64,000 bases of DNA from an uncultured Oscillospiraceae bacterium (GTDB taxonomy: Bacteria; Bacillota; Clostridia; Oscillospirales; Ruminococcaceae), in the NCBI GenBank assembly GCA_934448295.1, contig CAKSEY010000004.1, positions 71,003-135,002 of the forward strand, in the 5' to 3' direction. Positions 1 to 64,000 of this stretch are shown one piece after another. Every line of letters begins with the position of its first letter. The first letter of the stretch is position 1. The translations under genes and the position numbers were made by a program. The notes under the pieces were generated by a model that saw only the letters and a program-made list of their open reading frames with translations, did not search any database and had not been told where the DNA came from.

Positions 1-285
1 GCCGAGAGTCTGCTGATAGAGTATGTTGAACTCTGCCGTATCGTAGCTCAGCCCGTATTTCGAGAATAGATCCTCAAATCTCCGGCGGAACAGCGCCGGC
101 TTTTCGATCTCGTGCCGCTCCAGCATTTCCCAATATCCCTCGTTGATCTCGGAGTAGCTCTGCACCATTTCGTCAGTACATTCACCAAGCCCGCACACCT
201 GGAAGCACTCCTTTATCGCGGCTCTCTCTGATTTCAGGAAGTTCAGCAGAGTGCCGTCTACGTCCCATAAAATTGCTCTGTACAT
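1..285 (-). CDS. HAD-family hydrolase (partial; 3' end lies beyond window start)
   Basis: My own minus-strand translation from the ATG at 285 gives MYRAILWDVDGTLLNF..., containing HAD motif I (DxDGTL). An RBS GAGGAG lies upstream. It is absent from the ORF track because the window edge truncates it. Confidence 0.55.
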   Translation of the reverse strand, partial: MYRAILWDVDGTLLNFLKSERAAIKECFQVCGLGECTDEMVQSYSEINEGYWEMLERHEIEKPALFRRRFEDLFSKYGLSYDTAEFNILYQQTLG

Positions 286-290
286 AATCT

Positions 291-326
291 CCTCAAAAAA
301 TCAGCCGCGCGGGTTTCGGGCGGCTG
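291..326 (-). terminator. Rho-independent terminator downstream of typA
   Basis: GC stem tcagccgc/gcggctga followed by a U-tract on the minus-strand RNA, immediately after the typA stop at 336. Confidence 0.5.
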
Positions 327-335
327 ATTTTCTCT

Positions 336-2159
336 TTACTTCTTTGTCTTTGCTTCGTTCTTCAGTCTGAGGTCGCGCTCAAGAATTACCTTTCTCATGC
401 GAATGCTCTTAGGCGTAACTTCAACAAGCTCGTCGTCCTGAATGAAGTCCAGGCACTCTTCAAGGCTCATCTGCTTCGGCGGGATAAGGTGCAGCGCGTC
501 GTCAGAGCCTGAAGCACGGGTGTTGGTGAGGTGCTTCTTCTTGCAGACATTGATCACGATATCGCCCGCCTTCGGGGAAACGCCAACGATCATGCCCTCG
601 TAAACCGGAACGCCTGCGCCGATGAACAGCGTGCCTCGCTCCTGCGCGTTGAACAGACCGTATGTGATGGAGGGACCCGTTTCCCATGCAACCAGGGAAC
701 CAACGGTTCTTCTCGGGATATCGCCGAAATACGGCTTGTAGCTGTCGAACGTGGAGTTCATGATACCCTCGCCCTTGGTGTCGGTCATGAACTCGCCGCG
801 GTAACCGAACAGACCTCTGGACGGCACAAGGAACTCCAGGCGGGTGCGGTTTCCAATGGGGTGCATGGAGGTCATCTCGCCCTTGCGCTGACCCATGCTC
901 TGCATTACGGAGCCCACAGAATCAGCCGGAACGTCCACAACCAGGCGCTCGACAGGTTCGCAAAGGACTCCGTCTATCTCCTTTGTGAGAACGCGCGGCG
1001 TGCTGACGGAAAGCTCGTACCCCTCGCGGCGCATTGTCTCAATGAGAATGGACAGGTGCATTTCACCTCTGCCGGCAACGTTGAACGCGTCCAGTGTGTC
1101 ACTGTCGGAAACTCTCAGCGAAACGTCCTTCAGGGTCTCCTTCATCAGACGTTCGCGTATCTGGCGGGAGGTCACGAACTTGCCCTCTCTGCCTGCGAAC
1201 GGGCTGGTGTTTACGGAGAATGTCATTTCCACTGTCGGTTCGGAGATCTTCACGAACGGAAGCGGCTCGGGCTTGTTAACGGAGCAGATAGTCTGACCGA
1301 TGGTCACGCCCTCAATACCGGAGAAGCATACGATGTCGCCCACCATAGCCTCGTCGACCTCGACCTTGTTCAGACCCTCGAACTGGTAGAGGGAAACGAT
1401 CTTGCTCTTGAACGGAGCGGTGCGGTTGTGGTGGTCGCACACAATAACGTCCTGATTCTTGCGCATTCTGCCGCGCTCGATACGTCCGATGGCGATTCTG
1501 CCTACATAGTCGTTGTAGTCGATGGAGGAAACCAGAACCTGGAGCTCGCCGTCCGGGTCGCCCTCGGGAGCGGGTATGTGCTCGATTATCTTATCGAACA
1601 GCGGCTTGAAGTCGGTGCCCATCTGGTCGGGGTCGTAGGAGGAAAGTCCCAGCCTGCCGGAGCAGAAAATTACCGGGCTGTCTATCTGCTCTTCGGAAGC
1701 GTCCAGGTCGAGCAGAAGTTCAAGAACCTCGTCAACGACTTCCTTGTTTCTTGCGTCGGGGCGGTCGGTCTTGTTTACGACTACAATTATCTTGTGTCCC
1801 AGCTCAAGAGCCTTCTGGAGCACGAAACGGGTCTGCGGCATGGTGCCCTCAAAGGAGTCCACCAGCAGAAGAACGCCGTTTACCATCTTGAGGATACGCT
1901 CCACCTCGCCGGAGAAGTCAGCGTGACCGGGGGTGTCTACAATGTTGATTTTTACGCCGTTGTACATACAGGAGGTGTTCTTCGCAAGGATAGTGATGCC
2001 GCGCTCGCGCTCGAGAGCGTTGCTGTCCATTACGCGGTCGCTTACTACCTGATTTTCACGGAAAGCGCCGCCCTGCTTCAGCATTTCATCGACCAGGGTG
2101 GTCTTGCCGTGGTCAACGTGGGCGATTATTGCAATATTCCTTAAATCGTTTCTAACCAA
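336..2159 (-). CDS. typA: Translational GTPase TypA/BipA
   Basis: N-terminus [17 protein letters not shown] (G1 motif) and a 607-aa EF-G-like architecture typical of BipA. Confidence 0.95.
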
Positions 2160-2299
2160 TTATCTCACATTCCTTTATATTTTAGATTTTTACATCGTCC
2201 TTTATTATACTACTTTTTTTCCCAGCATACAAGGGTGTAGACAAAAAAACGTTGTTTTAATTACAATTACCGATTATGCGAAAAGGTTTTTGTGTAAAT

Positions 2300-2336
2300 T
2301 CACAACAAAAGGAGCCGCCAATTTACGGCTCCGGGC
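2300..2336 (-). terminator. Hairpin terminator after the small DUF3006-like gene
   Basis: ggagccg...cggctcc stem followed by a T-rich tract on the minus RNA. Confidence 0.4.
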
Positions 2337-2337
2337 T

Positions 2338-2544
2338 TTATTTGAATATTCTGCGCATTTTCGCGGCGATCTGCGCGCGGCGCTGCTCCTCGGCTTCCGG
2401 GTCTGTTTCCCAGCCGGAGCCCGTGCGCCGCAGCACGCTGCCCTCGTGCACTCCGGCGGGAAGCTCCGACAGGGGTATCTCCATTTTTACTGCGCCGTCA
2501 TATGCCACTGCAATGCTTTCTTCTATACGGTCTACAATGATCAT
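2338..2544 (-). CDS. Small DUF3006-like protein
   Basis: 68-aa ORF overlapping the upstream MBL hydrolase gene by 4 nt (ATGA). This size and pairing with a ComEC-like MBL gene is typical of DUF3006 proteins; the assignment is from recollection, not a search. Confidence 0.5.
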   Translation of the reverse strand: MIIVDRIEESIAVAYDGAVKMEIPLSELPAGVHEGSVLRRTGSGWETDPEAEEQRRAQIAAKMRRIFK

Positions 2545-3545
2545 GCCGCTTCCTCCGTGCGGAAATCTCCCTCGCCGCTGTCAGAATAAATGCGGAGCCC
2601 TTCCCCGTTGCTGACAAATACGATGTTTCCGTTTTCCATGGTCGTCATTATTTTCGCGCCGATTTTCGTCAGTCTGTCGAGCACAGCCTGCTTCGGGTGA
2701 CCGTAGGAATTGTCCTTCCCAACGCAGATGACCGCATATTCCGGGGAAACAGCCTGAATAAAATCAGTGGTGCTTGACGAGGTGCTTCCATGGTGCCCGA
2801 CTTTCAGCACGTTGCTGCGGATATATTCCCCGCTGTTCAGGATATCGTTTTCTGCGGCGCGTTCGATGTCCCCAGTGAAAAGAAACGACTCTTCGCCGTG
2901 AACCAGCCGGCAGACTATCGAAAAGTTATTCAGATCGGAGTAATCATCATGCACCGGCGCGAGTAATTGCAGCTCGGCGCCGTTTCCAAGGGGGATCGTG
3001 CTTCCCGTCCGGGAATATTCCGCGTCTATTTTTTTCTGGGTGATAACGTCAAGCATACGCTCGAAATTCTTCGTCATGGGGAGAATGGAATCCGGTATTT
3101 CCGGCATAATTACCTTGCCGACCGTGAATTTATCCAGCACGTCGGCCATGCCGCCGATGTGATCCTCATGCGGGTGGGAGGCTATCACATAATCCAGCCT
3201 GCGTATACCAAGGCTGCTGATGTAGTTTATCACGCGGTTGGAGAATATCGCCTCGCCCGTATCAATGAGCACCCGGGTGTCCCCGGCGACTATCAGCTCG
3301 CAGTCCCCCTGCTCTACGTCAATGTAATGCACGGATATTTCTCCGTCCGCCGTGGTTACTGTGGTATTCCTGCCGGTAAGCATTGCGGCAAGCTCCGCAG
3401 AGGTCGGGATAAACTCCAGCTTGAAAATCTCTTCGTTAAGGTAGATCCCAAGGGAGAACACGAAAAAGACCGTGAATATTACCAGGAAAACCTTAGCTGC
3501 GGCGCTTTCCCGGGGATTTTTTCGGCTTTGCCGTTTGTCTGCCAT
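2541..3545 (-). CDS. MBL-fold metallo-hydrolase, ComEC C-terminal-domain-like, membrane-anchored
   Basis: N-terminal TM helix (VFLVIFTVFFVFSLGIY) and HxHxDH metallo-beta-lactamase motif (HPHEDHIGG), similar to the ComEC/Rec2 lactamase_B domain. Confidence 0.8.
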   Translation of the reverse strand: MADKRQSRKNPRESAAAKVFLVIFTVFFVFSLGIYLNEEIFKLEFIPTSAELAAMLTGRNTTVTTADGEISVHYIDVEQGDCELIVAGDTRVLIDTGEAIFSNRVINYISSLGIRRLDYVIASHPHEDHIGGMADVLDKFTVGKVIMPEIPDSILPMTKNFERMLDVITQKKIDAEYSRTGSTIPLGNGAELQLLAPVHDDYSDLNNFSIVCRLVHGEESFLFTGDIERAAENDILNSGEYIRSNVLKVGHHGSTSSSTTDFIQAVSPEYAVICVGKDNSYGHPKQAVLDRLTKIGAKIMTTMENGNIVFVSNGEGLRIYSDSGEGDFRTEEAA

Positions 3546-5430
3546 TCACGCTCCCCCTTTCCCTGTTGAGGTTCTGATTCTGACCGCGCTGCGCGGAATT
3601 CCTCTGCGGCGCCTTTCCGCCGGAATACGCGTTCCTCTGGCGGCTGTGGTCAGAGGGAGATATCAGGCACTCCCTGCCGGTTCCGATAAGCTCGCGGTGC
3701 TTTGTCATTATCAGCGCCTTTTCCACGATATCGTGGTTTTCCGGCTTGAAGTACTGGAGCAGCGCCCTCTGCATACGCTTTTCCTCGGGTGTGCGCGGCA
3801 CGAATACCGGCTCCATTGTGTAGGGGTCAAGCCCCGTCCAGAACATTGCGGTGGAAATCGTTCCCGGGGTCGGGTAGAAGTCCTGAACCTGTTCCGGGCG
3901 AATATTGTGCTTTTTCAGGAATATCGCAAGCTGCACCGCCTCTTCAAGAGTACAGCCCGGGTGGCTGGACATAAGGTACGGCACAAGATACTGCTCCTTG
4001 CCGCACTTTTTGGTCGCCGCATAGAAGCGCTTCTCAAACTCCTCGTAAAGCTCGATATGAGGCTTGCCCATCTTGTCCAGCACCTTGTTGCTGGCGTGCT
4101 CCGGCGCAACCTTAAGCTGACCGCTCACATGGTGCTCCACAAGCTCCTCCAGGAATTCGTTGCTCTTGTCCTGGAGCATATAGTCGTAGCGTATTCCCGA
4201 GCGGATAAACACCTTCTTCACCTTTTTTATCGAGCGGAGTCTGCGCAGAAGGTGGATATAATCGCTGTGGTCGGCTATGAGATTCTTGCAGGGAGTGGGC
4301 GCAAGGCACTTTTTCCCCTTGCACATTCCGTATTTTTCCTGCTTTTCGCAGGAGGGGTGACGGAAGTTCGCGGTGGGGCCTCCCACATCGTGGATATAGC
4401 CCTTGAAGCGCGGATTTTCCGAGAGCTTCACCGCTTCCTCGTAGACGGAATCTTCGCTGCGGGTCTGTATCCTGCGCCCCTGGTGGAGCGCTATCGAACA
4501 GAAGTTGCAGAAACCGAAGCAGCCGCGGTTGTGGGTTATCGAGAACTCCACCTCCTGGATAGCGGGAACACCGCCCTCCTTTTCGTACATGGGGTGGTAC
4601 ATTCTCATGTACGGCAGCTCGTAGGTCCTGTCGAATTCTGCCTGGGTAACGCTGCGCTGAGGCGGATTCTGAACCAGCATCATATTCCCGTGGCGCTGTA
4701 CTATCGTCCTGCCGTAAACCTCATCCTGCTCGTCGTACTGCTTGCGGCAGGACTTTGCGTAGGCTTTCTTGTTGTCGCGGACTATCTCAAAGCTGTCACA
4801 CTGTACCGCGCCTATCGGGGTGTTTTCCGGCTCGGTGAGGTAGCAGACGCCGCGCAGGTCGTGCATATCCTTAAGGTGCAGACCCGCCTTGAAGTTGTTC
4901 AGCATCTGGGTCAGCGTGACCTCCCCCATGCCGAACATCAGGTAATCCGCGCCGGTGCTGACAAGAACGGACGGCATAACGCTGTCGCTCCAATAGTCGT
5001 AGTGCGCAAACCTGCGGAGGGAAGCCTCCAGTCCGCCGATGGAAATTTCCACGTCAGGATAAAGGCGCTTCAGATTCTGGCAGTAGACGGTGAGCGCCCT
5101 GTCGGGACGTCTGCCGCCCTTTCCTCCCGGGGAATAGGCGTCGTCGTAGCGCTTTTTCAGCGCCACCGTATAGTTCGACACCATGCTGTCGATGTTCCCC
5201 CCGGTCACCATGAAGCAGTACTTCGGCTTACCGAGTTTCATGTAATCAGCGTCGCAGAGCGGCTGCGCGATAACTCCCACGGTAAAGCCGGCGGCTTCTA
5301 TCATTCGCGAGATTATCGCGATACCGAACGTGGGGTGGTCGATATATGCGTCGCCGGTAAAGCAGATGAAATCAAGCTGCTCTATCCCGCGTTCTTTCAT
5401 GTCCTCTCTGCTGACGGGTAAAAATGGCAT
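3493..5430 (-). CDS. ygiQ: YgiQ-family radical SAM protein (UPF0313)
   Basis: Radical-SAM cysteine cluster CFGFCNFC, N-terminus MPFLPVSREDM...FICFTGDAYIDHPTFG typical of YgiQ, and a basic C-terminal tail. RBS GAGAGGAAA. Confidence 0.85.
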   Translation of the reverse strand: MPFLPVSREDMKERGIEQLDFICFTGDAYIDHPTFGIAIISRMIEAAGFTVGVIAQPLCDADYMKLGKPKYCFMVTGGNIDSMVSNYTVALKKRYDDAYSPGGKGGRRPDRALTVYCQNLKRLYPDVEISIGGLEASLRRFAHYDYWSDSVMPSVLVSTGADYLMFGMGEVTLTQMLNNFKAGLHLKDMHDLRGVCYLTEPENTPIGAVQCDSFEIVRDNKKAYAKSCRKQYDEQDEVYGRTIVQRHGNMMLVQNPPQRSVTQAEFDRTYELPYMRMYHPMYEKEGGVPAIQEVEFSITHNRGCFGFCNFCSIALHQGRRIQTRSEDSVYEEAVKLSENPRFKGYIHDVGGPTANFRHPSCEKQEKYGMCKGKKCLAPTPCKNLIADHSDYIHLLRRLRSIKKVKKVFIRSGIRYDYMLQDKSNEFLEELVEHHVSGQLKVAPEHASNKVLDKMGKPHIELYEEFEKRFYAATKKCGKEQYLVPYLMSSHPGCTLEEAVQLAIFLKKHNIRPEQVQDFYPTPGTISTAMFWTGLDPYTMEPVFVPRTPEEKRMQRALLQYFKPENHDIVEKALIMTKHRELIGTGRECLISPSDHSRQRNAYSGGKAPQRNSAQRGQNQNLNRERGSVNGRQTAKPKKSPGKRRS

Positions 5431-5447
5431 TTTGTGTTTCCTCTCAA

Positions 5448-8267
5448 TTATCTTTGCTGGAGCTTTCTTTCAGCCCATTCCTGCTTGGTCATGAGCACCT
5501 GACGGGGCTTGCTGCCCTCCAGCGGGCCGACTATGCCCATTTCCTCCATTATATCAACAAGCCTTGCGGCTCTGCCGTAGCCTAGTTTCAGACGGCGCTG
5601 GAGCGAGGACGTGCTGCACGTCCCGGATTCGATAACGAAATCTATCGCGTCCTCCAGGCGCTCGTCGCTCATGTCGATATCGCCGCTGTCAGAGCCCCGG
5701 CTGTCCTTATCCTGCGCGGAGGCGACCATCTCGGTCTGGCGCTCGACTTCCTCCATGACAAGCTCGTCATATTCAGCCTGGAATGTCTGCTTGATGAACT
5801 CGACGGTGCGCTCGACCTCCTTGTCGGAAACGAAGCAGCCCTGTACGCGCTGGGCTTTAGGCATTCCCACCGGCATATACAGCATATCGCCGTTGCCCAG
5901 GAGCTTTTCCGCGCCGCTGGAATCCAGAATTACGCGGCTGTCCGTCTGGGAAGCCACCATCAGCGCGATTCGGCTAGGGATATTCGCCTTGATAAGTCCG
6001 GTTACGACATTTACTGTCGGGCGCTGCGTTGCAATGACAAGGTGCATTCCGGCGGCTCTCGCCATCTGCGCCAGGCGGACAATGCTGTCTTCTACGTCCT
6101 TCGGAGAAGCCATCATGAGGTCGGCAAGCTCGTCTATGAAGATCACGATGTGCGACATCTTTTTCAGTCCGCTGTCCGGGTCGGCGGCGAGTTCGTTGAA
6201 GCCGGTGAAATCGCGGACGTTGTTCTCCGAGAACATGCGGTAGCGGTTAAGCATTTCGTTGACCGCCCATGCCAGCGCGCCAGCCGCCTTTTTCGGGTCG
6301 GTGACTACCGGAATCAGCAGGTGCGGGATCCCGTTGTACATCATGAACTCAACCTTTTTCGGGTCTACCATTATCAGGCGCACGTCCTGCGGGGTGGACT
6401 TCATGAGTATGCTCATGATGATAGAATTTACGCAAACCGACTTACCGGAGCCTGTGGTTCCGGCTATGAGCAGGTGCGGCATTTTCGCGATGTTACAAGT
6501 GACTGTCGCGCCGCTGATGTCCTTACCGAGAACGGTTTCAAGCTTCTTGTCGAAGCTCTTTTTGAAGTCCGGAGTATCCACCAGCTCGCGGAAATAAACT
6601 GTATCGCGCGCTTTGTTCGGAACCTCGATTCCCACTGCGGATTTGTTCGGGATAGGGGCTTCGATACGAACCCCCGCCGAAGCGAGATTCAGCGCGATAT
6701 CGTCCTGGAGCCCGGTTATCTTTGAGATTTTTACTCCGGGCGCTGGCTGTAACTCATACCGTGTTACGGACGGGCCGCGGCTCACGCCGACAAGCTTTGT
6801 CTGGACGCCGAAGCTCTGGAGGGCTTCCACAAGTTTCTTGGAGTTCCTGTCTATTTCGCTGTCGATATCCGCCTGGGAAAGCTTCTTCTGCACCGGATTC
6901 AGCAGGCTGACCGGCGGCAGGGTGTACACGTCGCTGAACGTAAGCTCCTCCGGAGCGGGCTTTTTGAACGGCATCTGCGGCTTCTGGGCGGAAGATTCGG
7001 TGAACCTGCCGTCCGGGCGCGGGACTTCGATTATTTCTGGCTTCTGCGGCGCGGGAGATTCTGCGGGCGACCCTGTTTCTGCCGAAACCGCCGGTTCCTG
7101 CGGATCGTCAACCACATCATCCAGGTCGAACGGAAGCTCGCTTTCATCGGAGCTTGTGACGGTATTTTCCGGCAGATCCTCTATCCTGCTTATGGGAGCC
7201 TTTTCCTGCTCCTCCTCCCTGAAGCTGTGGATCGCGTCAAGCACCGGGACAAGCTCGGCTTTTTCGTCTATCAGCGGGTCTTTTGCCTGCTTTTCCGCTT
7301 CCTCGATCACGGCGCGGTTCTTTTCCATTATGTAGCCCTTGAGCTCCTCTATGTAGTCCTTGGTATCCTCGTGCTGTTCCTCCATGAGCTTCTGCTCCGG
7401 CTCTTCGGGCGCGGGGACTTCCTGCTGCTCCTCAGGTATTATCTCGGGCTCCGGCTCGTCAACGCTGAAAACGGCTTTCTTAAGCTCCGCGACGGTGCGC
7501 TTGTCCTCCTGCTCGGCGTTGATTTCCGCCTGGATACGGTCAAGCTCGTCCTTTTCAAGCTCAAACTGCTCGGCGGCAAGACGGTTTTCCTCCTTTACGC
7601 GGCGGTGGTGTTCCACCGCTTTCTGCTTTGCAGTGGAAACCGGCTCGGACACTTTTCTTGTAAAATCGGCAACGGTTATCCCGCTGAATATCATCACGCA
7701 GGCGAGTATCAGCAGAACAATAATGATGGAAGCACCCAGTCTGCCCAGAAGCAGCAGAAGCCCGCCGATGAACAGCGCGAAAACTCCGCCGCCGTGGAAC
7801 TCCTTTCCGTCCTTGTAGAGATTCGCAATGACCTCGCCGAGATTTTCGCCGGGAGTTTCACCAACAAAGAAAATCTGCACGGCGGCGCACAGGAGCAGGA
7901 TCCCTGCGGCGCTCATTCCGATGTCCTTTGCAAGCTTCGGGTCGTCCCTGTTTGCGGAAAGCCGCACCGCGACAAAGATTATCAGCGGCCCCACCAGAAA
8001 GGCGGAATACCCGAATACTCCGTGCATAAAATCGAAGAACGCGCGCCAGCCTTCGCCCTCCCCCGCAGGAATCACCGCCGCCAGGGTCAGGAGTATTCCC
8101 ACGGCGAACATAATAACGGTGGCAATGTGACGGCGGCGCAGGCTTCGGCGGATTGCCTCCTCGCGCTGGCGCTGGAGCTCCGCTTCAAGGGATTTTTTCG
8201 AGGGTCTGGAGCGCCCGGCGCTTCCGGCGTTTTTTCCGGAGCGGGTGCTTGTATTTTTCTCAGCCAT
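5448..8267 (-). CDS. ftsK: DNA translocase FtsK/SpoIIIE
   Basis: N-terminal multi-TM region, an acidic Glu/Pro-rich linker, Walker A GTTGSGKS, and a C-terminal gamma (KOPS-recognition) domain ending ...RAARLVDIMEEMGIVGP. Confidence 0.9.
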   Translation of the reverse strand: MAEKNTSTRSGKNAGSAGRSRPSKKSLEAELQRQREEAIRRSLRRRHIATVIMFAVGILLTLAAVIPAGEGEGWRAFFDFMHGVFGYSAFLVGPLIIFVAVRLSANRDDPKLAKDIGMSAAGILLLCAAVQIFFVGETPGENLGEVIANLYKDGKEFHGGGVFALFIGGLLLLLGRLGASIIIVLLILACVMIFSGITVADFTRKVSEPVSTAKQKAVEHHRRVKEENRLAAEQFELEKDELDRIQAEINAEQEDKRTVAELKKAVFSVDEPEPEIIPEEQQEVPAPEEPEQKLMEEQHEDTKDYIEELKGYIMEKNRAVIEEAEKQAKDPLIDEKAELVPVLDAIHSFREEEQEKAPISRIEDLPENTVTSSDESELPFDLDDVVDDPQEPAVSAETGSPAESPAPQKPEIIEVPRPDGRFTESSAQKPQMPFKKPAPEELTFSDVYTLPPVSLLNPVQKKLSQADIDSEIDRNSKKLVEALQSFGVQTKLVGVSRGPSVTRYELQPAPGVKISKITGLQDDIALNLASAGVRIEAPIPNKSAVGIEVPNKARDTVYFRELVDTPDFKKSFDKKLETVLGKDISGATVTCNIAKMPHLLIAGTTGSGKSVCVNSIIMSILMKSTPQDVRLIMVDPKKVEFMMYNGIPHLLIPVVTDPKKAAGALAWAVNEMLNRYRMFSENNVRDFTGFNELAADPDSGLKKMSHIVIFIDELADLMMASPKDVEDSIVRLAQMARAAGMHLVIATQRPTVNVVTGLIKANIPSRIALMVASQTDSRVILDSSGAEKLLGNGDMLYMPVGMPKAQRVQGCFVSDKEVERTVEFIKQTFQAEYDELVMEEVERQTEMVASAQDKDSRGSDSGDIDMSDERLEDAIDFVIESGTCSTSSLQRRLKLGYGRAARLVDIMEEMGIVGPLEGSKPRQVLMTKQEWAERKLQQR

Positions 8268-8296
8268 TATATCTGACTTCCTTTTCAGTAGTTATA

Positions 8297-9169
8297 TCAA
8301 CCCGTAATAAGGGACATGAGCGTGTTCCCGGTGATGTGCTCCCACATTCCCGCCGCAACGCAGAGAACGCCGAGCACTGCCGTGTATATCCCGAAAATCT
8401 TGTAGCGGTCGCGCTTTACGAGCCAGCTTACAAGCTTTATCGATAGGATACCGACAACGGCGGAAATGATGAATCCCAGCCCGAGCATGAGCCAGTCCAG
8501 CTCCATATCGGATTTCAGCGCGTCGCCGATTTCCAGCACGCTTCCGCCGAGTATCGCGGGAATACCCAGAATAAACGCGAACGTTACAGCGGTCTGCTTT
8601 TCCAGCCCGGAGAGAAGCCCGCCGGCGGTGGTGGAGCCGCTCCTTGAAACCCCGGGGAACAGCGCTACTACCTGGAAAAGTCCCACCGTAACGGCGTCCT
8701 TTACCGTCATCTGCTCAGCGGTGCGTGTTCCGTGCCCAAATTTGTCGGAAAGGAACAGCAGAAGCGCCGTGAACATAAACGCCACGCCCTCGAATACGAT
8801 GTCCCCGTCGCCCTGGCGCGCCGTGAAGAAATCCTGCACGAAATAGAACGGCACCAGAATTACCGTAGCGATGATCACCATAAACATCATGCGGCGGTTT
8901 CCGTTCATGTTCTTCCAGGAAAATTTCCCGGTGAAGATATCGCGGATGGTCAGGAAGAACTCCTTTATCATGCCCCAGATAGTCCCCCAGAACGCGATGA
9001 ACACCGCCAGAAGAGTTCCCAGATGCAGCACCAGCGAAAGGATCAGCGCCGCCTCTCCGTCAACGCCCGTGATGTGCTGAACAACCGAAAGATGTCCCGA
9101 GCTTGAAACCGGCAGGAACTCCGTAAGCCCCTGGACTACCGCCTGAATTATTACTGTTAGTATGTCCAT
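8297..9169 (-). CDS. uppP: Undecaprenyl-diphosphatase
   Basis: BacA/UppP N-terminus MDILTVIIQAVVQGLTEFLPVSSSGHL; polytopic membrane protein. Confidence 0.9.
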   Translation of the reverse strand: MDILTVIIQAVVQGLTEFLPVSSSGHLSVVQHITGVDGEAALILSLVLHLGTLLAVFIAFWGTIWGMIKEFFLTIRDIFTGKFSWKNMNGNRRMMFMVIIATVILVPFYFVQDFFTARQGDGDIVFEGVAFMFTALLLFLSDKFGHGTRTAEQMTVKDAVTVGLFQVVALFPGVSRSGSTTAGGLLSGLEKQTAVTFAFILGIPAILGGSVLEIGDALKSDMELDWLMLGLGFIISAVVGILSIKLVSWLVKRDRYKIFGIYTAVLGVLCVAAGMWEHITGNTLMSLITG

Positions 9170-9218
9170 ATTTTCCCCTTATGTATCTGTTATGTAATCC
9201 GCCCGAGGGCGGTCCGTA

Positions 9219-10115
9219 TCATCTTGTGCCGCGCCAGTCGGCGGAATTAAGCCGCTCGTCCCGGGCTATGCTCTCGGCTGTCGGATGGGTCGCCCTGACC
9301 TGGAGCACCGCGTTTTTCTTTTTGGAGCCCTTTTCCTCGGCGCCGTCCGATTTTGACTTCTTTGCCGTCTGCTTTTTTCCGGAGCCGGAGTGCTTTTTCG
9401 GCTTCTGCTCCTTTTTCTCCGGGAAATTTTCCGCCCGCTTTTCTATGAGGGAATACAGGCACTCCACCGCGTCCGCCAGCCCGCCGAGGTGGTCGATAAG
9501 CCCCTCCTTCACCGCGTCCGCGCCCTCGAGAACCGTGCCGATATCCATTACCAGCTCGTCCTTTTCCATCATCAGCTCGTGGAAGCGCTCCGGGGTCATG
9601 CGGCTGTTGGTGGTGACGAAGCGGGTTATGCGCTCCTGCATTTTTTCAAACCACGACATGGTCTGCGGAACTCCCAGCACCATGCCGTTCGTGCGCACCG
9701 GGTGTATCGTCATGGTGGCTGACGGCACTATGAAGCTCACGTCCGCGCTGACCGCAAGCGGAACTCCTATTGAATGTCCGCCGCCGACAACTATTGAAAC
9801 GGTAGGCTTCGACATTCCCGCGATAAGCTCGGAAATAGCAAGCCCCGCCTCCACGTCGCCGCCCACCGTGTTCAAGACTACCATCAGTCCCTCTACGGTG
9901 CTGTCCTGCTCAATAGCTGCAAGCGCCGGGATAATGTGCTCGTACTTCGTGGTCTTGTTCTGCGGCGGGAGGATATAGTGCCCCTCAATCTGACCGATTA
10001 TCGACAGGCAGTGTATGTTGTGCGGCGCGTTCCCGGTCGCGATTATTCCGTTGTCGATTATCTGCTGGTTCTGTTCCTCGGTGAACGGAGCTTCGTTGTT
10101 GTTTTCTTCGCTCAT
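9219..10115 (-). CDS. ClpP-family serine protease-like protein (TepA/YmfB-like), with a Lys-rich C-terminal tail
   Basis: ClpP-like core ([42 protein letters not shown]) followed by a KK-rich, low-complexity ~60-aa tail. Confidence 0.7.
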
Positions 10116-10362
10116 TGCTGTTCCTCCTGAAAAATGTGTTTGTATATATTATTTCAGGGCGGGGCGGAATTATGCAGAAAATTTCCAGCCGGATTTATAG
10201 CAGTACAATATTATTATATCACAATCCCTCGCTAAAATCAAATGTTTTTTGGCGCATTTTATGTCGTGGGAGAAATTTTCGTACAACTTATCATACGACC
10301 CTGTGAACAAGCATATACTGCTGGTGAAAAGCAATATCATCACACCCGTGAAGGAGGAAACA

Positions 10363-11907
10363 ATGGAAGAATTAAACAGAAACGCCAACGCAGTGTTTCT
10401 CAACGAAACACTGTTCGATGGACAGACTGAGCAGGGCGTGGAGCTTGACCATGTTCTGCCGGACTACTACCCCGAGATTTTCAGAATTCTGAAGTGCTGC
10501 CTTACCCCGATGGTGATTTCTTCCGCCGTGTCGGGAAATAAGCTCATGCTTGACGGAATAGTGCTCATCAGGGTGCTGTACCTTGAGGAGAACAGCACCG
10601 CGCTCCACTGCGTTGAGCAGAGGTACACATGGTCGAAAACCGTGGATATCTCGGCGCGCCCCGAGGGGCTGTGCGGAGAGCCGATGGTCACCGTGACCCC
10701 GAAGGTGGATTACTGCAACTGCCGCGCGGTCAGCAGCCGGAGGATAGACGTCCGCGGGGCGATAAGCTGCCGCATTCTCGTCACCTGCCCCGCAAAATTC
10801 ACGATGCCCGCGATACCGGACGGAGTTCAGGTGCTCAGCCGGAATTATACGGCAGGCTCAGAGCCGATATGCTCCGACAGGCAGATAACGGTGCGCGAGG
10901 ATATAGAAACCGGCGCTTCCGGGATAGAGTACATCGTGAACTGCGACGCTTCCCCGAAGCTGGACGACGTGCGGATCATCGCGAACAAGGCGGTCATCAA
11001 GGGAACCGTCACCGTATCGGCGCTCTACGGGCTGCACACGGACGAACACGCAGGCTGTGACGACCTGGAAAAAATGACCGCCGATATCCCTGTCAGCCAG
11101 ATCGTCGATATGCCCGGTCTCACCGACCAGCATAGCTGTCAGCCGGAGCTTATCGTGCGGAGCTGCGAGCTTCAGCCGAAGCCGGACAGCGGTATCCTTT
11201 CCTGCGAGATCCTTCTGGAATGCCGCTGCACCGCTTCAACGGAGAGCACCGCCGCGATCCCCTGCGACCTTTATTCAACGGATTATGAATGTGAATTCGC
11301 GACCGAGCAGATAAAGCTGCCGCTCAACAGGCGCGCCGTTTCCGGGCAGGTTCCGGTGAAGTGCTCCATGACCTGCGACAGCGGCGAGATATCCTCCGTA
11401 TGGGACTGCCGCAGCACTGTTACCAGCCTGATGTGCCGCCCCGACCCCGGAAACGGGCTCCTTGTCACCGGGCAGGTTTGCGTTCAGGCGGTGGGCAGGG
11501 CTTCCGGGAATGTTCCGTTCTTCGCTGAGAAGCAGGAGGCGTTCGAGCAGGTCATTCCGGCGCAGAATGTGACCCAGGACACGATATCAGCCTGCCGCGC
11601 CGCCGTGGGAGATACCGGCTTCGCCATCAGGCAGGACGGCGGTCTTGACGTCACCGCCCGGCTGGATATCACGGGAGAGCTTTCGGAGAATCAACAGGTA
11701 ATGGCGGTGAGCAGCGTTTCTGTCCGGGAGGATAAGCCGAAGGAGCGCTCCGACGAATTTGCGCTGAGGATATGCTACACCTCCGGGGAAAGCTGCTGGG
11801 ATATCGCGAAGCGCTGCAATACCACCGTTGACGCGATCATGTGCGAAAATAATATAGATGACCGCGAGGCTGAGCTGTCCGGAATGGTCATCATTCCCAT
11901 TGTTTAA
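10363..11907 (+). CDS. sipL: SipL-like sporulation protein (DUF3794-type region plus C-terminal LysM domain)
   Basis: Start moved to the ATG at 10363, preceded by GGAGG. The C-terminal ~45 aa (LRICYTSGESCWDIAKRCNTTVDAIMCENNI...GMVIIPIV) is a LysM domain. It lies immediately upstream of spoIVA and is translationally coupled to it. Confidence 0.7.
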   Translation: MEELNRNANAVFLNETLFDGQTEQGVELDHVLPDYYPEIFRILKCCLTPMVISSAVSGNKLMLDGIVLIRVLYLEENSTALHCVEQRYTWSKTVDISARPEGLCGEPMVTVTPKVDYCNCRAVSSRRIDVRGAISCRILVTCPAKFTMPAIPDGVQVLSRNYTAGSEPICSDRQITVREDIETGASGIEYIVNCDASPKLDDVRIIANKAVIKGTVTVSALYGLHTDEHAGCDDLEKMTADIPVSQIVDMPGLTDQHSCQPELIVRSCELQPKPDSGILSCEILLECRCTASTESTAAIPCDLYSTDYECEFATEQIKLPLNRRAVSGQVPVKCSMTCDSGEISSVWDCRSTVTSLMCRPDPGNGLLVTGQVCVQAVGRASGNVPFFAEKQEAFEQVIPAQNVTQDTISACRAAVGDTGFAIRQDGGLDVTARLDITGELSENQQVMAVSSVSVREDKPKERSDEFALRICYTSGESCWDIAKRCNTTVDAIMCENNIDDREAELSGMVIIPIV

Positions 11908-11918
11908 GGAGCGTGAAC

Positions 11919-13394
11919 ATGAATAATTCGATCTACTCAGACATTGCAAGGCGGACGGACGGGAATATCTACCTCGGAATCGTGGGGCCCGTTCGCTCTG
12001 GTAAGTCAACATTCATCACAAGGCTGATGAACACACTGGTTATCCCGAACATAACAGATGATTTCCAGCGGGAACGGGCAAACGACGAGCTGCCGCAGTC
12101 CTCCGCAGGAAAGACGATAATGACCACAGAACCGAAATTCGTGCCGGAAAAGGCGGTAAGCATCGTGCTTGACGGCGGCGTGAAGATGAACGTAAGGCTT
12201 ATAGACTGCGTAGGGTACATAGTTCCAAGCGCGATAGGCTACATCGAAAACGAAGCCCCGCGAATGGTTATGACCCCCTGGTTTGACGAAGAGATACCGT
12301 TCAACATGGCGGCGGAGGTCGGCACGCGGAAGGTTATCACGGAGCACTCCACCATAGGGATAGTCGTCACCACCGACGGCAGCATCACCGATATTCCCCG
12401 GGAGGAATACCAGGCGGCGGAGGAGCGCATAATCGCCGAGCTGAACGAGATAAACAAGCCCTTCGTTGTACTGCTGAACTGCCAGAGTCCGGAATCCGCC
12501 GAAAGCCGCCGCTTAGCCGCCGAGATGGAACAGAAATACTCCGCCCCGGTCATGGCGGTCAACTGCCTTGACATCACAGAGGAGCAGATAAAGGAGCTTC
12601 TCGGCAAGGTGCTGCTCCAGTTCCCGATATGCGAAATAAAAATCAGAATGCCGCGCTGGGTCAACTCCCTCGACAAGAGCCACTGGCTGCGCACCGAGCT
12701 GCTTGAGAGCATACGCAGCGCCGCTGCTGACGTCCGAGGAATCAGCGATATAAAGACCTGCGCGGAAAAAATATCCGGGTGCGAGTATGTGACCCGGGTA
12801 ATTCCGGAGGACATAGACCTCGGCACTGGTTCGGGGGTTATCGACATTACGCTCAATAACGAGCTTTTCTACCAGATTCTCGGCGAGGCGACCGGGCTGG
12901 AGCTGCGCAGCGAGAGCGACCTCATGCCGTGCATGATAGAGCTTGCGCAGATAAAGAACAAGTACGAGCGCGTCCGGGGAGCTCTGGAGGAGGTCGAGGC
13001 TACCGGCTACGGAATCGTGCTGCCGACCATGGACGAACTCAAGCTGGAGGAGCCGAAAATTGTGAAGCAGGGCGGAAAATACGGCGTAAGGCTGCGAGCG
13101 AGCGCACCGTCGATCCACATGATGTCTGCGGATATCACAACGGAGATCAACCCGATAGTCGGCAGCGAGAAGCAGTCGGAGGAGCTGATCGCGTACCTCC
13201 TGACGGATTTCGAGGAGAATCCTAAGAAAATCTGGGAAAGCAACATTTTCGGGAAATCCCTTCACGAGCTGGTCAACGAGGGTCTCCACAACAAGCTCTA
13301 CCGAATGCCTGCGGACGCGCGCATGAAGCTACAGGAAACTATCCAGCGGATAATCAACGAGGGCTGCGGCGGGCTTATCTGTATTATTCTCTGA
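11919..13394 (+). CDS. spoIVA: Stage IV sporulation protein A (coat-morphogenetic ATPase)
   Basis: Walker A GIVGPVRSGKSTF and 491-aa SpoIVA architecture. Start taken at ATG 11919, 7 nt after an AAGGAG that overlaps the sipL stop. Confidence 0.9.
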   Translation: MNNSIYSDIARRTDGNIYLGIVGPVRSGKSTFITRLMNTLVIPNITDDFQRERANDELPQSSAGKTIMTTEPKFVPEKAVSIVLDGGVKMNVRLIDCVGYIVPSAIGYIENEAPRMVMTPWFDEEIPFNMAAEVGTRKVITEHSTIGIVVTTDGSITDIPREEYQAAEERIIAELNEINKPFVVLLNCQSPESAESRRLAAEMEQKYSAPVMAVNCLDITEEQIKELLGKVLLQFPICEIKIRMPRWVNSLDKSHWLRTELLESIRSAAADVRGISDIKTCAEKISGCEYVTRVIPEDIDLGTGSGVIDITLNNELFYQILGEATGLELRSESDLMPCMIELAQIKNKYERVRGALEEVEATGYGIVLPTMDELKLEEPKIVKQGGKYGVRLRASAPSIHMMSADITTEINPIVGSEKQSEELIAYLLTDFEENPKKIWESNIFGKSLHELVNEGLHNKLYRMPADARMKLQETIQRIINEGCGGLICIIL

Positions 13395-13417
13395 GTACCT
13401 AATAATATAAAATCTCC

Positions 13418-13448
13418 CCCGCTATTGCGAGGGAGATCCTTTTTATCA
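13418..13448. terminator. Bidirectional rho-independent terminator between spoIVA(+) and the SASP gene(-)
   Basis: atctccc-N12-gggagat stem flanked by A-tract/T-tract on both sides. Confidence 0.5.
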
Positions 13449-13455
13449 GGAAAAA

Positions 13456-13644
13456 TTACTGAGCAGAGTTCTGCTGGGTGTAGCTTGCGATCATGTTCTT
13501 TACCATCTGACCGCCGATAGAACCAGCCTGTCTTGCAGTGAGTTCGCCGTTATAGCCGTTGGAGTTCAGCGGAACACCGACCTCGCTTGCTGCCTGCATC
13601 TTGATGCTGTTGAGTGCGCTCTTAGTCTGCTTATTGGATGCCAT
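13456..13644 (-). CDS. Small acid-soluble spore protein, alpha/beta type
   Basis: 62 aa; conserved alpha/beta SASP segments KMQAASEVGVPL and TARQAGSIGGQMVKNMI. Confidence 0.85.
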   Translation of the reverse strand: MASNKQTKSALNSIKMQAASEVGVPLNSNGYNGELTARQAGSIGGQMVKNMIASYTQQNSAQ

Positions 13645-13695
13645 AATCTTATTCTCCTTTAATAAAAAACTTTTTGAGATACCGCAGCTTCCGCT

Positions 13696-13735
13696 CCGAT
13701 TCTCGTTACAGGAGCGGAACGTTTTTTGCTTCGCC
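13696..13735 (-). promoter_or_regulatory. Stable stem-loop in the 5' UTR of the SASP gene
   Basis: Perfect 9-bp GC stem cttccgctcc/ggagcggaa. On the plus strand it looks like a terminator (followed by TTTTTT). On the minus strand it lies in the SASP leader, as in stable ssp mRNAs. Confidence 0.3.
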
Positions 13736-13803
13736 CTTGTGGTAGTATTATTTTCAGCACGGCGTTTTTTATTAAAGGAAATTGTTTCACAAATCTTTTG
13801 AAA

Positions 13804-14187
13804 TTAATTCTCGCAGGAAAGGCACTCCGCGCATACTCCCTTTAAATTCAGCGTAACGCGGGTTATTTTATGCCCGGACTGCTCCATCACCGTCTGCGGT
13901 ATCTCATCAAGGCAGTTCAGCTCCACGTCGAAAACGCGGCGGCATTTCTCGCAGATCATATGGTAGTGGCAGTCGGTTCTGCCGTCAAAGCGGTCGCTTC
14001 CGTCAGCTATCGGGATTTTAAGCAGCATTCCCGCCTCGCTGAGCTGGTTCAGGTTTCTGTACACCGTGCCAAGGCTCAGGTTCGGATTTTCGTTTTTAAG
14101 AGAGCGGTAGACTTCCTCGGCTGTGGGGTGCGTTGGGTATTTCATCACCTGCTCGTATATTATTTCTCTTTGTCTGGAAAAGTTCAT
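13804..14187 (-). CDS. Fur-family transcriptional regulator (PerR/Fur-like)
   Basis: Winged-helix N-terminus plus the HYHMICEKC...CAEC metal-binding cysteine/histidine motifs of the Fur family. Confidence 0.85.
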   Translation of the reverse strand: MNFSRQREIIYEQVMKYPTHPTAEEVYRSLKNENPNLSLGTVYRNLNQLSEAGMLLKIPIADGSDRFDGRTDCHYHMICEKCRRVFDVELNCLDEIPQTVMEQSGHKITRVTLNLKGVCAECLSCEN

Positions 14188-14313
14188 ATTTCCCCCGGTT
14201 CCATTCGACTGTTAAATCAATAATTGTTACTGTTATTATACCATAAAATAACGCGTTTGTCAATAGTCCGGAGAAAATGGAAGCTCCCGCAGGCTTTACG
14301 GGAGCTTTTGAAT

Positions 14314-17300
14314 TTAGATGATATCAGCGTGGTGAGCCTGGAGCGACTTAACGCCGAAGTGCTTGTTCTCCTTTATCGCCTTTATGCCCTCTGCGCTTGC
14401 CTTGGCAGCGGCCATTGTGGTGATATACGGAATACGGTGTTTGATGGCAGCTTTTCTGATGTAGCTGTCGTCAGTTACGCTGTCCTTTCCGGCGGGAGTG
14501 TTGATGATCAGCTGTATCTCGCCGTTTGCGATCTGGTCGGCGATGTTGGGTCTTCCCTCGTACATCTTGTAGATGTGCTCGGCGGGAATTCCTGCTTCCT
14601 TTATCATCTCGAAGCTCTTTCCGGTCGCGATTATCCTGAATCCAAGGTCGTTGAACGCCTTTGCGACTTCAACAAGCTCGGGCTTGTCGCGGTCGCATAC
14701 GCTGAGCAGCACGGTTCCCTCCTGCGGGAGCTTTGTGCGGGTAGCCTCCTGTGCCTTGTAGTACGCCTCGCCGAAGGACGGAGAAATTCCGAGGACCTCG
14801 CCGGTGGAGCGCATCTCCGGGCCGAGAACAGGGTCTACCTCCGGGAACATATTGAACGGGAACACAGCTTCCTTTACGCCGTAGTGGTTTATCTTATGGT
14901 CGCGGAGCTCCGGAACGGGGCTGGGCTTTCCTGTCAGGGAGGAAGTGATAATCTGCGTAGCTATCTGCACCATGTTTATGCTGCAAACCTTGGATACCAG
15001 CGGAACAGTTCTTGAAGCGCGCGGGTTGGCTTCCAGGACATATACCGTGTCGTCCTCGATAGCGTACTGCATATTCATCAGACCGCATACGTTCATTTCA
15101 ACGGCGATCTTCTTTGTATATTCCTTGATGGTTGCGACCTGCTTTTCGGTGAGGTTCTTGCTGGGGAGTATGCACGCGGAATCGCCGGAATGAACGCCCG
15201 CAAGCTCGATATGCTCCATAACGGCGGGAACGAAGCAGTTCTTGCCGTCGGAAATCGCGTCTGCCTCGCACTCTGTCGCGTGGTGCAGGAAGCGGTCGAT
15301 AAGGATAGGTCTGTCGGGGGTTACGCCGACTGCCGCAGCCATGTAGACCTTCATCATCTCGTCGTCGTGAACGATCTCCATTCCCCTGCCGCCGAGAACG
15401 TAGGACGGACGAACCATTACCGGGTAGCCGATACGGTTTGCGATTTCAAGAGCCTCGTCAACGTTTACAGCCATTCCGGACTCGGGCATGGGAATACCGA
15501 GCTTCTCCATCATTGCGCGGAAGTGGTCCCTGTCCTCTGCGAGGTCGATGGTCTCGGGGCTGGTGCCGAGGATATTCACGCCGTTCTTCTTGAGGTCTCC
15601 CGCGAGATTGAGCGGGGTCTGACCGCCGAACTGCGCGATAACTCCGACCGGCTTCTCCTTCTCGTGAATACTGAGAACGTCCTCCAGTGTAAGCGGCTCA
15701 AAATACAGCTTGTCGGAGGTGTCGTAGTCGGTGGAAACGGTTTCGGGGTTGCAGTTTACGATAATGGACTCAAAGCCGAGCTTTTTCAGCGCGAGAGCCG
15801 CATGAACGCAGCAGTAGTCAAACTCGATACCCTGACCTATCCTGTTGGGACCGCCGCCGAGTATCATTATCTTAGGCCTGTCGGAAACGGGGCTTGTATC
15901 CTTATCAAGATGATATGTGGAGTAATAGTATGCCGCGTTCTCCGTGCCGCTTACATGGATCCCCTCCCACGCCTCGCGGATACCATAGCTCTCGCGGGTC
16001 TTGCGGATTTCCTCCTCGGTGACGCCGAGGATCTGACTGAGGTATCTGTCGGAGAAGCCGTCCAGCTTTGCCTGACGGAGCGCAGGCTCTGAGGGAACTG
16101 CGCCCTTGTTTGCGATGAGCGCGTTTTCCTCGTCGACCAGTTCCTTCATCTGCTGGAGGAACCAGTGCTTTATCTTTGTAAGGTTGTAGATCTCATCAAT
16201 GGTTGCGCCTTTGCGGAGTGCCTCGTAAATGATGAACTGGCGCTCGCTGGTAGGGAATCTGAGCTTGGCAAGAAGCTCATCCTTTGACAGCTTGTTGAAG
16301 TCCTTGGCGAAGCCCAGACCGTATCTTCCGGTTTCAAGGGAGCGGATAGCCTTCTGGAATGCTTCTTTATAGGTCTTGCCGATGGACATTACCTCGCCGA
16401 CAGCCTTCATCTGCGTGCCGAGCTTGTCCTCGGCGCCCTTGAACTTCTCGAACGCCCAGCGCGCGAACTTGATAACAACATAATCGCCGCCGGGAACATA
16501 CTTGTCAAGAGTACCGTACTTTCCGCAGGGAATCTCGTCAAGTGTCAGACCGCAGGCGAGCATTGCGGAAACAAGCGCTATCGGGAATCCGGTAGCCTTG
16601 GAAGCAAGCGCGGAGGAGCGCGATGTTCTCGGGTTGATCTCGATAACCACGATACGGCCGGAAACAGGGTCGTGCGCGAACTGGCAGTTGCAGCCGCCGA
16701 TAACCTCTATCGCCTTTACTATCCTGTAAGAATATTCCTGGAGCTTCTTCTGAACGTCCTCGCTGATGGTGAGCATGGGCGCAGAGCAGAAGGAATCGCC
16801 GGTGTGAACGCCGATGGGGTCGATGTTCTCAATGAAGCAGACGGTGATAACGTTATCGTTGGCGTCGCGAACGACTTCGAGCTCCAGTTCCTCCCAGCCG
16901 CTTATGCACTCCTCAACGAGCACCTGTCCCACAAGGCTTGCCTGAAGTCCGCGGGCGCAGACTACCTTCAGCTCGTCAACGTTATATACCATGCCGCCGC
17001 CTGCGCCGCCCATAGTGTACGCCGGGCGCAGAACAACAGGATATTTGAGCTGTTCAGCTATCTTCACAGCTTCGTCAACAGAATATGCGACCTCGCTTCT
17101 CGGCATTTCGATACCGAGCTTCTGCATGGTGTGCTTGAACTCGATCCTGTCCTCACCGCGCTCGATAGCGTCCACCTGCACGCCGATGACCTTTACGTTG
17201 TACTTCTCTAGTACTCCGGCTTCGCTCAGCTCGGAGCAGAGGTTCAGACCGGACTGTCCGCCGAGATTCGGAAGCAGCGCGTCAGGGCGCTCCTTTTCGA

Positions 17301-17532
17301 TGATCTGGGTCAGACGGTCAACGTTCAGCGGCTCGATGTAGGTGATGTCGGCTACGTCAGGGTCGGTCATGATGGTGGCGGGGTTTGAGTTCACGAGAAC
17401 TATCTGATATCCGAGCTTGCGCAGCGCCTTGCACGCCTGTGTTCCCGAATAGTCGAACTCGCACGCCTGTCCTATAATGATAGGACCGGAACCGATAATA
17501 AGTATTTTGTTGATATCCTGCTTCTTTGGCAT
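14314..17532 (-). CDS. carB: Carbamoyl-phosphate synthase large subunit
   Basis: 1072 aa with duplicated ATP-grasp halves, a C-terminal MGS-like domain and a canonical CarB N-terminus. No carA is adjacent. Confidence 0.95.
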   Translation of the reverse strand: MPKKQDINKILIIGSGPIIIGQACEFDYSGTQACKALRKLGYQIVLVNSNPATIMTDPDVADITYIEPLNVDRLTQIIEKERPDALLPNLGGQSGLNLCSELSEAGVLEKYNVKVIGVQVDAIERGEDRIEFKHTMQKLGIEMPRSEVAYSVDEAVKIAEQLKYPVVLRPAYTMGGAGGGMVYNVDELKVVCARGLQASLVGQVLVEECISGWEELELEVVRDANDNVITVCFIENIDPIGVHTGDSFCSAPMLTISEDVQKKLQEYSYRIVKAIEVIGGCNCQFAHDPVSGRIVVIEINPRTSRSSALASKATGFPIALVSAMLACGLTLDEIPCGKYGTLDKYVPGGDYVVIKFARWAFEKFKGAEDKLGTQMKAVGEVMSIGKTYKEAFQKAIRSLETGRYGLGFAKDFNKLSKDELLAKLRFPTSERQFIIYEALRKGATIDEIYNLTKIKHWFLQQMKELVDEENALIANKGAVPSEPALRQAKLDGFSDRYLSQILGVTEEEIRKTRESYGIREAWEGIHVSGTENAAYYYSTYHLDKDTSPVSDRPKIMILGGGPNRIGQGIEFDYCCVHAALALKKLGFESIIVNCNPETVSTDYDTSDKLYFEPLTLEDVLSIHEKEKPVGVIAQFGGQTPLNLAGDLKKNGVNILGTSPETIDLAEDRDHFRAMMEKLGIPMPESGMAVNVDEALEIANRIGYPVMVRPSYVLGGRGMEIVHDDEMMKVYMAAAVGVTPDRPILIDRFLHHATECEADAISDGKNCFVPAVMEHIELAGVHSGDSACILPSKNLTEKQVATIKEYTKKIAVEMNVCGLMNMQYAIEDDTVYVLEANPRASRTVPLVSKVCSINMVQIATQIITSSLTGKPSPVPELRDHKINHYGVKEAVFPFNMFPEVDPVLGPEMRSTGEVLGISPSFGEAYYKAQEATRTKLPQEGTVLLSVCDRDKPELVEVAKAFNDLGFRIIATGKSFEMIKEAGIPAEHIYKMYEGRPNIADQIANGEIQLIINTPAGKDSVTDDSYIRKAAIKHRIPYITTMAAAKASAEGIKAIKENKHFGVKSLQAHHADII

Positions 17533-17671
17533 TTTTTTACTCCCTTATCCGTTTTTTTCTTTTCTGCAACCGTTACAGAATATATCTACTATATCATATC
17601 ACAAAAGCTGTCGGATTTCAATACGGTTTTATATTTTTTTATATTTTATGACGAATTTGTTTTTCGGGCTG

Positions 17672-17700
17672 TTGATTTTTAAAACGCAGCGTGCTATAAT
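17672..17700 (+). promoter_or_regulatory. Sigma-A-type promoter for the CBM2-GH5 gene
   Basis: TTGATT-17 nt-TATAAT, ending 16 nt upstream of the ORF. Confidence 0.5.
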
Positions 17701-17715
17701 TATAGTATCGAAATT

Positions 17716-19566
17716 ATGCCCAGAAAGGAAAATCCTATGAAAAACAAGCTAAAGGGAATACTCGCGGCAGTGCTGTGCGCTTCCCTGCTGTGCGGGTGCG
17801 CAGCGGACGAAAGACCTGTCAGCGTTCCGCAGACCTCCGAGATGGAAAGCGCCGTTTCCACGCAGGAGCAAACAATGCCGCAGGCTGGCGGTAACTCCGC
17901 CGAAGCGCCGGAAACCGAGCCTCAAACCCAACCTGAGACCGAACCCGAAAGCGCGTCCGGTCAGGTCAGCGGCGAACCGGAAGAAACGGTAACATCCGCC
18001 CCGGCTGACCCCAGCGAGCCCGCCGAATCCACGGAACCGCAGCAGACTTCCGCCCAGGAACCCGCGCCGAACGACAGTCAGGTCGCCCCGGCAGAAACGG
18101 CTCAGTCCACGGCGAAAACCACGGCTTCTGCCGCTGCGGCTGAAACCAGCGCTCCAGCCGAAACAACGGCGGCTACCGTAAAAACAACCGCAGCGACAAC
18201 TTCCAAACCAAAGGAAACCAAGGATTTCACCGTCAACTGGAAGCTGAATTCCACCTGGGAGGAGGGCGGAAAGCAGTGCGGCGGTTACGAGGTCGAGATA
18301 ACAAACAACAGCAAGAACGCGGTCGGAAGCTGGACGCTAAAGGTGAACGTTCCTGCCGGGTTTGAGCTGAAAGCCTCCTGGAACGGGGTTTTCACGATCA
18401 GCGGAAAGACCCTGACCGTCAAGAATGAGAGCTACAACGGCGAGATAGCTCCCGGGGGAACGGCGGGCTTCGGCTTCAACTACGCTTCCGACAGCGGATT
18501 CACTCCGTCCGGGGCGACCGTGAACGGCTCGGCTGCTTCTGATTCGGCAGGCTCTCCCGGCAGCTCCGGCGGGAACAACACTCCTGCGGAAACCACACCC
18601 GCTTCTTCGATTTCCACCGTCCCCCCTGCCCCGGAGGATCCTACCGGAACAACCCCGGTCGCGGCGCACGGTCAGCTTTCCGTCAAGGGAACACAGCTTG
18701 TCGACAAGAACGGCAAGGGTTATCAGCTCTGCGGAATGAGCACGCACGGAATCACATGGTTCCCGGATTTCATAAACGAAAACGCGTTCAGAACGCTCCG
18801 GGACGACTGGAACACGAACGTTGTAAGGCTTGCCATGTACGTTGACGAATGGGGCAACGGTCAGTGCTACATGAAGAACAAGGACGGAAGCCGACAGCTT
18901 CTTGAAAAGGGCGTTGACATCTGCATAAAGCTGGGAATGTATGTGATAATCGACTGGCACGTCCTGAATCCCGGCGACCCCACCGCCTACACGGACGAGG
19001 CGATAGAGTTCTTCAAGGATATGTCGAAGAAGTACGCGGACTACCCCAACATCATCTATGAAATCGTGAACGAGCCTAACGGGAACGCAGACTGGTCGGG
19101 CTGCATAAAGCCATATGCCGAAAAGGTCATTCCGGTTATCCGCAAGAACGACAAGGACGCGGTCATAATCGTAGGCACACCGACATGGAGCCAGGATATC
19201 GACAAGGCGCTGGCAGACCCGCTGAAATACGACAACATAATGTACGCGCTGCATTTCTATGCGGCTACCCACACCGACTGGCTCAGGGAACGCGCCGAAA
19301 AGTGCATAAACGGCGGACTTCCGGTATTTGTTTCGGAGTTCGGCTGCTGCGACGCCTCCGGAAACGGCGCGAACGACTTTAACCAGTCCGAAAAGTGGCT
19401 GAAGCTCCTCGACAAGTACGGGGTAAGCTACTGCAACTGGAACCTCGCAAACAAGAACGAATCTTCGTCATGCTTCAAGGAATCCGCAAAGGCGGACGGA
19501 AACTGGAAGGACGGCGACTATTCCGAGGGCGGAGCCTGGATACGAAAGTGGTTCAGAAATCACTGA
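17716..19566 (+). CDS. Secreted lipoprotein endoglucanase: lipobox signal peptide, Thr/Pro/Glu-rich linker, CBM2, GH5 catalytic domain
   Basis: Lipobox LLCGCAAD and a ~150-aa TPE-rich low-complexity linker. CBM2-like block VNWKLNSTWEEGGKQCGGYEVEITNNS...WNGVFTISGKTLTVKN...GFGFN. GH5 catalytic motifs IVNEPNG (acid/base) and FVSEFG (nucleophile). Confidence 0.85.
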   Translation: MPRKENPMKNKLKGILAAVLCASLLCGCAADERPVSVPQTSEMESAVSTQEQTMPQAGGNSAEAPETEPQTQPETEPESASGQVSGEPEETVTSAPADPSEPAESTEPQQTSAQEPAPNDSQVAPAETAQSTAKTTASAAAAETSAPAETTAATVKTTAATTSKPKETKDFTVNWKLNSTWEEGGKQCGGYEVEITNNSKNAVGSWTLKVNVPAGFELKASWNGVFTISGKTLTVKNESYNGEIAPGGTAGFGFNYASDSGFTPSGATVNGSAASDSAGSPGSSGGNNTPAETTPASSISTVPPAPEDPTGTTPVAAHGQLSVKGTQLVDKNGKGYQLCGMSTHGITWFPDFINENAFRTLRDDWNTNVVRLAMYVDEWGNGQCYMKNKDGSRQLLEKGVDICIKLGMYVIIDWHVLNPGDPTAYTDEAIEFFKDMSKKYADYPNIIYEIVNEPNGNADWSGCIKPYAEKVIPVIRKNDKDAVIIVGTPTWSQDIDKALADPLKYDNIMYALHFYAATHTDWLRERAEKCINGGLPVFVSEFGCCDASGNGANDFNQSEKWLKLLDKYGVSYCNWNLANKNESSSCFKESAKADGNWKDGDYSEGGAWIRKWFRNH

Positions 19567-19577
19567 TATAGAATACG

Positions 19578-19607
19578 GCGGCTCAATTACTGAACCGCCG
19601 TTTTTCT
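19578..19607 (+). terminator. Rho-independent terminator after the GH5 gene
   Basis: acggcgg-N12-ccgccgt stem followed by TTTTTCTG. Confidence 0.6.
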
Positions 19608-19678
19608 GTTAATTACGCCAATCAGGTGCTCCCTGTCGAGTTTCAGCCTGGTAACGGAACTGAACATCATTACTCCGG

Positions 19679-20239
19679 TTATTCTTCGCAGTACTCTGCG
19701 ATATAGGGCAGATTCCGGAACTTCTCGCCGCAGTCCAGCCCGTAGCCTATCACAAAATAATCCGGGATAGTGAACAGGGTACGGTCAGCGCTGAAATCTA
19801 CCACTCTCCGGGAGGGCTTGTCCAGAAGGGTCACGACCTCCAGCGAAAGCGGGTTTCTCTTTCTGAGAAGCTCCACCACCGCCGCAAGAGTCCTGCCGGT
19901 GTCGATAATGTCCTCGACTATCACCACATGATAGCCGCTGATGTCCTGGGTGATATCCTTGGTTATAGTGACATTGCCGCAGGATTCGGTGCCCTCATAA
20001 TAGCTCTTGGAGCACATGAACGCTACCTCGCAGGGTATCGTTACCGCGCGGCAGAAGTCAGCCATGAATATGAAGGCTCCGTTAAGTATGCTGACAAGAA
20101 GCAGAGGCTTGCCCGCATAATCCCTGCTGACCTCGGCGCCGACCTCGGCTATCCGGGACTTTATTTCCTCCTCGCCTATCAGAACGCGCTTTATGTGCTT
20201 TTCCATTTCCTTATCCAAAATGTACTTCCTCCCATGCAC
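19679..20239 (-). CDS. hpt: Hypoxanthine phosphoribosyltransferase
   Basis: PRPP-binding motif VVIVEDIIDTGRTL and a typical 186-aa HPRT. Confidence 0.9.
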   Translation of the reverse strand: MHGRKYILDKEMEKHIKRVLIGEEEIKSRIAEVGAEVSRDYAGKPLLLVSILNGAFIFMADFCRAVTIPCEVAFMCSKSYYEGTESCGNVTITKDITQDISGYHVVIVEDIIDTGRTLAAVVELLRKRNPLSLEVVTLLDKPSRRVVDFSADRTLFTIPDYFVIGYGLDCGEKFRNLPYIAEYCEE

Positions 20240-20379
20240 CGCTCCTGCGGCGCTGTATTTTCAGAATGAACCCTCATTCCGGTTATGACTGATTCTTTTA
20301 TTATAGCTTAACGGGACGCATATTTCAACCCTTTTAAAGAAATTTCGTCAAATATGCGTAATTTTTTTGGTTTTATCTA

Positions 20380-20408
20380 TTGACATTGATGTATCTAAAA
20401 GGTATAAT
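20380..20408 (+). promoter_or_regulatory. Consensus sigma-A promoter upstream of tcdA
   Basis: Perfect TTGACA-17 nt-TATAAT. Confidence 0.6.
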
Positions 20409-20432
20409 ATATCAGAATGATAGGTTTTCTGT

Positions 20433-20486
20433 CTGCCGATAAACCGCCGTCATGTGGGTTCCTGGGATCCGGCGGTTTCCCGGCAG
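20433..20486 (+). promoter_or_regulatory. Leader hairpin (attenuator-like) in the tcdA 5' UTR; member of the CTGYCGATAAAC repeat family
   Basis: Arms ctgccgataaaccgccg / cggcggtttcccggcag (17 bp, 2 mismatches), followed by gctgaattttgactttt. It lies between the promoter and the ATG at 20536. Confidence 0.4.
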
Positions 20487-20535
20487 GCTGAATTTTGACT
20501 TTTCATAAATCCTGATTTTATAAAGGAGCTAAAAA

Positions 20536-21303
20536 ATGCTTAATCAGTTTTCAAGGACAGAGTTGATTTTCGGCAGGGAGGCTATGGAGAAGCTCGCCGC
20601 CTCCCGCGTTGCCATATTCGGAATCGGCGGAGTGGGCGGCTTCACCGCCGAGGCGCTCGCAAGAAGCGGAGTCGGCACCCTTGACCTCATCGACGACGAC
20701 AGGGTGTGCCTTACCAACATCAACCGCCAGATCTTCGCCACGAGAAAGACGGTCGGGAAGCTCAAGATAGATGTTGCAAAAGAACGGCTGATCGACATCA
20801 ATCCCGACATGACCGTCAACACCTACAAGACGTTCTATATGCCTGAGACCGCAGACCAGTTCGACTTCTCCCAATACGACTATGTTGTGGACGCCATCGA
20901 CACAGTGACCGGAAAAATAGAGCTAGTGATGAACGCGGACAAATGCCATACTCCGATAATATGCTCTATGGGCGCGGGAAACAAGGTAGACCCCACCCGG
21001 TTCGAGGTCGCGGATATTTACAGCACCTCCGTCTGCCCGCTTGCCCGGGTAATGAGATACGAGCTGAAGAAGCGCGGTATAAGGAAGCTGAAAGTTGTAT
21101 ACTCAAAGGAAAAGCCGATAACCCCGGTGGACGATATGGCGATAAGCTGCAAGCAGCACTGCATATGCCCTCCCGGGACGGCGCGCAAGTGCACCCAGAG
21201 GAATCAGGTTCCCGGAAGCAACGCGTTCGTTCCGTCCGTTGTAGGGCTGATCATCGCCGGGGAGGTCATCAAGGACATAACAGGATTCAGAGGGGTGAAG
21301 TAA
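20536..21303 (+). CDS. tcdA: tRNA threonylcarbamoyladenosine dehydratase (ThiF/MoeB-family, TcdA/CsdL)
   Basis: Rossmann GIGGVGG motif and TcdA-type sequence (TLDLIDDDRVCLTNINRQI). Confidence 0.85.
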   Translation: MLNQFSRTELIFGREAMEKLAASRVAIFGIGGVGGFTAEALARSGVGTLDLIDDDRVCLTNINRQIFATRKTVGKLKIDVAKERLIDINPDMTVNTYKTFYMPETADQFDFSQYDYVVDAIDTVTGKIELVMNADKCHTPIICSMGAGNKVDPTRFEVADIYSTSVCPLARVMRYELKKRGIRKLKVVYSKEKPITPVDDMAISCKQHCICPPGTARKCTQRNQVPGSNAFVPSVVGLIIAGEVIKDITGFRGVK

Positions 21304-22268
21304 TGAGAGCAGTTGACCCAAACGCACAGCCGGAGGTTCAGCGCGTGCTGGACTACCTCGCGGAAATACGCGGGAAGAAGCTTATTCTCGGGCAGCACAC
21401 CCAGACTATGGCGCAGGAGGAGCTTTCCTGCATAAAGAAGATCACCGGGCAGCTCCCGGCGCTATGCGGGTTTGAGCTGCTGGGCTACTCGCCGAATATC
21501 CGCCCGGAGCTTTCCGGCGAGGACTGCATGACCGAGGTCGAAGAAGCCCGCGGAACGCTCCGCAGGGCATGGGAGTGGGCAAGGCTCGGCGGACTTATCA
21601 CGTTCACCTGGCACTGGTTCTCCCCTCTCGGCGGAAGGGACAAGTCCTTCTTTTCGGTGAACACGGATTTCAGCGCGGCAAAGGCGGCTCAGCCAGGCAC
21701 AGCGGAAAACCTCGCGTTCCTGAACGACTTAGATTACATGGCGGGACTGCTCCGGCCGTTCTGCGACGAGCACATTCCTATCCTCTGGCGGCCTTTCCAT
21801 GAATCCGAGGGCGACTGGTTCTGGTGGAGCCGCGACGGCGCGGAAGCCTGCCGGAAGCTTTACGCGATAATGTTCGACCGCTTTGTGAACAGGCACCAAC
21901 TGCACAATCTCATTTGGGTGCACAATTCCCCGAAGCCGGAGAACTACCCCGGCGACAGCATGGCTGACGTTATCTCCCGGGATCTCTACCCGCCGGAGCA
22001 CCAGCACACAGACCTCTCGCGGGAATACACCGAACTAAGGCAGGTGACCGCAGCGGACAAGCTGTGCGCAGTCGCGGAAATCGGCACTATCCCTGACGTT
22101 CCTGCGCTGACTGAGCACAAAATACCCTGGTGCTGGTTCATGACCTGGTCGAAGGACTTCACCTGCACCGAGAAATTCACCAGCTTTGACGAGCTTCGCC
22201 GCGCGTATAGCTGCGTGAACGCAGTAACTTTGGAGCGGCTTCCAAAGCTGTACGAATGTAAGCTATAA
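21303..22268 (+). CDS. Glycoside hydrolase family 26-like protein (putative intracellular beta-mannanase)
   Basis: Start reassigned to ATG 21303 (GAGGGG RBS; TAATG overlap with the tcdA stop). The WRPFHESEGDWFWW block matches the GH26 acid/base region; a later AEIG is a nucleophile candidate. No signal peptide. Confidence 0.65.
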   Translation: MRAVDPNAQPEVQRVLDYLAEIRGKKLILGQHTQTMAQEELSCIKKITGQLPALCGFELLGYSPNIRPELSGEDCMTEVEEARGTLRRAWEWARLGGLITFTWHWFSPLGGRDKSFFSVNTDFSAAKAAQPGTAENLAFLNDLDYMAGLLRPFCDEHIPILWRPFHESEGDWFWWSRDGAEACRKLYAIMFDRFVNRHQLHNLIWVHNSPKPENYPGDSMADVISRDLYPPEHQHTDLSREYTELRQVTAADKLCAVAEIGTIPDVPALTEHKIPWCWFMTWSKDFTCTEKFTSFDELRRAYSCVNAVTLERLPKLYECKL

Positions 22269-22295
22269 AATAATTTCCCGAAGTGTAAACTGCGG

Positions 22296-22398
22296 GACAG
22301 GCTGTCGATAAACATTCAGATTCTAGGAAGCGGCATTTCGGCTAGGCTTTATGTCTGCCGAATATACCGCTGACGACGAAGACGAGCGTTTATCGGCA
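22296..22398. terminator. Long bidirectional hairpin between the GH26 gene(+) and the AraC gene(-); repeat-family member
   Basis: 16-bp arms caggctgtcgataaac / gtttatcggcagcctg around a ~70-nt structured loop, followed by attttgtttatt. Confidence 0.5.
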
Positions 22399-22410
22399 GC
22401 CTGATTTTGT

Positions 22411-23286
22411 TTATTCTGATTTCCCCTGTTTCATGCGGAACTGCTTGGGGGTAGTTCCGCGCAGCTTCTTAAAGCTTTTTATCAAATGGGAGCAATCGGA
22501 AAATCCGGTTTCCTGGCTGATTTTATTGAGGTCGAAATCCGTGAATACCAGAAATTCCTCCGCCTTGATTATGCGCATTTCCTCGATGTATTCCTTACAG
22601 GTCTTGCCGTAAACCGACAGGAATTTCTTGGCGAAATAGGAGTAGCTCATACCGCAGCGGGCGGCAACGTCACTCACCTGCACCCCCTCGGACAGCTTTT
22701 CGTCTATGTATTCGGTAATGTTGTAGATGTCGTAGCGGGAATCCTCCGAGTACGCGTCGCTGTCCACCGAAAACCCATGCGACTGCCAGCACCTTATTAT
22801 TTCAAGAAGCAGCCCGTAGAGGTCAGTCCTTATCATCAGGTCAAAGCCGTAGCTCTGGCGGTGCATTTCGGTTACGCAGTTCAGGAACACGCGTTCCGCG
22901 TCAAAACCGGCGGCCTCGGAAGCGGGAAAGTAGGTGCTCATTCCCTTTTTTTCGGCGCTGCGGAAAATACTGCGGAGCTTCGGGGCGTAGCTGGTGGTAA
23001 GGCTCATTCTGCTGATATCCAGCTTTATCACGGCATAGCGCGCAAAGCTTCCGTCCGGGGAAGATATCGAGTGCACCGCTTTCGGGTGGAAAAGCACCAT
23101 ATCCCCCTTGCCGGCGGTGTATTTTTCCGAGCCGCAGGTCATTTCGGCGGTGCCCTCCATCATGTAGATAAGCTCCATGTAAAAATGCCAGTGCGGGTGG
23201 ATCGGGAAGAACCTCGAATCCGTGTCGAAAAAGAAGCACTCCACCGGGCGGTTGAGCACATCGCCCTCCTCATAGAGAAAATACAA
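22411..23286 (-). CDS. AraC-family transcriptional regulator (cupin sensor plus HTH)
   Basis: N-terminal cupin-like region and C-terminal AraC HTH (YSYFAKKFLSVYGKTCKEYIEEMRI...). Confidence 0.85.
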   Translation of the reverse strand: MYFLYEEGDVLNRPVECFFFDTDSRFFPIHPHWHFYMELIYMMEGTAEMTCGSEKYTAGKGDMVLFHPKAVHSISSPDGSFARYAVIKLDISRMSLTTSYAPKLRSIFRSAEKKGMSTYFPASEAAGFDAERVFLNCVTEMHRQSYGFDLMIRTDLYGLLLEIIRCWQSHGFSVDSDAYSEDSRYDIYNITEYIDEKLSEGVQVSDVAARCGMSYSYFAKKFLSVYGKTCKEYIEEMRIIKAEEFLVFTDFDLNKISQETGFSDCSHLIKSFKKLRGTTPKQFRMKQGKSE

Positions 23287-23306
23287 AGCAAATCACCGCC
23301 GTTCAG

Positions 23307-24137
23307 TTAACCGCGCCATTTTAGCTGCCAGAACGCCACCGCCCCCGCCGCCGCAACGTTGAGAGAATCCACGCCCAGGGACATCGGTATCTTCACCGTG
23401 TAATCGCAGGAGGCTATCGTGCTGTGGGAAAGCCCATCGCCCTCGGTTCCGAGGATAATTGCAAGCTTATCCTCGGCGGCGAGCGCGGGGTCGTCAATGC
23501 TGACGGAATCGTCCGTGAGCGCCATAGCGGCAGTTTTGAAGCCCCACTGGTTCAGCAGCGCAAGTCCCTTTCCGGGCCAGTCCTCCGGCTCGTCGCCTAT
23601 CTGCGCCCAGGGAATTATCAGCACAGTCCCCATGCTGACCCTAACCGCCCTGCGCAGAAGCGGGTCGCAGCAGGACGGAGTTGTGAGCACCGCGTCGATT
23701 CCCAGCGCCGCCGCGGAGCGGAAAATCGCGCCTATGTTCGTTGTGTCCACGATGTTTTCCAGAACTGCGATTCTGTGCGCGCTGCGGCAGAGCTCCTCGG
23801 CGCTCCTTGGCTTTGGGCGGCGGACTGCGCACAGCACTCCCCGGTTCAGCTTGTAGCCCGTCATTTTTGAGAGCAGCTCCGGCTCCGCGAGATACACCGG
23901 GATATCCCCGCAGCGGGAAACTATATCCGCCGCGCAGCCGTCAAGACAGCGCTTCTCCGTCAGCATTGAAACCAGCTCATAGCCCTGGTCTATCGCAAGG
24001 GAGATCACCTTCGGGCTTTCCGCTATGAAGATCCCCTTTTCCGGCTCCAGCCTGTTTCGAAGCTGAGCCTCCGTCAGTTTTGTATAAACCTCGCAGCCCG
24101 GGGCGCCGAGGTCGTTTATTTCTATGTATTCCGGCAT
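23307..24137 (-). CDS. TrmH/SpoU-family RNA 2'-O-methyltransferase (RlmB-like)
   Basis: SpoU motifs ENIVDTTNIGAIFRSAAALG and LGTEGDGLS, plus an N-terminal substrate-binding domain. Confidence 0.85.
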   Translation of the reverse strand: MPEYIEINDLGAPGCEVYTKLTEAQLRNRLEPEKGIFIAESPKVISLAIDQGYELVSMLTEKRCLDGCAADIVSRCGDIPVYLAEPELLSKMTGYKLNRGVLCAVRRPKPRSAEELCRSAHRIAVLENIVDTTNIGAIFRSAAALGIDAVLTTPSCCDPLLRRAVRVSMGTVLIIPWAQIGDEPEDWPGKGLALLNQWGFKTAAMALTDDSVSIDDPALAAEDKLAIILGTEGDGLSHSTIASCDYTVKIPMSLGVDSLNVAAAGAVAFWQLKWRG

Positions 24138-24282
24138 TTTCTCACACTTATCCTTCTGGAATTTATAATCCTATTATAGTACAAACCGCTCCAAAAATCA
24201 AGTGCTGTCCGGATGGACTTTTTGGCTGTTCAGCACTTTTCTGACATTCGTCAGTTTAGACATATTGATTTCACAAAACCGC

Positions 24283-24311
24283 TTGATTTTTTGGCAGATT
24301 AGTGATAAAAT
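24283..24311 (+). promoter_or_regulatory. Putative sigma-A promoter for the second GH5 gene
   Basis: TTGATT-17 nt-TAAAAT about 45 nt upstream of ATG 24359. Confidence 0.4.
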
Positions 24312-24358
24312 ATAACCTGTAATCGTTTTAAACGATATTATTTACCTGGAGGTTACAT

Positions 24359-26188
24359 ATGAATTTATCGAATTTTGCGGGATCAAAGGGGCTTGCCGTG
24401 ATCCTTGCGGCGGCGCTCTCCATGACCGGCTGCTCCGGCGGCAGTTCTTCCCTGCCGGAAAGCTCCGTGCAGTCTGACGCGGAAACGCCTGATTCCGCCG
24501 CTGAGAGCACTCCCGGCGCGCAGGCTTCCACGGAGGCGAACAGCATGACGTCACTTGAAGTTATCCGCGCTATGGGCAACGGGATAAACCTTGGAAATAC
24601 CCTGGAAGCATACAATCATGCGGGATATCTGAACGGTCAGAACCCCACGGACGCGGAAATTTCATGGGGTCAGCCGAGAACCACTCAGGAAATGATACAG
24701 GGAATGAAGTCCGCTGGCTTCGATACTATCCGTATTCCTGTCGCGTGGACAAACGGAATGAACTACGAATCCGGAGATTACACCATTGATTCAAGGCTGA
24801 TGGACCGCGTTGACGAAGTCGTCACCTGGGCGCTGGACGCTGATATGTACGTCATAGTCAACGACCACTGGGACGGAAGCTGGTGGGGAATGTTCGGAGC
24901 CGCCGAGCAGGAAACCCGCGACAAGGCAATGGAAATGTACAAGGCTATGTGGACGCAGATAGGCGAGCACTTCGCCGACCGTTCCTACAAGCTGATTTTT
25001 GAGTCCGCGAACGAGGAGCTGGGCGACCGCCTTAACGACAAGGACGTCACCGGAACCAAGGGAAAGCTCACGGAAAATGAGTGCTACGAAACCACGAACC
25101 TCATCAACAGCGAGTTTGTGAAGCTCATAAGAAGCCAGGGCGGTATGAACGCAGACAGATTCCTGCTTATCGCGGGCTACAACACGGATATTGCCAAGAC
25201 CTGCGACGACCGCTTCAAAATGCCGGAAGATTCTGCGGACAGCAAGCTGCTGCTCTCCGTTCACTACTACACTCCGTGGGACTACTGCGGAACGGACGGT
25301 GTGAACCAGTGGGGCTCCCCCGGAGACTATGACGAGCAGAACGGACTTTTCGAGAAGCTCAGCAAATTCTCCGACCAAGGGTACGGCGTGGTCATCGGTG
25401 AATACGCCGTCATGATGAAAAACGGCGGTATCAAGGAGGACACGGACAGATTTTACTCCAACCTGATGGACAACTGCGACCTGTACGATTTCTGCCCCGT
25501 GCTGTGGGATTGCAGCAACTTCTACAAGAGAATAACCAACACGCTTTCCGACGAGAAGCTGGCGGAGCTGTTCAGTGAAAGAGCCGTGGCAAACGAGGCT
25601 GGAAAAACCACTGAGGAAATAAAATCCGAAGCTAAGACCAGGATAGAGGAAACCCGGGCGAACGCTGAATCCGAGGCAATGGCGGATGTGGAGCTTCCCC
25701 CCTCTGAGGACGCGGCGATCGCGTGGATAATGTTCCAGAGCAGCGATTATACCAAGGCTTACAGCGTTGGCGACACCTACGACCCCACCAACAAAACCAA
25801 GGGTATCCGCGAAAAGAACGCGCTCATCATCGGCGCGGGAACTTACACAGTAAGCCTTGATTTCTCGAAATGTGGAGCAGCAAAGGGCGTTGCGTTCTCG
25901 GCGCTCGGCATTTCAAACGGCGAGGATCTTTTCCCGGGCTACACCTACACCATCGACAAGATACTGGTGAACAACGCGCCCTACGACCTTGACGGCAAGG
26001 AATTCACGACCTCTGACGACAAGCACTGCACGAGAGTTAACCTCTACAACGGCTGGGTAAGCAGCCTGCCCAAAGAAGCGCGCACTACTGACGGAGACCT
26101 CACAGACTGCTCCGCTCAGATAATGAACATCGGCGACAAGACGTTTATCGAATCTATTTCGGTAACATTCACCGTTCATGAGCCGTAA
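24359..26188 (+). CDS. GH5-family glycoside hydrolase lipoprotein with a C-terminal ~200-aa beta-rich unknown domain
   Basis: Lipobox LSMTGCSG; GH5 landmarks RIPVAW, ESANEE (acid/base), HYYTPW and VIGEYAV (nucleophile). The C-terminal region is unassigned and possibly CBM-like. Confidence 0.8.
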   Translation: MNLSNFAGSKGLAVILAAALSMTGCSGGSSSLPESSVQSDAETPDSAAESTPGAQASTEANSMTSLEVIRAMGNGINLGNTLEAYNHAGYLNGQNPTDAEISWGQPRTTQEMIQGMKSAGFDTIRIPVAWTNGMNYESGDYTIDSRLMDRVDEVVTWALDADMYVIVNDHWDGSWWGMFGAAEQETRDKAMEMYKAMWTQIGEHFADRSYKLIFESANEELGDRLNDKDVTGTKGKLTENECYETTNLINSEFVKLIRSQGGMNADRFLLIAGYNTDIAKTCDDRFKMPEDSADSKLLLSVHYYTPWDYCGTDGVNQWGSPGDYDEQNGLFEKLSKFSDQGYGVVIGEYAVMMKNGGIKEDTDRFYSNLMDNCDLYDFCPVLWDCSNFYKRITNTLSDEKLAELFSERAVANEAGKTTEEIKSEAKTRIEETRANAESEAMADVELPPSEDAAIAWIMFQSSDYTKAYSVGDTYDPTNKTKGIREKNALIIGAGTYTVSLDFSKCGAAKGVAFSALGISNGEDLFPGYTYTIDKILVNNAPYDLDGKEFTTSDDKHCTRVNLYNGWVSSLPKEARTTDGDLTDCSAQIMNIGDKTFIESISVTFTVHEP

Positions 26189-26201
26189 TATATAAGAAAT
26201 C

Positions 26202-26236
26202 AGCCGCTCCCGGATTAATGGGAGCGGCTCTTTTTT
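26202..26236. terminator. Bidirectional terminator between the GH5 gene(+) and the ABC exporter(-)
   Basis: agccgctccc-N8-gggagcggct followed by CTTTTTTAT; an A-tract lies on the other side. Confidence 0.6.
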
Positions 26237-28031
26237 ATACCGATTGCGCTGTATACAGCTTATAGTAATCGCCTTTCTTTGCCATGAGCTCGTCATGAGT
26301 TCCAGCTTCGGTGATACCCTTGTTGGAAACGTACATTATCCTGTCGCAGCTTCTGATCGTGGAAAGCCGGTGCGCGATAATGAATGAAGTCCTGCCTTTC
26401 AGCAGATGATTCAGTCCATTCTGGAGGTAGCGCTCCGTCTTGGCGTCGATGGAGGAGGTCGCCTCGTCAAGCACCAGTATCTTCGGGTCGGAAACTATCG
26501 TCCTAGCAAATGCAATAAGCTGCTTCTGTCCCTGGGACAGCCCGGCGCCGCGCTCGTTCACAGCCGTATTGTAGCCGTCCGGCAGCGACTCTATATAGCT
26601 GTCGATCCCGACTATTCTGCAGGCGCTGCGTATCTCCTCGTCCGTTGCGTCCAGCTTGCCGTAGGCTATATTGTCGCGTATCGTTCCGCTGAAAATAAAG
26701 CTGTCCTGGAGCATTATGCCCATCTGCGAACGCAGAGAATGAAGCGTGACCTTTGAAATGTCGCTGTCGTCAATATCGACCTCGCCGCCGCTCAGGTTAT
26801 AGAACCGCGATATCAGGTTGACTATAGTGGTTTTCCCGGCTCCCGTGGGGCCTACCAGCGCCACGCTCTCCCCCGCCCTTACGTCAAAGGAGAGGTGCTC
26901 CAGTATGTTGATCCCCGGCTCGTAGGCGAAGGTCACGTCCCTGAAATGAACGTCCCCGCGGATCTCCGGCATTTCAGAGGCGTCTGGAGCGTCGTCCACC
27001 GTCACAGGCTCGTCCATCATCTCAAAGATACGCTCGAGGTTCGCCACCGCGTTGATGAACGTGTTCATCAGGTTGGAGAGGTTCATCAGCGGCTGCCAGA
27101 ATCTCGCGGAATAATCGGTCATTGCGATAATGGTACCAAAGGAAACCACGCCGCGCATTCCAATAAGTCCCACGCCGAAAATGAACGCCCTTACGATGAT
27201 TGACACAACGTCCGTGCTCGGCCATACCAGGTTTGAATATCGAACAGCCTTCATCCAGGCTTTTTTGTATTTCTTCGCCAGCTTGTCGTTTATTTCCGCG
27301 TTTTCCTCCTCGCGGGTGAACATCTGTGAGATCTTCACGCCGACAATGCTTTCATGCAGGTATGCGTTAAGGTTGGAGCTCTTGTTGGAAACCTGCTGCC
27401 ATGCCTTGCGCTGACCGTTCTTGATTATCAGCATTATCGCCGCGTAAACCGGAAGTCCCGCCATAGTTATCAGCGCAAGCTGCCAGTTCACAAAGAACAT
27501 GAACACCGTTATGAACAGCAGGTTGATTATCTCCAGAATGAAGTTTATCAGACCGTTCGTCATCAGGTCGGATATCGCGTTAATATAGTTGATGATACGC
27601 GTCAGAATCTTGCCGTGCGGGCGGCTGTCGTAATATTCAAAGCTCAGCCGCTGCATATGCTTGAAAAGATCCTTGCGGATATCGTAAACTATGTCCTGAC
27701 CCACCTTGGTCATCATCACTGAACGGATCTTCGCGAACACAACGCTCACAATAATGCAGACCAGCACCGCAAGTCCACTCAGGATAATGTACTTCACGCG
27801 GTCGTCAGGGCTGACGGCGGACTGCTGGTCTGCCGGTATCATGTAGTTATCTATCGCGTTCTGGACTATCATAGGCGAAAGCAGCCCGATAACGGAGCCG
27901 AGCGCGCTCAGGATAAGCGCAATGGCTATCCTCTTTTTGTACTTCGCCGCGTATACCAGCGAACGTTTCAGGTGCCGTATGTCGAACGGGGTCTCAAGCA
28001 CCTCGTCAACGTCAAATTTGTTTCTAGCCAT
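26235..28031 (-). CDS. ABC exporter, fused permease/ATPase subunit (heterodimer partner B)
   Basis: 6-TM domain plus NBD with Walker A GPTGAGKTT, signature LSQGQKQ and Walker B ILVLDEATS. Confidence 0.9.
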   Translation of the reverse strand: MARNKFDVDEVLETPFDIRHLKRSLVYAAKYKKRIAIALILSALGSVIGLLSPMIVQNAIDNYMIPADQQSAVSPDDRVKYIILSGLAVLVCIIVSVVFAKIRSVMMTKVGQDIVYDIRKDLFKHMQRLSFEYYDSRPHGKILTRIINYINAISDLMTNGLINFILEIINLLFITVFMFFVNWQLALITMAGLPVYAAIMLIIKNGQRKAWQQVSNKSSNLNAYLHESIVGVKISQMFTREEENAEINDKLAKKYKKAWMKAVRYSNLVWPSTDVVSIIVRAFIFGVGLIGMRGVVSFGTIIAMTDYSARFWQPLMNLSNLMNTFINAVANLERIFEMMDEPVTVDDAPDASEMPEIRGDVHFRDVTFAYEPGINILEHLSFDVRAGESVALVGPTGAGKTTIVNLISRFYNLSGGEVDIDDSDISKVTLHSLRSQMGIMLQDSFIFSGTIRDNIAYGKLDATDEEIRSACRIVGIDSYIESLPDGYNTAVNERGAGLSQGQKQLIAFARTIVSDPKILVLDEATSSIDAKTERYLQNGLNHLLKGRTSFIIAHRLSTIRSCDRIMYVSNKGITEAGTHDELMAKKGDYYKLYTAQSV

Positions 28032-28042
28032 ATATTACCACC

Positions 28043-29782
28043 TCACTTCTGAAGATCGTACACGTCACGATAATAGCCGTTTTTCTGAATAAGCTCCTCG
28101 TGGGTTCCCTGCTCCAGAATACCGCCGTCCTTCAGCACGATGATCTTATCCGCATACTTGGCGGTGGAAATTCGCTGGGCGATGATTATTTTAGTGCAGG
28201 GGAAATCCAGGTTTGAGAGCGCGTTCTGAATGTGCTTCTCGGTTTCAAGGTCAACTGCGGAGGTCGTGTCGTCGAGGATAAGTATTGCGGGCTTCACCGC
28301 AAGCGCCCTTGCCAGGGAGATCCTCTGCTTCTGACCGCCGGAAAGTCCCACGCCGCGCTCGCCGACTATCGTATCATAGCCGTCTGACAGCCTGCGGACA
28401 AATCCGTCTGCGTCCGCTGCTTTCGCGTATTTCACCACATCCTCCTCCGGCATATCGGTGTCACCGAAGCAGATGTTTCCGTCAATGGTGTCGGAGTACA
28501 GCAGCACGTCCTGAGTCGCAAAGCCGATGTTGTGGCGGAGCTGTTTCAGCTTGAGGTGGGTCACATTTACGCCGTCAACCCGAACCTCGCCGCCGTTCGC
28601 GTCGTAGATCCTTGGGATAAGCTCCGCTAGCGTGGTCTTGCCGGAGCCGGTCTCGCCCATGATCACCACGGTCTGACCTGGCTCCACGGTAAAGCTGACG
28701 TCCCGGAGCACCTCGGTATTTCCGTAGGAGAAGCTGACGTGGTCAAACTCGACCTTTCCCTCGAAGCGGCCGGGCTTGTCCACTGCGTCGTTGCGGTCAA
28801 CGATCCGCGGGCTTCCGTAATAGATCTCGATTATCTTGTTCGCAGAAGCGGAAAAGCGCTGAAGGTCGTTGACGATATTTCCGAGAGTTCTCATGGGGTT
28901 GGAGAGCGTCCAGATAAGTCCCGAAAATGCCGCGTACTGACCCATGGTGATCCTGCCGGATACCACGAAAAGTCCGCCTGCAATTATCATAACCACGGAA
29001 AGCGACTGCGCGGTGGTTTCCAGGAACGGGAAGAATTTCAGCCACATGAAAGCCGCTTTCTTGTTTGCCGTGCTGTATTCCCGGCTGTATTTGTCGAACT
29101 GCTTTATCTCGTAGTCCTCCCGGGCGAAAGCCTTGACGACCCGGTTGCCGGAGATGTTCTCCTCGGCGGCGGTGTTCATCCTTGACAGCTTTTCGCGAAG
29201 GTCAACGTAAAGGGGGCCGACCTTTCGCTTGAACAGCCAGGTTATGAACAGTATCACGGGAGTCAGCGCGATCATGCACAGCGCCATCAGCCAGTCCATC
29301 GTGAAGAAGAAAATCAGCGAAGCCGAAAAGAGAACGATACACTCCACAATGGTCTTGATTATCCAGGCTATCGAGTGCCGAACCATGTCAAGGTCGGCGG
29401 AAACACGCGTCATAATATCGCCAGTGCGGTACACGTTATAAAATGACGCGTCCTGGTTCTCTATCTTGTCGAACAGCACCTTTCTCACGCGGTAGATCAG
29501 CGTCTGGGAGGTGTGCTCGTACATCATGTTGCTTCCGTACTGCATTCCGCAGCGCAGCAGTGTGAAGCCTATCATCGCCGCGAGCATCAGCAGGAGCAGG
29601 TCGGTGTGCTCCTGGAGATTCTGGAGCGCGTTTTCGTTTACAATGAACGTGTCTGTTATCTGCTGGGTAAAGTATGGCGTGATTATGTACATGGACTGAC
29701 ACAGCACCGTCAGGCACAGCGCAAGTATATAAATCGCGCGGCAGCCCTTCATGTTCTTCCACAGCCATCTGAAAAGAAACAT
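28043..29782 (-). CDS. ABC exporter, fused permease/ATPase subunit (heterodimer partner A)
   Basis: 6-TM domain plus NBD with Walker A GETGSGKTT, signature LSGGQKQR and Walker B ILILDDTTSAVD. Confidence 0.9.
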   Translation of the reverse strand: MFLFRWLWKNMKGCRAIYILALCLTVLCQSMYIITPYFTQQITDTFIVNENALQNLQEHTDLLLLMLAAMIGFTLLRCGMQYGSNMMYEHTSQTLIYRVRKVLFDKIENQDASFYNVYRTGDIMTRVSADLDMVRHSIAWIIKTIVECIVLFSASLIFFFTMDWLMALCMIALTPVILFITWLFKRKVGPLYVDLREKLSRMNTAAEENISGNRVVKAFAREDYEIKQFDKYSREYSTANKKAAFMWLKFFPFLETTAQSLSVVMIIAGGLFVVSGRITMGQYAAFSGLIWTLSNPMRTLGNIVNDLQRFSASANKIIEIYYGSPRIVDRNDAVDKPGRFEGKVEFDHVSFSYGNTEVLRDVSFTVEPGQTVVIMGETGSGKTTLAELIPRIYDANGGEVRVDGVNVTHLKLKQLRHNIGFATQDVLLYSDTIDGNICFGDTDMPEEDVVKYAKAADADGFVRRLSDGYDTIVGERGVGLSGGQKQRISLARALAVKPAILILDDTTSAVDLETEKHIQNALSNLDFPCTKIIIAQRISTAKYADKIIVLKDGGILEQGTHEELIQKNGYYRDVYDLQK

Positions 29783-29980
29783 ATTTATCTCCCCTTCCTT
29801 TTCGCCCGGATATGTGTGTATGGGCGGTTGAAAACGTTTACTGATAGTATATCAGAAATCCTGAAAAAGTAAATCGGCAAAAGCATAAAAAATCGGTATT
29901 TTTTTAGTTGTTTTTTCGGTATAATAAATAAACATGATAGATTTGTACGATTTTTATACGTTATTGTACAATTACGGAAA

Positions 29981-30018
29981 ACGCAAATAAAAATGCGCCG
30001 CTGGAAACCCAACGGCGC
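29981..30018 (-). terminator. Rho-independent terminator downstream of fba
   Basis: gcgccg-N12-cggcgc followed on the minus RNA by AUUUUUAUUUG. Confidence 0.55.
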
Positions 30019-30041
30019 AAAAAGAGAATCGAATCGGTAAA

Positions 30042-30905
30042 TTAAGCCTTGCCAACAGAACCGAACAGTTCCATCTTCTCCTTGACCTTAGCCTTGATAG
30101 CCTCGGTACCGGGAGCGAGGAGCTTTCTGGGGTCGAAGCCCTTGCCCTGGAGGTCCTTGCCCTCTTCGATGTACTTTCTTGTAGCTTCCTGGAATACGAG
30201 CTGGCACTCAGTGTTAACGTTGATCTTTGCAACGCCGAGAGAAATTGCCTTCTTGATCTGGTCGTCAGGAATGCCTGTGCCGCCGTGCAGAACGAGAGGC
30301 ATATCGCCAACCTCTGCCTTGATCTTAGCCAGTGTGTCGAAGGACAGGCCAGGCCAGTTAGCAGGATACTTGCCGTGAATGTTGCCGATACCAGCAGCCA
30401 GCATTGTAACGCCGAGGTCTGCTACCATCTTGCACTCCTTGGGATCTGCGCACTCGCCCATGCCGATAACGCCGTCCTCTTCGCCGCCGATGGAACCTAC
30501 CTCAGCCTCAAGGGAGATACCGAGAATATCGCAGGTGTTGACAAGAGCTGTTGTCTTTGCGATGTTCTCTTCGATCGGATAGTGAGAACCATCGAACATG
30601 ATGGAGGAGAAGCCAGCGTTGATGCAAGCCTTTGCGCCCTCGAAGGTGCCGTGGTCAAGGTGAAGCGCAACCGGAACTGTGATATGCAGATTCTCGATCA
30701 TGCCCTTTACCATGCCAACGATGGTGGAATAACCGCACATATACTTGCCTGCGCCCTCAGAAACACCGAGGATAACAGGGGACTTGCACTCCTCTGCGGT
30801 GAGAAGAACTGCCTTTGTCCACTCAAGGTTGTTGATGTTGAACTGACCAACAGCATACTTGCCGTCGCGAGCCTTGTTCAGCATTTCTTTTGCAGATACT
30901 AACAT
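30042..30905 (-). CDS. fba: Class II fructose-1,6-bisphosphate aldolase
   Basis: Start reassigned to ATG 30905 (AAGGAGA RBS). Class II FBA motifs: MLVSAKEML..., LHLDHG, HGGTG. Confidence 0.9.
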   Translation of the reverse strand: MLVSAKEMLNKARDGKYAVGQFNINNLEWTKAVLLTAEECKSPVILGVSEGAGKYMCGYSTIVGMVKGMIENLHITVPVALHLDHGTFEGAKACINAGFSSIMFDGSHYPIEENIAKTTALVNTCDILGISLEAEVGSIGGEEDGVIGMGECADPKECKMVADLGVTMLAAGIGNIHGKYPANWPGLSFDTLAKIKAEVGDMPLVLHGGTGIPDDQIKKAISLGVAKINVNTECQLVFQEATRKYIEEGKDLQGKGFDPRKLLAPGTEAIKAKVKEKMELFGSVGKA

Positions 30906-30954
30906 AGTTTTATATCTCCTTTGAAATAAAGTTGGATAAAAATCCATTCAATTT

Positions 30955-30983
30955 ATTATAACGCATTTTTCTGAAAAAAGCAA
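30955..30983 (-). promoter_or_regulatory. Sigma-A promoter for fba
   Basis: TTGCTT-17 nt-TATAAT on the minus strand. Confidence 0.5.
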
Positions 30984-31037
30984 TATATTTTTCAAAAAAA
31001 GTGTAATTTCCGATTCCACGTCTTCCACGGCGAAATG

Positions 31038-31763
31038 TCAGCCCTGGCTTACTTCCGTGGTATACCGGAAAATCTCGTCAGTGGACACATTTTCGAAGGA
31101 TTCAAAGCCCTCCTCACGGCGCATCTGATAGTAGCCGTCTATCAGCGGGATTATAATGCAGACAGCCGCCGTGATCACAGCCGCTATAATTACTACGATA
31201 AGCTTCTGCTCCTTTGTCCACTTATGCTGAGGTACCGCGTCCTGCTTTACCTCGAACTGGCGCGCCCTGCCGGAGCTCACGCTGTGGATAACGTACGCCT
31301 TGAGCTTGTCCTCGGCGGCGATTTTCGTGCAGATATCCTTGTAGCTCTTGTCAAGCGCGGATGTCAGCTCTCCGGGGAGCTCGTCCAGCACAGAGCGGAC
31401 GTACTTCGCGCTCTCGCCGGTTATTTTCGCGATATGCTCCGGCTCCAGGTCGTTCTCCCAGGTCATGTGGATAATTGAGCGCACGACAAAGGGCTTCCGG
31501 AGTATTTCCTCCAGAAGCTGCTGCTTTCTGCTGTCAAGCTCCACCCCGGTAAGGGTCACTGCGGATTCGTTTCCGTCCGCCTCCCTTGCCATAGGGTACG
31601 CTTTCAGAATAAGGCTGTAAAGCTCGGTGCTGTCGGGATATTCCCCGCAGGCGGACATCATCTTCACGAAAATTTCCTTTGCAGCGCCAAAATCCTTGGT
31701 GGAGATCAGCGCCAGCGCGAAGATGTCGTCCCCGAAATAATCAATAAGGTGCGTTATTTCCAT
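31038..31763 (-). CDS. Membrane-anchored protein with ECF-sigma-like sigma2/sigma4 regions fused to a C-terminal TM helix
   Basis: N-terminus IDYFGDDIFALALISTKDFGAAKEIFVKMM resembles sigma-70 region 2. LEPEHIAKITGESAKYVRSVLDEL resembles the region 4 HTH. A hydrophobic helix LIVVIIAAVITAAVCIIIPLI is followed by a ~45-aa tail. The ATG overlaps the hisE stop. Confidence 0.4.
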   Translation of the reverse strand: MEITHLIDYFGDDIFALALISTKDFGAAKEIFVKMMSACGEYPDSTELYSLILKAYPMAREADGNESAVTLTGVELDSRKQQLLEEILRKPFVVRSIIHMTWENDLEPEHIAKITGESAKYVRSVLDELPGELTSALDKSYKDICTKIAAEDKLKAYVIHSVSSGRARQFEVKQDAVPQHKWTKEQKLIVVIIAAVITAAVCIIIPLIDGYYQMRREEGFESFENVSTDEIFRYTTEVSQG

Positions 31764-31764
31764 A

Positions 31765-32091
31765 TCAGGTGTTGTGGTCGCTTACATGGAACTGCTTAAG
31801 ATTGCCGATCTTCTTGCTGCGCTCGACCATGATCTTCTCGATATCCTCCACGGTCACGCCGCGGTCAGCCATCATGACTATCATGTGATACAGCAGGTCG
31901 TTTATCTCGTTTGCAAGCTCGTCCTTGTCGTTGTTCTTGGCGGCAATGACCATCTCGGTGCACTCCTCGCCGCACTTTTTGAGTATCTTGTCGATCCCCT
32001 TGTCGAACAGGTAGCAGGTGTAGGAGCCCTCCTGCGGGTTTGCCCTGCGGTCTACCACTACGTCGTACATATCCTTGAATGCGTCCATCAT
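31765..32091 (-). CDS. hisE: Phosphoribosyl-ATP pyrophosphohydrolase
   Basis: HisE motifs EGSYTCYLFDKGIDKILKKCGEE and ADLLYHMIV. Confidence 0.85.
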   Translation of the reverse strand: MMDAFKDMYDVVVDRRANPQEGSYTCYLFDKGIDKILKKCGEECTEMVIAAKNNDKDELANEINDLLYHMIVMMADRGVTVEDIEKIMVERSKKIGNLKQFHVSDHNT

Positions 32092-32096
32092 GTTGA

Positions 32097-32720
32097 TTAC
32101 TCCTCGATTTTTAATACTTTTGTAAAGAAGCCGCGGAATCCCCCGCCGAAGCTGTCCTCAAGCTGAAAATCCTCCGGGGTCATATCGTAATAATACTTTT
32201 CCGTGCGAATATCCAGCGATATCCTGTCAAGCGGATATCCCTCGACCTTTTTGGGGTGCGGCTTGTCGGTGATCCAGAAGCTCCTGCCGGAAATATCCCC
32301 GCCCATATGCTCATAAATCTCGGTTTCAGACATTACAAGGCATATAGCGTTTAAATATCTGGCGGTAAGCCTGCCGTAGCTTTTTGCAAGTCCGGCGTAA
32401 TACTCCGTCATTTCATCATCGGTCAGCCGTTTTCCATTAACATTTCTTACATGAGTTCCAGGCTGCAGCTCGTCCGGGAGCTGCTCAATATACAGCCCGC
32501 TGTCGCAGGAAAACACCGGAACGCCGTAATGCCGGTAATAGGCTATTGCCTTGCTACGAGCGTTCTCCAGAGGCGACCTGCCGTTTTCATCTGCCGCCGG
32601 AGACTGCCCGGGCATATCCGATAAGCTCAGAAGCTGAATACCCGTCCCGGAAAGATGGTTCCTCATGGAATTCAGCTTTGCGGGATTCCCCGTGCCGTAT
32701 AAAAGAGTGATCTGCATCAC
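32097..32720 (-). CDS. Ham1/RdgB-like (Maf/Ham1 superfamily) putative non-canonical NTP pyrophosphatase, divergent
   Basis: 207 aa. Ham1-like landmarks [11 protein letters not shown] (TGNxxK), ENARSKA and CDSGL (cf. DDSGL). It sits between hisI and hisE, overlapping hisI by 4 nt. Confidence 0.4.
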
Positions 32721-33031
32721 TTTATCCTGGTGAAGAAGCAGCTCCTGTGACCTGTATGACAGGCTGCCCCGGTCTGGATAACCTTTACCAGCAGCGTGTC
32801 GTCGTCGCAGTCGCTGTAAATCTCAACCACCTTCTGGAAATGCCCCGAGGTCGCGCCCTTGTTCCACAGCTCCTGGCGGGAACGGCTCCAGAACCAGGTA
32901 TAGCCTGTCTCCAGGGTCTTCTGGAGGCTTTCCTCGTTCATGTATGCAAGCATGAGCACCTCGCCGTTTTCAGCGTCGGTGACTATCGCCGGAATAAGCC
33001 CGGACTTCTTGAAATATTTCTTTACGTCCAT
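32717..33031 (-). CDS. hisI: Phosphoribosyl-AMP cyclohydrolase
   Basis: HisI motifs [17 protein letters not shown] and CHTGHRSCF. Confidence 0.9.
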
Positions 33032-33112
33032 ATAATTTCACTTTCTGTCGGCTGCTCTTCCGGCAGCGCTCACTATGAATAGTATAACACAAATTTCCGG
33101 AAAAAGCAAGGG

Positions 33113-33856
33113 TCAATCCCACCAGAAGCTCCACACGGAGGATTTTGTCAGCATATCCGCCAGAACCCCTATCATCTGCACGCCCTGATCGATAATATCC
33201 GGGCAGAATGCGTACTGCTCCAGCGCCAGCCCGACTGCCGCGCTTTTATCGCGCACCGGCTGAACCGCGAATTCAAGTATATCGTGTGAAACCGCCGCCG
33301 GAACTGCACCAAACTTCTGATACCAGTAGCGGCTTATCATGACGTGTTCCTCGGACAGAGGGCACTCGTTCCAGCCGCCGAACGGAAGCCACGCGAAAAC
33401 CTCCCAGGGCTTGTCTGTGGGTATTTTCGCGAGGATAACTTCTTTGGTTTTCTGGGTCAAAGTATCTACAAAACTGCATAGTCTGGTCGTCCTGATTCCA
33501 GAAATATCCGTATCTGCGGTTATCTCATTCCAGTATTCGCCGAATTCCTCTTTCATTTCCGTGAGCTTTTCCATGAACCATTCCGGCGCTTCCCCGGAGG
33601 CTTCGGAAAGGATTTCGGCTCTGAGCTGTTCGGCGGTTTCCCCGGGCTTTATCTTGCTTTTGATATCCTCGACCAGCATATCGTCTACGGCTATCAGCAG
33701 CGGAGTGGTCTTGTCCATTTCCATTCTGGCGAATGCTTCCTCATAGCTGGACTGAATTAGCTGCGCGGGCTTCCCTGCTGGAAAATACCTGCACTCGCAG
33801 CCCAGAAAATCCATTATGAATTTCGCGTTTTCAGACGGTTTTGTGAAAAGTCCCAT
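33113..33856 (-). CDS. Hypothetical cytoplasmic protein (Trp-rich; no family recognised), embedded in the his operon
   Basis: 247-aa ORF with good coding periodicity and 2-nt spacing from hisF. Trp/aromatic-rich C-terminus (WEVFAWLPFGGWNECP...WSFWWD). Confidence 0.5.
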   Translation of the reverse strand: MGLFTKPSENAKFIMDFLGCECRYFPAGKPAQLIQSSYEEAFARMEMDKTTPLLIAVDDMLVEDIKSKIKPGETAEQLRAEILSEASGEAPEWFMEKLTEMKEEFGEYWNEITADTDISGIRTTRLCSFVDTLTQKTKEVILAKIPTDKPWEVFAWLPFGGWNECPLSEEHVMISRYWYQKFGAVPAAVSHDILEFAVQPVRDKSAAVGLALEQYAFCPDIIDQGVQMIGVLADMLTKSSVWSFWWD

Positions 33857-33857
33857 G

Positions 33858-34628
33858 TCAGCCTCCAGCCCTGGTTCTTACAGGAATATTGCGCTCCTTC
33901 AGGTGCTCCTTTACCTCGTCGACGGTGAGCTCCTTAAAGTGGAAAAGCGAAGCCGCAAGCGCCGCCGAGCTTTTGGTTTTCTCGAACACCTCGGAGAAGT
34001 GTTCCAGCTTTCCACAGCCGCCGCTCGCGATCACCGGGATCTTCACGCGGTCGCAGACAAAATTCAGCATATCAATGTCGAAGCCGCCGCGCACTCCGTC
34101 CGTGTCGATGGAATTCAGGCATATCTCGCCGGCTCCGCGCTCTTCGATTTCCTTTACCCAGTCGCCGAGGTCGAGATTCATGTCAACCCTGCCGCCGTTG
34201 ATGAATACGCTGTAACCGCCCTTTCCGTCGCGCTTCGCGTCGATTCCGACAACAACGCACTGGCTGCCGAATATCTCCGCAGCGTCGCTGATGAGCTTCG
34301 GGTTCTTGACCGCCTGGGAATTAACGGAAACCTTGTCCGCGCCCGCTCTCAGCGTATCGCGGAAATCCTGCACGGAGCTTATTCCGCCGCCAACGCACAG
34401 CGGCACGAAAACCTGCTGCGCGGTGCGCTTCACAACGTCCAGCATAACTCCCCTGCCCTCGCAGGAGGCGGTTATGTCATAGAAAACCAGCTCGTCCGCG
34501 CCCTGGCGGTTGTACTCTATCGCAAGCTCCACCGGGTCGCCTACATCCCTGATTCCCTCGAAGTTCACGCCTTTTACTACCTTTCCGTTGCGCACGTCAA
34601 GGCACGGGATAATTCTCTTAGCAAGCAT
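33858..34628 (-). CDS. hisF: Imidazole glycerol phosphate synthase, cyclase subunit
   Basis: Start reassigned to ATG 34628 (AAGGAGA RBS). HisF N-terminus [20 protein letters not shown]. Confidence 0.95.
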
Positions 34629-34638
34629 ATTTTTCTCC

Positions 34639-35361
34639 TTACTCTGCCACGCGGACAGCCTGAGCCAGATCAAGGCTGCCGGAATAGATGGATTTACCGC
34701 AGATTGCGCCGTAAATTCCGTTCTTTTTCAGCGTCCTTATGTTGTTGATGGTCTTTATCCCGCCGCTCGCTATTACGTTTCCGCCAAGCGGCGCAAGCGT
34801 TCCCTGGAGTTTCTTTGTCTTGTAGTGATTCGGGCGGCTGAGCGTTCCGTCCTTGTCTATGTCTGTAAATATGAAGAACTGCACGCCCGCGCGGCACATT
34901 TCAACGCCGAGGTCTATGTAGTTCACGCCGCTGGTTTCAAGCCAGCCCTCGGTTGCGACAAAACCGTTTTTCGCGTCGATCCCAACGGCTATGCGCCCTC
35001 TGAATTCCTTGGCGGCGCGCTTTACGAACTCCGGATCCTTTACAGCCGCCGAGCCGATTATTACCCTGGAAATTCCGGCGTTCAGGTACATTTCTACCGT
35101 GTCAAGGCTGCGTATCCCGCCGCCAACCTCTACTTTCAGCTTCGTATTTTTCGCAACGTCAATGAAAATATCCTTGTTCTGCTGAGTAGCGTCCTTGGCG
35201 CCGTCAAGATCCACCATGTGCACCCACTCAGCGCCGGAGGCCTCAAAGCCCCGGGCGGTGTCCATGTAGCTGTCAGCCACTTTCTGCACGGTTCCGTAAT
35301 CGCCCTTGAACAGGCGCACGCAGTTTCCGTCCTTTATATCTATTGCCGGAAGAATTACCAT
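34639..35361 (-). CDS. hisA: ProFAR isomerase
   Basis: HisA N-terminus [17 protein letters not shown] and a (beta/alpha)8 pattern paralogous to HisF. Confidence 0.95.
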
Positions 35362-35454
35362 TTTAGTTCTCCTTGTGGTTTGGAATTCGTAAAAGAAAAC
35401 TTTTACGCAATAAGATGAAAACGAATCACAAAATTAATGCCGCGTCCCAGAAAA

Positions 35455-36054
35455 TCAAAGCTCAGCAAAGCAGCGCAGGATATTCAGACCCGTTTCGCCG
35501 CTCTTTTCCGGGTGGAACTGCGCGCCGTAAACGTTGCCCTCGAACACGAGCGCCGGAACCTTCATTCCATAGTCGCAGTATGCCGCAACGTTGCTGCTGT
35601 CACACTCAGCCGCGTAGCTGTGAACGAAATAGACGTATTCCCCGTCGGCGCACCTGTCAAGGAGCCTGCACGGAACGTTCTTTTCAAGGGCGTTCCAGCC
35701 TATCTGCGGAACCGGGAGGTCTCCCGCCGGGTGCATGAGCTTCACGCTGCCCTTTATCAGACCAAGTCCGTCAGTCTCACCGAATTCGTAGCCCTTTTCG
35801 AAGAGCATCTGCATTCCCAGGCAGATACCCAGCAGCGGCTTTTTCCGGACTTCTTCCCTGATGACTTCAATAAGCCCGGTCTCGCCGAGCATTCTCATTG
35901 CGTCAGGAAACGCGCCGACCCCCGGGAGTATCAGCCTGTCTGCGCTTCTGAGGTTGTCGGCGCTGTTGGTTATTTTGTTTTCCAGCCCGAGGAAGTCCAG
36001 CGCGTTCTTCACGCTGAACAGGTTTCCCGCGCCGTAGTCGATTATTGCTATCAT
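35455..36054 (-). CDS. hisH: Imidazole glycerol phosphate synthase, glutaminase subunit
   Basis: Class I GATase motifs MIAIIDYGAGN, GICLGMQ and HPE. Confidence 0.95.
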   Translation of the reverse strand: MIAIIDYGAGNLFSVKNALDFLGLENKITNSADNLRSADRLILPGVGAFPDAMRMLGETGLIEVIREEVRKKPLLGICLGMQMLFEKGYEFGETDGLGLIKGSVKLMHPAGDLPVPQIGWNALEKNVPCRLLDRCADGEYVYFVHSYAAECDSSNVAAYCDYGMKVPALVFEGNVYGAQFHPEKSGETGLNILRCFAEL

Positions 36055-36485
36055 ATTGCAGTTCCTTTCGTTGTCAGGAATATCCTGTCGCGGTTCAGCT
36101 TTATATGCTCCATGATGTGCCCGATATTTCCCTCGCCGGCATACTTTTTCATGTCGAAGAAGTCGCAGTCAAGGCCGCTCCAGAAAAGCGGGTTTTCCTC
36201 TCCCTGAACCTCTATTGACTGAACAAGCTGACCTGCGTAGACCTCCACATAGCACGGGTCGAGCGGGTAGCTGAAATCCATTAGATGTATGAGCTTTATA
36301 TCCCTGTCCGAAATCCCAGTTTCCTCAAATAATTCGCGGTAAGCCGCGTGTTCGCCGCTCTCGCACGGCTCGATTTTGCCGCCGACAAAGTTTATAAGCC
36401 CCTTGTACGGCTCCTTTATCCGGCGGCACATGAGCATTTTCTCTCCGTCTGGCGAAAATACGGCAATGAGATTATATCCCTGCAT
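36051..36485 (-). CDS. NUDIX hydrolase
   Basis: Perfect Nudix box GKIEPCESGEHAAYRELFEETGI (Gx5Ex7REUxEExGU). Overlaps hisH by 4 nt and abuts hisB. Confidence 0.8.
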   Translation of the reverse strand: MQGYNLIAVFSPDGEKMLMCRRIKEPYKGLINFVGGKIEPCESGEHAAYRELFEETGISDRDIKLIHLMDFSYPLDPCYVEVYAGQLVQSIEVQGEENPLFWSGLDCDFFDMKKYAGEGNIGHIMEHIKLNRDRIFLTTKGTAI

Positions 36486-37069
36486 TACAGTACGCCCTTG
36501 GTGGATACCACAGAGCCGTCCGTATTGCGCTTCACTGCGGTTTTGAGCGCATAGGCTAGCGCCTTGAACAGCGCCTCTATCTTGTGGTGGTCGTTGCTTC
36601 CGTACTCGCAGCGGAGGTGCAGCGTTATCCCTGCGTTGAACGCAAAGGAGCGCATGAATTCCTCCGTCAGACAGGTGTCGAACTCCCCTACCCGCTCATT
36701 TGTGAACTGCGCATTGAAAACCAGAAAAGGTCTTGCGCTGATGTCAAGGGCGCAGAATGCAAGGGATTCGTCCATCGGAACAAACGCGCTGCCGAAGCGC
36801 ATTATGCCGGACTTGTCCCCTAGCGCTTCCTTAAAAGCCATTCCGAGGACTATCCCGACGTCCTCGGCGGTGTGGTGCCCGTCAACGTAAAGGTCTCCCT
36901 TTGCGCTGACTTCAAGGCTGAACCCGCCGTGAACCGCAAGCGCGGTCAGCATATGGTCGAGAAAGCCGATCCCGGTGGAGATATCCGCATGAGCGCCGCC
37001 GTCCAAATCCAGCTTTACGCTTATGTCCGTTTCTTTTGTTTTTCTGGTTATTTCAGCGGTTCTGTTCAT
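36485..37069 (-). CDS. hisB: Imidazoleglycerol-phosphate dehydratase (monofunctional)
   Basis: IGPD motifs [12 protein letters not shown] and [10 protein letters not shown]. 194 aa with no N-terminal HAD phosphatase domain. Confidence 0.95.
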
Positions 37070-37072
37070 TTT

Positions 37073-38371
37073 TCAGCCCTCTTTGCGTACCCTGATGGAG
37101 TTTGCGTGCGCGGTAAGCTTTTCGCGCTCCGCAATGAGAATGATGTCGTCAGCCGCGTCAAGCAGTGCGTCCTTGGTGTAGCAGATATAGCTGGAGCGCT
37201 TAACGAAGCTGTCCACGCCGAGCGGTGAGAAAAATCTCGCCGTGCCGCTGGTCGGAAGGACGTGGTTCGGCCCTGCATAATAGTCGCCGAGGGGCTCCGG
37301 TGAATACTGCCCGAGGAACAGCGAACCAACGTTGTCTATCTTGCCGATGTACTCGGTCGGGTTCTCTGCAACGACTTCCATGTGCTCGGGAGCAAGCTTG
37401 TTTGCAAGCTCGATGGCGTAGTCCTTGTCCTCGCTGACTATGATAGCGCCGTAGTTGGTCATGGAATAATCAATGATGTCCTTTCTGGACAGGTAAGCGG
37501 ACTGGCGCTCGATCTCCGCCTGTGTTCTTACCGCGATATCCATGCTGGTGGTTATCATGATGGCGCTTGCCAGCTTGTCGTGCTCCGCCTGGGACATAAG
37601 GTCGGCGGCGAGGTAAACAGGGTTTGCCGTCTCGTCTGCGAATACAAGAATCTCGCTGGGACCTGCGAACATATCAATGTCAACCGTTCCGTAAAGCAGC
37701 TTCTTGGCAGTGGCTACGAAAATATTGCCCGGGCCGACTATCTTGGAAACTCTCGGTATCTCCTCGGTTCCGTAGGCGAGGGCGGCAACAGCCTGTGCGC
37801 CGCCTGCAAGGTAGATCTTATCGACTCCGCAGAGAGCGGCGGCAACCAGAATATCCTTGTTCGCCGTGCCGTCCTTGAGGGGCGGAGTTACCATGATTAT
37901 CTCCTTTACGCCCGCTATCTTTGCGGGAATAGCGTTCATCAGCACCGAGGAGGGATAAGCCGCCGTGCCGCCGGGAACGTACAGCCCCACGCGGTCAAGC
38001 CCCCTTACGCGCTGACCCATGATAACGCCGTTTTCCTCGGTTACGCAGAAGCCCTCGCGCTTCTGTCTGTTGTGGAACGCAGTTATGTTCTCCACTGCGT
38101 TCAGCATTGCGTTGACGAAATCCGGGCTTTTCTCGTTAGCCTCGGTGAGCGCGTCCTGTATAGCCTCGTCAGGAACTCTGTAATACTGCGCGTTGGGACA
38201 GTCGAACTTCGCAGTGTAGCTCTTTACCGCTGCGTCGCCGTTTTCCTTTACGTCCGCGAGAATAGCACGGACGGTCTTTTCAACGTCCGCATTAACCTGA
38301 CCTGCGCGCTTTTCAACTTCCGCGAGGAACTGCTTTTCCTCGCCGTCAGCCTTGATTATCCTTATCATCAC
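37073..38371 (-). CDS. hisD: Histidinol dehydrogenase
   Basis: 432-aa HisD with conserved AGPSE and QAEHD-type motifs. Confidence 0.95.
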   Translation of the reverse strand: MMIRIIKADGEEKQFLAEVEKRAGQVNADVEKTVRAILADVKENGDAAVKSYTAKFDCPNAQYYRVPDEAIQDALTEANEKSPDFVNAMLNAVENITAFHNRQKREGFCVTEENGVIMGQRVRGLDRVGLYVPGGTAAYPSSVLMNAIPAKIAGVKEIIMVTPPLKDGTANKDILVAAALCGVDKIYLAGGAQAVAALAYGTEEIPRVSKIVGPGNIFVATAKKLLYGTVDIDMFAGPSEILVFADETANPVYLAADLMSQAEHDKLASAIMITTSMDIAVRTQAEIERQSAYLSRKDIIDYSMTNYGAIIVSEDKDYAIELANKLAPEHMEVVAENPTEYIGKIDNVGSLFLGQYSPEPLGDYYAGPNHVLPTSGTARFFSPLGVDSFVKRSSYICYTKDALLDAADDIILIAEREKLTAHANSIRVRKEG

Positions 38372-39000
38372 AAATTCTCCTCTATCTGCTTAACTATTTC
38401 AGCGATACGCTGCTGCTTGAGCTTCATACTTACTGTGTTCACGATAAGTCTTGCGGAAATGGGAGCTACGTCCTCCCAGACCTCCAGACCGTTTTCCTTA
38501 AGGGTGGTTCCGGTTTCGACTATATCCACGATTCCGTCCGCCAGCCCCACCAGCGGAGCCAGCTCAACGGAGCCCTCTATCTTCACAATGTCAACGTCCA
38601 TGCCCTTGTTTTCAAAGAAGCTGCGGGTTACCTCAGGGTATTTTGTGGCGACTGTCTTGACGCCGTAGCCCTCGTAGAAATTGCCGCCTTTCTTTCCAGC
38701 AAGCGCAAATTTGCACCTGCCGAAGCCCAGGTCGCTTATCTCGAAGAACTTCCCACCGTGCTCCATTATGGTGTCCTTGCCGACAACTCCGATATCGCAC
38801 ACCCCGTGCTCAACATATGTAATTACGTCCGCAGCCTTTGCAAGAACTACCTCAATATTCTCGCCGGGTATGGAAAGAATCAGACGTCTGCCCTTTTCGC
38901 GCAGCTCGGTGACGTCGTAGCCTATCCTGTCCAGCAGGTCAACGGTTTTCTGCTCCAGCCTGCCCTTGGTGAGCGCGATCCTGATGGTCTTGTTCTTCAT
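38368..39000 (-). CDS. hisG: ATP phosphoribosyltransferase, short form
   Basis: 210-aa HisG(S) with N-terminus MKNKTIRIALTKGRL. Overlaps hisD by 4 nt. Confidence 0.95.
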   Translation of the reverse strand: MKNKTIRIALTKGRLEQKTVDLLDRIGYDVTELREKGRRLILSIPGENIEVVLAKAADVITYVEHGVCDIGVVGKDTIMEHGGKFFEISDLGFGRCKFALAGKKGGNFYEGYGVKTVATKYPEVTRSFFENKGMDVDIVKIEGSVELAPLVGLADGIVDIVETGTTLKENGLEVWEDVAPISARLIVNTVSMKLKQQRIAEIVKQIEENL

Positions 39001-39002
39001 GC

Positions 39003-40199
39003 TCAGACCTCCTTTACGGTAACAGCGGAATTTCTGCCGACTATATCTATCCGTTTTATTCCGTGCTGTTTTGCGTAATTCCCGGCTTCCTCAACTGTTG
39101 AGAACAGCGAGTTGAACACGGTGAGCCCGGCGTCTATCAGCTCTCGGCAGTGATTCAGCGCAGAAATTTCGCAGCCCGGCTCGCTGAATACCAGAACGTC
39201 TGCCGGCTTTGTGAGCGGCGAGGAAGTATTTTTCAGGAACACCTTTGCCGCCGCCTCGACATTTACTGCGAATCCTACCGCCGCCGCATTCCTGCCGAAG
39301 CCGCCCAGCAGCGTGTCGTAACGTCCGCCGGAAAGCACCGGAAGCCCGTACCCCTCGACATAGCCGCGGAACAGGATTCCCGTGTAATAATTCTTCTTGT
39401 GGGCAAGACCGAGGTCTACCTTTATCTTGCCGGAATAGCCCATGGAGCAGAGCGCCTCGTATGTAGCGTGCAGGCTGCTCAGCTTGGTGCGTAGCTCCTT
39501 GCTGTACATATACTTCTCAGCCGCCGCGAACACTTCGCTTTCGCCGAACAGCGACGGAAGCGCCTTTACAGCCTCCGCAGCGCTGCCGGAAATTCCCTCC
39601 AGCGCTTCGTTCAGCGCGGGGTAATTCTTGCTTTCTATAAGCGCGTGTATCTCCTCGGACTGCTCTTCAGGGAGGTTCAGGTCGTCAACCACGGTGCGGA
39701 AAATTCCGCTTTCGCCTATTTCAAGGCGGAAATCCTCATCGACTGCAAACAGCGCCTGCGCCGCCAGCGAAAGCGCCTCGTAATCAGCCGCCGTGGTTTC
39801 GCCGCCGAGTATCTCGATTCCGCTCTGGGTGAACTCGTCGTCCCTGCCGCTGTTCTTGGGATTCACCATGAATATGCTCTGATTGTAGTAGAGCTTCAGC
39901 GGGAGCGGCTCCTTACTGAGCCGGGTCGCCGCCAGACGCGCGATAGGCATTGTATTATCCGGACGGAGCACCATCAGGCGGTTTTTGCCGTCCACCAGCT
40001 TGTACATAGTTTCCTGCGGGAAATAACGCACCTTGCCGCCGAATACATCATAGAATTCCAGCCCCGGGGTCAGCACCTCGGAATAGCCGTACGCCGTAAA
40101 TATCTTTCTCAGTTTTTCCTGTATGCTGCGCTTGGCGATACACTCGTCAAAAAGCAGATCCCTGGTTCCCTCCGGGGTGAGCAGATCGTATCTTTTCAC
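39003..40199 (-). CDS. hisZ: ATP phosphoribosyltransferase regulatory subunit (HisRS paralogue)
   Basis: Class II aaRS-like core without an anticodon-binding domain, upstream of short-form hisG. GTG start with GGAGGAGAAGG RBS. Confidence 0.9.
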   Translation of the reverse strand: MKRYDLLTPEGTRDLLFDECIAKRSIQEKLRKIFTAYGYSEVLTPGLEFYDVFGGKVRYFPQETMYKLVDGKNRLMVLRPDNTMPIARLAATRLSKEPLPLKLYYNQSIFMVNPKNSGRDDEFTQSGIEILGGETTAADYEALSLAAQALFAVDEDFRLEIGESGIFRTVVDDLNLPEEQSEEIHALIESKNYPALNEALEGISGSAAEAVKALPSLFGESEVFAAAEKYMYSKELRTKLSSLHATYEALCSMGYSGKIKVDLGLAHKKNYYTGILFRGYVEGYGLPVLSGGRYDTLLGGFGRNAAAVGFAVNVEAAAKVFLKNTSSPLTKPADVLVFSEPGCEISALNHCRELIDAGLTVFNSLFSTVEEAGNYAKQHGIKRIDIVGRNSAVTVKEV

Positions 40200-40245
40200 T
40201 TTCCTTCTCCTCCGCTTTAGTGTGGTAGTGTGATATCATGCTACT

Positions 40246-40274
40246 AGTATAACACAAAACAGCGGTATTGTCAA
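40246..40274 (-). promoter_or_regulatory. Sigma-A promoter of the his operon
   Basis: TTGACA-17 nt-TATACT on the minus strand, ~45 nt upstream of the hisZ GTG. The leader is too short for a T-box or attenuator. Confidence 0.55.
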
Positions 40275-40332
40275 TAAGCGGTGTATTTTTTGGCAATTTG
40301 CACAGCCGCTTTCAACAATACCGCTGAAAGAA

Positions 40333-43300
40333 TCACATATCGAACAGCGACATCTGGGCGGAATTCGGGATATCCCCGAAAACTCCCATTTCGCGCATTT
40401 TATCCATGACAGAGCTGTTTAGCCCGCTCTGCTGCTGGATATCGTCGATACACATATAATTGCCCGCGTCTATTACCTCTTTCAGCTTGAACGCCGCGTT
40501 GGAGCCGCAGCCCGCTATTGAAAGGTACGGCATACGCAGCTTTCCGTCCTCGATACGGTAGGTGGACGCCCCGGATTTCCTTGCGTCCACCGGAAGCACG
40601 CCGATACCGCGGGACATCATCTCGTTCACCAGAAGCAGCGCGTCAAGCGTTCCTTTTTCCTTGACTCCGATACTCGGCATCGCCTGGAGCTGCTTTATGC
40701 GCTCCCTGACCGCTTCCCTGCCCTGGAGCACCACGTCAAGCTCCATGTTTTCCGTGTGCTTGGTGAGCGTTGCGGCATAGAATTCGCACGGCTTGTTAAT
40801 CTTGAACCAGCACAGCTTTACCGCAGAGGTAACGTATGCCGCCGCGTGCGCCTTCGGGAACATGTACTTTATCTTCTTGCAGCTCTCAACGTACCAGTCC
40901 GGGACGTTGTTGTCCTTGAATGCCTGGTAAATCGTGTCGTCGAACAGCTTGGTCGCGTTGCCCTTTCGGGTTATCTCCATTATCTTGAACGCAAGGCTGG
41001 GCTCGACCCCCTTGTGAAGCAGGTAAACCATGATGTTGTCACGCGTTCCGATAACCTCGGAAATCGTGCAGGTGCCGTTTTTAATAAGATCCTGCGCATT
41101 GCCGAGCCATACGTCAGTGCCGTGGGACAGACCAGAGATCTGGAGCAGGTCGGAGAAGTTCCTCGGCTTTGCGTCCTGAAGCATCTGCATTGCGAACGGC
41201 GTGCCGAATTCCGGTATGCCGTAGGTCCCGCAGGGGGCAAATATATCGTCCGGAGTTACCCCCAGCGGCTCGGTGGAAATGAACAGGTCGTATATCGCAC
41301 GGTCAGTTGTGGATACGTCCGCGATCTTCATTCCGGTCATATCCTCCAGGTGCTTGTACAGGGTCGGCACATCATGTCCCAGCTCGTCAAGCTTGAGGAT
41401 AGTATCATGTAGCGCGTGGAAGTCGAAGTGCGTAGTTATCATGTCGCTGTCCGTCTTGTCCGCCGGGTGCTGAACAGGCGTGAAGTCGTAGACTTCGTAA
41501 TCGTTCGGTACAACGACCATTCCGCCCGGGTGCTGGGAGGTGGTTCTCTTTACGCCGGTGCAGCCTATGGAAATACGCTCCATCTCGGCGTTGTTGTATT
41601 CAATGCCGCGCTCCTCGCAGTACTTTTTTGCGAAGCCGTATGCGGTCTTGTCCTGAACTGCGGAGATAGTACCCGCCTTGAACACATGATCCTTACCGAA
41701 CAGCTCTTCTGTGTAGCGGTGAACCTTACCCTGCACCTCGCCGGAGAAGTTAAGGTCGATATCAGGCGCCTTGTCTCCCTTGAAGCCAAGGAACGTTTCG
41801 AACGGGATATCGTGTCCGTCGCGTATCATGTCGGTTCCGCAGACCGGGCAGTTCTTCTGCGGCAGGTCGAATCCGGAGCCGACCGAGCCGTCCGTGATGA
41901 ACTCGTTGTGGCGGCACTTGGGACAGCGGTAATGCGGCGCCAGGGGGTTGACCTCCGAGATACCGGACATTATCGCAACAAACGACGAGCCGACAGAACC
42001 ACGGGAGCCTACGAGATAGCCGTTGTCCTCGGAATATTTTACCAGCTTCTGGGCGATCATGTAAAGCACCGAGAATCCATACTTGATGATAGCGTCAAGC
42101 TCTTTCTGGAGGCGCTTTTCAACGATTTCGGGCAGATCGTCGCCGTACCACGCGTGCGCCCTCGACCAGCAGAGATCCTGAAGCTCCTGCTCCGCGCCCT
42201 CAATGGACGGCGTGTAGGTTCCCTTGGGTATCGGGCGGATATCATCTACCATATCGGCTATGGCGTTGGGGTTCGTTATCACGACCTCGCGCGCCTTTTC
42301 CTCGCCGAGATAGCTGAACTCCGCAAGCATTTCATCGGTGGTGCGCAGGAACAGCGGCGCCTGGTTGTCTGCGTCCTTGAAGCCCTGCCCCGCCTGGAGT
42401 ATCTTGCGGAAAATTCCGTCCTCCTCGTTCATGAAGTGCACGTCGCAGGTGGCAACGACCGGCTTGCCGAGCTTCTCGCCAAGGCGGACAATCTTCATGT
42501 TGAGCGCGCGGAGCCCGTCGTCGTCAGCGACTGTGCCCTCCCGCACAAGGAACCTGTTGTTCGCTATCGGCTGAATTTCCAGGTAGTCGTAGATGGAGGC
42601 TATCTTTTCGATTTCCGCCTGCGGCTTTTCGTTCAGTATCGCGCGGAAAAGCTCTCCAGCCTCGCAGGCGCTGCCGATTATCAGCCCCTCGCGGTGCTTT
42701 TCAAGCTCCGAAAGCGGAACGCGCGGCTTGCGGTAGAAATAATTCAGGTTGGAGTAAGAAATCAGCTTGTACAGGTTTTTCAGCCCGACCTGGTTCTTTG
42801 CAATGATTATCATGTGGTACATGGGCTGCTTCTTTACGTCCACGTTGCCGAGGACGCGGTTGAAATCGCCGAATTTTTCTACCGAATGTCCCTTGCAGGT
42901 CACTGTCACCATTGATACGAAAATCTTCGACAGCATTTCCGCGTCGTCTATCGCACGGTGGTGGTTGAAGTTACCCAGCTTGTACTCTTTCGCGACAGTA
43001 TCCAGCTTGTGGTTTTTGAGGTGCGGAAGCCCGGCTCTCGCAAGCTTCAATGTATCGCAGTAGCGGATATCGTACTTTATGCCGTGGCGCTCGCATACCT
43101 TCGCAATGAACGAGGTATCGAAATCCGCGTTGTGCGCCACAAGTACGCCCTTGCCGGCGAATTTTATGAAGTCCTGCACGGCGGTTTCCTCGGTGGGAGC
43201 GTCCTCCACCATTGCGTCGGTTATCCCGGTCAGCTCCGTGATATTCGCGGGTATGGGCTTTTCGGGGTTCACGAATGTCTGGAAGCGGTCTACTACCTCA

Positions 43301-44688
43301 AGATTACGGAGCTTCACCGCGCCGATTTCGGTGATACGGTCAGTATCACGGTTAAGCCCGGTGGTTTCTATATCGAAAACTATAACATCGTCGTTCAGAG
43401 AACGGTCGGTGCAGCCGGAAACCAGCGCGCCGCTGTCGTTCACGAAGTACGCTTCCATGCCGTAAAGTATCTTGAATTCGCCGCCGTTCTTGCGAATCTT
43501 TTCAACAGTGTTCATCGCCTCGGGGAATGCCTGGACGTTGCCGTGGTCTGTTATCGCGATCGCCTTGTGTCCCCACGCGAACGCCTGGTTTATCAGCTCT
43601 CCCGCCGGAGTAACCGCGTCCATATCGGACATGGTGGTATGCAGATGGAGCTCCACGCGCTTTTCCGCAGCCTTGTCCTGACGGCGCAGGGTCTTGATGG
43701 AGGCGATGGAATACGGTCTTATGTTCAGGCACTTTGCAAATGTATCGAACTCAAACTTACCGGTGACGATTATCGCCTTGCCCGCCTTGATGTAATTCTT
43801 GATAGTGCCGCTGTTTTCAGTCGGGGTGATGATTTTGAGTATCTCGGAGGAGGTGTGGTCGGAAAAATACGCCGTGAAAATGAACGTATTGCCATCGCGG
43901 GAGGTCTTTTCGTCAGTCTTGAAAACCTCGCCCCACAGCGTTACCTCGTCGCCCTCGCCGAAGCCCTCGCTCATCTTCACCGGAGCCTCGTTTATGCCCT
44001 TTCCGTAGAACAGCTCAGCCTTTTTCTCCATGCGCTCGGAATCAAAGGGAAGCATGATCTCCTTGGGTTCCTTCAGCACGGAGGCACCGCGCTTTCCGGA
44101 ATAACCGCCCTTGCCGCCCTGGAACTTCTTCTCGGGAGCTTCAGCGGGCGCGGGAGTGTAGGGCTTCACCTGCACAGGCGCTGCCTGCTCCGCCTGGCTG
44201 ACGATATCCTTTAGGTCAAGGTTTGCAACCCCGGTGAACTCCACATGAACTTTCTTCTTGAAGAAGCCGTTTATAAGGCGCTCGATTTTCTTGTCTACTT
44301 CCATCTGTAGCAGGATATCCCTGCCGCCGGAGCTCAGCGAAATCTCGCAGTTGTCGCCGTCGTCGCTTATTTCCGCGCCGTCAAGGTAGCCGTTTACCGC
44401 AGCGTGTCTGTCCTTTAGTATCTTAATTATCTCGCTGATATAGTCCGGGGTGTAGAGCGACTCGTGATAGCTCGGGAACAGCCGCATTGTTGTTCCGTCC
44501 GTTGCCGCAGATATCTTTTTTTCTGCGGTCAGGAGCTCCTCGGCGGGGCACAGCTCCTCCAGCCCGAGATTTATCAGCATCTCGGTTTTGGATTCGGTGT
44601 ATACTATTTTTAAAACGGTTCCTCCCGCGACTGTCCGGGGCAGCTCCATGCCCTCGAACAGCTCACTGAGTTTTGCAGCCATTTGCAA
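40333..44688 (-). CDS. polC: DNA polymerase III PolC-type (Gram-positive replicative polymerase with intrinsic 3'-5' exonuclease)
   Basis: 1451 aa with OB domain, PHP, DEDDh exonuclease (VVFDIETTGL) and polymerase core in PolC order. Confidence 0.95.
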   Translation of the reverse strand: MQMAAKLSELFEGMELPRTVAGGTVLKIVYTESKTEMLINLGLEELCPAEELLTAEKKISAATDGTTMRLFPSYHESLYTPDYISEIIKILKDRHAAVNGYLDGAEISDDGDNCEISLSSGGRDILLQMEVDKKIERLINGFFKKKVHVEFTGVANLDLKDIVSQAEQAAPVQVKPYTPAPAEAPEKKFQGGKGGYSGKRGASVLKEPKEIMLPFDSERMEKKAELFYGKGINEAPVKMSEGFGEGDEVTLWGEVFKTDEKTSRDGNTFIFTAYFSDHTSSEILKIITPTENSGTIKNYIKAGKAIIVTGKFEFDTFAKCLNIRPYSIASIKTLRRQDKAAEKRVELHLHTTMSDMDAVTPAGELINQAFAWGHKAIAITDHGNVQAFPEAMNTVEKIRKNGGEFKILYGMEAYFVNDSGALVSGCTDRSLNDDVIVFDIETTGLNRDTDRITEIGAVKLRNLEVVDRFQTFVNPEKPIPANITELTGITDAMVEDAPTEETAVQDFIKFAGKGVLVAHNADFDTSFIAKVCERHGIKYDIRYCDTLKLARAGLPHLKNHKLDTVAKEYKLGNFNHHRAIDDAEMLSKIFVSMVTVTCKGHSVEKFGDFNRVLGNVDVKKQPMYHMIIIAKNQVGLKNLYKLISYSNLNYFYRKPRVPLSELEKHREGLIIGSACEAGELFRAILNEKPQAEIEKIASIYDYLEIQPIANNRFLVREGTVADDDGLRALNMKIVRLGEKLGKPVVATCDVHFMNEEDGIFRKILQAGQGFKDADNQAPLFLRTTDEMLAEFSYLGEEKAREVVITNPNAIADMVDDIRPIPKGTYTPSIEGAEQELQDLCWSRAHAWYGDDLPEIVEKRLQKELDAIIKYGFSVLYMIAQKLVKYSEDNGYLVGSRGSVGSSFVAIMSGISEVNPLAPHYRCPKCRHNEFITDGSVGSGFDLPQKNCPVCGTDMIRDGHDIPFETFLGFKGDKAPDIDLNFSGEVQGKVHRYTEELFGKDHVFKAGTISAVQDKTAYGFAKKYCEERGIEYNNAEMERISIGCTGVKRTTSQHPGGMVVVPNDYEVYDFTPVQHPADKTDSDMITTHFDFHALHDTILKLDELGHDVPTLYKHLEDMTGMKIADVSTTDRAIYDLFISTEPLGVTPDDIFAPCGTYGIPEFGTPFAMQMLQDAKPRNFSDLLQISGLSHGTDVWLGNAQDLIKNGTCTISEVIGTRDNIMVYLLHKGVEPSLAFKIMEITRKGNATKLFDDTIYQAFKDNNVPDWYVESCKKIKYMFPKAHAAAYVTSAVKLCWFKINKPCEFYAATLTKHTENMELDVVLQGREAVRERIKQLQAMPSIGVKEKGTLDALLLVNEMMSRGIGVLPVDARKSGASTYRIEDGKLRMPYLSIAGCGSNAAFKLKEVIDAGNYMCIDDIQQQSGLNSSVMDKMREMGVFGDIPNSAQMSLFDM

Positions 44689-44725
44689 CTTCCTTTCAAT
44701 ATATCTTTCCTAGTCAAGTGCCGAC

Positions 44726-45760
44726 TCAGAGCAGATCGATTTCTTTCCTCAGCTCTTTAAGCAGCCTGTCCTCGGGCACCTTGCGGAGTATCTTCCCCTT
44801 TTTGAACAGGATTCCCTCGCCGTTTCCGCCGGCTATTCCAATATCAGCCTCGCGCGCTTCGCCGGGGCCGTTGACAACGCAGCCCATAACCGCGACCTTT
44901 ATAGGCTTGTCTATGTCCGCGCAGAGCTTCTCGACCTCCTCCGCAAGCGGGATAAGCGCTATTTTGGTACGTCCGCAGGTCGGGCAGGAAACGATCTGCA
45001 CCCCGCCGCCCATATCGCAGGCACGGAGAATATCCTTTGCAGCGTAGATCTCCCTGACCGGGTCGGCGGTAAGCGAAACGCGGATCGTGTCGCCTATTCC
45101 GTCGCACAGCAGCGAGCCTATTCCCACTGCGGACTTGACCAGACCCATGCGCTCCGTTCCCGCCTCGGTAACTCCAAGGTGCAGCGGGTAGTCCACCTGC
45201 TTGGCAAGCAGGCGGTACGCGGCGATCATCAGCCTGACGTCCGAGGACTTTATGCTGATAACGATATCGTCAAAATCGCAGTCGTTCAGCAGCTTCACAT
45301 GACCCAGGGCGCTTTCCACCAGCGCCTCCGGGGTGGGACTGCCGTATTTTTCAAGCAGCTTCCTTTCCAGCGAGCCAGAGTTCACGCCTATCCTTATCGG
45401 GACGTTTTTCCTGCGACAGGCGTCCGCGACTGCCTTTACCCGGTCGGTGCCGCCGATGTTCCCGGGGTTTATGCGAACCTTGTCTACGCCGGCTTCCACC
45501 GCCGCCAGCGCTATTCTGTAATCGAAATGAATGTCAGCCACCAGTGGAATGTTGACCTTATCCTTTATCGCGGGAATCAGGCGCACGTCCTCTATCGTCG
45601 GAATTGCGGCGCGGACTATCTCGCAGCCCGCTTTCTCAAGAGCCACCGCCTGCTGTACTGTTTCGTCCACCTTTTCTGCGGGAACATTCAGCATGGACTG
45701 AATGTAAATTTTCCCGTCACCGAGTGTTAAATTCCCGACCTTTACCTTTTTCTTACTCAC
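44726..45760 (-). CDS. ispG: 4-hydroxy-3-methylbut-2-enyl diphosphate synthase (flavodoxin-type)
   Basis: GcpE N-terminus KVGNLTLGDGKIYIQSM and C-terminal 4Fe-4S motifs CPTCGR and GCVVNGPGE. Confidence 0.95.
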   Translation of the reverse strand: MSKKKVKVGNLTLGDGKIYIQSMLNVPAEKVDETVQQAVALEKAGCEIVRAAIPTIEDVRLIPAIKDKVNIPLVADIHFDYRIALAAVEAGVDKVRINPGNIGGTDRVKAVADACRRKNVPIRIGVNSGSLERKLLEKYGSPTPEALVESALGHVKLLNDCDFDDIVISIKSSDVRLMIAAYRLLAKQVDYPLHLGVTEAGTERMGLVKSAVGIGSLLCDGIGDTIRVSLTADPVREIYAAKDILRACDMGGGVQIVSCPTCGRTKIALIPLAEEVEKLCADIDKPIKVAVMGCVVNGPGEAREADIGIAGGNGEGILFKKGKILRKVPEDRLLKELRKEIDLL

Positions 45761-46824
45761 TAAAATCCTCCGCTGACAAGTTTTGATATATCCCCGAATG
45801 TTACCACCAACATGAGCACCATAAGCAGCCCGAATCCCACAAGATGTACGATTCCCTCGACCTCGGGCTTCAGCGGCTTGCGGCGTATCGCCTCGATGAC
45901 CAGGAACAGGAATCGGCAGCCATCCAGCGCCGGAATGGGCAGCAGGTTGAAAACTCCGACATTCACAGTGATGAACGCGAAAAGATACATGAACGAGGCA
46001 AAGCCGTAGCTCACGCTCTTTGATACCACCGTGACGGTTCCCACGGGACCCGAAAGGTCTTTCAGCCCGTATTTTCCCTTGAACAGATCCGCCAGCGTGA
46101 ACAGTATCATGCGACTGATGGACGCGGTTTCCCTGCCGCTGTACTCCAGCACGGACAGGAAATTCCGCTCCAGCGGCAGGACATAGAAGCCGTAAATCAC
46201 ATCGCTGCTTCCGTCCTCGTTATGCTGCACCATGAACTGCACGTCATGGAGCTCAACGGTCTGACCGCCGCGTTTTACCTTGAAATCCAGCAGAAGATTT
46301 CCGTTTGTATCGGTGCGTCCGCTGTTGTTCTGGAGCTTATACTGAATGTCATACGTTGTCCAGACAGGGGTGTTCTCTATCGAAAGTATCTGGTCGCCTA
46401 CCTCAAGCTGTGCGCTGCAATAGGAGGAATCCGGAAACGCGCTCACAGTCGTTGTACCCACCGCCGACACTGAGCAAATGTAAATCAGCGCGGCGATAAA
46501 TCCCAGTATCAGATTCATGACGGGCCCCGCCAGAATAACTATCATTCTCTGCCAGACCGGCTTGCGGTTAAAGGCGCGGGGATTGTCGCTGCTGTCGCTC
46601 TCTCCCTCCATCGACACCGAGCCGCCTATCGGCAGAAGCCGTATGACATACTCAGTCTCGCCCTTTTTCTTGCGCAGGATAACAGGCCCCATGCCGAGCG
46701 CGAACTCGTTCACCTGGATTCCGCAGAGCTTTGCGGCGGTGAAATGTCCCAGCTCGTGGATTATTATAATGACACAGAATGCAAGTATTGCAATAACGAT
46801 CTGCATAAGACCTCCAAAAATCAA
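45760..46824 (-). CDS. rseP: RIP zinc metalloprotease (site-2 protease) RseP/RasP
   Basis: HELGH zinc motif in TM1, a PDZ domain and a C-terminal LDG motif. Confidence 0.9.
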   Translation of the reverse strand: MIFGGLMQIVIAILAFCVIIIIHELGHFTAAKLCGIQVNEFALGMGPVILRKKKGETEYVIRLLPIGGSVSMEGESDSSDNPRAFNRKPVWQRMIVILAGPVMNLILGFIAALIYICSVSAVGTTTVSAFPDSSYCSAQLEVGDQILSIENTPVWTTYDIQYKLQNNSGRTDTNGNLLLDFKVKRGGQTVELHDVQFMVQHNEDGSSDVIYGFYVLPLERNFLSVLEYSGRETASISRMILFTLADLFKGKYGLKDLSGPVGTVTVVSKSVSYGFASFMYLFAFITVNVGVFNLLPIPALDGCRFLFLVIEAIRRKPLKPEVEGIVHLVGFGLLMVLMLVVTFGDISKLVSGGF

Positions 46825-47966
46825 ATTCTGCCGTATTTTGCCGCAACGTGCTCTTCGGCGGCCTTCTGGGTTTCGAGAATATCGTCAAGGGTCGGTTCTG
46901 CGATAAACCTTACGGAATCCAGCGCTCCGCCGACTGCTTCGCCGATATCCAGGAACCCGATCTTCCTGTTCAGGAAAAGAGCGACTGCGGCCTCGTTCGC
47001 CGAATTAACAGCGCAGGGAGCGTTTCCCTCCATAGAAATAGCACGTTTTGCCGCCGCCAGGCAGGAGAATGTTTCTTCGTCCGCCCTGCCGAATGTGAGC
47101 TGCCCGACATCGAAAAGCGAGAGTTTTTTCGCCGGGCTTGGCAGCCTTTTCGGGTAGGTCAGCGCAAGCTGAATCGGTATCCGCATATCCGCAGTGCCAA
47201 GCTGCGCGATCACCGCTCCGTCCTCAAACTCCACCGCCGAGTGGATTATACTCTGTCGGTGAACCACGATCTCCACCTGCTCCGGTCTGACATCGAACAG
47301 GCGCACCGCTTCGATCAGTTCCAGCCCTTTATTCATCAGCGTTGCGCTGTCGATGGTTATTTTGGTGCCCATGCTCCAGTTCGGGTGCTTCAGCGCCTGC
47401 TCCACCGTAACTCCGCGGAGCTCGTCTCGGGTTTTCCCGTAGAAAGGACCGCCGGAAGCCGTAAGGAGTATTTTTGTCGGAAGATTCTCTCCCGCGCCCA
47501 TCAGGCACTGGAATATCGCGGAATGCTCGCTGTCTATCGGCAGGAGCTTCACGCCGTTCCTGCGCACGCATTCCGTCACCAGTTTTCCGCCTGCCACAAG
47601 AGTTTCCTTGTTCGCAAGGGCAATATCGTTGCCTGCCTTTGCTGCCTCCAGCGTGGGGAGAAGACCCACCATACCAACGACCGAGTTCACGACGGCGTGA
47701 CACTCCAGCCGGGCAAGCTGGCATAAGCCCTCCATTCCCGCCACGACTTTGATGTCAGTATCCGCGAGTCTCTGCCTGATATCCGGGTACGCGTCCTCGC
47801 TGTAAACGCAGACGTATTCCGGCAGGAACTCCCGCGCCTGCCGTTCAAGCAGACCAGTATTCCGGTTAGCGGACAACGCCCGCACTCCTATATTATGCTG
47901 GCGGCAGACATCTAATGTCTGCGTGCCGATGGAACCAGTCGAGCCAAGTAATACTATTTTCTTCAT
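46821..47966 (-). CDS. dxr: 1-deoxy-D-xylulose 5-phosphate reductoisomerase
   Basis: Start reassigned to ATG 47966. NADPH-binding N-terminus MKKIVLLGSTGSIGTQTLDV. Confidence 0.95.
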   Translation of the reverse strand: MKKIVLLGSTGSIGTQTLDVCRQHNIGVRALSANRNTGLLERQAREFLPEYVCVYSEDAYPDIRQRLADTDIKVVAGMEGLCQLARLECHAVVNSVVGMVGLLPTLEAAKAGNDIALANKETLVAGGKLVTECVRRNGVKLLPIDSEHSAIFQCLMGAGENLPTKILLTASGGPFYGKTRDELRGVTVEQALKHPNWSMGTKITIDSATLMNKGLELIEAVRLFDVRPEQVEIVVHRQSIIHSAVEFEDGAVIAQLGTADMRIPIQLALTYPKRLPSPAKKLSLFDVGQLTFGRADEETFSCLAAAKRAISMEGNAPCAVNSANEAAVALFLNRKIGFLDIGEAVGGALDSVRFIAEPTLDDILETQKAAEEHVAAKYGRI

Positions 47967-48046
47967 GACAAAGCAGTCTATACTCCTTAAAACTTCCCTG
48001 AACAAAACCACCCATTCACAGCGCGTGAATGGGTAGTCAGATTTAA

Positions 48047-48883
48047 TCAGGCATAGATCAGTCCGCCCAGGAAGCTGAGCAGGACATACAGGAACGGCGC
48101 AGTCATAATAACACTGTCGAATCGGTCGAGAACACCGCCGTGTCCGGGCATGATATTTCCGAAATCCTTCACATTGTACTCACGCTTGATCACGGAGGCG
48201 GAGAGGTCTCCCACAACCCCGACAAGCGACGCGAGCATGGAGAACGGAACAAGAACCGCATAGCTGAGCTGGTGCTCCGTCAGAATGAAGGTGTTATAGA
48301 TGAAAACGGTTATCGCCGTAACAATGCCGACGGTAATAATGCCGCCGACAAGCCCCTCCACAGTCTTTTTTGGACTGATAAGCGGGCACAGCTTGTGCTT
48401 TCCGAGGAATGTACCTACAAAATATGCGCCGGAATCTCCGAACCAGGCACAGAAAAGCACGAAAAGGATCGTGAATATGCCCAGCGGCTTTCCGCACTCC
48501 GAGTACCTCAGCAGAACCATCGAGCTCATCGCCACCGGAAGCAGTCCCCCGGCAGCACCGCAGGCAAGAACCTGCTCAAACCTGACAGTTTTATGCATTT
48601 TCAGCATGATCAGCGCAAGCACCAGCACATAGGCAAGCGCGGCCGGGACAGCCATTATTTTCAGCGGCTGTAAAATTATTATCACCGGGAACACCGCGCC
48701 GAATATAATGCAAACCCAGCGAAGGAGAGGGAATTTGTCGCACTTGATCGCACGGGTCAGTTCCCAGACGGCGACTGCCGAAAGAAACGCAATCGCAGCG
48801 GCATATACGAACACGTTATCCAAGAAAAGAATCGTGACTCCGATAACAATTCCAATGCCAGCGGAAATTAGCCTAACGCCCAT
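48047..48883 (-). CDS. cdsA: Phosphatidate cytidylyltransferase
   Basis: Polytopic CTP-transferase-1 family with signature ...GDLSASVIKREYNVKDFGNIMPGHGGVLDRFDS. Confidence 0.85.
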   Translation of the reverse strand: MGVRLISAGIGIVIGVTILFLDNVFVYAAAIAFLSAVAVWELTRAIKCDKFPLLRWVCIIFGAVFPVIIILQPLKIMAVPAALAYVLVLALIMLKMHKTVRFEQVLACGAAGGLLPVAMSSMVLLRYSECGKPLGIFTILFVLFCAWFGDSGAYFVGTFLGKHKLCPLISPKKTVEGLVGGIITVGIVTAITVFIYNTFILTEHQLSYAVLVPFSMLASLVGVVGDLSASVIKREYNVKDFGNIMPGHGGVLDRFDSVIMTAPFLYVLLSFLGGLIYA

Positions 48884-48904
48884 AGAATACCCTCTCTTCT
48901 GAAA

Positions 48905-49609
48905 CTACACCCCGCCGAAGCGCCTGTCACGGTCATTGAAAACCTGAATCGCGTATTCCAGATGTTTTTTTGTGAAATCAGGCCAGAGAACGTCCATAAA
49001 GACGAACTCCGCATACGCCGCCTGCCATATCATAAAGTTCGACAGTCTTTGCTCACCGCTTGGTCTGATGATCATATCAAGGGGCGGCATTTCAGCGGTA
49101 TAAAGCAGATTTTCAACCGCGCTCTCGGTGATGTCCTCCGGGGAGATGTCGCCGGAAACAGCTTTTTCAGCCAGAATCCTCGCGGCGCGGGTGATTTCGT
49201 CCCTGCCGCCGTAGTTCAGCGCAACCCCTGCGATAAACCCAGTATTCCCGACCGTTGACGACTGAATATCCAGCAGCTCCGTCGTGATATCCTCGGGAAG
49301 CCCGGTGATGTCACCCAGGAAAATAAACCTGATATCCTCCCTGGCGGCTGCCCTGATATCCTTGATATACTGCCTCAGCAGGTTCATTATTCCATTGACC
49401 TCTTCAGCCGGGCGCTTCCAGTTTTCGGTAGAAAATGCATAAAACGTCACGCATTTAATTCCGAGCTCCCTCGCCCAGTTGATAGTCTTTTTGAAAACGG
49501 CAGCGCCCTGCTTATGACCGAAATTCCGCGGAAGCCCGCGCTTTTTTGCCCATCTGCCATTTCCGTCCATAATAATCCCGACATGCGCGGGGACGGTATA
49601 ATCAGCCAT
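48905..49609 (-). CDS. uppS: Undecaprenyl diphosphate synthase
   Basis: cis-prenyltransferase motifs HVGIIMDGNGRWA and FSTENW. Confidence 0.95.
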   Translation of the reverse strand: MADYTVPAHVGIIMDGNGRWAKKRGLPRNFGHKQGAAVFKKTINWARELGIKCVTFYAFSTENWKRPAEEVNGIMNLLRQYIKDIRAAAREDIRFIFLGDITGLPEDITTELLDIQSSTVGNTGFIAGVALNYGGRDEITRAARILAEKAVSGDISPEDITESAVENLLYTAEMPPLDMIIRPSGEQRLSNFMIWQAAYAEFVFMDVLWPDFTKKHLEYAIQVFNDRDRRFGGV

Positions 49610-50163
49610 CAGATGGACATGATCTCCTTGTCCTTGTCAGCGCCCACCGCTTCAATATTCTCGATATACTTATCGGTGAGCTTCTGGATGTTCTTCTCTG
49701 CTTCCTTTAAATCGTCCTCGGTGATCTCGCTGTTCTTCTTCTTTGCCTTGAGCTTGTCAAGCGCGTCGCGGCGAACGTTGCGGACAGCTACCTTGCTCTC
49801 CTCGCAGATCTTGCTGACCTGCTTGCAGAGTTCCTTTCTGCGATCCTCGGTGAGCTGCGGGAATGCAATGCGCAGAACTCTGCCGTCATTGGTGGGGTTT
49901 ATTCCCAGGTCGGAAGCCTGGATAGCCTTTTCGATGGACTTCAGCGTGGAAGCGTCAAACGGCTGTACCACTAGTATTCTTGCCTCAGAAACGGAGATGG
50001 AAGCCATCTGGTTTACCGGAGTCTGAGCTCCGTAGTAGTCAACTGTGATCCTGTCGAGCACGGCGGGATTCGCACGGCCTGCGCGGATCGTTGCAAGCTC
50101 GCTTTCAAGCGCGGTCACGCACTTGCCCATCTTTTCCTTGGTCTTGTCGAGAATTTCTTTCAT
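49609..50163 (-). CDS. frr: Ribosome recycling factor
   Basis: 184-aa RRF with conserved LSEERR-type motif (LTEDRRKEL). Confidence 0.95.
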   Translation of the reverse strand: MKEILDKTKEKMGKCVTALESELATIRAGRANPAVLDRITVDYYGAQTPVNQMASISVSEARILVVQPFDASTLKSIEKAIQASDLGINPTNDGRVLRIAFPQLTEDRRKELCKQVSKICEESKVAVRNVRRDALDKLKAKKKNSEITEDDLKEAEKNIQKLTDKYIENIEAVGADKDKEIMSI

Positions 50164-50184
50164 AACGGCACCTCTTTCGTGATA

Positions 50185-50913
50185 TTACTGGGGCTTATGC
50201 TTTGTAACGAGCGTTCCGACAGTTTTGCCCATAACGGCGTCATAGATGTTGTCGGGACGGTTCAGGTCAAATACAATTATAGGAATGTTGTTTTCAGTGC
50301 AGATAGCGGCAGCGGCGCTGTCCATTACCTGGAGCTTCTTTACAAGAATGTCGTGATGCGTGATTACATCATACTTCACCGCGTCAGGGAACTTCTTCGG
50401 ATCCTTGTCGTAGATTCCGTCCACCATCGTTGCTTTCAGCAGCATATCGGCGTTCAGCTCAGCCGCGCGGAGAGCCGCCGCGCTGTCCGTTGAGAAGAAC
50501 GGGTTGCCGGTTCCGCAACCGAAAATCACTACCCTGCCCTTTTCAAGATGGCGGATAGCCTTGCCGAGAATAAACGGCTCGGCAACCTGCTGCATTGTGA
50601 TGGCGGTCTGTACTCTGACCGCGCAGCCCTGCTTTTCAAGCACGTCAGCAACTGCAAGTGCGTTCATTGCAGTCGCAAGCATACCAATATGGTCTGCCCT
50701 TGCTCTGTCCATGCCCTCGGAGCTTCTTCCGCGCCAGAAATTTCCGCCGCCGACTACTATGCCGATCTCCGCGCCTGCGTCAACGCACTTCTTTATGCTG
50801 GCGCAGATATTCTCGATGGTGGGAATATCCAGCCCGCTCCCCTTATCGCCGGAGAGCGCCTCGCCGCTTAATTTAAGAAGTACGCGCTTATACTTCGGAG
50901 TCTCTGTTTCCAT
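50185..50913 (-). CDS. pyrH: UMP kinase
   Basis: Start reassigned to ATG 50913 (GGAGGA RBS). Amino-acid-kinase fold with LLKLSGEAL. Confidence 0.95.
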
Positions 50914-50959
50914 TTCGTTTCCTCCAAAAAAATCTATCAAACCATGCACCTGTGCGGTA

Positions 50960-52201
50960 TCAGTAATCAAGGACGCGGATCCTGCCGAGAATCTCAGCGC
51001 CGTCAGCGACCTTATCCATTGCAGAAACGGTGTCCTTTTCGGTCATTACATCAGTGATGAAAGCAAGCTCGTTCTCGGGCTGGTTCTTTCTGGAAAGATA
51101 TGTTACCTCGCCGAACAGAGCCTTGATGACAGCCTTGGTGACCTCGACATTTTTGGAAGCAAGTCTGATGTAGCTTGCGCTCCTGAACTCGCTGAAATCG
51201 TTGATAAAGTCCTGCGCGCTGTCTACCCATGTAAGAGACCTGCTGGTGCCGGAGTGCTTTACAGCGGAAACTATATCGGCAACTACCGCGCTGGCAGTCG
51301 GGAGCTTACCCGCCCCCTTGCCGTAGAACACAACGTCGCCTGTTGCGTCGCCGCGGACAAGTATCGCGTTGAACACGTCGTTAACGCCCGCAAGCTGGCT
51401 CTCGTCCCTGATAACCGCCGGGAATACGCCGATGGAGATCTTGCCTGCCTCCTCGCGCTTTGCACAGCCGATAAGCTTTATCTTGCAGTCGGCGCTGTCG
51501 CAGTATGCAACGTCCTCGAGGGTTATCTTTGTGATACCCTCGGTGTGTACGCTGTCGGGATAAACGTGCTTTCCGAACGCAAGGGAAGCCAGAATGCATA
51601 TCTTGCGGCACGCGTCATGACCGTCAACGTCAGCGGAGGGGTTGCGCTCTGCATAGCCCAGCTCCTGAGCGATTTTAAGCGCCTTTTCGAAGTCCATGCC
51701 GTCGCGGATCATCTTGGTGAGAATAAAGTTGGTGGTACCGTTCAGGATACCTGCGATCTCGTCGATCTCATTGGCGGAAAGGCAGGCATGGAGCGGCTTG
51801 ATTATGGGGATACCGCCGCCGACGCTTGCTTCAAAAAAGAAGTTCACGTTCTTCTCCTTGGCAACGGCGAGAAGCTCCGCGCCCTTTGCCGCAACAAGCT
51901 CCTTGTTGGAGGTAACTACGCTCTTGCCGGCTTCCAGGGAGGACTTCACGAAATCGTAGGAGGGCTTGAGTCCGCCGATGACCTCGGCAACGACAGTGAC
52001 CTCGGGGTCGTTCAGGATCACGTTGAAGTCCTTTACGAACTTATCTTTGTAGGGGCTGTCATTGAAATCACGGACGTCAAGAATGTACTTGATATCCATT
52101 TCCTGTCCTGCTTTTTTCTCAAGGCTCTCCTTGTTTTTATAGAAAACCTCGACTGTGCCTGAGCCGACAACGCCGTAACCCAGAACCGCGATCTTAGCCA
52201 T
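50960..52201 (-). CDS. hom: Homoserine dehydrogenase (with C-terminal ACT domain)
   Basis: Start reassigned to ATG 52201 (GAAAGGAAG RBS). NAD-binding motif [13 protein letters not shown]. Confidence 0.9.
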
Positions 52202-52413
52202 AATCAACTTCCTTTCGATATGCGGCGCACTGCGCCGCACGAGCATTCATGCGGGCGGACTGGCAATGCTGTCAGTTTGACCCGCTGACTGCTCTAATAA
52301 ATTCTGTCAGGAAAACAACAGTCTGTGAATTCCCCGCCTGCCTAACGCTAACACGCACAGCAAGGCTTTCCGGAACCTGCGCACACCGCCGTTCTCTTTC
52401 TATTATCCATAAT

Positions 52414-52442
52414 ATTATAGCACATTAACATAATTATTGCAA
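52414..52442 (-). promoter_or_regulatory. Sigma-A promoter for hom, followed by a ~210-nt leader
   Basis: TTGCAA-17 nt-TATAAT on the minus strand, 37 nt downstream of the aldo/keto reductase stop. Confidence 0.5.
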
Positions 52443-52478
52443 GTAGTTTTTTATCACCCGCGCAGAAATATACGAAAT

Positions 52479-53474
52479 TTATTCTGCAAGAACATCTTCA
52501 ATGGCTTTCAGTTCTTCCTGAGTGAAATCCAGATTCTGGACAGCGGCAGCGTTTTCTACGATCTGTTCCGGGCGGGAGGCTCCTATTAGCACGGTAGCGA
52601 CCTTCCCACCGCGCAGGCACCAGGAAATAGCCATCTGGGACAGCTTCTGACCTCTAGCGGCGGCGATATCGTTCAGCCTCCTGACTTTGGATAGCCTTTC
52701 CTCGCTGACCTCGTTCGCTATCCATGTCCTGCCCTTCCCTATCCTGGAATCCGTCGGTATACCTTTCAGATACCTGTCGGTGAGAAGTCCCTGGTAAAGC
52801 GGCTGGAACACGGCAAGCCCTATCCCCTGAGCCTTGGCGAAATCCCGCAGTCCGTCGCTCTCTATCCAGCGGTTGAACATTGAGTAGCTCGGCTGATTCA
52901 CCACGAACGGCGTGCGAAGCTCCCGGAATATTTTCATTATCCCGGCGGTCTGCTCCCTGTTGTAGTTGGAGATCCCCACATACAGCGCCTTTCCCTGCTT
53001 CACAGCATTGTCCAGGGCAAGCGCGGTTTCCTCCAACGGAGTGTTCGGGTCGAAGATGTGATGGTAGTAGATGTCAACGTAATCCAGCTTCATGCGCTTC
53101 AGCGACTGGTCAAGGGAAGCCGTCAGGTACTTGCGGGAACCGTTTCTGTCGCCGTAGGGGCCGTCCCACATCTCAAAGCCAGCTTTTGTGGAGATTATAA
53201 GCTCGTCGCGGTAGGGGCGCAGACCCCGGTCGAGGATCCTGCCGAAATTTTCCTCCGCAGAGCCGTTATACGGATTGCCGTAATTGTTCGCCGCGTCAAT
53301 GTAAGTTATGCCGAGGTCGAACGCGGTGCGCACCATTGCCTCCATGTTGTCGAAGCTGTCCTTGTGGCTGAAATTCTGCCAGATTCCCAGCGATACAGCC
53401 GGGAGCTTTAGACCGCTGTTTCCGCAGCGGTTGTATACCATTTTTTCGTAGCGGTGTTCGTTTGGTGTGTACAA
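52479..53474 (-). CDS. Aldo/keto reductase (YghZ/Tas-like)
   Basis: AKR (beta/alpha)8 motifs including ...LGIWQNF and IDAANNYG. Confidence 0.9.
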   Translation of the reverse strand: MYTPNEHRYEKMVYNRCGNSGLKLPAVSLGIWQNFSHKDSFDNMEAMVRTAFDLGITYIDAANNYGNPYNGSAEENFGRILDRGLRPYRDELIISTKAGFEMWDGPYGDRNGSRKYLTASLDQSLKRMKLDYVDIYYHHIFDPNTPLEETALALDNAVKQGKALYVGISNYNREQTAGIMKIFRELRTPFVVNQPSYSMFNRWIESDGLRDFAKAQGIGLAVFQPLYQGLLTDRYLKGIPTDSRIGKGRTWIANEVSEERLSKVRRLNDIAAARGQKLSQMAISWCLRGGKVATVLIGASRPEQIVENAAAVQNLDFTQEELKAIEDVLAE

Positions 53475-53537
53475 TTTCTGTTCCTCCTTTTTTTAATCAG
53501 TATAGCATATATAAGTGAAAAATACAAGTGCGTAATA

Positions 53538-53568
53538 TGAAAAATCTCCCGCCGCACCGGGCAGGAGA
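53538..53568 (-). terminator. Rho-independent terminator after the 60-aa gene
   Basis: tctcccgcc-N6-ggcaggaga followed on the minus RNA by a U-tract. Confidence 0.55.
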
Positions 53569-53577
53569 TTCATGAAC

Positions 53578-53760
53578 TTATACCTTTTCAAGCTCCTCCT
53601 CGCGGCAATAGTAGACTGCCGCCATACCGAAACCGTCCTCGTCGTCGCCGGTGTCGGTGTCGATGACGTAGGTCGTTTCTCCGCCTGCGCCGCTGATATC
53701 GGTGATCGTGCCGATAACTCCGGTTTTCTTTATTCTTACAGTGTCGTCCATCTTAAACAT
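53578..53760 (-). CDS. Small acidic hypothetical protein (60 aa)
   Basis: ORF with 2-nt spacing to the upstream ThuA-like gene and its own terminator. No family recognised. Confidence 0.4.
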   Translation of the reverse strand: MFKMDDTVRIKKTGVIGTITDISGAGGETTYVIDTDTGDDEDGFGMAAVYYCREEELEKV

Positions 53761-53762
53761 AG

Positions 53763-54476
53763 TTATACCTCCAAAGGCGCCGGATTAGTACATTCTATCT
53801 GCGAAGCGCCGGGTTCCGGCTTTGCCCAGTGCACCGCGTTCCCGATTATTCTCAGGACGTTTTTGTCCCTGAACGTCGGGTACTCCTCGTGACCCGGCTG
53901 GAAATAGAATATCCTGCCCGCGCCGCGCCGGTAGGTCACTCCGCTGCGGAACACCTCCCCGCCGGAAAACCAGCCCATGAAAACCACCTCGTCCGGGGTG
54001 GGAATGTCGAACGGTTCGCCGTACATTTCCTCCCGTGGAAGCTCAAAGTGCTCCGGAATACCCCGGGCTATCGGGTGGGAGGGCACCACCGTCCAGAGCC
54101 GCTCCCGGTCGCCGTGCCGCCATTTCAGGTTGCAGGAGGTCCCGCACAGTCTTTTGAACACCTTGCTGTGGTGCGCGGAATGAAGCCCTATAAAGCCCAT
54201 TCCCGCGTTTACCCGGCGGCACACGCGTTCAGCCGTTTCGTCAGAAACCTCGTCATGAGCCATGTGCCCCCACCAGATAAGAACGTCGGTCTGCGCGAGA
54301 GCTTCCTCGCTCAGCCCCTGCTGCGGGTCGTCAAGGCACGCTAGCCTTACAATCAACTCCTCGTCCTGCATGAGATAGGAGCCTATCGCCGCGTGGATCC
54401 CCTGGGGATATATCGCCGCGACCTCCTGCTGGCATTTTTCATGCCGGAATTCGTTCCAGATAAGTACGTTGATCAC
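53763..54476 (-). CDS. ThuA-like (trehalose-utilisation / class-I glutamine-amidotransferase-like) protein
   Basis: ThuA signature region VLIWNEF...[14 protein letters not shown]...GFIGLHSAH. Confidence 0.8.
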
Positions 54477-54477
54477 T

Positions 54478-55311
54478 TTACACCTCCGAAAGCCAGCGCT
54501 TTACGTTCTCCGCTGAACGGCGCATATACTCCGTCTGGTCCACCGCGCCGAAGTGCTCGACTGAGAAGTCCCCGGAATAGCCGCTCCGCGCCAGCTCCTT
54601 TACTAGCGGTTCTATACCGATATATCCGCCGCCCGTTTCGCACGGGTACATTATTTCCCCGGAAATATCCGCCTTTGCATTCTTTCCGTCCCTGTCGGCG
54701 CGGGAGCTGTCGCGGCTGCGGGCTTTCAGGTGGACGTGGGATATCCTGCCGCGCAGAAGCTTGCAGGCTTCCGCAGCGCTTTCCCTGACATACGCGAAAT
54801 TTCCGGTATCCAACGTAAAGCGAAGCCCCGGCGCTCCCTCAAAAAGCCGGGAAAGCCCCGCGATATTGCAGCAGGGGGAATTCAGGTCGTCGAAGTCCTC
54901 CACCGTGACCGTTATGCCGCGCTCCGCCGCAAGTTCCGTCAGCTTCTGGAGCTGTTCGGCGCACCTGTCGAAAACGCAGTCCCGGTCGTCCCCGGGCTGG
55001 AAAAAACCGGGTATCGCCATGATTTTATCAGCGCCGAAAAGCTCTGCGGCCTCAAGGTGGGCTTTCATCTTTTCAAGGGACTGGGATTCCGCGTCATGCG
55101 GGAAGTCGTACCACGAATAGATCGAAGCCGCTTTCATTCCGCAGCGTTCAAACAGCGCCTTGGTTTCAGCCCCGGCGGATAATCTCCACAGGTCGCACTC
55201 CAGACCGAAATAGCCCATTTCATGCGCCTCGCAGAGCATTTGCTCCAGCGGGATACCGCGCTGAGCGCAGGCTTCGTATATGTGCTCCAGAAAAATGTTG
55301 ATTCTGTTCAT
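54478..55311 (-). CDS. Sugar phosphate isomerase/epimerase (xylose-isomerase-like TIM barrel)
   Basis: Start reassigned to ATG 55311 (GGAGAGG RBS). AP-endonuclease-2/TIM-barrel pattern with conserved HxD/E positions. Confidence 0.8.
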
Positions 55312-55380
55312 GAAATATCCTCTCCTGACAATTCTTCTATAATTATAGAGCAACCCGCCGGAAAATGCAATAGCTTTTTG

Positions 55381-55418
55381 CAAAAAGAAAAATAGCACTG
55401 CGGAACAAACCACAGTGC
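55381..55418 (-). terminator. Terminator hairpin (copy 1 of a 24-nt direct repeat)
   Basis: gcactg-cggaacaaacca-cagtgc followed on the minus RNA by UAUUUUUCUUUUUG. Confidence 0.45.
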
Positions 55419-55578
55419 ACCAGACTGTCGATAAACCGCCATCTGCGTCGTCACTCCGCATGACGGCAGGCACAAAGCCTAGCCGTCATGCGGGTTCCTA
55501 GCATCTGACGATTTCTCGCCAGTCTGGGGAAGATACTTTTTTCGACAAGCTGACGCACTGCCGAACAAACCACAGTGC
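55395..55578. repeat. Composite structured element: two 24-nt hairpin direct repeats flanking nested inverted repeats
   Basis: Direct repeats gcactgcSgaacaaaccacagtgc at 55395-55418 and 55555-55578. Inner 12-bp perfect inverted repeat ccgcatgacggc/gccgtcatgcgg, outer ccagactg/cagtctgg, and a ctgtcgataaaccgcc motif shared with 20433 and 22296. Confidence 0.4.
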
Positions 55579-55586
55579 GCGTATTT

Positions 55587-55994
55587 TCAAATCTCTTTCC
55601 TGGTGAGCCTGTTCACCGCAAGGAATACCAGAGTGATCCACACGGAGCCCGTCGCTATAAAAATCGGATAAAACGGCGAGATTATCAGCACTACTGGAGA
55701 ATATCCGGCATGCCAGCGCATATATTCGAAGCCGCCGCATACCGCGCCGACTATCAGCGCCGCAGCCAGAGCCGGCAGAAGCACCGCCAGCACATAATGC
55801 CTGAAGCAGGCGCCGCGCCTTGATTCAGCGCCGCGCTCCATTATCGACAGGAACACGCTGAACCCAGCCGCCGCAAGCCCCCAGACTATCGCGCCCGGAA
55901 CCGACGTCCACATAAACAGCCCGACCAGGAGCAGAATACTCTGACCGAACAGGTTCACAAAAGCGTCAAAAATGTATGTGCGTGCCAGCTTCAT
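55587..55994 (-). CDS. Hypothetical integral membrane protein (4 TM)
   Basis: Hydrophobic 135-aa ORF between the BSH-family gene and the repeat element. Confidence 0.5.
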   Translation of the reverse strand: MKLARTYIFDAFVNLFGQSILLLVGLFMWTSVPGAIVWGLAAAGFSVFLSIMERGAESRRGACFRHYVLAVLLPALAAALIVGAVCGGFEYMRWHAGYSPVVLIISPFYPIFIATGSVWITLVFLAVNRLTRKEI

Positions 55995-56011
55995 AATGCA
56001 CCTCCAAAATC

Positions 56012-56986
56012 TCAGTTCTGCCAGAGAATGTCCTCTTTCTGGAGCATGGGGTAACGCGCGAGCCTCTCGCCGTCAAGGTCGGCGCGGTGCATATCCACGG
56101 CGGTTATCCTGCGGTTGAGGTAGGTCGTGTAGTAATACACCCCGGTCTGCGCGTTCCAGCAGGAGGTGTAAATGGTGATCTCAAACTTACCCTCCGATAC
56201 CTCGCAGCAGCCGCGGGACTGCTCCACCGAGCCGAGAATGTGGAAGAACTGTCCCACGCTCTCCTCCTCTGACGAGCCGGAGCGCGCGTTCATCTTCGTG
56301 AATGCCACCCGGGCGAACCTTGAAGCGGAGGATAAGTCCCCAGGAAGTCCCAGGGCGCCCATTCCCCGGCTGTACTGCTTAAGCGGAAGCTTGTCGGAAA
56401 ACTGATTCTGCGGGTCTTTCGGCGACAGCTTCATATAGTTGTTGAGCATGAACATCTGCTGCTCAAAGGGCGGGTTGTTGGCCAGGACGCCTGCCGGGTC
56501 ATCATAGACATGAAGCCCGCTTTCGGTGGATTCCACAACGATAGCGCCGGATCTGTCCGCAATTATCCAGTGGAGCTGCGCCGCCGGGAAATCCCCGCTG
56601 AACGGCGTTCCGACTAGATTCATCGAGCCTATCAGCTCCCGAGCCTGCGAAATGTCGGCGCACTGTGAGAGCACCCACGGGATAAACTCAAACTGCGCCA
56701 CATTCCGCCTGCCGTCCTGCAAATCGGCGTAATGCGCGTTGCCAACGAAATTCAGCCCAGCCATGCCGAGACCCTTTTCGTTTACTGCGTCATAATAGAG
56801 CGGATAACCCTCCGCAATATGCGCCATTCCGATTATCGCGTAATGGCTGTCTAGGCTTACGTCATGCCGGAAATTGAACGGATAGTTCCGGGGAGTTACC
56901 GTTATTTCCTCGCCGTATGAAAATTCGTAGTCCAGCGTTCTGCCCATATAGAAACATTCCGTCTGGTAGGTTGCCGCCGTGCACAT
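56012..56986 (-). CDS. Choloylglycine hydrolase / linear amide C-N hydrolase (Ntn hydrolase; bile-salt-hydrolase / penicillin-V-acylase family)
   Basis: Start reassigned to ATG 56986 so that the nucleophile Cys is residue 2 (MCTAATY...). AAGGAG RBS; conserved Ntn-CGH residues. Confidence 0.85.
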   Translation of the reverse strand: MCTAATYQTECFYMGRTLDYEFSYGEEITVTPRNYPFNFRHDVSLDSHYAIIGMAHIAEGYPLYYDAVNEKGLGMAGLNFVGNAHYADLQDGRRNVAQFEFIPWVLSQCADISQARELIGSMNLVGTPFSGDFPAAQLHWIIADRSGAIVVESTESGLHVYDDPAGVLANNPPFEQQMFMLNNYMKLSPKDPQNQFSDKLPLKQYSRGMGALGLPGDLSSASRFARVAFTKMNARSGSSEEESVGQFFHILGSVEQSRGCCEVSEGKFEITIYTSCWNAQTGVYYYTTYLNRRITAVDMHRADLDGERLARYPMLQKEDILWQN

Positions 56987-57030
56987 TTCTATCACTCCTT
57001 TATACAAGTATTCCCTGTTTCATATAAAGT

Positions 57031-57059
57031 ATTATAGCACATCTGCGGCGTAACGTCAA
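57031..57059 (-). promoter_or_regulatory. Sigma-A promoter for the choloylglycine hydrolase gene
   Basis: TTGACG-17 nt-TATAAT; the -35 overlaps the anti-sigma stop codon. Confidence 0.55.
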
Positions 57060-59836
57060 TACGGGTAATAGAATCTGTCCAGCCTCCAGCCGTCTGCTTC
57101 CTTGACAGCGTTGATCGTGTAGGCGTCGGTCTTTCCGGTGGAGCCGCCGTGCACGTCGTCGTTATAGGAAACAGTGTAGGTTATCTCCGCCTGGGTTCCC
57201 TCCGGGTTCTCCCATGTGACCTCCGGAATGACCTCGTATATTTCAGGGTCAGTGCCGCGCCCGCCCATCATGCTGTACATCCTGCCGTTGTATTCGATAA
57301 CGCTGCGGCCTGTCACATACCGGAGCGCTTCCTCGGCAACATCATGGGTATAGACCTGCCCGAAAGCGGCAAGCAGACCATCGCGCGTGCGCCAGTCCTT
57401 GTTCCTGATTTCGCAAACCCACTGGGTTTTGCCGTTTACTTCAGTTTCAAAGCCCCATCCCATCCAGTCGGGGTCGTTCACCACAAAATCAAACCACAGC
57501 CTGCGCGCCTGGCTGTCAAGGCTAAGGAGTGCGCTTTCAATGTTGTCTGACGAATTGTTATAAACAACGGTTTTGCCGTCTTTATTCGTGATGAATCCGT
57601 CGTCGGTGAGGGTAAACTCGCTGTCGGCATAGGTTTCCACCCTGTTCCATGCATGGCGGTCGGTGACGAGCCATATCGTGCCGTCCGAGGGGTTGTGCTT
57701 TGTTATCAGTATATATTTTCCCCTGAAATATATCTCTGGGTCGGCGTCCGTATAGTCAATGAGCAGGGTATTCATGCATGAATCCTGAACATACTCATAA
57801 ATCATCGCTTCATTATCATTAAATCTTGATATCACGAACAGCGAGCCGCCGTTATCCATGACGCTGATATGCTCTGAGTTGGCAATGAATTCATACAGGT
57901 CAAGCTGCTGATTCCACCAGTACACATCATCGCACTGCCCCTCCGTGGTGGAATACCTGCGGACGATATACAGCTCCGCTCCGTCAGAGTCCTGCACCAG
58001 ACGATATTCAAGCTCTATATCCGATCCGGTAAGTTCTTCCGGCTCTGCGCCGGTTCTCCAGTCGCCCAACGGATAGAAACCGTAATTTTTCAGCGGCGAC
58101 CAGAAATTTTCAATATCGTTGATATCTCCGCTCTGGGGAGTGAGCGTATACGTCCACTTTCCGCCGCTCTCTGAGAACTCCGCGATAAAGGAGCGTTTGA
58201 TCACGCCCTCGTATGTGCCGCCGGGCTCAAGGGATTTCCACGGAGTTTCCGCGTCATACAGGTCAACGTATATCACCGGGTGTTCAGGGTCTGTGATGTC
58301 GAGCTTGTTGCTTTCGCAGTGGTTTTCCAAATCGCCGAATGTATCGACGCTTACCGGAACGCGCTTCCAGTGCATTCCTGCGAAATCGGCTTCCGCGTTT
58401 TCAAACAGTTCATAAACTGCTTCTGAGAGCGCTGGGTCGTCAGCTTCCGCAAGGAATTTCATTATTCCAAGGCGCGATATCGCGGTCTGACCAAGCGCAT
58501 CCTGTTCACTTCCGTTGCCGTTCCAGTAATGATATCTGTATTCAGCAAAGGAGCGACAGTCGTCCTCGGAATAGTCGTATACAAACATTCTCTCCGGGTC
58601 GTTTTTCATGACCACCCACAGGCTGTTGTAATCCGATTTGCTCTCGCCGCGCAGCATGAAGAACGCGGTATTGTCCGCATTTGCCGCAAACCCGCCGCAG
58701 GTCATTCCTCCGGGAGACAGGTCGAACACAGTGTCATATCTGTACTGCAAATACTCCGAGCCTGTGACTTTCCTTTCATCGGCGCTGTACTGTGACCACG
58801 AGCCTACGAACCAGGTTTCGAATAGCTTCATAGCTTCTTTGTCGGTTCTGAAATCCAGCTCCGACATATCGAACGTACCCTGAATCGGCTGCTTTGTTTT
58901 CTGGGCGGTCTGCGCCTTTTCAACAAGGTACTCCGCAAGCGCCTGCGTGTCGTAAAAGCCGTAGTATTTCGCGGGGTTTACATTCGTGGTGGTGGGGTAT
59001 TCCACGGCGTCTCCGCCGGAATTGTTCTCTATCGGATAGTTCGCTATCGGAAGCCCGCCGAGCACGCTGCTTCTCACCGCCGCATAGTCCTTTCCGTCAA
59101 CGGTTATGATGTCGGAAAGCGCGAACTCCGCCGAAAGCCGGTACTCCCCGTCGGTGCAGTACAGCGCCGCCAGAATACGGTCGCCGATGGAATAGACCGG
59201 GCAGCCCACGGACTGATTCGACTCCGTTCCGCGAACCACGAAATGAATGCTTCTGCCCTGCTGCTCAAGCCCGGTGAGGTTCATGAAACACTCGTCCACC
59301 GTGACCTCATAGACTGAGAAGCTGTCGTCAATAGCGCCAAGGCAGTTTGTCACCGTGAATTCCGCAACGAGCTGGGTCCTGTAAATATTGCCGTTCTGGC
59401 TGTCAAGCTCCGCCCTGACGGCATAGTCCGTGTTCAGCGTTACTTCACCGCAGTTTATGTCCCTGTTCTCATACCGCGGGAGGTCGTCAACATTCAGGAT
59501 ATCGCCCGCATCGGCTTCGGAGGTCTGCGAACCGCTCTCGGCGGGCTGCGTCTGCTGTACGGGGATAAGTCCGCCCTTGAATGCCGCCGTAACTCCCACC
59601 GCAATGACTGCCGCTGCTGCCGCTGTGCTGATAAGCGCAGTCCTGAGCGGCTTTTTCTTCTTGGGCACCGGGCGGTACTCATGGTCGAAGTTCATGAACG
59701 CATCTGCATACATTCCGGCGGAACCGTCATGAGCGCCTGTTTTCACAGAATCCACAAAGCGCTTTTCAAGCTCGGACAGCCTTTCTTCGGAGAGCGACAT
59801 CCTGTCGTATGCCGTTCTGAGTTCGTTTTCAGTCAT
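57056..59836 (-). CDS. Membrane-anchored anti-sigma factor with an ~830-aa extracytoplasmic domain of unknown fold
   Basis: 4-nt overlap (ATGA) with the upstream ECF sigma gene. ~60-aa cytoplasmic N-terminus, a KKKK stop-transfer, one TM (ALISTAAAAAVIAVGVTAAF), then a large Trp/Tyr/Asp-rich secreted region with no recognisable domain. Confidence 0.6.
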   Translation of the reverse strand: MTENELRTAYDRMSLSEERLSELEKRFVDSVKTGAHDGSAGMYADAFMNFDHEYRPVPKKKKPLRTALISTAAAAAVIAVGVTAAFKGGLIPVQQTQPAESGSQTSEADAGDILNVDDLPRYENRDINCGEVTLNTDYAVRAELDSQNGNIYRTQLVAEFTVTNCLGAIDDSFSVYEVTVDECFMNLTGLEQQGRSIHFVVRGTESNQSVGCPVYSIGDRILAALYCTDGEYRLSAEFALSDIITVDGKDYAAVRSSVLGGLPIANYPIENNSGGDAVEYPTTTNVNPAKYYGFYDTQALAEYLVEKAQTAQKTKQPIQGTFDMSELDFRTDKEAMKLFETWFVGSWSQYSADERKVTGSEYLQYRYDTVFDLSPGGMTCGGFAANADNTAFFMLRGESKSDYNSLWVVMKNDPERMFVYDYSEDDCRSFAEYRYHYWNGNGSEQDALGQTAISRLGIMKFLAEADDPALSEAVYELFENAEADFAGMHWKRVPVSVDTFGDLENHCESNKLDITDPEHPVIYVDLYDAETPWKSLEPGGTYEGVIKRSFIAEFSESGGKWTYTLTPQSGDINDIENFWSPLKNYGFYPLGDWRTGAEPEELTGSDIELEYRLVQDSDGAELYIVRRYSTTEGQCDDVYWWNQQLDLYEFIANSEHISVMDNGGSLFVISRFNDNEAMIYEYVQDSCMNTLLIDYTDADPEIYFRGKYILITKHNPSDGTIWLVTDRHAWNRVETYADSEFTLTDDGFITNKDGKTVVYNNSSDNIESALLSLDSQARRLWFDFVVNDPDWMGWGFETEVNGKTQWVCEIRNKDWRTRDGLLAAFGQVYTHDVAEEALRYVTGRSVIEYNGRMYSMMGGRGTDPEIYEVIPEVTWENPEGTQAEITYTVSYNDDVHGGSTGKTDAYTINAVKEADGWRLDRFYYPY

Positions 59837-60330
59837 TTCGATCCCTCCTCCAGAATTATTTTCAGCAGCTTCCTGCCCTTTGCCAGCCTTTTATAGACCG
59901 TGTTTTCAGTGATATCAAGCGCGTACGCTATCTCGGCGGCTGGCATATCCTCGTAATAAAACAGGTACACCACCGTCTTTATCATCTCCGGCAGACTCAG
60001 TACCATATCCAGCAGCTCGTTTTCGCGCTTCTGGGGCGCCGCTACCTCCGCCGCCTGGTCAAGCGGAACGCTGCGCTTTACCCGCGCTGATTTCACAACG
60101 TTGAGCGCCCTGTGCTCCGCCATCTGGATAAGCCAGTACTTCATGTGGGTCTCATCGTTGAACCCGCTGTGCGCCGCTGCCGCCGTGAAGCACTCCATCA
60201 GTATATCCTCGGCCTCCTCCGGGATTTTTACGATCCCGAGGGCGATCCTGTAAACCATGTTGGCGTACTGCCTGAAAACTGCGGCCGCGTTCTCCTGCGT
60301 TATCTGGAACACCGAGACCTCCCCTTTCAT
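59833..60330 (-). CDS. ECF-type RNA polymerase sigma-70 factor
   Basis: Region 2 (VYRIALGIVKIPEEAEDILMECF) and region 4 HTH (DMPAAEIAYALDITENTVYKRLAKGRKLL). Confidence 0.85.
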   Translation of the reverse strand: MKGEVSVFQITQENAAAVFRQYANMVYRIALGIVKIPEEAEDILMECFTAAAAHSGFNDETHMKYWLIQMAEHRALNVVKSARVKRSVPLDQAAEVAAPQKRENELLDMVLSLPEMIKTVVYLFYYEDMPAAEIAYALDITENTVYKRLAKGRKLLKIILEEGSK

Positions 60331-60394
60331 ATTTTCCTTTTGTAATTATAACATACCAGCGCGGGAAAATCTGCCCGGTCTGCGAAATTTTCTG

Positions 60395-60427
60395 CAAAAA
60401 AATTCCGGAGCAGGCGCGCCGCTCCGG
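60395..60427 (-). terminator. Bidirectional rho-independent terminator downstream of the HPt gene
   Basis: ccggagc-N9-gctccgg flanked by A7/T6 tracts. Confidence 0.55.
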
Positions 60428-60433
60428 GATTTT

Positions 60434-60793
60434 TTATATGACGCTGTCCCTGTATCTGGTCAGCGCTTCCGTGGTCATAATGTGATTCTGCTCCACCGCG
60501 GCGAACAGCTCGTCAGCCCCGTCGGCGGCGCCTGACCTCAGCAGCTCAGTCAGGTCGGAGCTGCACTCGTACAGCCTGTCGAAACCGAGATTCACGCTCA
60601 CGCCTTTCAGCGTATGCGCAGCGCGGAACGCGTCCTCTGTTCTTCCGTCCGCAAGCGCCGATTTCAGCTCGGCAAAGCTCGGGTCATTCAGGAACTTCAC
60701 CGCGACCCTTGCGATTATCGCCTCGTTCCCGAGCCTGCGGAGAACCGCGTCAAAATCTGAGCCTGTCAGCTCGTAACACTCCCTTATAGTCAT
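60434..60793 (-). CDS. Stand-alone HPt (histidine phosphotransfer) domain protein
   Basis: HPt signature AHTLKGVSVNLGF with the phospho-accepting His. Confidence 0.75.
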   Translation of the reverse strand: MTIRECYELTGSDFDAVLRRLGNEAIIARVAVKFLNDPSFAELKSALADGRTEDAFRAAHTLKGVSVNLGFDRLYECSSDLTELLRSGAADGADELFAAVEQNHIMTTEALTRYRDSVI

Positions 60794-60817
60794 AAAAACC
60801 TCTCTTTATATTTTACT

Positions 60818-61962
60818 TTACTGAGCGCAAAGCTCCCGCAGCTCATACTGTATATCGGTCAGGCACTCCAGCAGAACCGGGTTGAACTGCCCGCACTCGC
60901 CGCTTAGTATCATTTGTATCGCGGTTTCGTGCGAAAACGCTTTTTTATAGACCCTGACGCTTACCAGCGCGTCGTAAACATCCACAATGGAGACTATCTG
61001 CGCGGAAATCGGTATCTCGTCGCCCTTCAGTCCGTCCGGATAACCCCCGCCGTCCCATCTCTCGTGGTGCCAGCGGCATATCTCGCGGTTGAGTTCGGAA
61101 TCGTCAACAATAAGCACATTCAGCCGTCCGGAATTCTCGGAAACAGGGTGGGTATCCTCCGTCACGACTGTATTCTTGCGGTTCTTGGCAAGGTACATAT
61201 TCTTGTCGGCGCGGGTTATCGCGGAGGCAAGCGGCTCCTTTACAGCCATGACCCCGCCCATGCTGACGGAAAGATGAAGCCCCGGGAATCCCGGGATCTC
61301 CGACTTGTATATAACGCGCCGCATGAAGCGGAGCTGCTGTGAAAACCTTTCCTCGGTCATTCCCGGCATGACCAGCAGGAACTCGTCGCCGCCGTACCGC
61401 ACCAGAATATCCGTTGCGCGGATACATCTCCTGATTATCTCCACGGTCGTCCTGAGCGCAGCGTCGTCCGCGTCATGACCGCAGGTATCGTTGTACATCT
61501 TGAAATCGTCAAGGTCGATCATCACCACCCCGTCGGAAACTGCGGAGTTTTTCAGGCGATCCTCAAAATAGCGGCGGTCAGCGCGTCAATGTATATCTCG
61601 GTGTTGTTCCGTGCGAGCTGCGCCGCAAGCTCCTCGCGCCCGTTCAGCGAAAAAGTGGAATCTCCGGAAAGCTCCTTCTGCATCAGAATGACCGAGGGGC
61701 TGCCGTCTGTCTCAACATACACTGCGACTATCTGATATATCTGCGCGCCGATGAATTCCAGCCGGGATATCTCCTTCTTTCCGCTGAGCGCGTCAGAGAC
61801 GATCCTGTCTGTAACGGACTTGTCAATCAACCCGGCGCTGCCGTTTTCGCAGGGCTTGCCTATGTCGTCCCCGGTTATCAGTCTTACGTCAGGAAAAACG
61901 CGCCTGAATATGTTCATTTCCTCCTTAGCCTGTTCCATGGTTATCGCCACCTGCTGATCCAT
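60818..61962 (-). pseudogene. Decayed c-di-GMP signalling gene: sensor region, frameshifted GGDEF, REC fragment and HD-GYP C-terminal half
   Basis: ORF 61552..61962 ends in ...EIYIDALTAAILRIA* (start of the GGDEF DxLTGLxNR block). ORF 60818..61528 continues in another frame with DRRYFEDRL...VMIDLDDFKMYND...RYGGDEF. A ~13-aa REC-like start (VLIVDDSELNREI) then joins directly to an HD-GYP C-terminal half (HHERWDGGGYPDGL) that lacks the HD motif. Confidence 0.55.
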
Positions 61963-62146
61963 ATATCACAGCTCCTTACCTGCAATAAAGCACCCTTGTA
62001 CCTTTATGCCAGTGAATAATGCGGATCAATATCCGTTTCATCTCTCGAACAAATATATCCCATTTTATGATAATAGCGGAAATCCCCCGATAAAACCAAA
62101 GTCGGGCATGAGCCCGGCAGAACAGCGCTATTGCGTCTATCGTTGC

Positions 62147-62273
62147 TATTTATTATATCATATCCGCAAGGATATGATATAATTGTCCGAAACGCACGGA
62201 GCAAATCTTTGATTTGCGTATATGCGAGGACTTTTAATCTATAATAAATGCTTTGCATTTATTATATCATATC
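62147..62273. repeat. Two copies of the 17-mer ATTTATTATATCATATC, each forming a palindromic operator-like site
   Basis: Site 1: tatatcatatcc-gcaa-ggatatgatata (12-bp perfect inverted repeat). Site 2: catatca-tttc-tgatatg. Also gcaaatc-ttt-gatttgc nearby. The core TATATCATATC also occurs at 17590-17600. Confidence 0.35.
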
Positions 62274-62435
62274 ATTTCTGATATGTCAAAAGGTAAATCG
62301 CAAACGAATTCACATAGCAGCCACCTTTTGTTGCACTTTCACAGATTTCTTCCTCCATATGTAAAAGATGATGTAAACACCGCACAATTTTCCGGGTGGA
62401 ATTAAATCGAACCGTGCCCGGGTAATACTCCGTAT

Positions 62436-62470
62436 ACACCCAAACCTCCCTGTCAGATGGGAGGTTTGGG
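62436..62470 (-). terminator. Hairpin terminator after the methyltransferase gene
   Basis: cccaaacctccc-N8-gggaggtttggg (12-bp stem) with weak flanking T-richness on both strands. Confidence 0.4.
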
Positions 62471-62473
62471 TGC

Positions 62474-63256
62474 TTATTTCAGCTTTAATTCCGCCATTGC
62501 GGCATAGTGGATTATGTCGAACTCCGGCGGGTGTTTTTCCAGCATTTTCATGTGCTCCTGCTCCCAGAGCCGGATCTCTTCGGGAGTGAGTGACGCGCCT
62601 ACGCCACGGCAGGAACGCATTCTTCCGTTCCAGCCCTCCCGGGTGAAGTGAACGTTCAGCCTGTATTCCTCGTGCCATGCCAGTTCAAACGCGCTATAAT
62701 AGCACTCTGGAACAAATATCGGGTGCATCGTTTCCCCGGCGCCGCTCCAGTTCGGGCTGTATTTTAGTACGATCTCCTCGCTTGCGCCCGCTATCGGGTC
62801 CTCAAACGGGAGCCATTCCATGCAGAGCACAAGCAGTCTGCCGCCGGGCTTCAGTATTCTCTGAAAAACCGGAACTAGCTGCTCATGCTTAAAATACCAG
62901 AAGCACTGGCATGCGGTTATGACATCGAAGCTGTTATCCGGGAAATCCAGCTTCTCCGCCGGCATAGCACGATACTCTATATCCATGCCGCCGGACAGCC
63001 TTTTTGCCTGCTCGATCTGGTTCTCGGAAATATCCGTTCCGACCCACTGCGCGCCGAAGCGATACAAATTACGCGGAATTACGCCCGTGCCCGTGCCGAT
63101 ATCCAGAACCCTCTGCCCGGAAACGCACAGACCTCTGTCAACGATTTTCTGATAGAATTCCGGCGGGTAGATGTCCCGGAAACGTGCGTAATCCCCGGAA
63201 GTCCTGCCCCAATCGAAGGCTTTTCCGCCGTCTATCCTGCTGTCAACTATATCCAT
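62474..63256 (-). CDS. Class I SAM-dependent methyltransferase
   Basis: Start reassigned to ATG 63256 (AAGGAG RBS). Motif I VLDIGTGTG and motif post-I WVGTDIS. Confidence 0.85.
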   Translation of the reverse strand: MDIVDSRIDGGKAFDWGRTSGDYARFRDIYPPEFYQKIVDRGLCVSGQRVLDIGTGTGVIPRNLYRFGAQWVGTDISENQIEQAKRLSGGMDIEYRAMPAEKLDFPDNSFDVITACQCFWYFKHEQLVPVFQRILKPGGRLLVLCMEWLPFEDPIAGASEEIVLKYSPNWSGAGETMHPIFVPECYYSAFELAWHEEYRLNVHFTREGWNGRMRSCRGVGASLTPEEIRLWEQEHMKMLEKHPPEFDIIHYAAMAELKLK

Positions 63257-63720
63257 TATTGCTCCTTTACTGGCGGGTGCGCGCTGATGTATTCCTCCAC
63301 CATGTTCGCGGAATAACGGCAAAGCTCCGGGCATGGGCGCTTTTTGTAGTACTCCGCCGTGCGCGCCTCGGGCACCGGGGAGCCCTCCGGCTTTGAAAGT
63401 CCGAGAAGCTCCCGGCATATAAGGCTGCCGTTGTCCTGGCGGAATTTCGCCGCAAGCTCCTGTATGCGTGCGTAAAGCTCCGCCTTAGCCTGCACATTCT
63501 TCGGGTCGGAATATCCGTACAGCACGTTTATCACTATCACCGCGCCGGAAAACGTCCCGCAAACCTCCCGGAGCCGCCCCATTCCTCCGCCGAAGCCGGA
63601 GCCGAAACGCACCGCCATGTCAAAATCCATGCCGATAACGTCCGCGAATGCCCCGACCACCGCCTGAGTGCAGTTATAGCCCTGGAGGAAAAGCTCGTAT
63701 GCTCTGTCTCCCCTGGTCAC
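63256..63720 (-). CDS. C_GCAxxG_C_C-family (putative redox-active) protein
   Basis: GYNCTQAVVGAF core and later Cys residues. GTG start at 63720 with a GGAGG RBS, chosen over the upstream ATG that overlaps the mrp gene. Confidence 0.6.
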   Translation of the reverse strand: MTRGDRAYELFLQGYNCTQAVVGAFADVIGMDFDMAVRFGSGFGGGMGRLREVCGTFSGAVIVINVLYGYSDPKNVQAKAELYARIQELAAKFRQDNGSLICRELLGLSKPEGSPVPEARTAEYYKKRPCPELCRYSANMVEEYISAHPPVKEQ

Positions 63721-64000
63721 CTTGTGAACGCCTCCGCCGCGTCTGCGATCGGCTCGGCCTCGGGACATTCAAAGCCCTCGACGCTGCCGTTGTCAACCCT
63801 TACAGCCAGCTCCGGGTTTATCGGGAGCTTTGCAAGCACCTTAAGCCCGAATTTCTGCGCTGTTTCGTCAATGTGGCTCAGCCCGAACACGTTGATGTGC
63901 TTTCCGCAGTCGGGGCAGACCGCGTAGCTCATGTTCTCCACCAGACCTATCACCGGAATGTTCATCATCTCAGCCATCTTGACCGCCTTGCCCACGATCA
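63717..64000 (-). CDS. mrp: Mrp/NBP35-family Fe-S cluster carrier ATPase (C-terminal part; 5' end beyond window)
   Basis: C-terminal ApbC/Mrp motif VIGLVENMSYAVCPDCGKHINVFG. Confidence 0.8.
   Translation of the reverse strand, partial: IVGKAVKMAEMMNIPVIGLVENMSYAVCPDCGKHINVFGLSHIDETAQKFGLKVLAKLPINPELAVRVDNGSVEGFECPEAEPIADAAEAFTR

Follow-up and report, generated by a model that had tools for sequence, protein, structure and literature searches.

The histidine operon analysed here is probably a canonical operon of the Firmicutes type that has long kept unrelated passenger genes between its own, rather than one whose extra genes supply missing enzymes of histidine synthesis. It lies on the minus strand (31038-40274) of the window, a stretch of 64,000 nucleotides from an uncultured Oscillospiraceae bacterium, and reads hisZ-hisG-hisD-hisB-[NUDIX]-hisH-hisA-hisF-[DUF4253]-hisI-[Ham1-like]-hisE-[membrane protein] (Table 1). 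In the scenario that we favor, an uncultured human-gut Oscillospiraceae lineage would carry the backbone hisZGDBHAF-I-E, with hisC and the phosphatase encoded elsewhere. Unrelated small genes would have been inserted repeatedly at the his junctions of this lineage, sharing the operon's transcript and its translational coupling, and selection would maintain them for roles of their own and not for steps of histidine synthesis.

Organization of the operon

The open reading frames and their families agree with the original prediction, made from the window's sequence before this analysis, in gene order and in the presence of four embedded non-his genes. The tight packing that it described is also real: from hisZ to the membrane protein gene, the intergenic spacing is 2, -4, 3, -1, -4, 93, 10, 1, 81, -1, 5 and 1 nt, that is, -4 to +10 nt at most junctions. 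The NUDIX gene shares 1 nt with hisB and 4 nt with hisH, and the DUF4253 gene begins 1 nt past the hisF stop. Such spacing argues for co-transcription of the inserts with the his genes. HisB is monofunctional, as had been claimed, comprising the IGPD domain without a HAD domain and matching the bifunctional HisB model only at positions 166-355, its C-terminal half. For hisF, the longest reading frame begins at TTG 34673.

Table 1. Features of the his operon and its surroundings in the window; L001 is a locus of the same species.
Feature	Position	Strand	Details
P1, main promoter-like site	40246-40274	-	TTGACA, 17-nt spacer, TG-extended TATACT; 11/12 consensus matches
hisZ, ATP phosphoribosyltransferase regulatory subunit	39003-40199	-	398 aa, GTG start; PF13393 242 bits; TIGR00443 297 bits, above cutoff
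hisG, short-form ATP phosphoribosyltransferase	38368-39000	-	210 aa; PF01634 on L001; ORF in window
hisD, histidinol dehydrogenase	37073-38371	-	PF00815 on L001; 4-nt overlap with hisG
hisB, imidazoleglycerol-phosphate dehydratase	36485-37069	-	194 aa; PF00475 226 bits; NF002111 288 bits
NUDIX, embedded gene 1	36051-36485	-	144 aa; PF00293 53.9 bits
hisH, glutamine amidotransferase subunit	35455-36054	-	PF00117 on L001
Palindrome CGTAAAAG-N4-CTTTTACG	35388-35407		in 93-nt hisH-hisA spacer
hisA	34639-35361	-	PF00977 on L001
hisF	33858-34628	-	256 aa from ATG 34628; TIGR00735 370 bits; gene call in L001
DUF4253 protein, embedded gene 2	33113-33856	-	247 aa; Pfam DUF4253 115 bits
P2, second promoter-like site	33081-33109	-	TTGCTT, 17 nt, TG-extended TATACT; in 81-nt gap before hisI
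hisI, PR-AMP cyclohydrolase	32717-33031	-	104 aa, gene separate from hisE; PF01502 130 bits; NF000768 168 bits
Ham1-like, embedded gene 3	32097-32717	-	206 aa from ATG; PF01725 57.3 bits
hisE, PR-ATP pyrophosphohydrolase	31765-32091	-	108 aa; PF01503 77 bits; TIGR03188 106 bits
Membrane protein, embedded or terminal gene 4	31038-31763	-	241 aa
fba, class II fructose-bisphosphate aldolase	30042-30905	-	PF01116 in relatives

Of the single consensus promoter that had been proposed to drive all these genes, the near-consensus site P1 stands, but it is probably not the operon's only promoter: the 12-mer TTGTGTTATACT of the extended -10 element of P1 recurs exactly once, at 33081-33092 within P2 (two matches in the window versus 0.1 expected). 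The leader from P1 to hisZ measures about 40 nt and is conserved in relatives downstream of the -10 element; it matched no Rfam family, and upstream of hisZ we detected a weak HisR-like site but no T-box, attenuator or clear HisR site. The palindrome between hisH and hisA is a candidate operator or 5' hairpin; it is unique in the window, where none is expected, and 20 related loci have it at this junction too, within flanking sequence that diverges. Downstream, fba is a conserved neighbor of the operon in the relatives compared. It probably has its own promoter, as the 132-nt spacer before it is conserved in relatives and contains a promoter-like region, and the sole strong terminator follows it, at 30019-29994.

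Does the operon lack an enzyme?

The original prediction held that hisC and any known histidinol-phosphatase are absent from the operon, and our family searches agree: neither the embedded proteins nor the other window ORFs scanned match the PHP, HAD, IMPase or class I/II aminotransferase families. The further step, that this absence points to the inserts, does not follow. The backbone follows the gene order usual in Firmicutes, where hisC and a PHP-type phosphatase normally lie elsewhere, and thus their absence here leaves no gap. In Bacillus subtilis, hisC and hisJ lie outside the his operon. In Firmicutes, the phosphatase is expected to be of the PHP type and to have its gene in a separate place (PMC5516325, PMC3896937). 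Compared with the Bacillus/Clostridium operon (hisZ-hisG-hisD-hisB-hisH-hisA-hisF-hisI/E), ours is alike in gene order, in the short-form HisG with HisZ, in the monofunctional HisB and in having neither hisC nor a phosphatase gene, hisC and the PHP-type hisJ/hisK being encoded elsewhere in that type; it differs in its separate hisI and hisE genes, in the four interleaved genes and in its leader, with a weak HisR-like site in place of a detectable T-box or attenuator.

Could one of the NUDIX, DUF4253 and Ham1-like proteins nevertheless be a new type of histidinol-phosphate phosphatase, filling a real gap in the lineage? We regard this as highly improbable. A known phosphatase was found neither in the operon nor elsewhere in the 64-kb window, and this step has been filled several times by unrelated families (PMC5516325). 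Furthermore, DUF4253 occurs in every his operon of the clade among the loci sampled, although these were sampled through DUF4253 itself, which leaves out his operons without it, and its invariant Cys, Asp, Glu and Gln residues might form a metal or active site. However, the three proteins show no phosphomonoesterase fold or motif, and an operon without hisC and phosphatase is normal in Firmicutes and so gives no sign of a gap. The NUDIX and Ham1-like genes are missing from many operons and belong to pyrophosphatase, not monoesterase, families, while DUF4253 is also found within polyimmunity proteins and M42 operons and in tandem copies, settings that would be senseless for a dedicated biosynthetic phosphatase, and has a dN/dS 3-40 times that of the His enzymes.

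Gene accretion in related operons

The inserts are conserved in dozens of Oscillospiraceae species and occupy the same junctions in many related genomes. Their dN/dS values of 0.06-0.13 indicate purifying selection, the his genes having values of 0.003-0.044; three of the four inserts show a lower GC3. Among the loci sampled through DUF4253, the his junctions of the clade hold about 50 distinct insert families, 23 of them in at least two species, including GNATs, a GNAT-kinase fusion, an NAD-epimerase, radical SAM and Fe-S proteins, and macro/DarG-like, HD and HAD-IA nucleotidase-like proteins; none of these families is hisC or a recognized phosphatase. The load reaches about 12-14 inserts per operon across the clade, with at least 12 extra genes in the his operon of one relative (L006), and in 11 loci of a sister clade the hisI-hisE junction is occupied by an unrelated protein of 213-221 aa. 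Taken together, the original prediction was right about genes that are real, packed, conserved and under purifying selection, but its missing-enzyme reading is mostly unsupported, and we infer that the four inserts are passengers.

A precedent is provided by Corynebacterium glutamicum, whose his operons hold impA, cg2301, cg2302 and cg2294, and in which deletion of impA or cg2301 yields no histidine phenotype (PMC3896937). Common to both systems are embedded co-transcribed non-his genes and internal promoters, established there (PMC3896937) and predicted here from sequence. C. glutamicum belongs to another phylum, however, and has other passenger families, whereas in our operon most junctions are translationally coupled and the clade is far more loaded, both in inserts per operon and in number of families.

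The NUDIX and Ham1-like proteins

Embedded gene 1 is predicted to encode a MutT-like NUDIX pyrophosphohydrolase. As in MutT-type enzymes, its Nudix box GGKIEPCESGEHAAYRELFEETGI is intact, but it scores far below all curated NCBIfam equivalog cutoffs; its best solved relatives are of the MutT, NudG and RppH types. The gene has a dN/dS of 0.061, and roughly half of the related operons contain it. Embedded gene 3 appears to encode a divergent Ham1/ITPase-like nucleotide pyrophosphatase (dN/dS 0.10), whose PF01725 match spans profile positions 3-145 of 186. It keeps the N-terminal substrate and metal motifs of RdgB/Ham1 ITPases, including CDSGL for their DDSGL; however, its C-terminal half has diverged, PDB alignments are restricted to residues 6-105, and it reaches 42.7 bits against the RdgB equivalog, far below the cutoff of 145.

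The preserved motifs and the purifying selection on both proteins would fit pathway-linked house-cleaning enzymes co-expressed with the his genes, a role that relatives' HAD, HD and macro inserts could share, with nucleotide by-products or mis-made intermediates such as AICAR-derived ZTP/ZMP or PR-ATP analogues as targets. In relatives, hydrolases of nucleotide-type families turn up repeatedly among the inserts, YjjG-like HAD-IA proteins and an HD protein among them, and fusions of NUDIX with HisI and with Ham1-like domains exist. We nevertheless consider such a role, with these targets, unlikely. The same Ham1-like subfamily occurs in unrelated neighborhoods: a NUDIX-fused homolog of 58% identity lies beside GNAT, NUDIX, tig and clpP genes, and another of 56% identity follows mreBCD-minD-mgsA. 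The NUDIX domain of the HisI fusions in relatives differs from the embedded one, and both genes are dispensable in many sister operons that are otherwise identical (His proteins 75-99% identical). Epimerase, radical SAM, Fe-S and GNAT-kinase inserts do not fit a house-cleaning logic, and NUDIX, GNAT and HAD proteins are among the commonest small-enzyme families in Clostridia and therefore to be expected among random passengers.

The enrichment of the inserts in nucleotide hydrolases (NUDIX, Ham1, HAD-IA nucleotidase-like, HD, macro) does not sit easily with passengers; like the NUDIX-HisI fusions, it might stem from a connection with the pathway's chemistry of ATP, PRPP and AICAR.

The DUF4253 and sigma-like proteins

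Embedded gene 2, previously described as a Trp-rich unknown, encodes a member of Pfam DUF4253 with the invariant motifs C20, PFGGWNEC, D192/E195, EQ..C.D and a C-terminal W.FWWD, among them three invariant cysteines. The core motifs are identical across all contexts of the family, be they his operons, M42 aminopeptidase genes, which adjoin DUF4253 in 16 loci, or polyimmunity proteins. In the latter (Zhang et al., 2012, PMC3482391), the whole 247-aa module corresponds to the C-terminal unit, and DUF4253-bearing members combine Imm68, Imm33, SUKH, SuFu and TPR. All nine large DUF4253 relatives scanned have domain architectures of this kind, with DUF4253 at the extreme C-terminus and at least one of SUKH, SuFu, Imm33, Imm68, DUF4261 and DUF7832, the last being the sole such partner in one protein (P0349); neighboring genes include UPF0167/CbrC, DUF4274 and DUF4241. 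As the stand-alone protein equals this C-terminal unit, an immunity-type, toxin-binding function is the most likely one, an assignment by association only. Unlike in polyimmunity loci, it stands in a biosynthetic operon without other immunity domains; no toxin partner was seen, nor any toxin near the window gene, and we found no mention of DUF4253 by that name in work on polymorphic toxin and polyimmunity systems. A strain-specific DUF4253 gene is also held by the dnaK cluster of B. cereus (PMC10584648).

The product of embedded gene 4 is anchored in the membrane and starts with a degenerate ECF-sigma fold (residues ~1-130), followed by two further helices, a membrane helix (~184-217) and a short disordered tail. 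Its sigma-like domain has no Pfam match, and similarity to sigma regions 2 and 4 is no longer detectable. Identity to ECF sigma/anti-sigma pairs (SigW-RsiW, CnrH-CnrY, RpoE-NepR) and to the sigma-like domain of PhyR is 11-14%, without a sigma HMM match; in contrast to these pairs, it is one chain with extra helices and a membrane helix, encoded by the last gene of a his operon and not in a sigma/anti-sigma pair.

Do these two proteins serve the operon as dedicated accessory factors? DUF4253 might bind to His enzymes, inhibit them or handle metal for them, and do likewise for M42 peptidases in another clade, and the sigma-like protein might regulate the expression of his or fba while tethered to the membrane. 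Both DUF4253 host operons, his and M42, encode metal-dependent enzymes, which together with the invariant cysteines speaks for such a role, as do the missing classical regulatory signals and the conserved candidate operator elements in the leader and before hisA. Yet we find these roles rather doubtful: no fusion of DUF4253 to a His enzyme exists among the 150 closest family representatives, its polyimmunity contexts favor a generic protein-binding role, PF08281 is carried by only one sigma-like homolog, and nothing ties either protein directly to DNA or a His enzyme.

Both genes are positionally fixed across the clade, DUF4253 between hisF and hisI and the sigma-like gene after hisE, despite divergence to ~41-45% identity, and all 94 homologs of the sigma-like protein come from his operons. 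Such retention would be expected of a pathway-linked function and, like the confinement of the sigma-like family to his operons, runs counter to passenger status.

Organization of the his operon

In the window, the histidine genes form a tightly packed run of 13 ORFs, nine of which were identified by profile searches as HisZ, HisG, HisD, HisB, HisH, HisA, HisF, HisI and HisE, in concordance with the precomputed families of L001, a contig of the same species. The gaps between them, in gene order, are 2, -4, 3, -1, -4, 93, 10, 1, 81, -1, 5 and 1 nt. ORF calls, profile searches, gaps and a promoter-like site before hisZ all agree with the operon as it was originally described. The backbone order hisZGDBHAFI(E) is common in Firmicutes; the four remaining genes, hereafter the inserts, encode a NUDIX protein, a DUF4253 protein, a Ham1-like protein and a membrane protein that we call sigma-like. 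Foreign genes embedded in his operons are already known, the published precedent being Corynebacterium glutamicum, whose his operons include impA, cg2301, cg2302 and cg2294, and in which mutants deleted for impA or cg2301 show no histidine phenotype (PMC3896937). What is new is how large and varied the accretion is in a single gut clade, that DUF4253 is linked to polyimmunity proteins, and that a membrane-anchored protein with a sigma fold is specific to his operons. We consider it fairly probable that this is a normal his operon which, in this lineage, has become a place where small accessory genes land; these would ride on the his promoter(s) and on translational coupling.

Features of the his operon and of related loci (window positions unless a locus fetched from another genome, L-number, is named)
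Feature	Position	Strand	Description
his operon	31038-40274	-	13 genes
NUDIX insert	hisB-hisH junction	-	144 aa
DUF4253 insert	hisF-hisI junction	-	247 aa
Ham1-like insert	hisI-hisE junction	-	206 aa
Sigma-like insert	3' of hisE	-	241 aa, single membrane helix
Main promoter-like site	40274-40246	-	TTGACA-17-TG-TATACT, ~40 nt 5' of the hisZ start
Second promoter-like site	33081-33109	-	includes the second TTGTGTTATACT, 33081-33092, in the 81-nt pre-hisI gap
hisZ leader	40200-40245		follows the -10 element
HisR-like site	40213-40232		3 mismatches to consensus
hisH-hisA palindrome	35388-35407		TGCGTAAAAG-N4-CTTTTACGCA
Pre-fba spacer	30906-31037		contains TTGCTT-17-TATAAT
Giant protein, L085	4529-10777		C-terminal DUF4253
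Giant protein, L089	807-5279		C-terminal DUF4253
Giant protein, L069	6203-10762		C-terminal DUF4253
Giant protein, L081	6320-10765		C-terminal DUF4253
Macrodomain insert, L006	3830-4264		hisH-hisA junction
NUDIX-HisI fusion, L006	10801-11520		hisI ORF

hisC and the histidinol-phosphate phosphatase

Does the operon lack a step of the pathway? As the original prediction had noted, hisC and the known phosphatases are missing, and profile searches extend this to the other scanned window ORFs: no PHP, HAD, IMPase or aminotransferase family was found among these or the operon proteins. HisB (194 aa) consists of the dehydratase (IGPD) domain alone, the bifunctional HisB model aligning over its C-terminal half only; it is without the HAD-IIIA N-domain, and the window operon encodes no HAD protein. 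A PHP-type phosphatase (HisJ/HisK) was matched by no operon protein in Pfam, NCBIfam or the L001 families, the only PHP domain nearby being that of PolC, and no operon protein or scanned window ORF matched an IMPase family (HisN type). In Bacillus subtilis, hisC lies within the aromatic supraoperon and hisJ is unlinked. The histidinol-phosphatase of Firmicutes such as B. subtilis and Lactococcus lactis is of the PHP type (PMC5516325, PMC3896937). The absence of both genes from the window is therefore what the Firmicutes layout predicts and shows no gap in the pathway, so that it does not, as had been proposed, point to an insert as the replacement.

The same holds across relatives, in that the insert families identified at their his junctions include no hisC and no recognised phosphatase. 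The HAD proteins in their his operons are HAD-IA nucleotidase-like (TIGR01656, 33.7 bits against a cutoff of 84), and inserts of 348-354 aa at the hisD-hisB junction, which were considered as hisC, proved to be GNAT and P-loop kinase fusions, followed by NAD-epimerases. The proposal that one of the inserts is a new histidinol-phosphatase, for which the missing enzyme had been the starting point, is thus highly improbable: the absence is normal for Firmicutes, the pattern of insertion is one of accretion, and DUF4253 occurs elsewhere in immunity-type settings. If the inserts are passengers, the "missing" phosphatase is probably just encoded elsewhere.

Conservation and accretion of the inserts

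All four inserts are genuine genes under selection that evolve several-fold faster than the neighbouring enzymes. Against L094, a relative with a collinear operon, dN/dS is 0.061 for the NUDIX, 0.102 for the Ham1-like, 0.100 for the sigma-like and 0.126 for the DUF4253 gene, as compared with 0.003-0.044 for the nine his genes; GC3 is reduced in three of the four. Full-length homologues of the DUF4253 protein number in the hundreds, and sampling one genome per species gave relatives in 351 species. When the proteins of the window were mapped onto 80 fetched loci, the DUF4253 gene fell inside a his operon in 56, almost always at the hisF-hisI junction and, as in the window, with polC upstream and fba, the class II fructose-bisphosphate aldolase gene, downstream. 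These come from Oscillospiraceae/"Ruminococcaceae" MAGs and a few isolates, all from gut samples; as loci were sampled through DUF4253, the survey covers his operons carrying this gene. In many of them the NUDIX, Ham1-like and sigma-like genes were found again at their own junctions. The inserts thus recur in related his operons, in many genomes and at the same places, and cross-genome conservation is present.

The pattern of this conservation is one of accretion rather than of a fixed, extended pathway. Across the clade, about 50 unrelated insert families occupy his junctions, 23 of them in at least two species, and L006 carries at least 12 extra genes within the same operon. The families identified comprise GNAT acetyltransferases, a GNAT and P-loop kinase fusion, NAD-dependent epimerases, a radical SAM protein, Fe-S proteins, a macro/DarG-like protein, an HD phosphohydrolase and two HAD-IA nucleotidase-like proteins. 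Many operons with His proteins 75-99% identical to those of the window lack the NUDIX and Ham1-like genes, and in 11 loci the hisI-hisE junction holds a protein of 213-221 aa, which was considered as a divergent Ham1 and shows no similarity to it. If the passenger reading is right, tight embedding in an operon and conservation do not by themselves prove membership in a pathway, which tempers a habit of annotation; abundant uncultured gut Oscillospiraceae would then show an unusual evolution, with about 50 passenger gene families amassed in one biosynthetic operon.

Several side observations concern the same loci. L006 and five related loci carry a hisH-hisA insert of 142-147 aa matching the DarG antitoxin macrodomain; the L006 copy scores E 1e-10 in PADLOC and gives a weak Pfam Macro match. 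In L058, L064 and L071, HisE reaches 83-85% identity but the HisI-matching ORF shares no more than 30-31% with the HisI of the window, which suggests that hisI has been replaced or is very divergent in that subclade, or that the match is spurious. The 3-kb contig L084 (CAVIFG010000285.1) bears this Oscillospiraceae his segment, reading hisF-DUF4253-hisI-Ham1-like-hisE with a 98% identical HisE, yet its public bin is titled Escherichia coli; L070 (CANTXF010000042.1), a DUF4253 contig, lies in a bin titled Deferribacterales. Both assignments are probably binning contamination.

The NUDIX and Ham1-like proteins

The NUDIX insert belongs to the Nudix hydrolase superfamily (PF00293, 53.9 against 21.1 bits) and has the complete Nudix box GX5EX7REUXEEXGU, reading GGKIEPCESGEHAAYRELFEETGI in translation. 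It misses the cutoffs of all curated equivalogs by a wide margin, including that of MutT/8-oxo-dGTPase (TIGR00586, 36.7 against 97.9 bits); its best solved relatives are MutT-, NudG- and RppH-type enzymes, and we regard it as an active pyrophosphohydrolase. The Ham1-like insert falls into the Ham1/RdgB family (PF01725, 57.3 against 22.5 bits), covering positions 3-145 of the 186 of the profile only, and its alignments to solved RdgB structures end at about residue 105. It does not reach the RdgB equivalog cutoff (TIGR00042, 42.7 against 145 bits) and is without the full catalytic motif set: TGNxxK and ExGxSxxxNAxxKA are retained, while DDSGL has become CDSGL, the first Asp being replaced by Cys. 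It probably acts as a nucleotide pyrophosphatase whose specificity has shifted.

Could these enzymes clean up nucleotides for the his pathway? Nucleotide hydrolases are enriched among the inserts, and NUDIX domains occur in fusions, both with HisI in several relatives (L006, and L022-L032, L053 and L059, where the hisI ORFs measure 239-256 aa) and, outside his operons, with a Ham1-like domain in protein P0220. However, presence is patchy, and homologues exist in non-his contexts: among Ham1-like homologues with 56-58% identity, one is NUDIX-fused and lies beside GNAT, NUDIX, tig and clpP, and another lies 3' of mreBCD-minD-mgsA. We therefore regard a clean-up role tied to histidine synthesis as unlikely; the fusions of passenger genes may be functional or may be by-products of very tight packing. 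The HisI-fused NUDIX, considered as the window's NUDIX, has nothing in common with it beyond the Nudix box. PADLOC matched none of the DUF4253, Ham1-like and sigma-like proteins and gave a generic match for the NUDIX only.

DUF4253 and polyimmunity proteins

The DUF4253 insert belongs to that Pfam family (PF14062, 115.2 bits against a cutoff of 27, residues 142-247). Beyond the his operons, more distant relatives with 35-44% identity across the entire module are found in two kinds of setting. In 16 loci (L052, L060, L062, L066, L080 and 11 others), the gene directly adjoins M42 aminopeptidase genes, sitting among two or three M42 paralogues, often with overlapping junctions, often as M42-M42-DUF4253-M42 and sometimes as a tandem pair; the genomes form another Oscillospiraceae group that comprises three Lawsonibacter MAGs along with further MAGs and several Oscillospiraceae isolates. 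In four loci, from Anaerotignum, Enterocloster and relatives, giant proteins of 1,481-2,082 aa end in DUF4253; two of these were scanned, and both have an architecture of the polyimmunity type with TPR, SuFu and DUF7832, one in addition Imm68, Imm33, SUKH and DUF4261.

An exhaustive profile search retrieved 2,956 clusters of the family. Among the best 150, about one-third exceed 330 aa, with the module nearly always at their C-terminus, and all nine large relatives scanned have DUF4253 at the extreme C-terminus along with at least one of SUKH, SuFu, Imm33, Imm68, DUF4261 and DUF7832; in one of them, P0349, the only partners are DUF7832 and an AAA domain. By their domain architecture, these large relatives fit the polyimmunity proteins as described by Zhang et al. 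(PMC3482391), and the recurring DUF4261 and DUF7832 are probably immunity domains as well. Polyimmunity modules are found among close relatives of the window gene (38-44% identity, whole module); the window gene itself is not one. One polyimmunity-type DUF4253 gene neighbours UPF0167/CbrC, DUF4274, DUF4241 and GNAT genes, and a strain-specific DUF4253 gene lies inside the dnaK cluster of Bacillus cereus (PMC10584648). Copies of all four kinds (his-embedded, M42-embedded, tandem and polyimmunity) share the core motifs and so, probably, a single molecular activity. From these modules, neighbours and motifs and the dnaK case, the best-supported prediction, by guilt by association, is that DUF4253 is a toxin-binding module of the immunity type with a tendency to lie in housekeeping operons. 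No toxin gene was seen beside DUF4253 in the loci inspected. A comparison of the other his inserts with the giants, to see whether they too are polyimmunity modules, matched nothing but DUF4253 fragments.

More tentatively, and with rather low probability, the observations can be joined: DUF4253 would be an unrecognised toxin-immunity family with a predicted knotted fold, of which gut Clostridia place stand-alone copies in operons that are essential and needed at all times. These would be the his operon in one Oscillospiraceae clade, the M42 aminopeptidase operon in another and, in a B. cereus strain, the dnaK cluster, where expression would be reliable and loss difficult. The his landing pad would gather defensive or detoxifying genes (NUDIX, Ham1-like, macro/DarG-like, GNAT, HAD, HD) under a single promoter and end in a his-specific, membrane-tethered pseudo-sigma protein. 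If the passenger reading is right, the fact that polyimmunity proteins repeatedly end in this module would offer a first functional lead for DUF4253, whose approximately 3,000 sequence clusters have no relative of solved structure and for which a knot is predicted.

The sigma-like protein and regulation of the operon

The sigma-like protein has the two-domain sigma2-sigma4 fold of ECF (group 4) factors. No match to Sigma70_r2 or Sigma70_r4 was found in Pfam or NCBIfam at E<=0.01, PF08281 appears in one of its 94 homologues, and a PDB search for sigma membership by sequence returned noise only, with no sigma factor at E<=10. The family is known from his operons only. This distribution, the fixed positions of the DUF4253 and sigma-like genes and an operon without known regulatory element would suit dedicated accessory or regulatory roles for these two proteins, which we nonetheless think quite unlikely.

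Over 29000-41000 no Rfam family matched, and thus no T-box, leader or riboswitch. The view that one promoter drives the whole operon stands insofar as the promoter-like site before hisZ is there; that it is the sole one is not assured, since the 12-mer TTGTGTTATACT of its extended -10 recurs before hisI, with TTGCTT 17 nt upstream (two exact copies in the window against 0.1 expected). This second site is probably an internal promoter of hisI, the Ham1-like gene, hisE and the sigma-like gene. The only strong terminator lies 3' of fba, with none after the his genes; despite this, fba is likely driven from its own promoter, as stretches of 30-79 nt of the promoter-like spacer before it are conserved at 87-100% in ten related species.

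The hisZ leader is kept in L012, L013, L036, L047, L077 and others, and contains repeated GTGATA/GTTAC-like units, with CACTAAAGCGGAGG at its end. Its one, weak HisR-like site is in a position that suits a repressor; window-wide, two such sites stand against 1.34 expected, which is not above chance. The hisH-hisA spacer holds a near-perfect palindrome that is found at the same junction in about 20 loci (for example L007 8440, L012 and L047) with divergent flanks, and that could be a 5' hairpin or else the operator of an internal promoter. In several relatives TATACT lies directly 5' of it, and further copies occur just 3' of fba in L011, L016 and L077 and inside the first post-fba ORF in L088.

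Follow-up and report, generated by a model that had tools for sequence, protein, structure and literature searches.

The gene at positions 61962..60818 (minus strand) of the window, by which we mean the whole stretch of 64,000 nucleotides that was analysed, carries the domains of a c-di-GMP turnover protein in two different reading frames and with a large internal part missing. The locus raises the question of whether the gene has truly decayed, whether its lesions were introduced during sequencing or assembly, or whether its pieces still work in a new form.

Frames, domains and intact orthologues of the locus

Three-frame translation of positions 61964..60818 of the minus strand confirmed the reading of the first-pass annotation that the start of the GGDEF domain is divided between two frames, with the first open reading frame (ORF1) ending after YIDALT. 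The features of the locus are the following (a slash marks a deletion junction):

62261..62289, minus strand: consensus sigma-70-type promoter, TTGACA-17-TGnTATAAT, 12/12 matches
62092..62120, minus strand: candidate terminator-like leader hairpin, CTGCCGGGC-tcat-GCCCGAC, then a T-rich run; conserved
61977..61960, minus strand: ribosome-binding site AAGGAG and ATG of the decayed gene
61962..60818, minus strand: decayed GGDEF-REC-HD-GYP gene, remnant of an ~630-aa protein
61552..61962, minus strand: ORF1 (136 aa), tentatively PAS-like N-terminal domain and first GGDEF residues (...YIDALT)
61579/61578, ambiguous to 61575, minus strand: junction of a 13-nt deletion between ACCG repeats, retained copy at 61578..61575
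60818..61577, minus strand: second frame, RRYFEDRL... to stop, with the rest of GGDEF, 13 REC residues and the HD-GYP C-terminal remnant
61463..61480, minus strand: GHDADD (GHDAGD in the family), window-specific G170D
61420..61409, minus strand: RxxD I-site RATD, intact
61379..61393, minus strand: GGDEF active-site motif (RYGGDEF), intact
61079..61117, minus strand: receiver vestige VLIVDDSELNREI, beta1 and the acidic pair only, stopping at the deletion junction
61079/61078 (61078..61081), minus strand: junction of a 729-nt (243-codon) in-frame deletion, ...GAGATA/TGCCGC..., NREI/CRWHH
60821..61078, minus strand: HD-GYP C-terminal remnant (CRWHHERWDGGGYP...DVYDALVSVRVYKK...CAQ), no HD dyad
60988..60965, minus strand: 'ADVYDAL' motif, invariant in the family, window-specific A331V
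60434..60793, minus strand: Hpt gene (119 aa, AHTLKG histidine motif), intact

Beyond YIDALT, ORF1 runs through 7 out-of-frame codons (AAILRIA) to a TGA, its C-terminus reading ...EIYIDALTAAILRIA and stop (also quoted as ...NNTEIYIDALTAAILRIA and stop). The second frame translates as RADRRYFEDRLKNSAVSDGVVMIDLDDFK...RYGGDEF...VLIVDDSELNREICRWHHERWDGGGYPDGL...DALVSVRVYKK...CAQ with its stop at 60818; its start is also quoted as RRYFEDRLKNSAVSDGVVMIDLDDFKMYNDTCGHDADDAAL and the part over the junction as NVLIVDDSELNREICRWHHERWDGGGYPDGLKGDEIPISAQIVSIVDVYDALVSVRVYKK, again with CAQ and stop at the end. Called mechanically from a GTG start, this frame gives an ORF of 236 aa (61528..60818), and the database product is 234 aa long, from an ATG at 61522, with P0019 being 100% identical over 234 aa.

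A Pfam search placed GGDEF (PF00990) in the second frame with E=1.9e-27 over profile positions 12-158 of 161. The DxLTGxxNRR segment at the start of the domain is not complete in either frame, IDALT lying in frame 1 and GAYN being deleted, and when the four residues were inserted at the frame break the GGDEF match rose from 96 to 115 bits and extended to positions 2-158. The conserved GHxxGD substrate-binding segment reads GHDADD in the window; G170 is invariant among 43 family members, and the GAC codon occurs in the window haplotype only. No Pfam match to Response_reg (PF00072) was found in the window gene, where the full (beta-alpha)5 fold and the phospho-acceptor Asp are absent. The HD_5 family (PF13487) matched with E=7.4e-16 over profile positions 100-160 of 170 only. 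The HHExxDGxGYP motif is kept (WHHERWDGGGYP at 61078..61037, the middle G of the window being R in the orthologues), the HD dyad and the N-terminal metal-ligand helices of an HD-GYP domain are missing, and A331, which is V in the window, is invariant among 43 homologues. With a domain-family match below E=1e-15 and orthologue identities of 66-96%, chance similarity is ruled out. Pfam and the orthologue alignments also bore out the claim that about 13 REC residues are fused straight to the C-terminal part of an HD-GYP domain without its HD motif.

No Pfam family matched the N-terminal ~120 residues. An AF2 model of this domain (mean pLDDT 74, core near 90) has the topology alpha-beta-alpha-beta3, and a Foldseek search against the PDB returned PAS/Cache/CHASE4-like matches (best E=5e-3, TM 0.3-0.6) that are weak, so the label 'PAS-like' is used here tentatively. 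The domain of ORF1 aligns with the N-termini of the intact 625-633-aa orthologues described below. In the AF2 model of P0001, the uninterrupted 385-aa form of the protein from a related genome, GGDEF is confidently predicted (pLDDT ~90), the junction residues 276-301 are disordered (pLDDT <50), the remnant forms three helices (pLDDT 74-86), and the arrangement of the domains is of low confidence (pTM 0.45).

With the conceptually joined window protein as the query, a search of 5.8 billion proteins recovered many relatives of 625-660 aa with GGDEF, Response_reg and HD_5, and a scan of genome contigs gave 80 intact relatives carrying a wide variety of genus labels. The more distant members bear the NCBI name 'diguanylate cyclase [uncultured Ruminococcus sp.]'. 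The nearest intact orthologues, the gut Clostridia proteins P0002, P0003, P0005 and P0008 (625-633 aa), are 61-68% identical to the query, and 68% was the highest identity of any intact allele among the 5.8 billion proteins. Their GGDEF domain is 73-77% identical to that of the window and their HD-GYP C-terminus 88-90% identical over 72 residues, and they have the N-terminal domain and the downstream Hpt gene in common with the window, which in comparison is short of 243 codons and frameshifted by 13 nt. Hpt lies directly downstream of the intact gene in four contigs (L005, L006, L007 and L008), followed in L005 by an ECF-type sigma factor and in L006 by a sigma factor, a 912-aa protein, a CBAH-family gene and a 135-aa ORF. 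The order of the neighbours is identical in the window and in the sister contig L001, the window counterpart of the 912-aa protein having 926 aa, and this shared gene order (Hpt, sigma factor, 912/926-aa protein, CBAH) identifies the 625-633-aa genes as positional orthologues. Taken together, these alignments indicate that the gene is by descent a GGDEF-REC-HD-GYP protein of gut Clostridia. A tblastn search with P0002 found this locus alone in the window, without a second GGDEF, HD-GYP or REC gene, and queries with the histidine kinase and the response regulator of L007 gave no match in the window at E<=1e-4.

RpfG of Xanthomonas is a REC-HD-GYP phosphodiesterase of known function. The intact orthologues carry ALHDIGK, with the HD dyad, and HHERWDGRGYP, and their HD-GYP domain aligns with residues 173-350 of PmGH (PDB 4mcw; E=1.5e-35) and with the REC-HD-GYP protein PA4781 (PDB 4r8z; E=1.7e-31). 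Unlike PmGH and PA4781, the window gene has neither the HD dyad nor REC and retains the domain from the HHERWDG motif onward; the upstream His/Glu metal ligands of the PmGH structure presumably fall in the lost segment. Because the HD dyad and REC are lost, phosphodiesterase activity would not be expected of the window product.

The neighbouring Hpt gene matched PF01627 with E=6.4e-11 (42.8 bits against a cutoff of 24.6) and has the conserved His of HxxKG. It had been described as an orphan; it does adjoin the decayed gene, and it is orphaned in the sense that REC, the one domain to which Hpt could plausibly pass phosphate, has been lost. It is nevertheless no random orphan: in L005-L008 the intact gene has this conserved partner downstream of it. 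Upstream, the promoter is conserved in L001, L005 and L016, and the consensus promoter together with a strong ribosome-binding site suggests that the decayed gene is probably still transcribed. The conserved hairpin in the leader may act like a terminator. Rfam gave no match at gathering thresholds for the long AT-rich leader or for the whole window (a spurious lncRNA match had E=0.035), and no tRNAs were found in the window.

The two deletions and their distribution

Protein alignment with three intact orthologues showed that exactly 243 codons are missing from the window gene, which maps the deletion ends that the comparison with intact orthologues had been proposed to reveal to the junction 61079/61078. 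The lost segment comprises REC and the first ~100 profile positions of HD-GYP, the HD dyad ('ALHDIGK') included: the intact proteins read VLIVDDS[D/E]LNR[E/D]I-LSSML...AH[D/Q]I-CRWHHERW and the window VLIVDDSELNREI-CRWHHERW. At the DNA level, the ancestral left end is AACCGCGAGATA/CTG where the window has AACCGCGAGATA/TGCCGC, and the ancestral right ends are CACGACATA/TGC in L006 and CACCAGATA/TGC in L007, which leaves a microhomology of 3-5 nt at both ancestral ends (ATA, or AGATA with L007). The smaller lesion was resolved by alignment with L001, in which GCGCTG-ACCGGCGCCTACA-ACCGCCGC corresponds to GCGCTG-ACCGCCGC in the window. A deletion or frameshift of ~10 nt had been placed at 61575-61585; the position holds, and the size is 13 nt. 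With this deletion the DALTGAYNRRYF motif lost its GAYN and one further base went too, so that the frame shifted; the extended repeats that flank the deletion are 7/8 identical. Short direct repeats at both junctions (ACCG; ATA/AGATA) are as expected of illegitimate recombination or slippage, and, with the orthologue alignment, they support the earlier proposal of gene decay or an illegitimate-recombination scar.

The frameshift might have arisen through sequencing error, and the internal deletion through mis-assembly or a chimeric join, since the window is represented by one assembled sequence and repeat collapse sometimes occurs in metagenome assembly. Nevertheless, the sequence of the window gene is identical in L002 (MEGAHIT), L003 (SPAdes) and L004 (Logan), which come from other samples. 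The 13-nt gap recurs in seven other fetched contigs that represent at least three haplotypes, different samples and three assembler types, being found in L002-L004 and, as gene positions 385-397, in L098-L101; moreover, the loss of 13 nt outside homopolymers is atypical of read error. The 729-nt deletion is common to all 16 related contigs fetched (16/16), haplotypes ~3% divergent included, and to the members of the 90% cluster that reach the junction (NREICRW or NHEICRW), and the region holds just 3-5 nt of microhomology and no repeat that would mislead an assembler. A single restored ORF with REC and HD-GYP was not found in the same population, all 16 related contigs being deleted. Identical lesions in independent assemblies of other samples exclude assembly or sequencing error for practical purposes, and we regard such an artefact as scarcely credible.

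The contig L001 (protein P0001; GCA_963589795.1) carries the 729-nt deletion in an uninterrupted frame of 385 codons, and its flanking genes are ~96-99% identical to those of the window, so that it belongs to the window's own species or to a sister species. Further contigs of this population carry lesions of their own. L009-L011 have a 315-nt in-frame deletion of codons 46-150 (280-aa product, GSAGL/VMIDLDD), L012-L014 a 431-nt out-of-frame deletion of nt 48-478 (226-aa product), and L015 a +1 insertion of A at nt 226; some members of the cluster have point changes (GGGEF, GDP, G232W). Rough contig counts are ~20 with the 13-nt deletion, ~5 with the 315-nt deletion, 1 with the insertion, 2 with the open frame and ~11 assigned by the 226-aa product, which is the marker of the 431-nt deletion in L012-L014. 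The sample names include Hadza gut metagenomes. In the window, the frame is broken relative to the orthologues and the break is reproduced in independent contigs; on these comparisons, the window copy is a segregating pseudogene. By their distribution, the two lesions differ in age, the 729-nt deletion being common to all related haplotypes and the 13-nt deletion a polymorphism within the population. In a more distant relative (L016/L017), whose sigma factor is 92% identical, the orthologue has deletions of 2 nt and 59 nt and a further one of ~680 nt that removed HD-GYP and most of Hpt and left REC in place, a pattern which indicates that the sister species decayed its orthologue independently.

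Tests for selection on the deleted gene

Between the window and L001, dN/dS is 0.185 for this gene, 0.06-0.09 for Hpt, the sigma factor, CBAH and a methyltransferase, 0.22 for the 926-aa protein and 0.87 for the 135-aa ORF; at 0.06, Hpt is still under strong constraint. Nonsynonymous (N) and synonymous (S) changes were compared with a neutral expectation of 73% nonsynonymous, derived from the local transition:transversion ratio of 1.67. The comparison of the window with L001 gave 13N:20S for the whole gene (P=5e-5), 4N:12S for codons 123-385 (P=9e-5) and 1N:5S for the HD-GYP remnant alone (P=0.007), and among five haplotypes there were 10N:14S in codons 161-385 (P=0.001) and 3N:7S in the HD-GYP remnant. 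In addition, the 72-residue core of the remnant is 88-90% identical to the intact orthologues, a value equal to that among the orthologues themselves. Because the internal deletion is present in every haplotype, the pattern is most simply read as selection having preserved the 385-aa product during haplotype divergence. These data suggest that the deletion product was under purifying selection before the recent knock-outs, provided that the 729-nt deletion is older than the divergence of the haplotypes and was not spread by recombination.

When nonsynonymous changes were polarised, 10/11 in this gene were window-derived, against 9/25 in the flanking genes, where 16 were L001-derived (Fisher P=0.003); synonymous sites polarised by the outgroups, at ~65% amino-acid identity, are unreliable. 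The excess of window-derived changes, together with G170D and A331V, may fit a relaxed constraint in the frameshifted lineage, an argument that is suggestive and falls short of rigour. Within the set of haplotypes sharing the 13-nt deletion, polymorphism was 11N:20S (P=1.4e-5), on backgrounds that are mosaic or diverged, which argues for little neutral decay since the frameshift and for most of the variation being older than it; a downstream ORF still under selection would give the same pattern. The contig L098 resembles L001 upstream of the 13-nt deletion, indicating that the deletion moved between backgrounds by recombination, or recurred. With the deletion on several backgrounds, the branch-wise polarisation is less clean than it appears.

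Probable history of the locus and alternative readings

We consider it very probable that the window gene is a pseudogene formed in two steps, an in-frame deletion of REC and part of HD-GYP followed, in the window lineage, by the 13-nt frameshift. The ancestor was a c-di-GMP turnover protein of ~630 aa with a PAS-like domain, a GGDEF cyclase, REC and an HD-GYP phosphodiesterase. From domain logic and conserved adjacency, its Hpt partner presumably fed phosphate to REC, and the protein would thereby have joined a phosphorelay input (Hpt to REC) to opposing cyclase and phosphodiesterase activities. In the first step, the 729-nt deletion between ATA/AGATA joined REC, at its residue 13, directly to the final ~85 residues of HD-GYP, giving a 385-aa product with a complete GGDEF domain and without REC control or phosphodiesterase chemistry, which could make and not degrade c-di-GMP and would no longer be phospho-regulated; the deleted form is the sole one found in the species-level population. 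In the second step, a 13-nt slippage between the ACCG repeats removed GAYN from DxLTGxxNRR at the GGDEF start, leaving a 136-aa N-terminal fragment and a GGDEF fragment without its start, with alternative knock-outs of the same region arising in other strains. The catalytic domain is absent from the 136-aa fragment, and translation that resumes at GTG 61528 or ATG 61522 would yield a GGDEF domain short of its first helix and of part of strand 1. The 13-nt deletion would be expected to abolish cyclase activity; although promoter and ribosome-binding site are kept, an active cyclase is most probably no longer produced from the window copy, in which substitutions at invariant residues (G170D, A331V) have started to accumulate. 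That an unregulated cyclase is costly and was repeatedly knocked out for that reason is speculation.

A reading in which the locus gained a function gives the deletions another meaning. The 729-nt deletion might have created a new working protein, a REC-less and phosphodiesterase-dead cyclase or c-di-GMP receptor whose HD-GYP helices are under selection, the recurrent N-terminal lesions of most strains then being adaptive switches that silence or repurpose it; we hold this to be rather unlikely, with some weight left to it. Degenerate GGDEF proteins elsewhere serve as c-di-GMP receptors or adaptors, and the C-terminal ORF of ~226-234 codons might likewise, through re-initiation, work anew as a c-di-GMP-binding receptor or adaptor. 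Such a role would agree with the fact that the 13-nt, 315-nt and 431-nt deletions all overlap nt 385-397 and leave the distal ORF open, with the retention in the distal product of the I-site RxxD (RATD), the GGDEF motif and the HD-GYP helices, with the intact promoter and ribosome-binding site, and with a TTG start in L098 that overlaps the ORF1 stop (TTGA) in an arrangement typical of translational coupling. The synonymous bias that persists among the frameshifted haplotypes points the same way, but it is equally explained by young lesions recombining onto old haplotypes. Furthermore, G170D and A331V alter positions that do not vary among 43 relatives, changes to GGGEF, GDP or G232W occur in other disrupted alleles, no convincing Shine-Dalgarno sequence precedes the GTG or ATG at 61528/61522, and the sister species (L016/L017) lost the same gene in an unrelated pattern, with HD-GYP and most of Hpt gone. 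A working receptor or adaptor is accordingly judged improbable.

Programmed +1 ribosomal frameshifting in the 35-nt overlap of the two frames (61586..61552) could in principle restore one polypeptide, as a one-base shift would join the overlapping frames. Nevertheless, GAYN, part of the near-invariant TGxxNRR, would still be missing from the fused product, reading of the overlap revealed no slippery or shift-prone motif, and the lesions of other strains are non-restorable; the overlap was made by a deletion absent from the sister genome, and it is therefore not a conserved recoding site. The chance of such recoding seems practically nil, and the two-step pseudogene is retained as the preferred reading.

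It is well established that c-di-GMP genes can be truncated, lose domains or become pseudogenes within a species, with examples in the N-terminal deletions of ycgG in E. coli, in YciR, which was truncated after GGDEF and turned cyclase, and in phosphodiesterase and diguanylate cyclase pseudogenes of Yersinia pestis and Shigella (PMC10333796). As in the window, deletions in those alleles precisely take out regulatory or opposing catalytic domains, and strains differ in which of several lesions they carry in one gene; the present case differs in that it concerns an uncultured gut Clostridia population and a GGDEF-REC-HD-GYP architecture, with no phenotype attached. Pseudogenisation of c-di-GMP genes goes along with niche change (PMC10333796). 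Because such losses are well documented (PMC10333796), the window gene is a new example of a known phenomenon, and its decay is real but ordinary.

For annotation, the locus should be marked as a pseudogene and not as two small 'GGDEF' and 'hypothetical' genes. It offers a well-resolved example of the erosion of a second-messenger network, in which a single microhomology-mediated deletion stripped off the regulatory receiver together with the opposing enzyme, what survived persisted for a time, and several independent knock-outs then came to segregate within a single uncultured gut species; in a sister species the locus was wrecked differently, and the partner Hpt gene remains constrained. If the deletion did create a new working protein, the locus would be a natural experiment in the rewiring of c-di-GMP signalling by domain deletion in a gut commensal population. 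The case could guide studies that ask whether host-adapted Clostridia are losing c-di-GMP signalling.

Lesions within the gene

Strains of the window's population harbor the same gene with lesions that are different from that of the window:

L009:3001-3843 (gene locus), 315-nt in-frame deletion
L012:3001-3681 (gene locus), 431-nt deletion
L015:2096-3013 (gene locus), +1 insertion

All three deletion alleles (the 13-nt deletion of the window and the 315-nt and 431-nt deletions) hit gene positions 385-397. Codons 327-332 (window 60965..60997) read ATA GTC ... GTG GAT in the window versus ATC GTT ... GCG GAC elsewhere. These four substitutions, all private to the window haplotype, sit within 6 codons, which suggests that a short tract was imported by recombination or changed in a multi-nucleotide event, rather than independent point mutations.

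A related species, whose sigma factor is 92% identical to that of the window, contains a degraded orthologous gene:

L016:550-1950 and L017:530-1930, degraded orthologous gene

This orthologue shows frameshifting deletions of 2 nt and 59 nt, as well as a deletion of ~680 nt that extends from the HD-GYP domain into the Hpt gene and keeps REC. It is degraded independently of the window's gene.

The N-terminal domain and the neighboring genes

The gene family has an N-terminal domain that is kept in all of the 625-660-aa relatives:

61600..61962, minus strand, N-terminal domain of ~120 aa

A search for a Pfam family did not find one for this domain, and its AlphaFold model has a confident core whose structural neighbors, PAS/Cache/CHASE4-like, are weak. 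It is an uncharacterised putative sensor domain. Full-length relatives from the genome contig scan (L020-L077; 45-59% identity) bear very diverse genus labels, including Collinsella, Blautia, Faecalibacterium, Succinivibrio and Oxalobacter, and many of them are MAGs of a single Hadza gut study. Horizontal transfer or contaminated bins could explain this diversity of labels.

The locus also includes a gene pair:

57056..60312, minus strand, ECF-type sigma factor gene and gene of a 926-aa protein

The sigma factor gene overlaps the start of the 926-aa protein gene by 4 nt. The 926-aa protein has no Pfam match on record, and none of the other long flanking genes reaches its dN/dS of 0.22. It contains a single hydrophobic segment near residue 70 and is therefore probably an anti-sigma factor or a surface protein.

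The promoter region and the leader hairpin

Three features were located upstream of the gene:

62165..62273, minus strand, 109-nt insertion flanked by two copies of GATATG(A/G)TATAATAAAT
62265..62241, minus strand, perfect 11-bp palindrome ATAATAAATGC-aaa-GCATTTATTAT inside the insertion
62092..62120, minus strand, terminator-like hairpin, CTGCCGGGC-loop-GCCCGAC and T-run

The insertion, which duplicates the -10 box, is carried by the window, L002, L009 and L012; L001 and L015 lack it, as do the outgroups (L005 and L016). The hairpin lies ~35 nt downstream of the -10 box, and 140 nt downstream in the window, where the insertion is present. It is also found in the sister genome L001, in L005 with its intact orthologue and in L016, where the gene decayed independently, and varies among them and the window in the loop only. 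No Rfam family match was found for this hairpin, which may be a leader attenuator of the GGDEF-REC-HD-GYP gene family.
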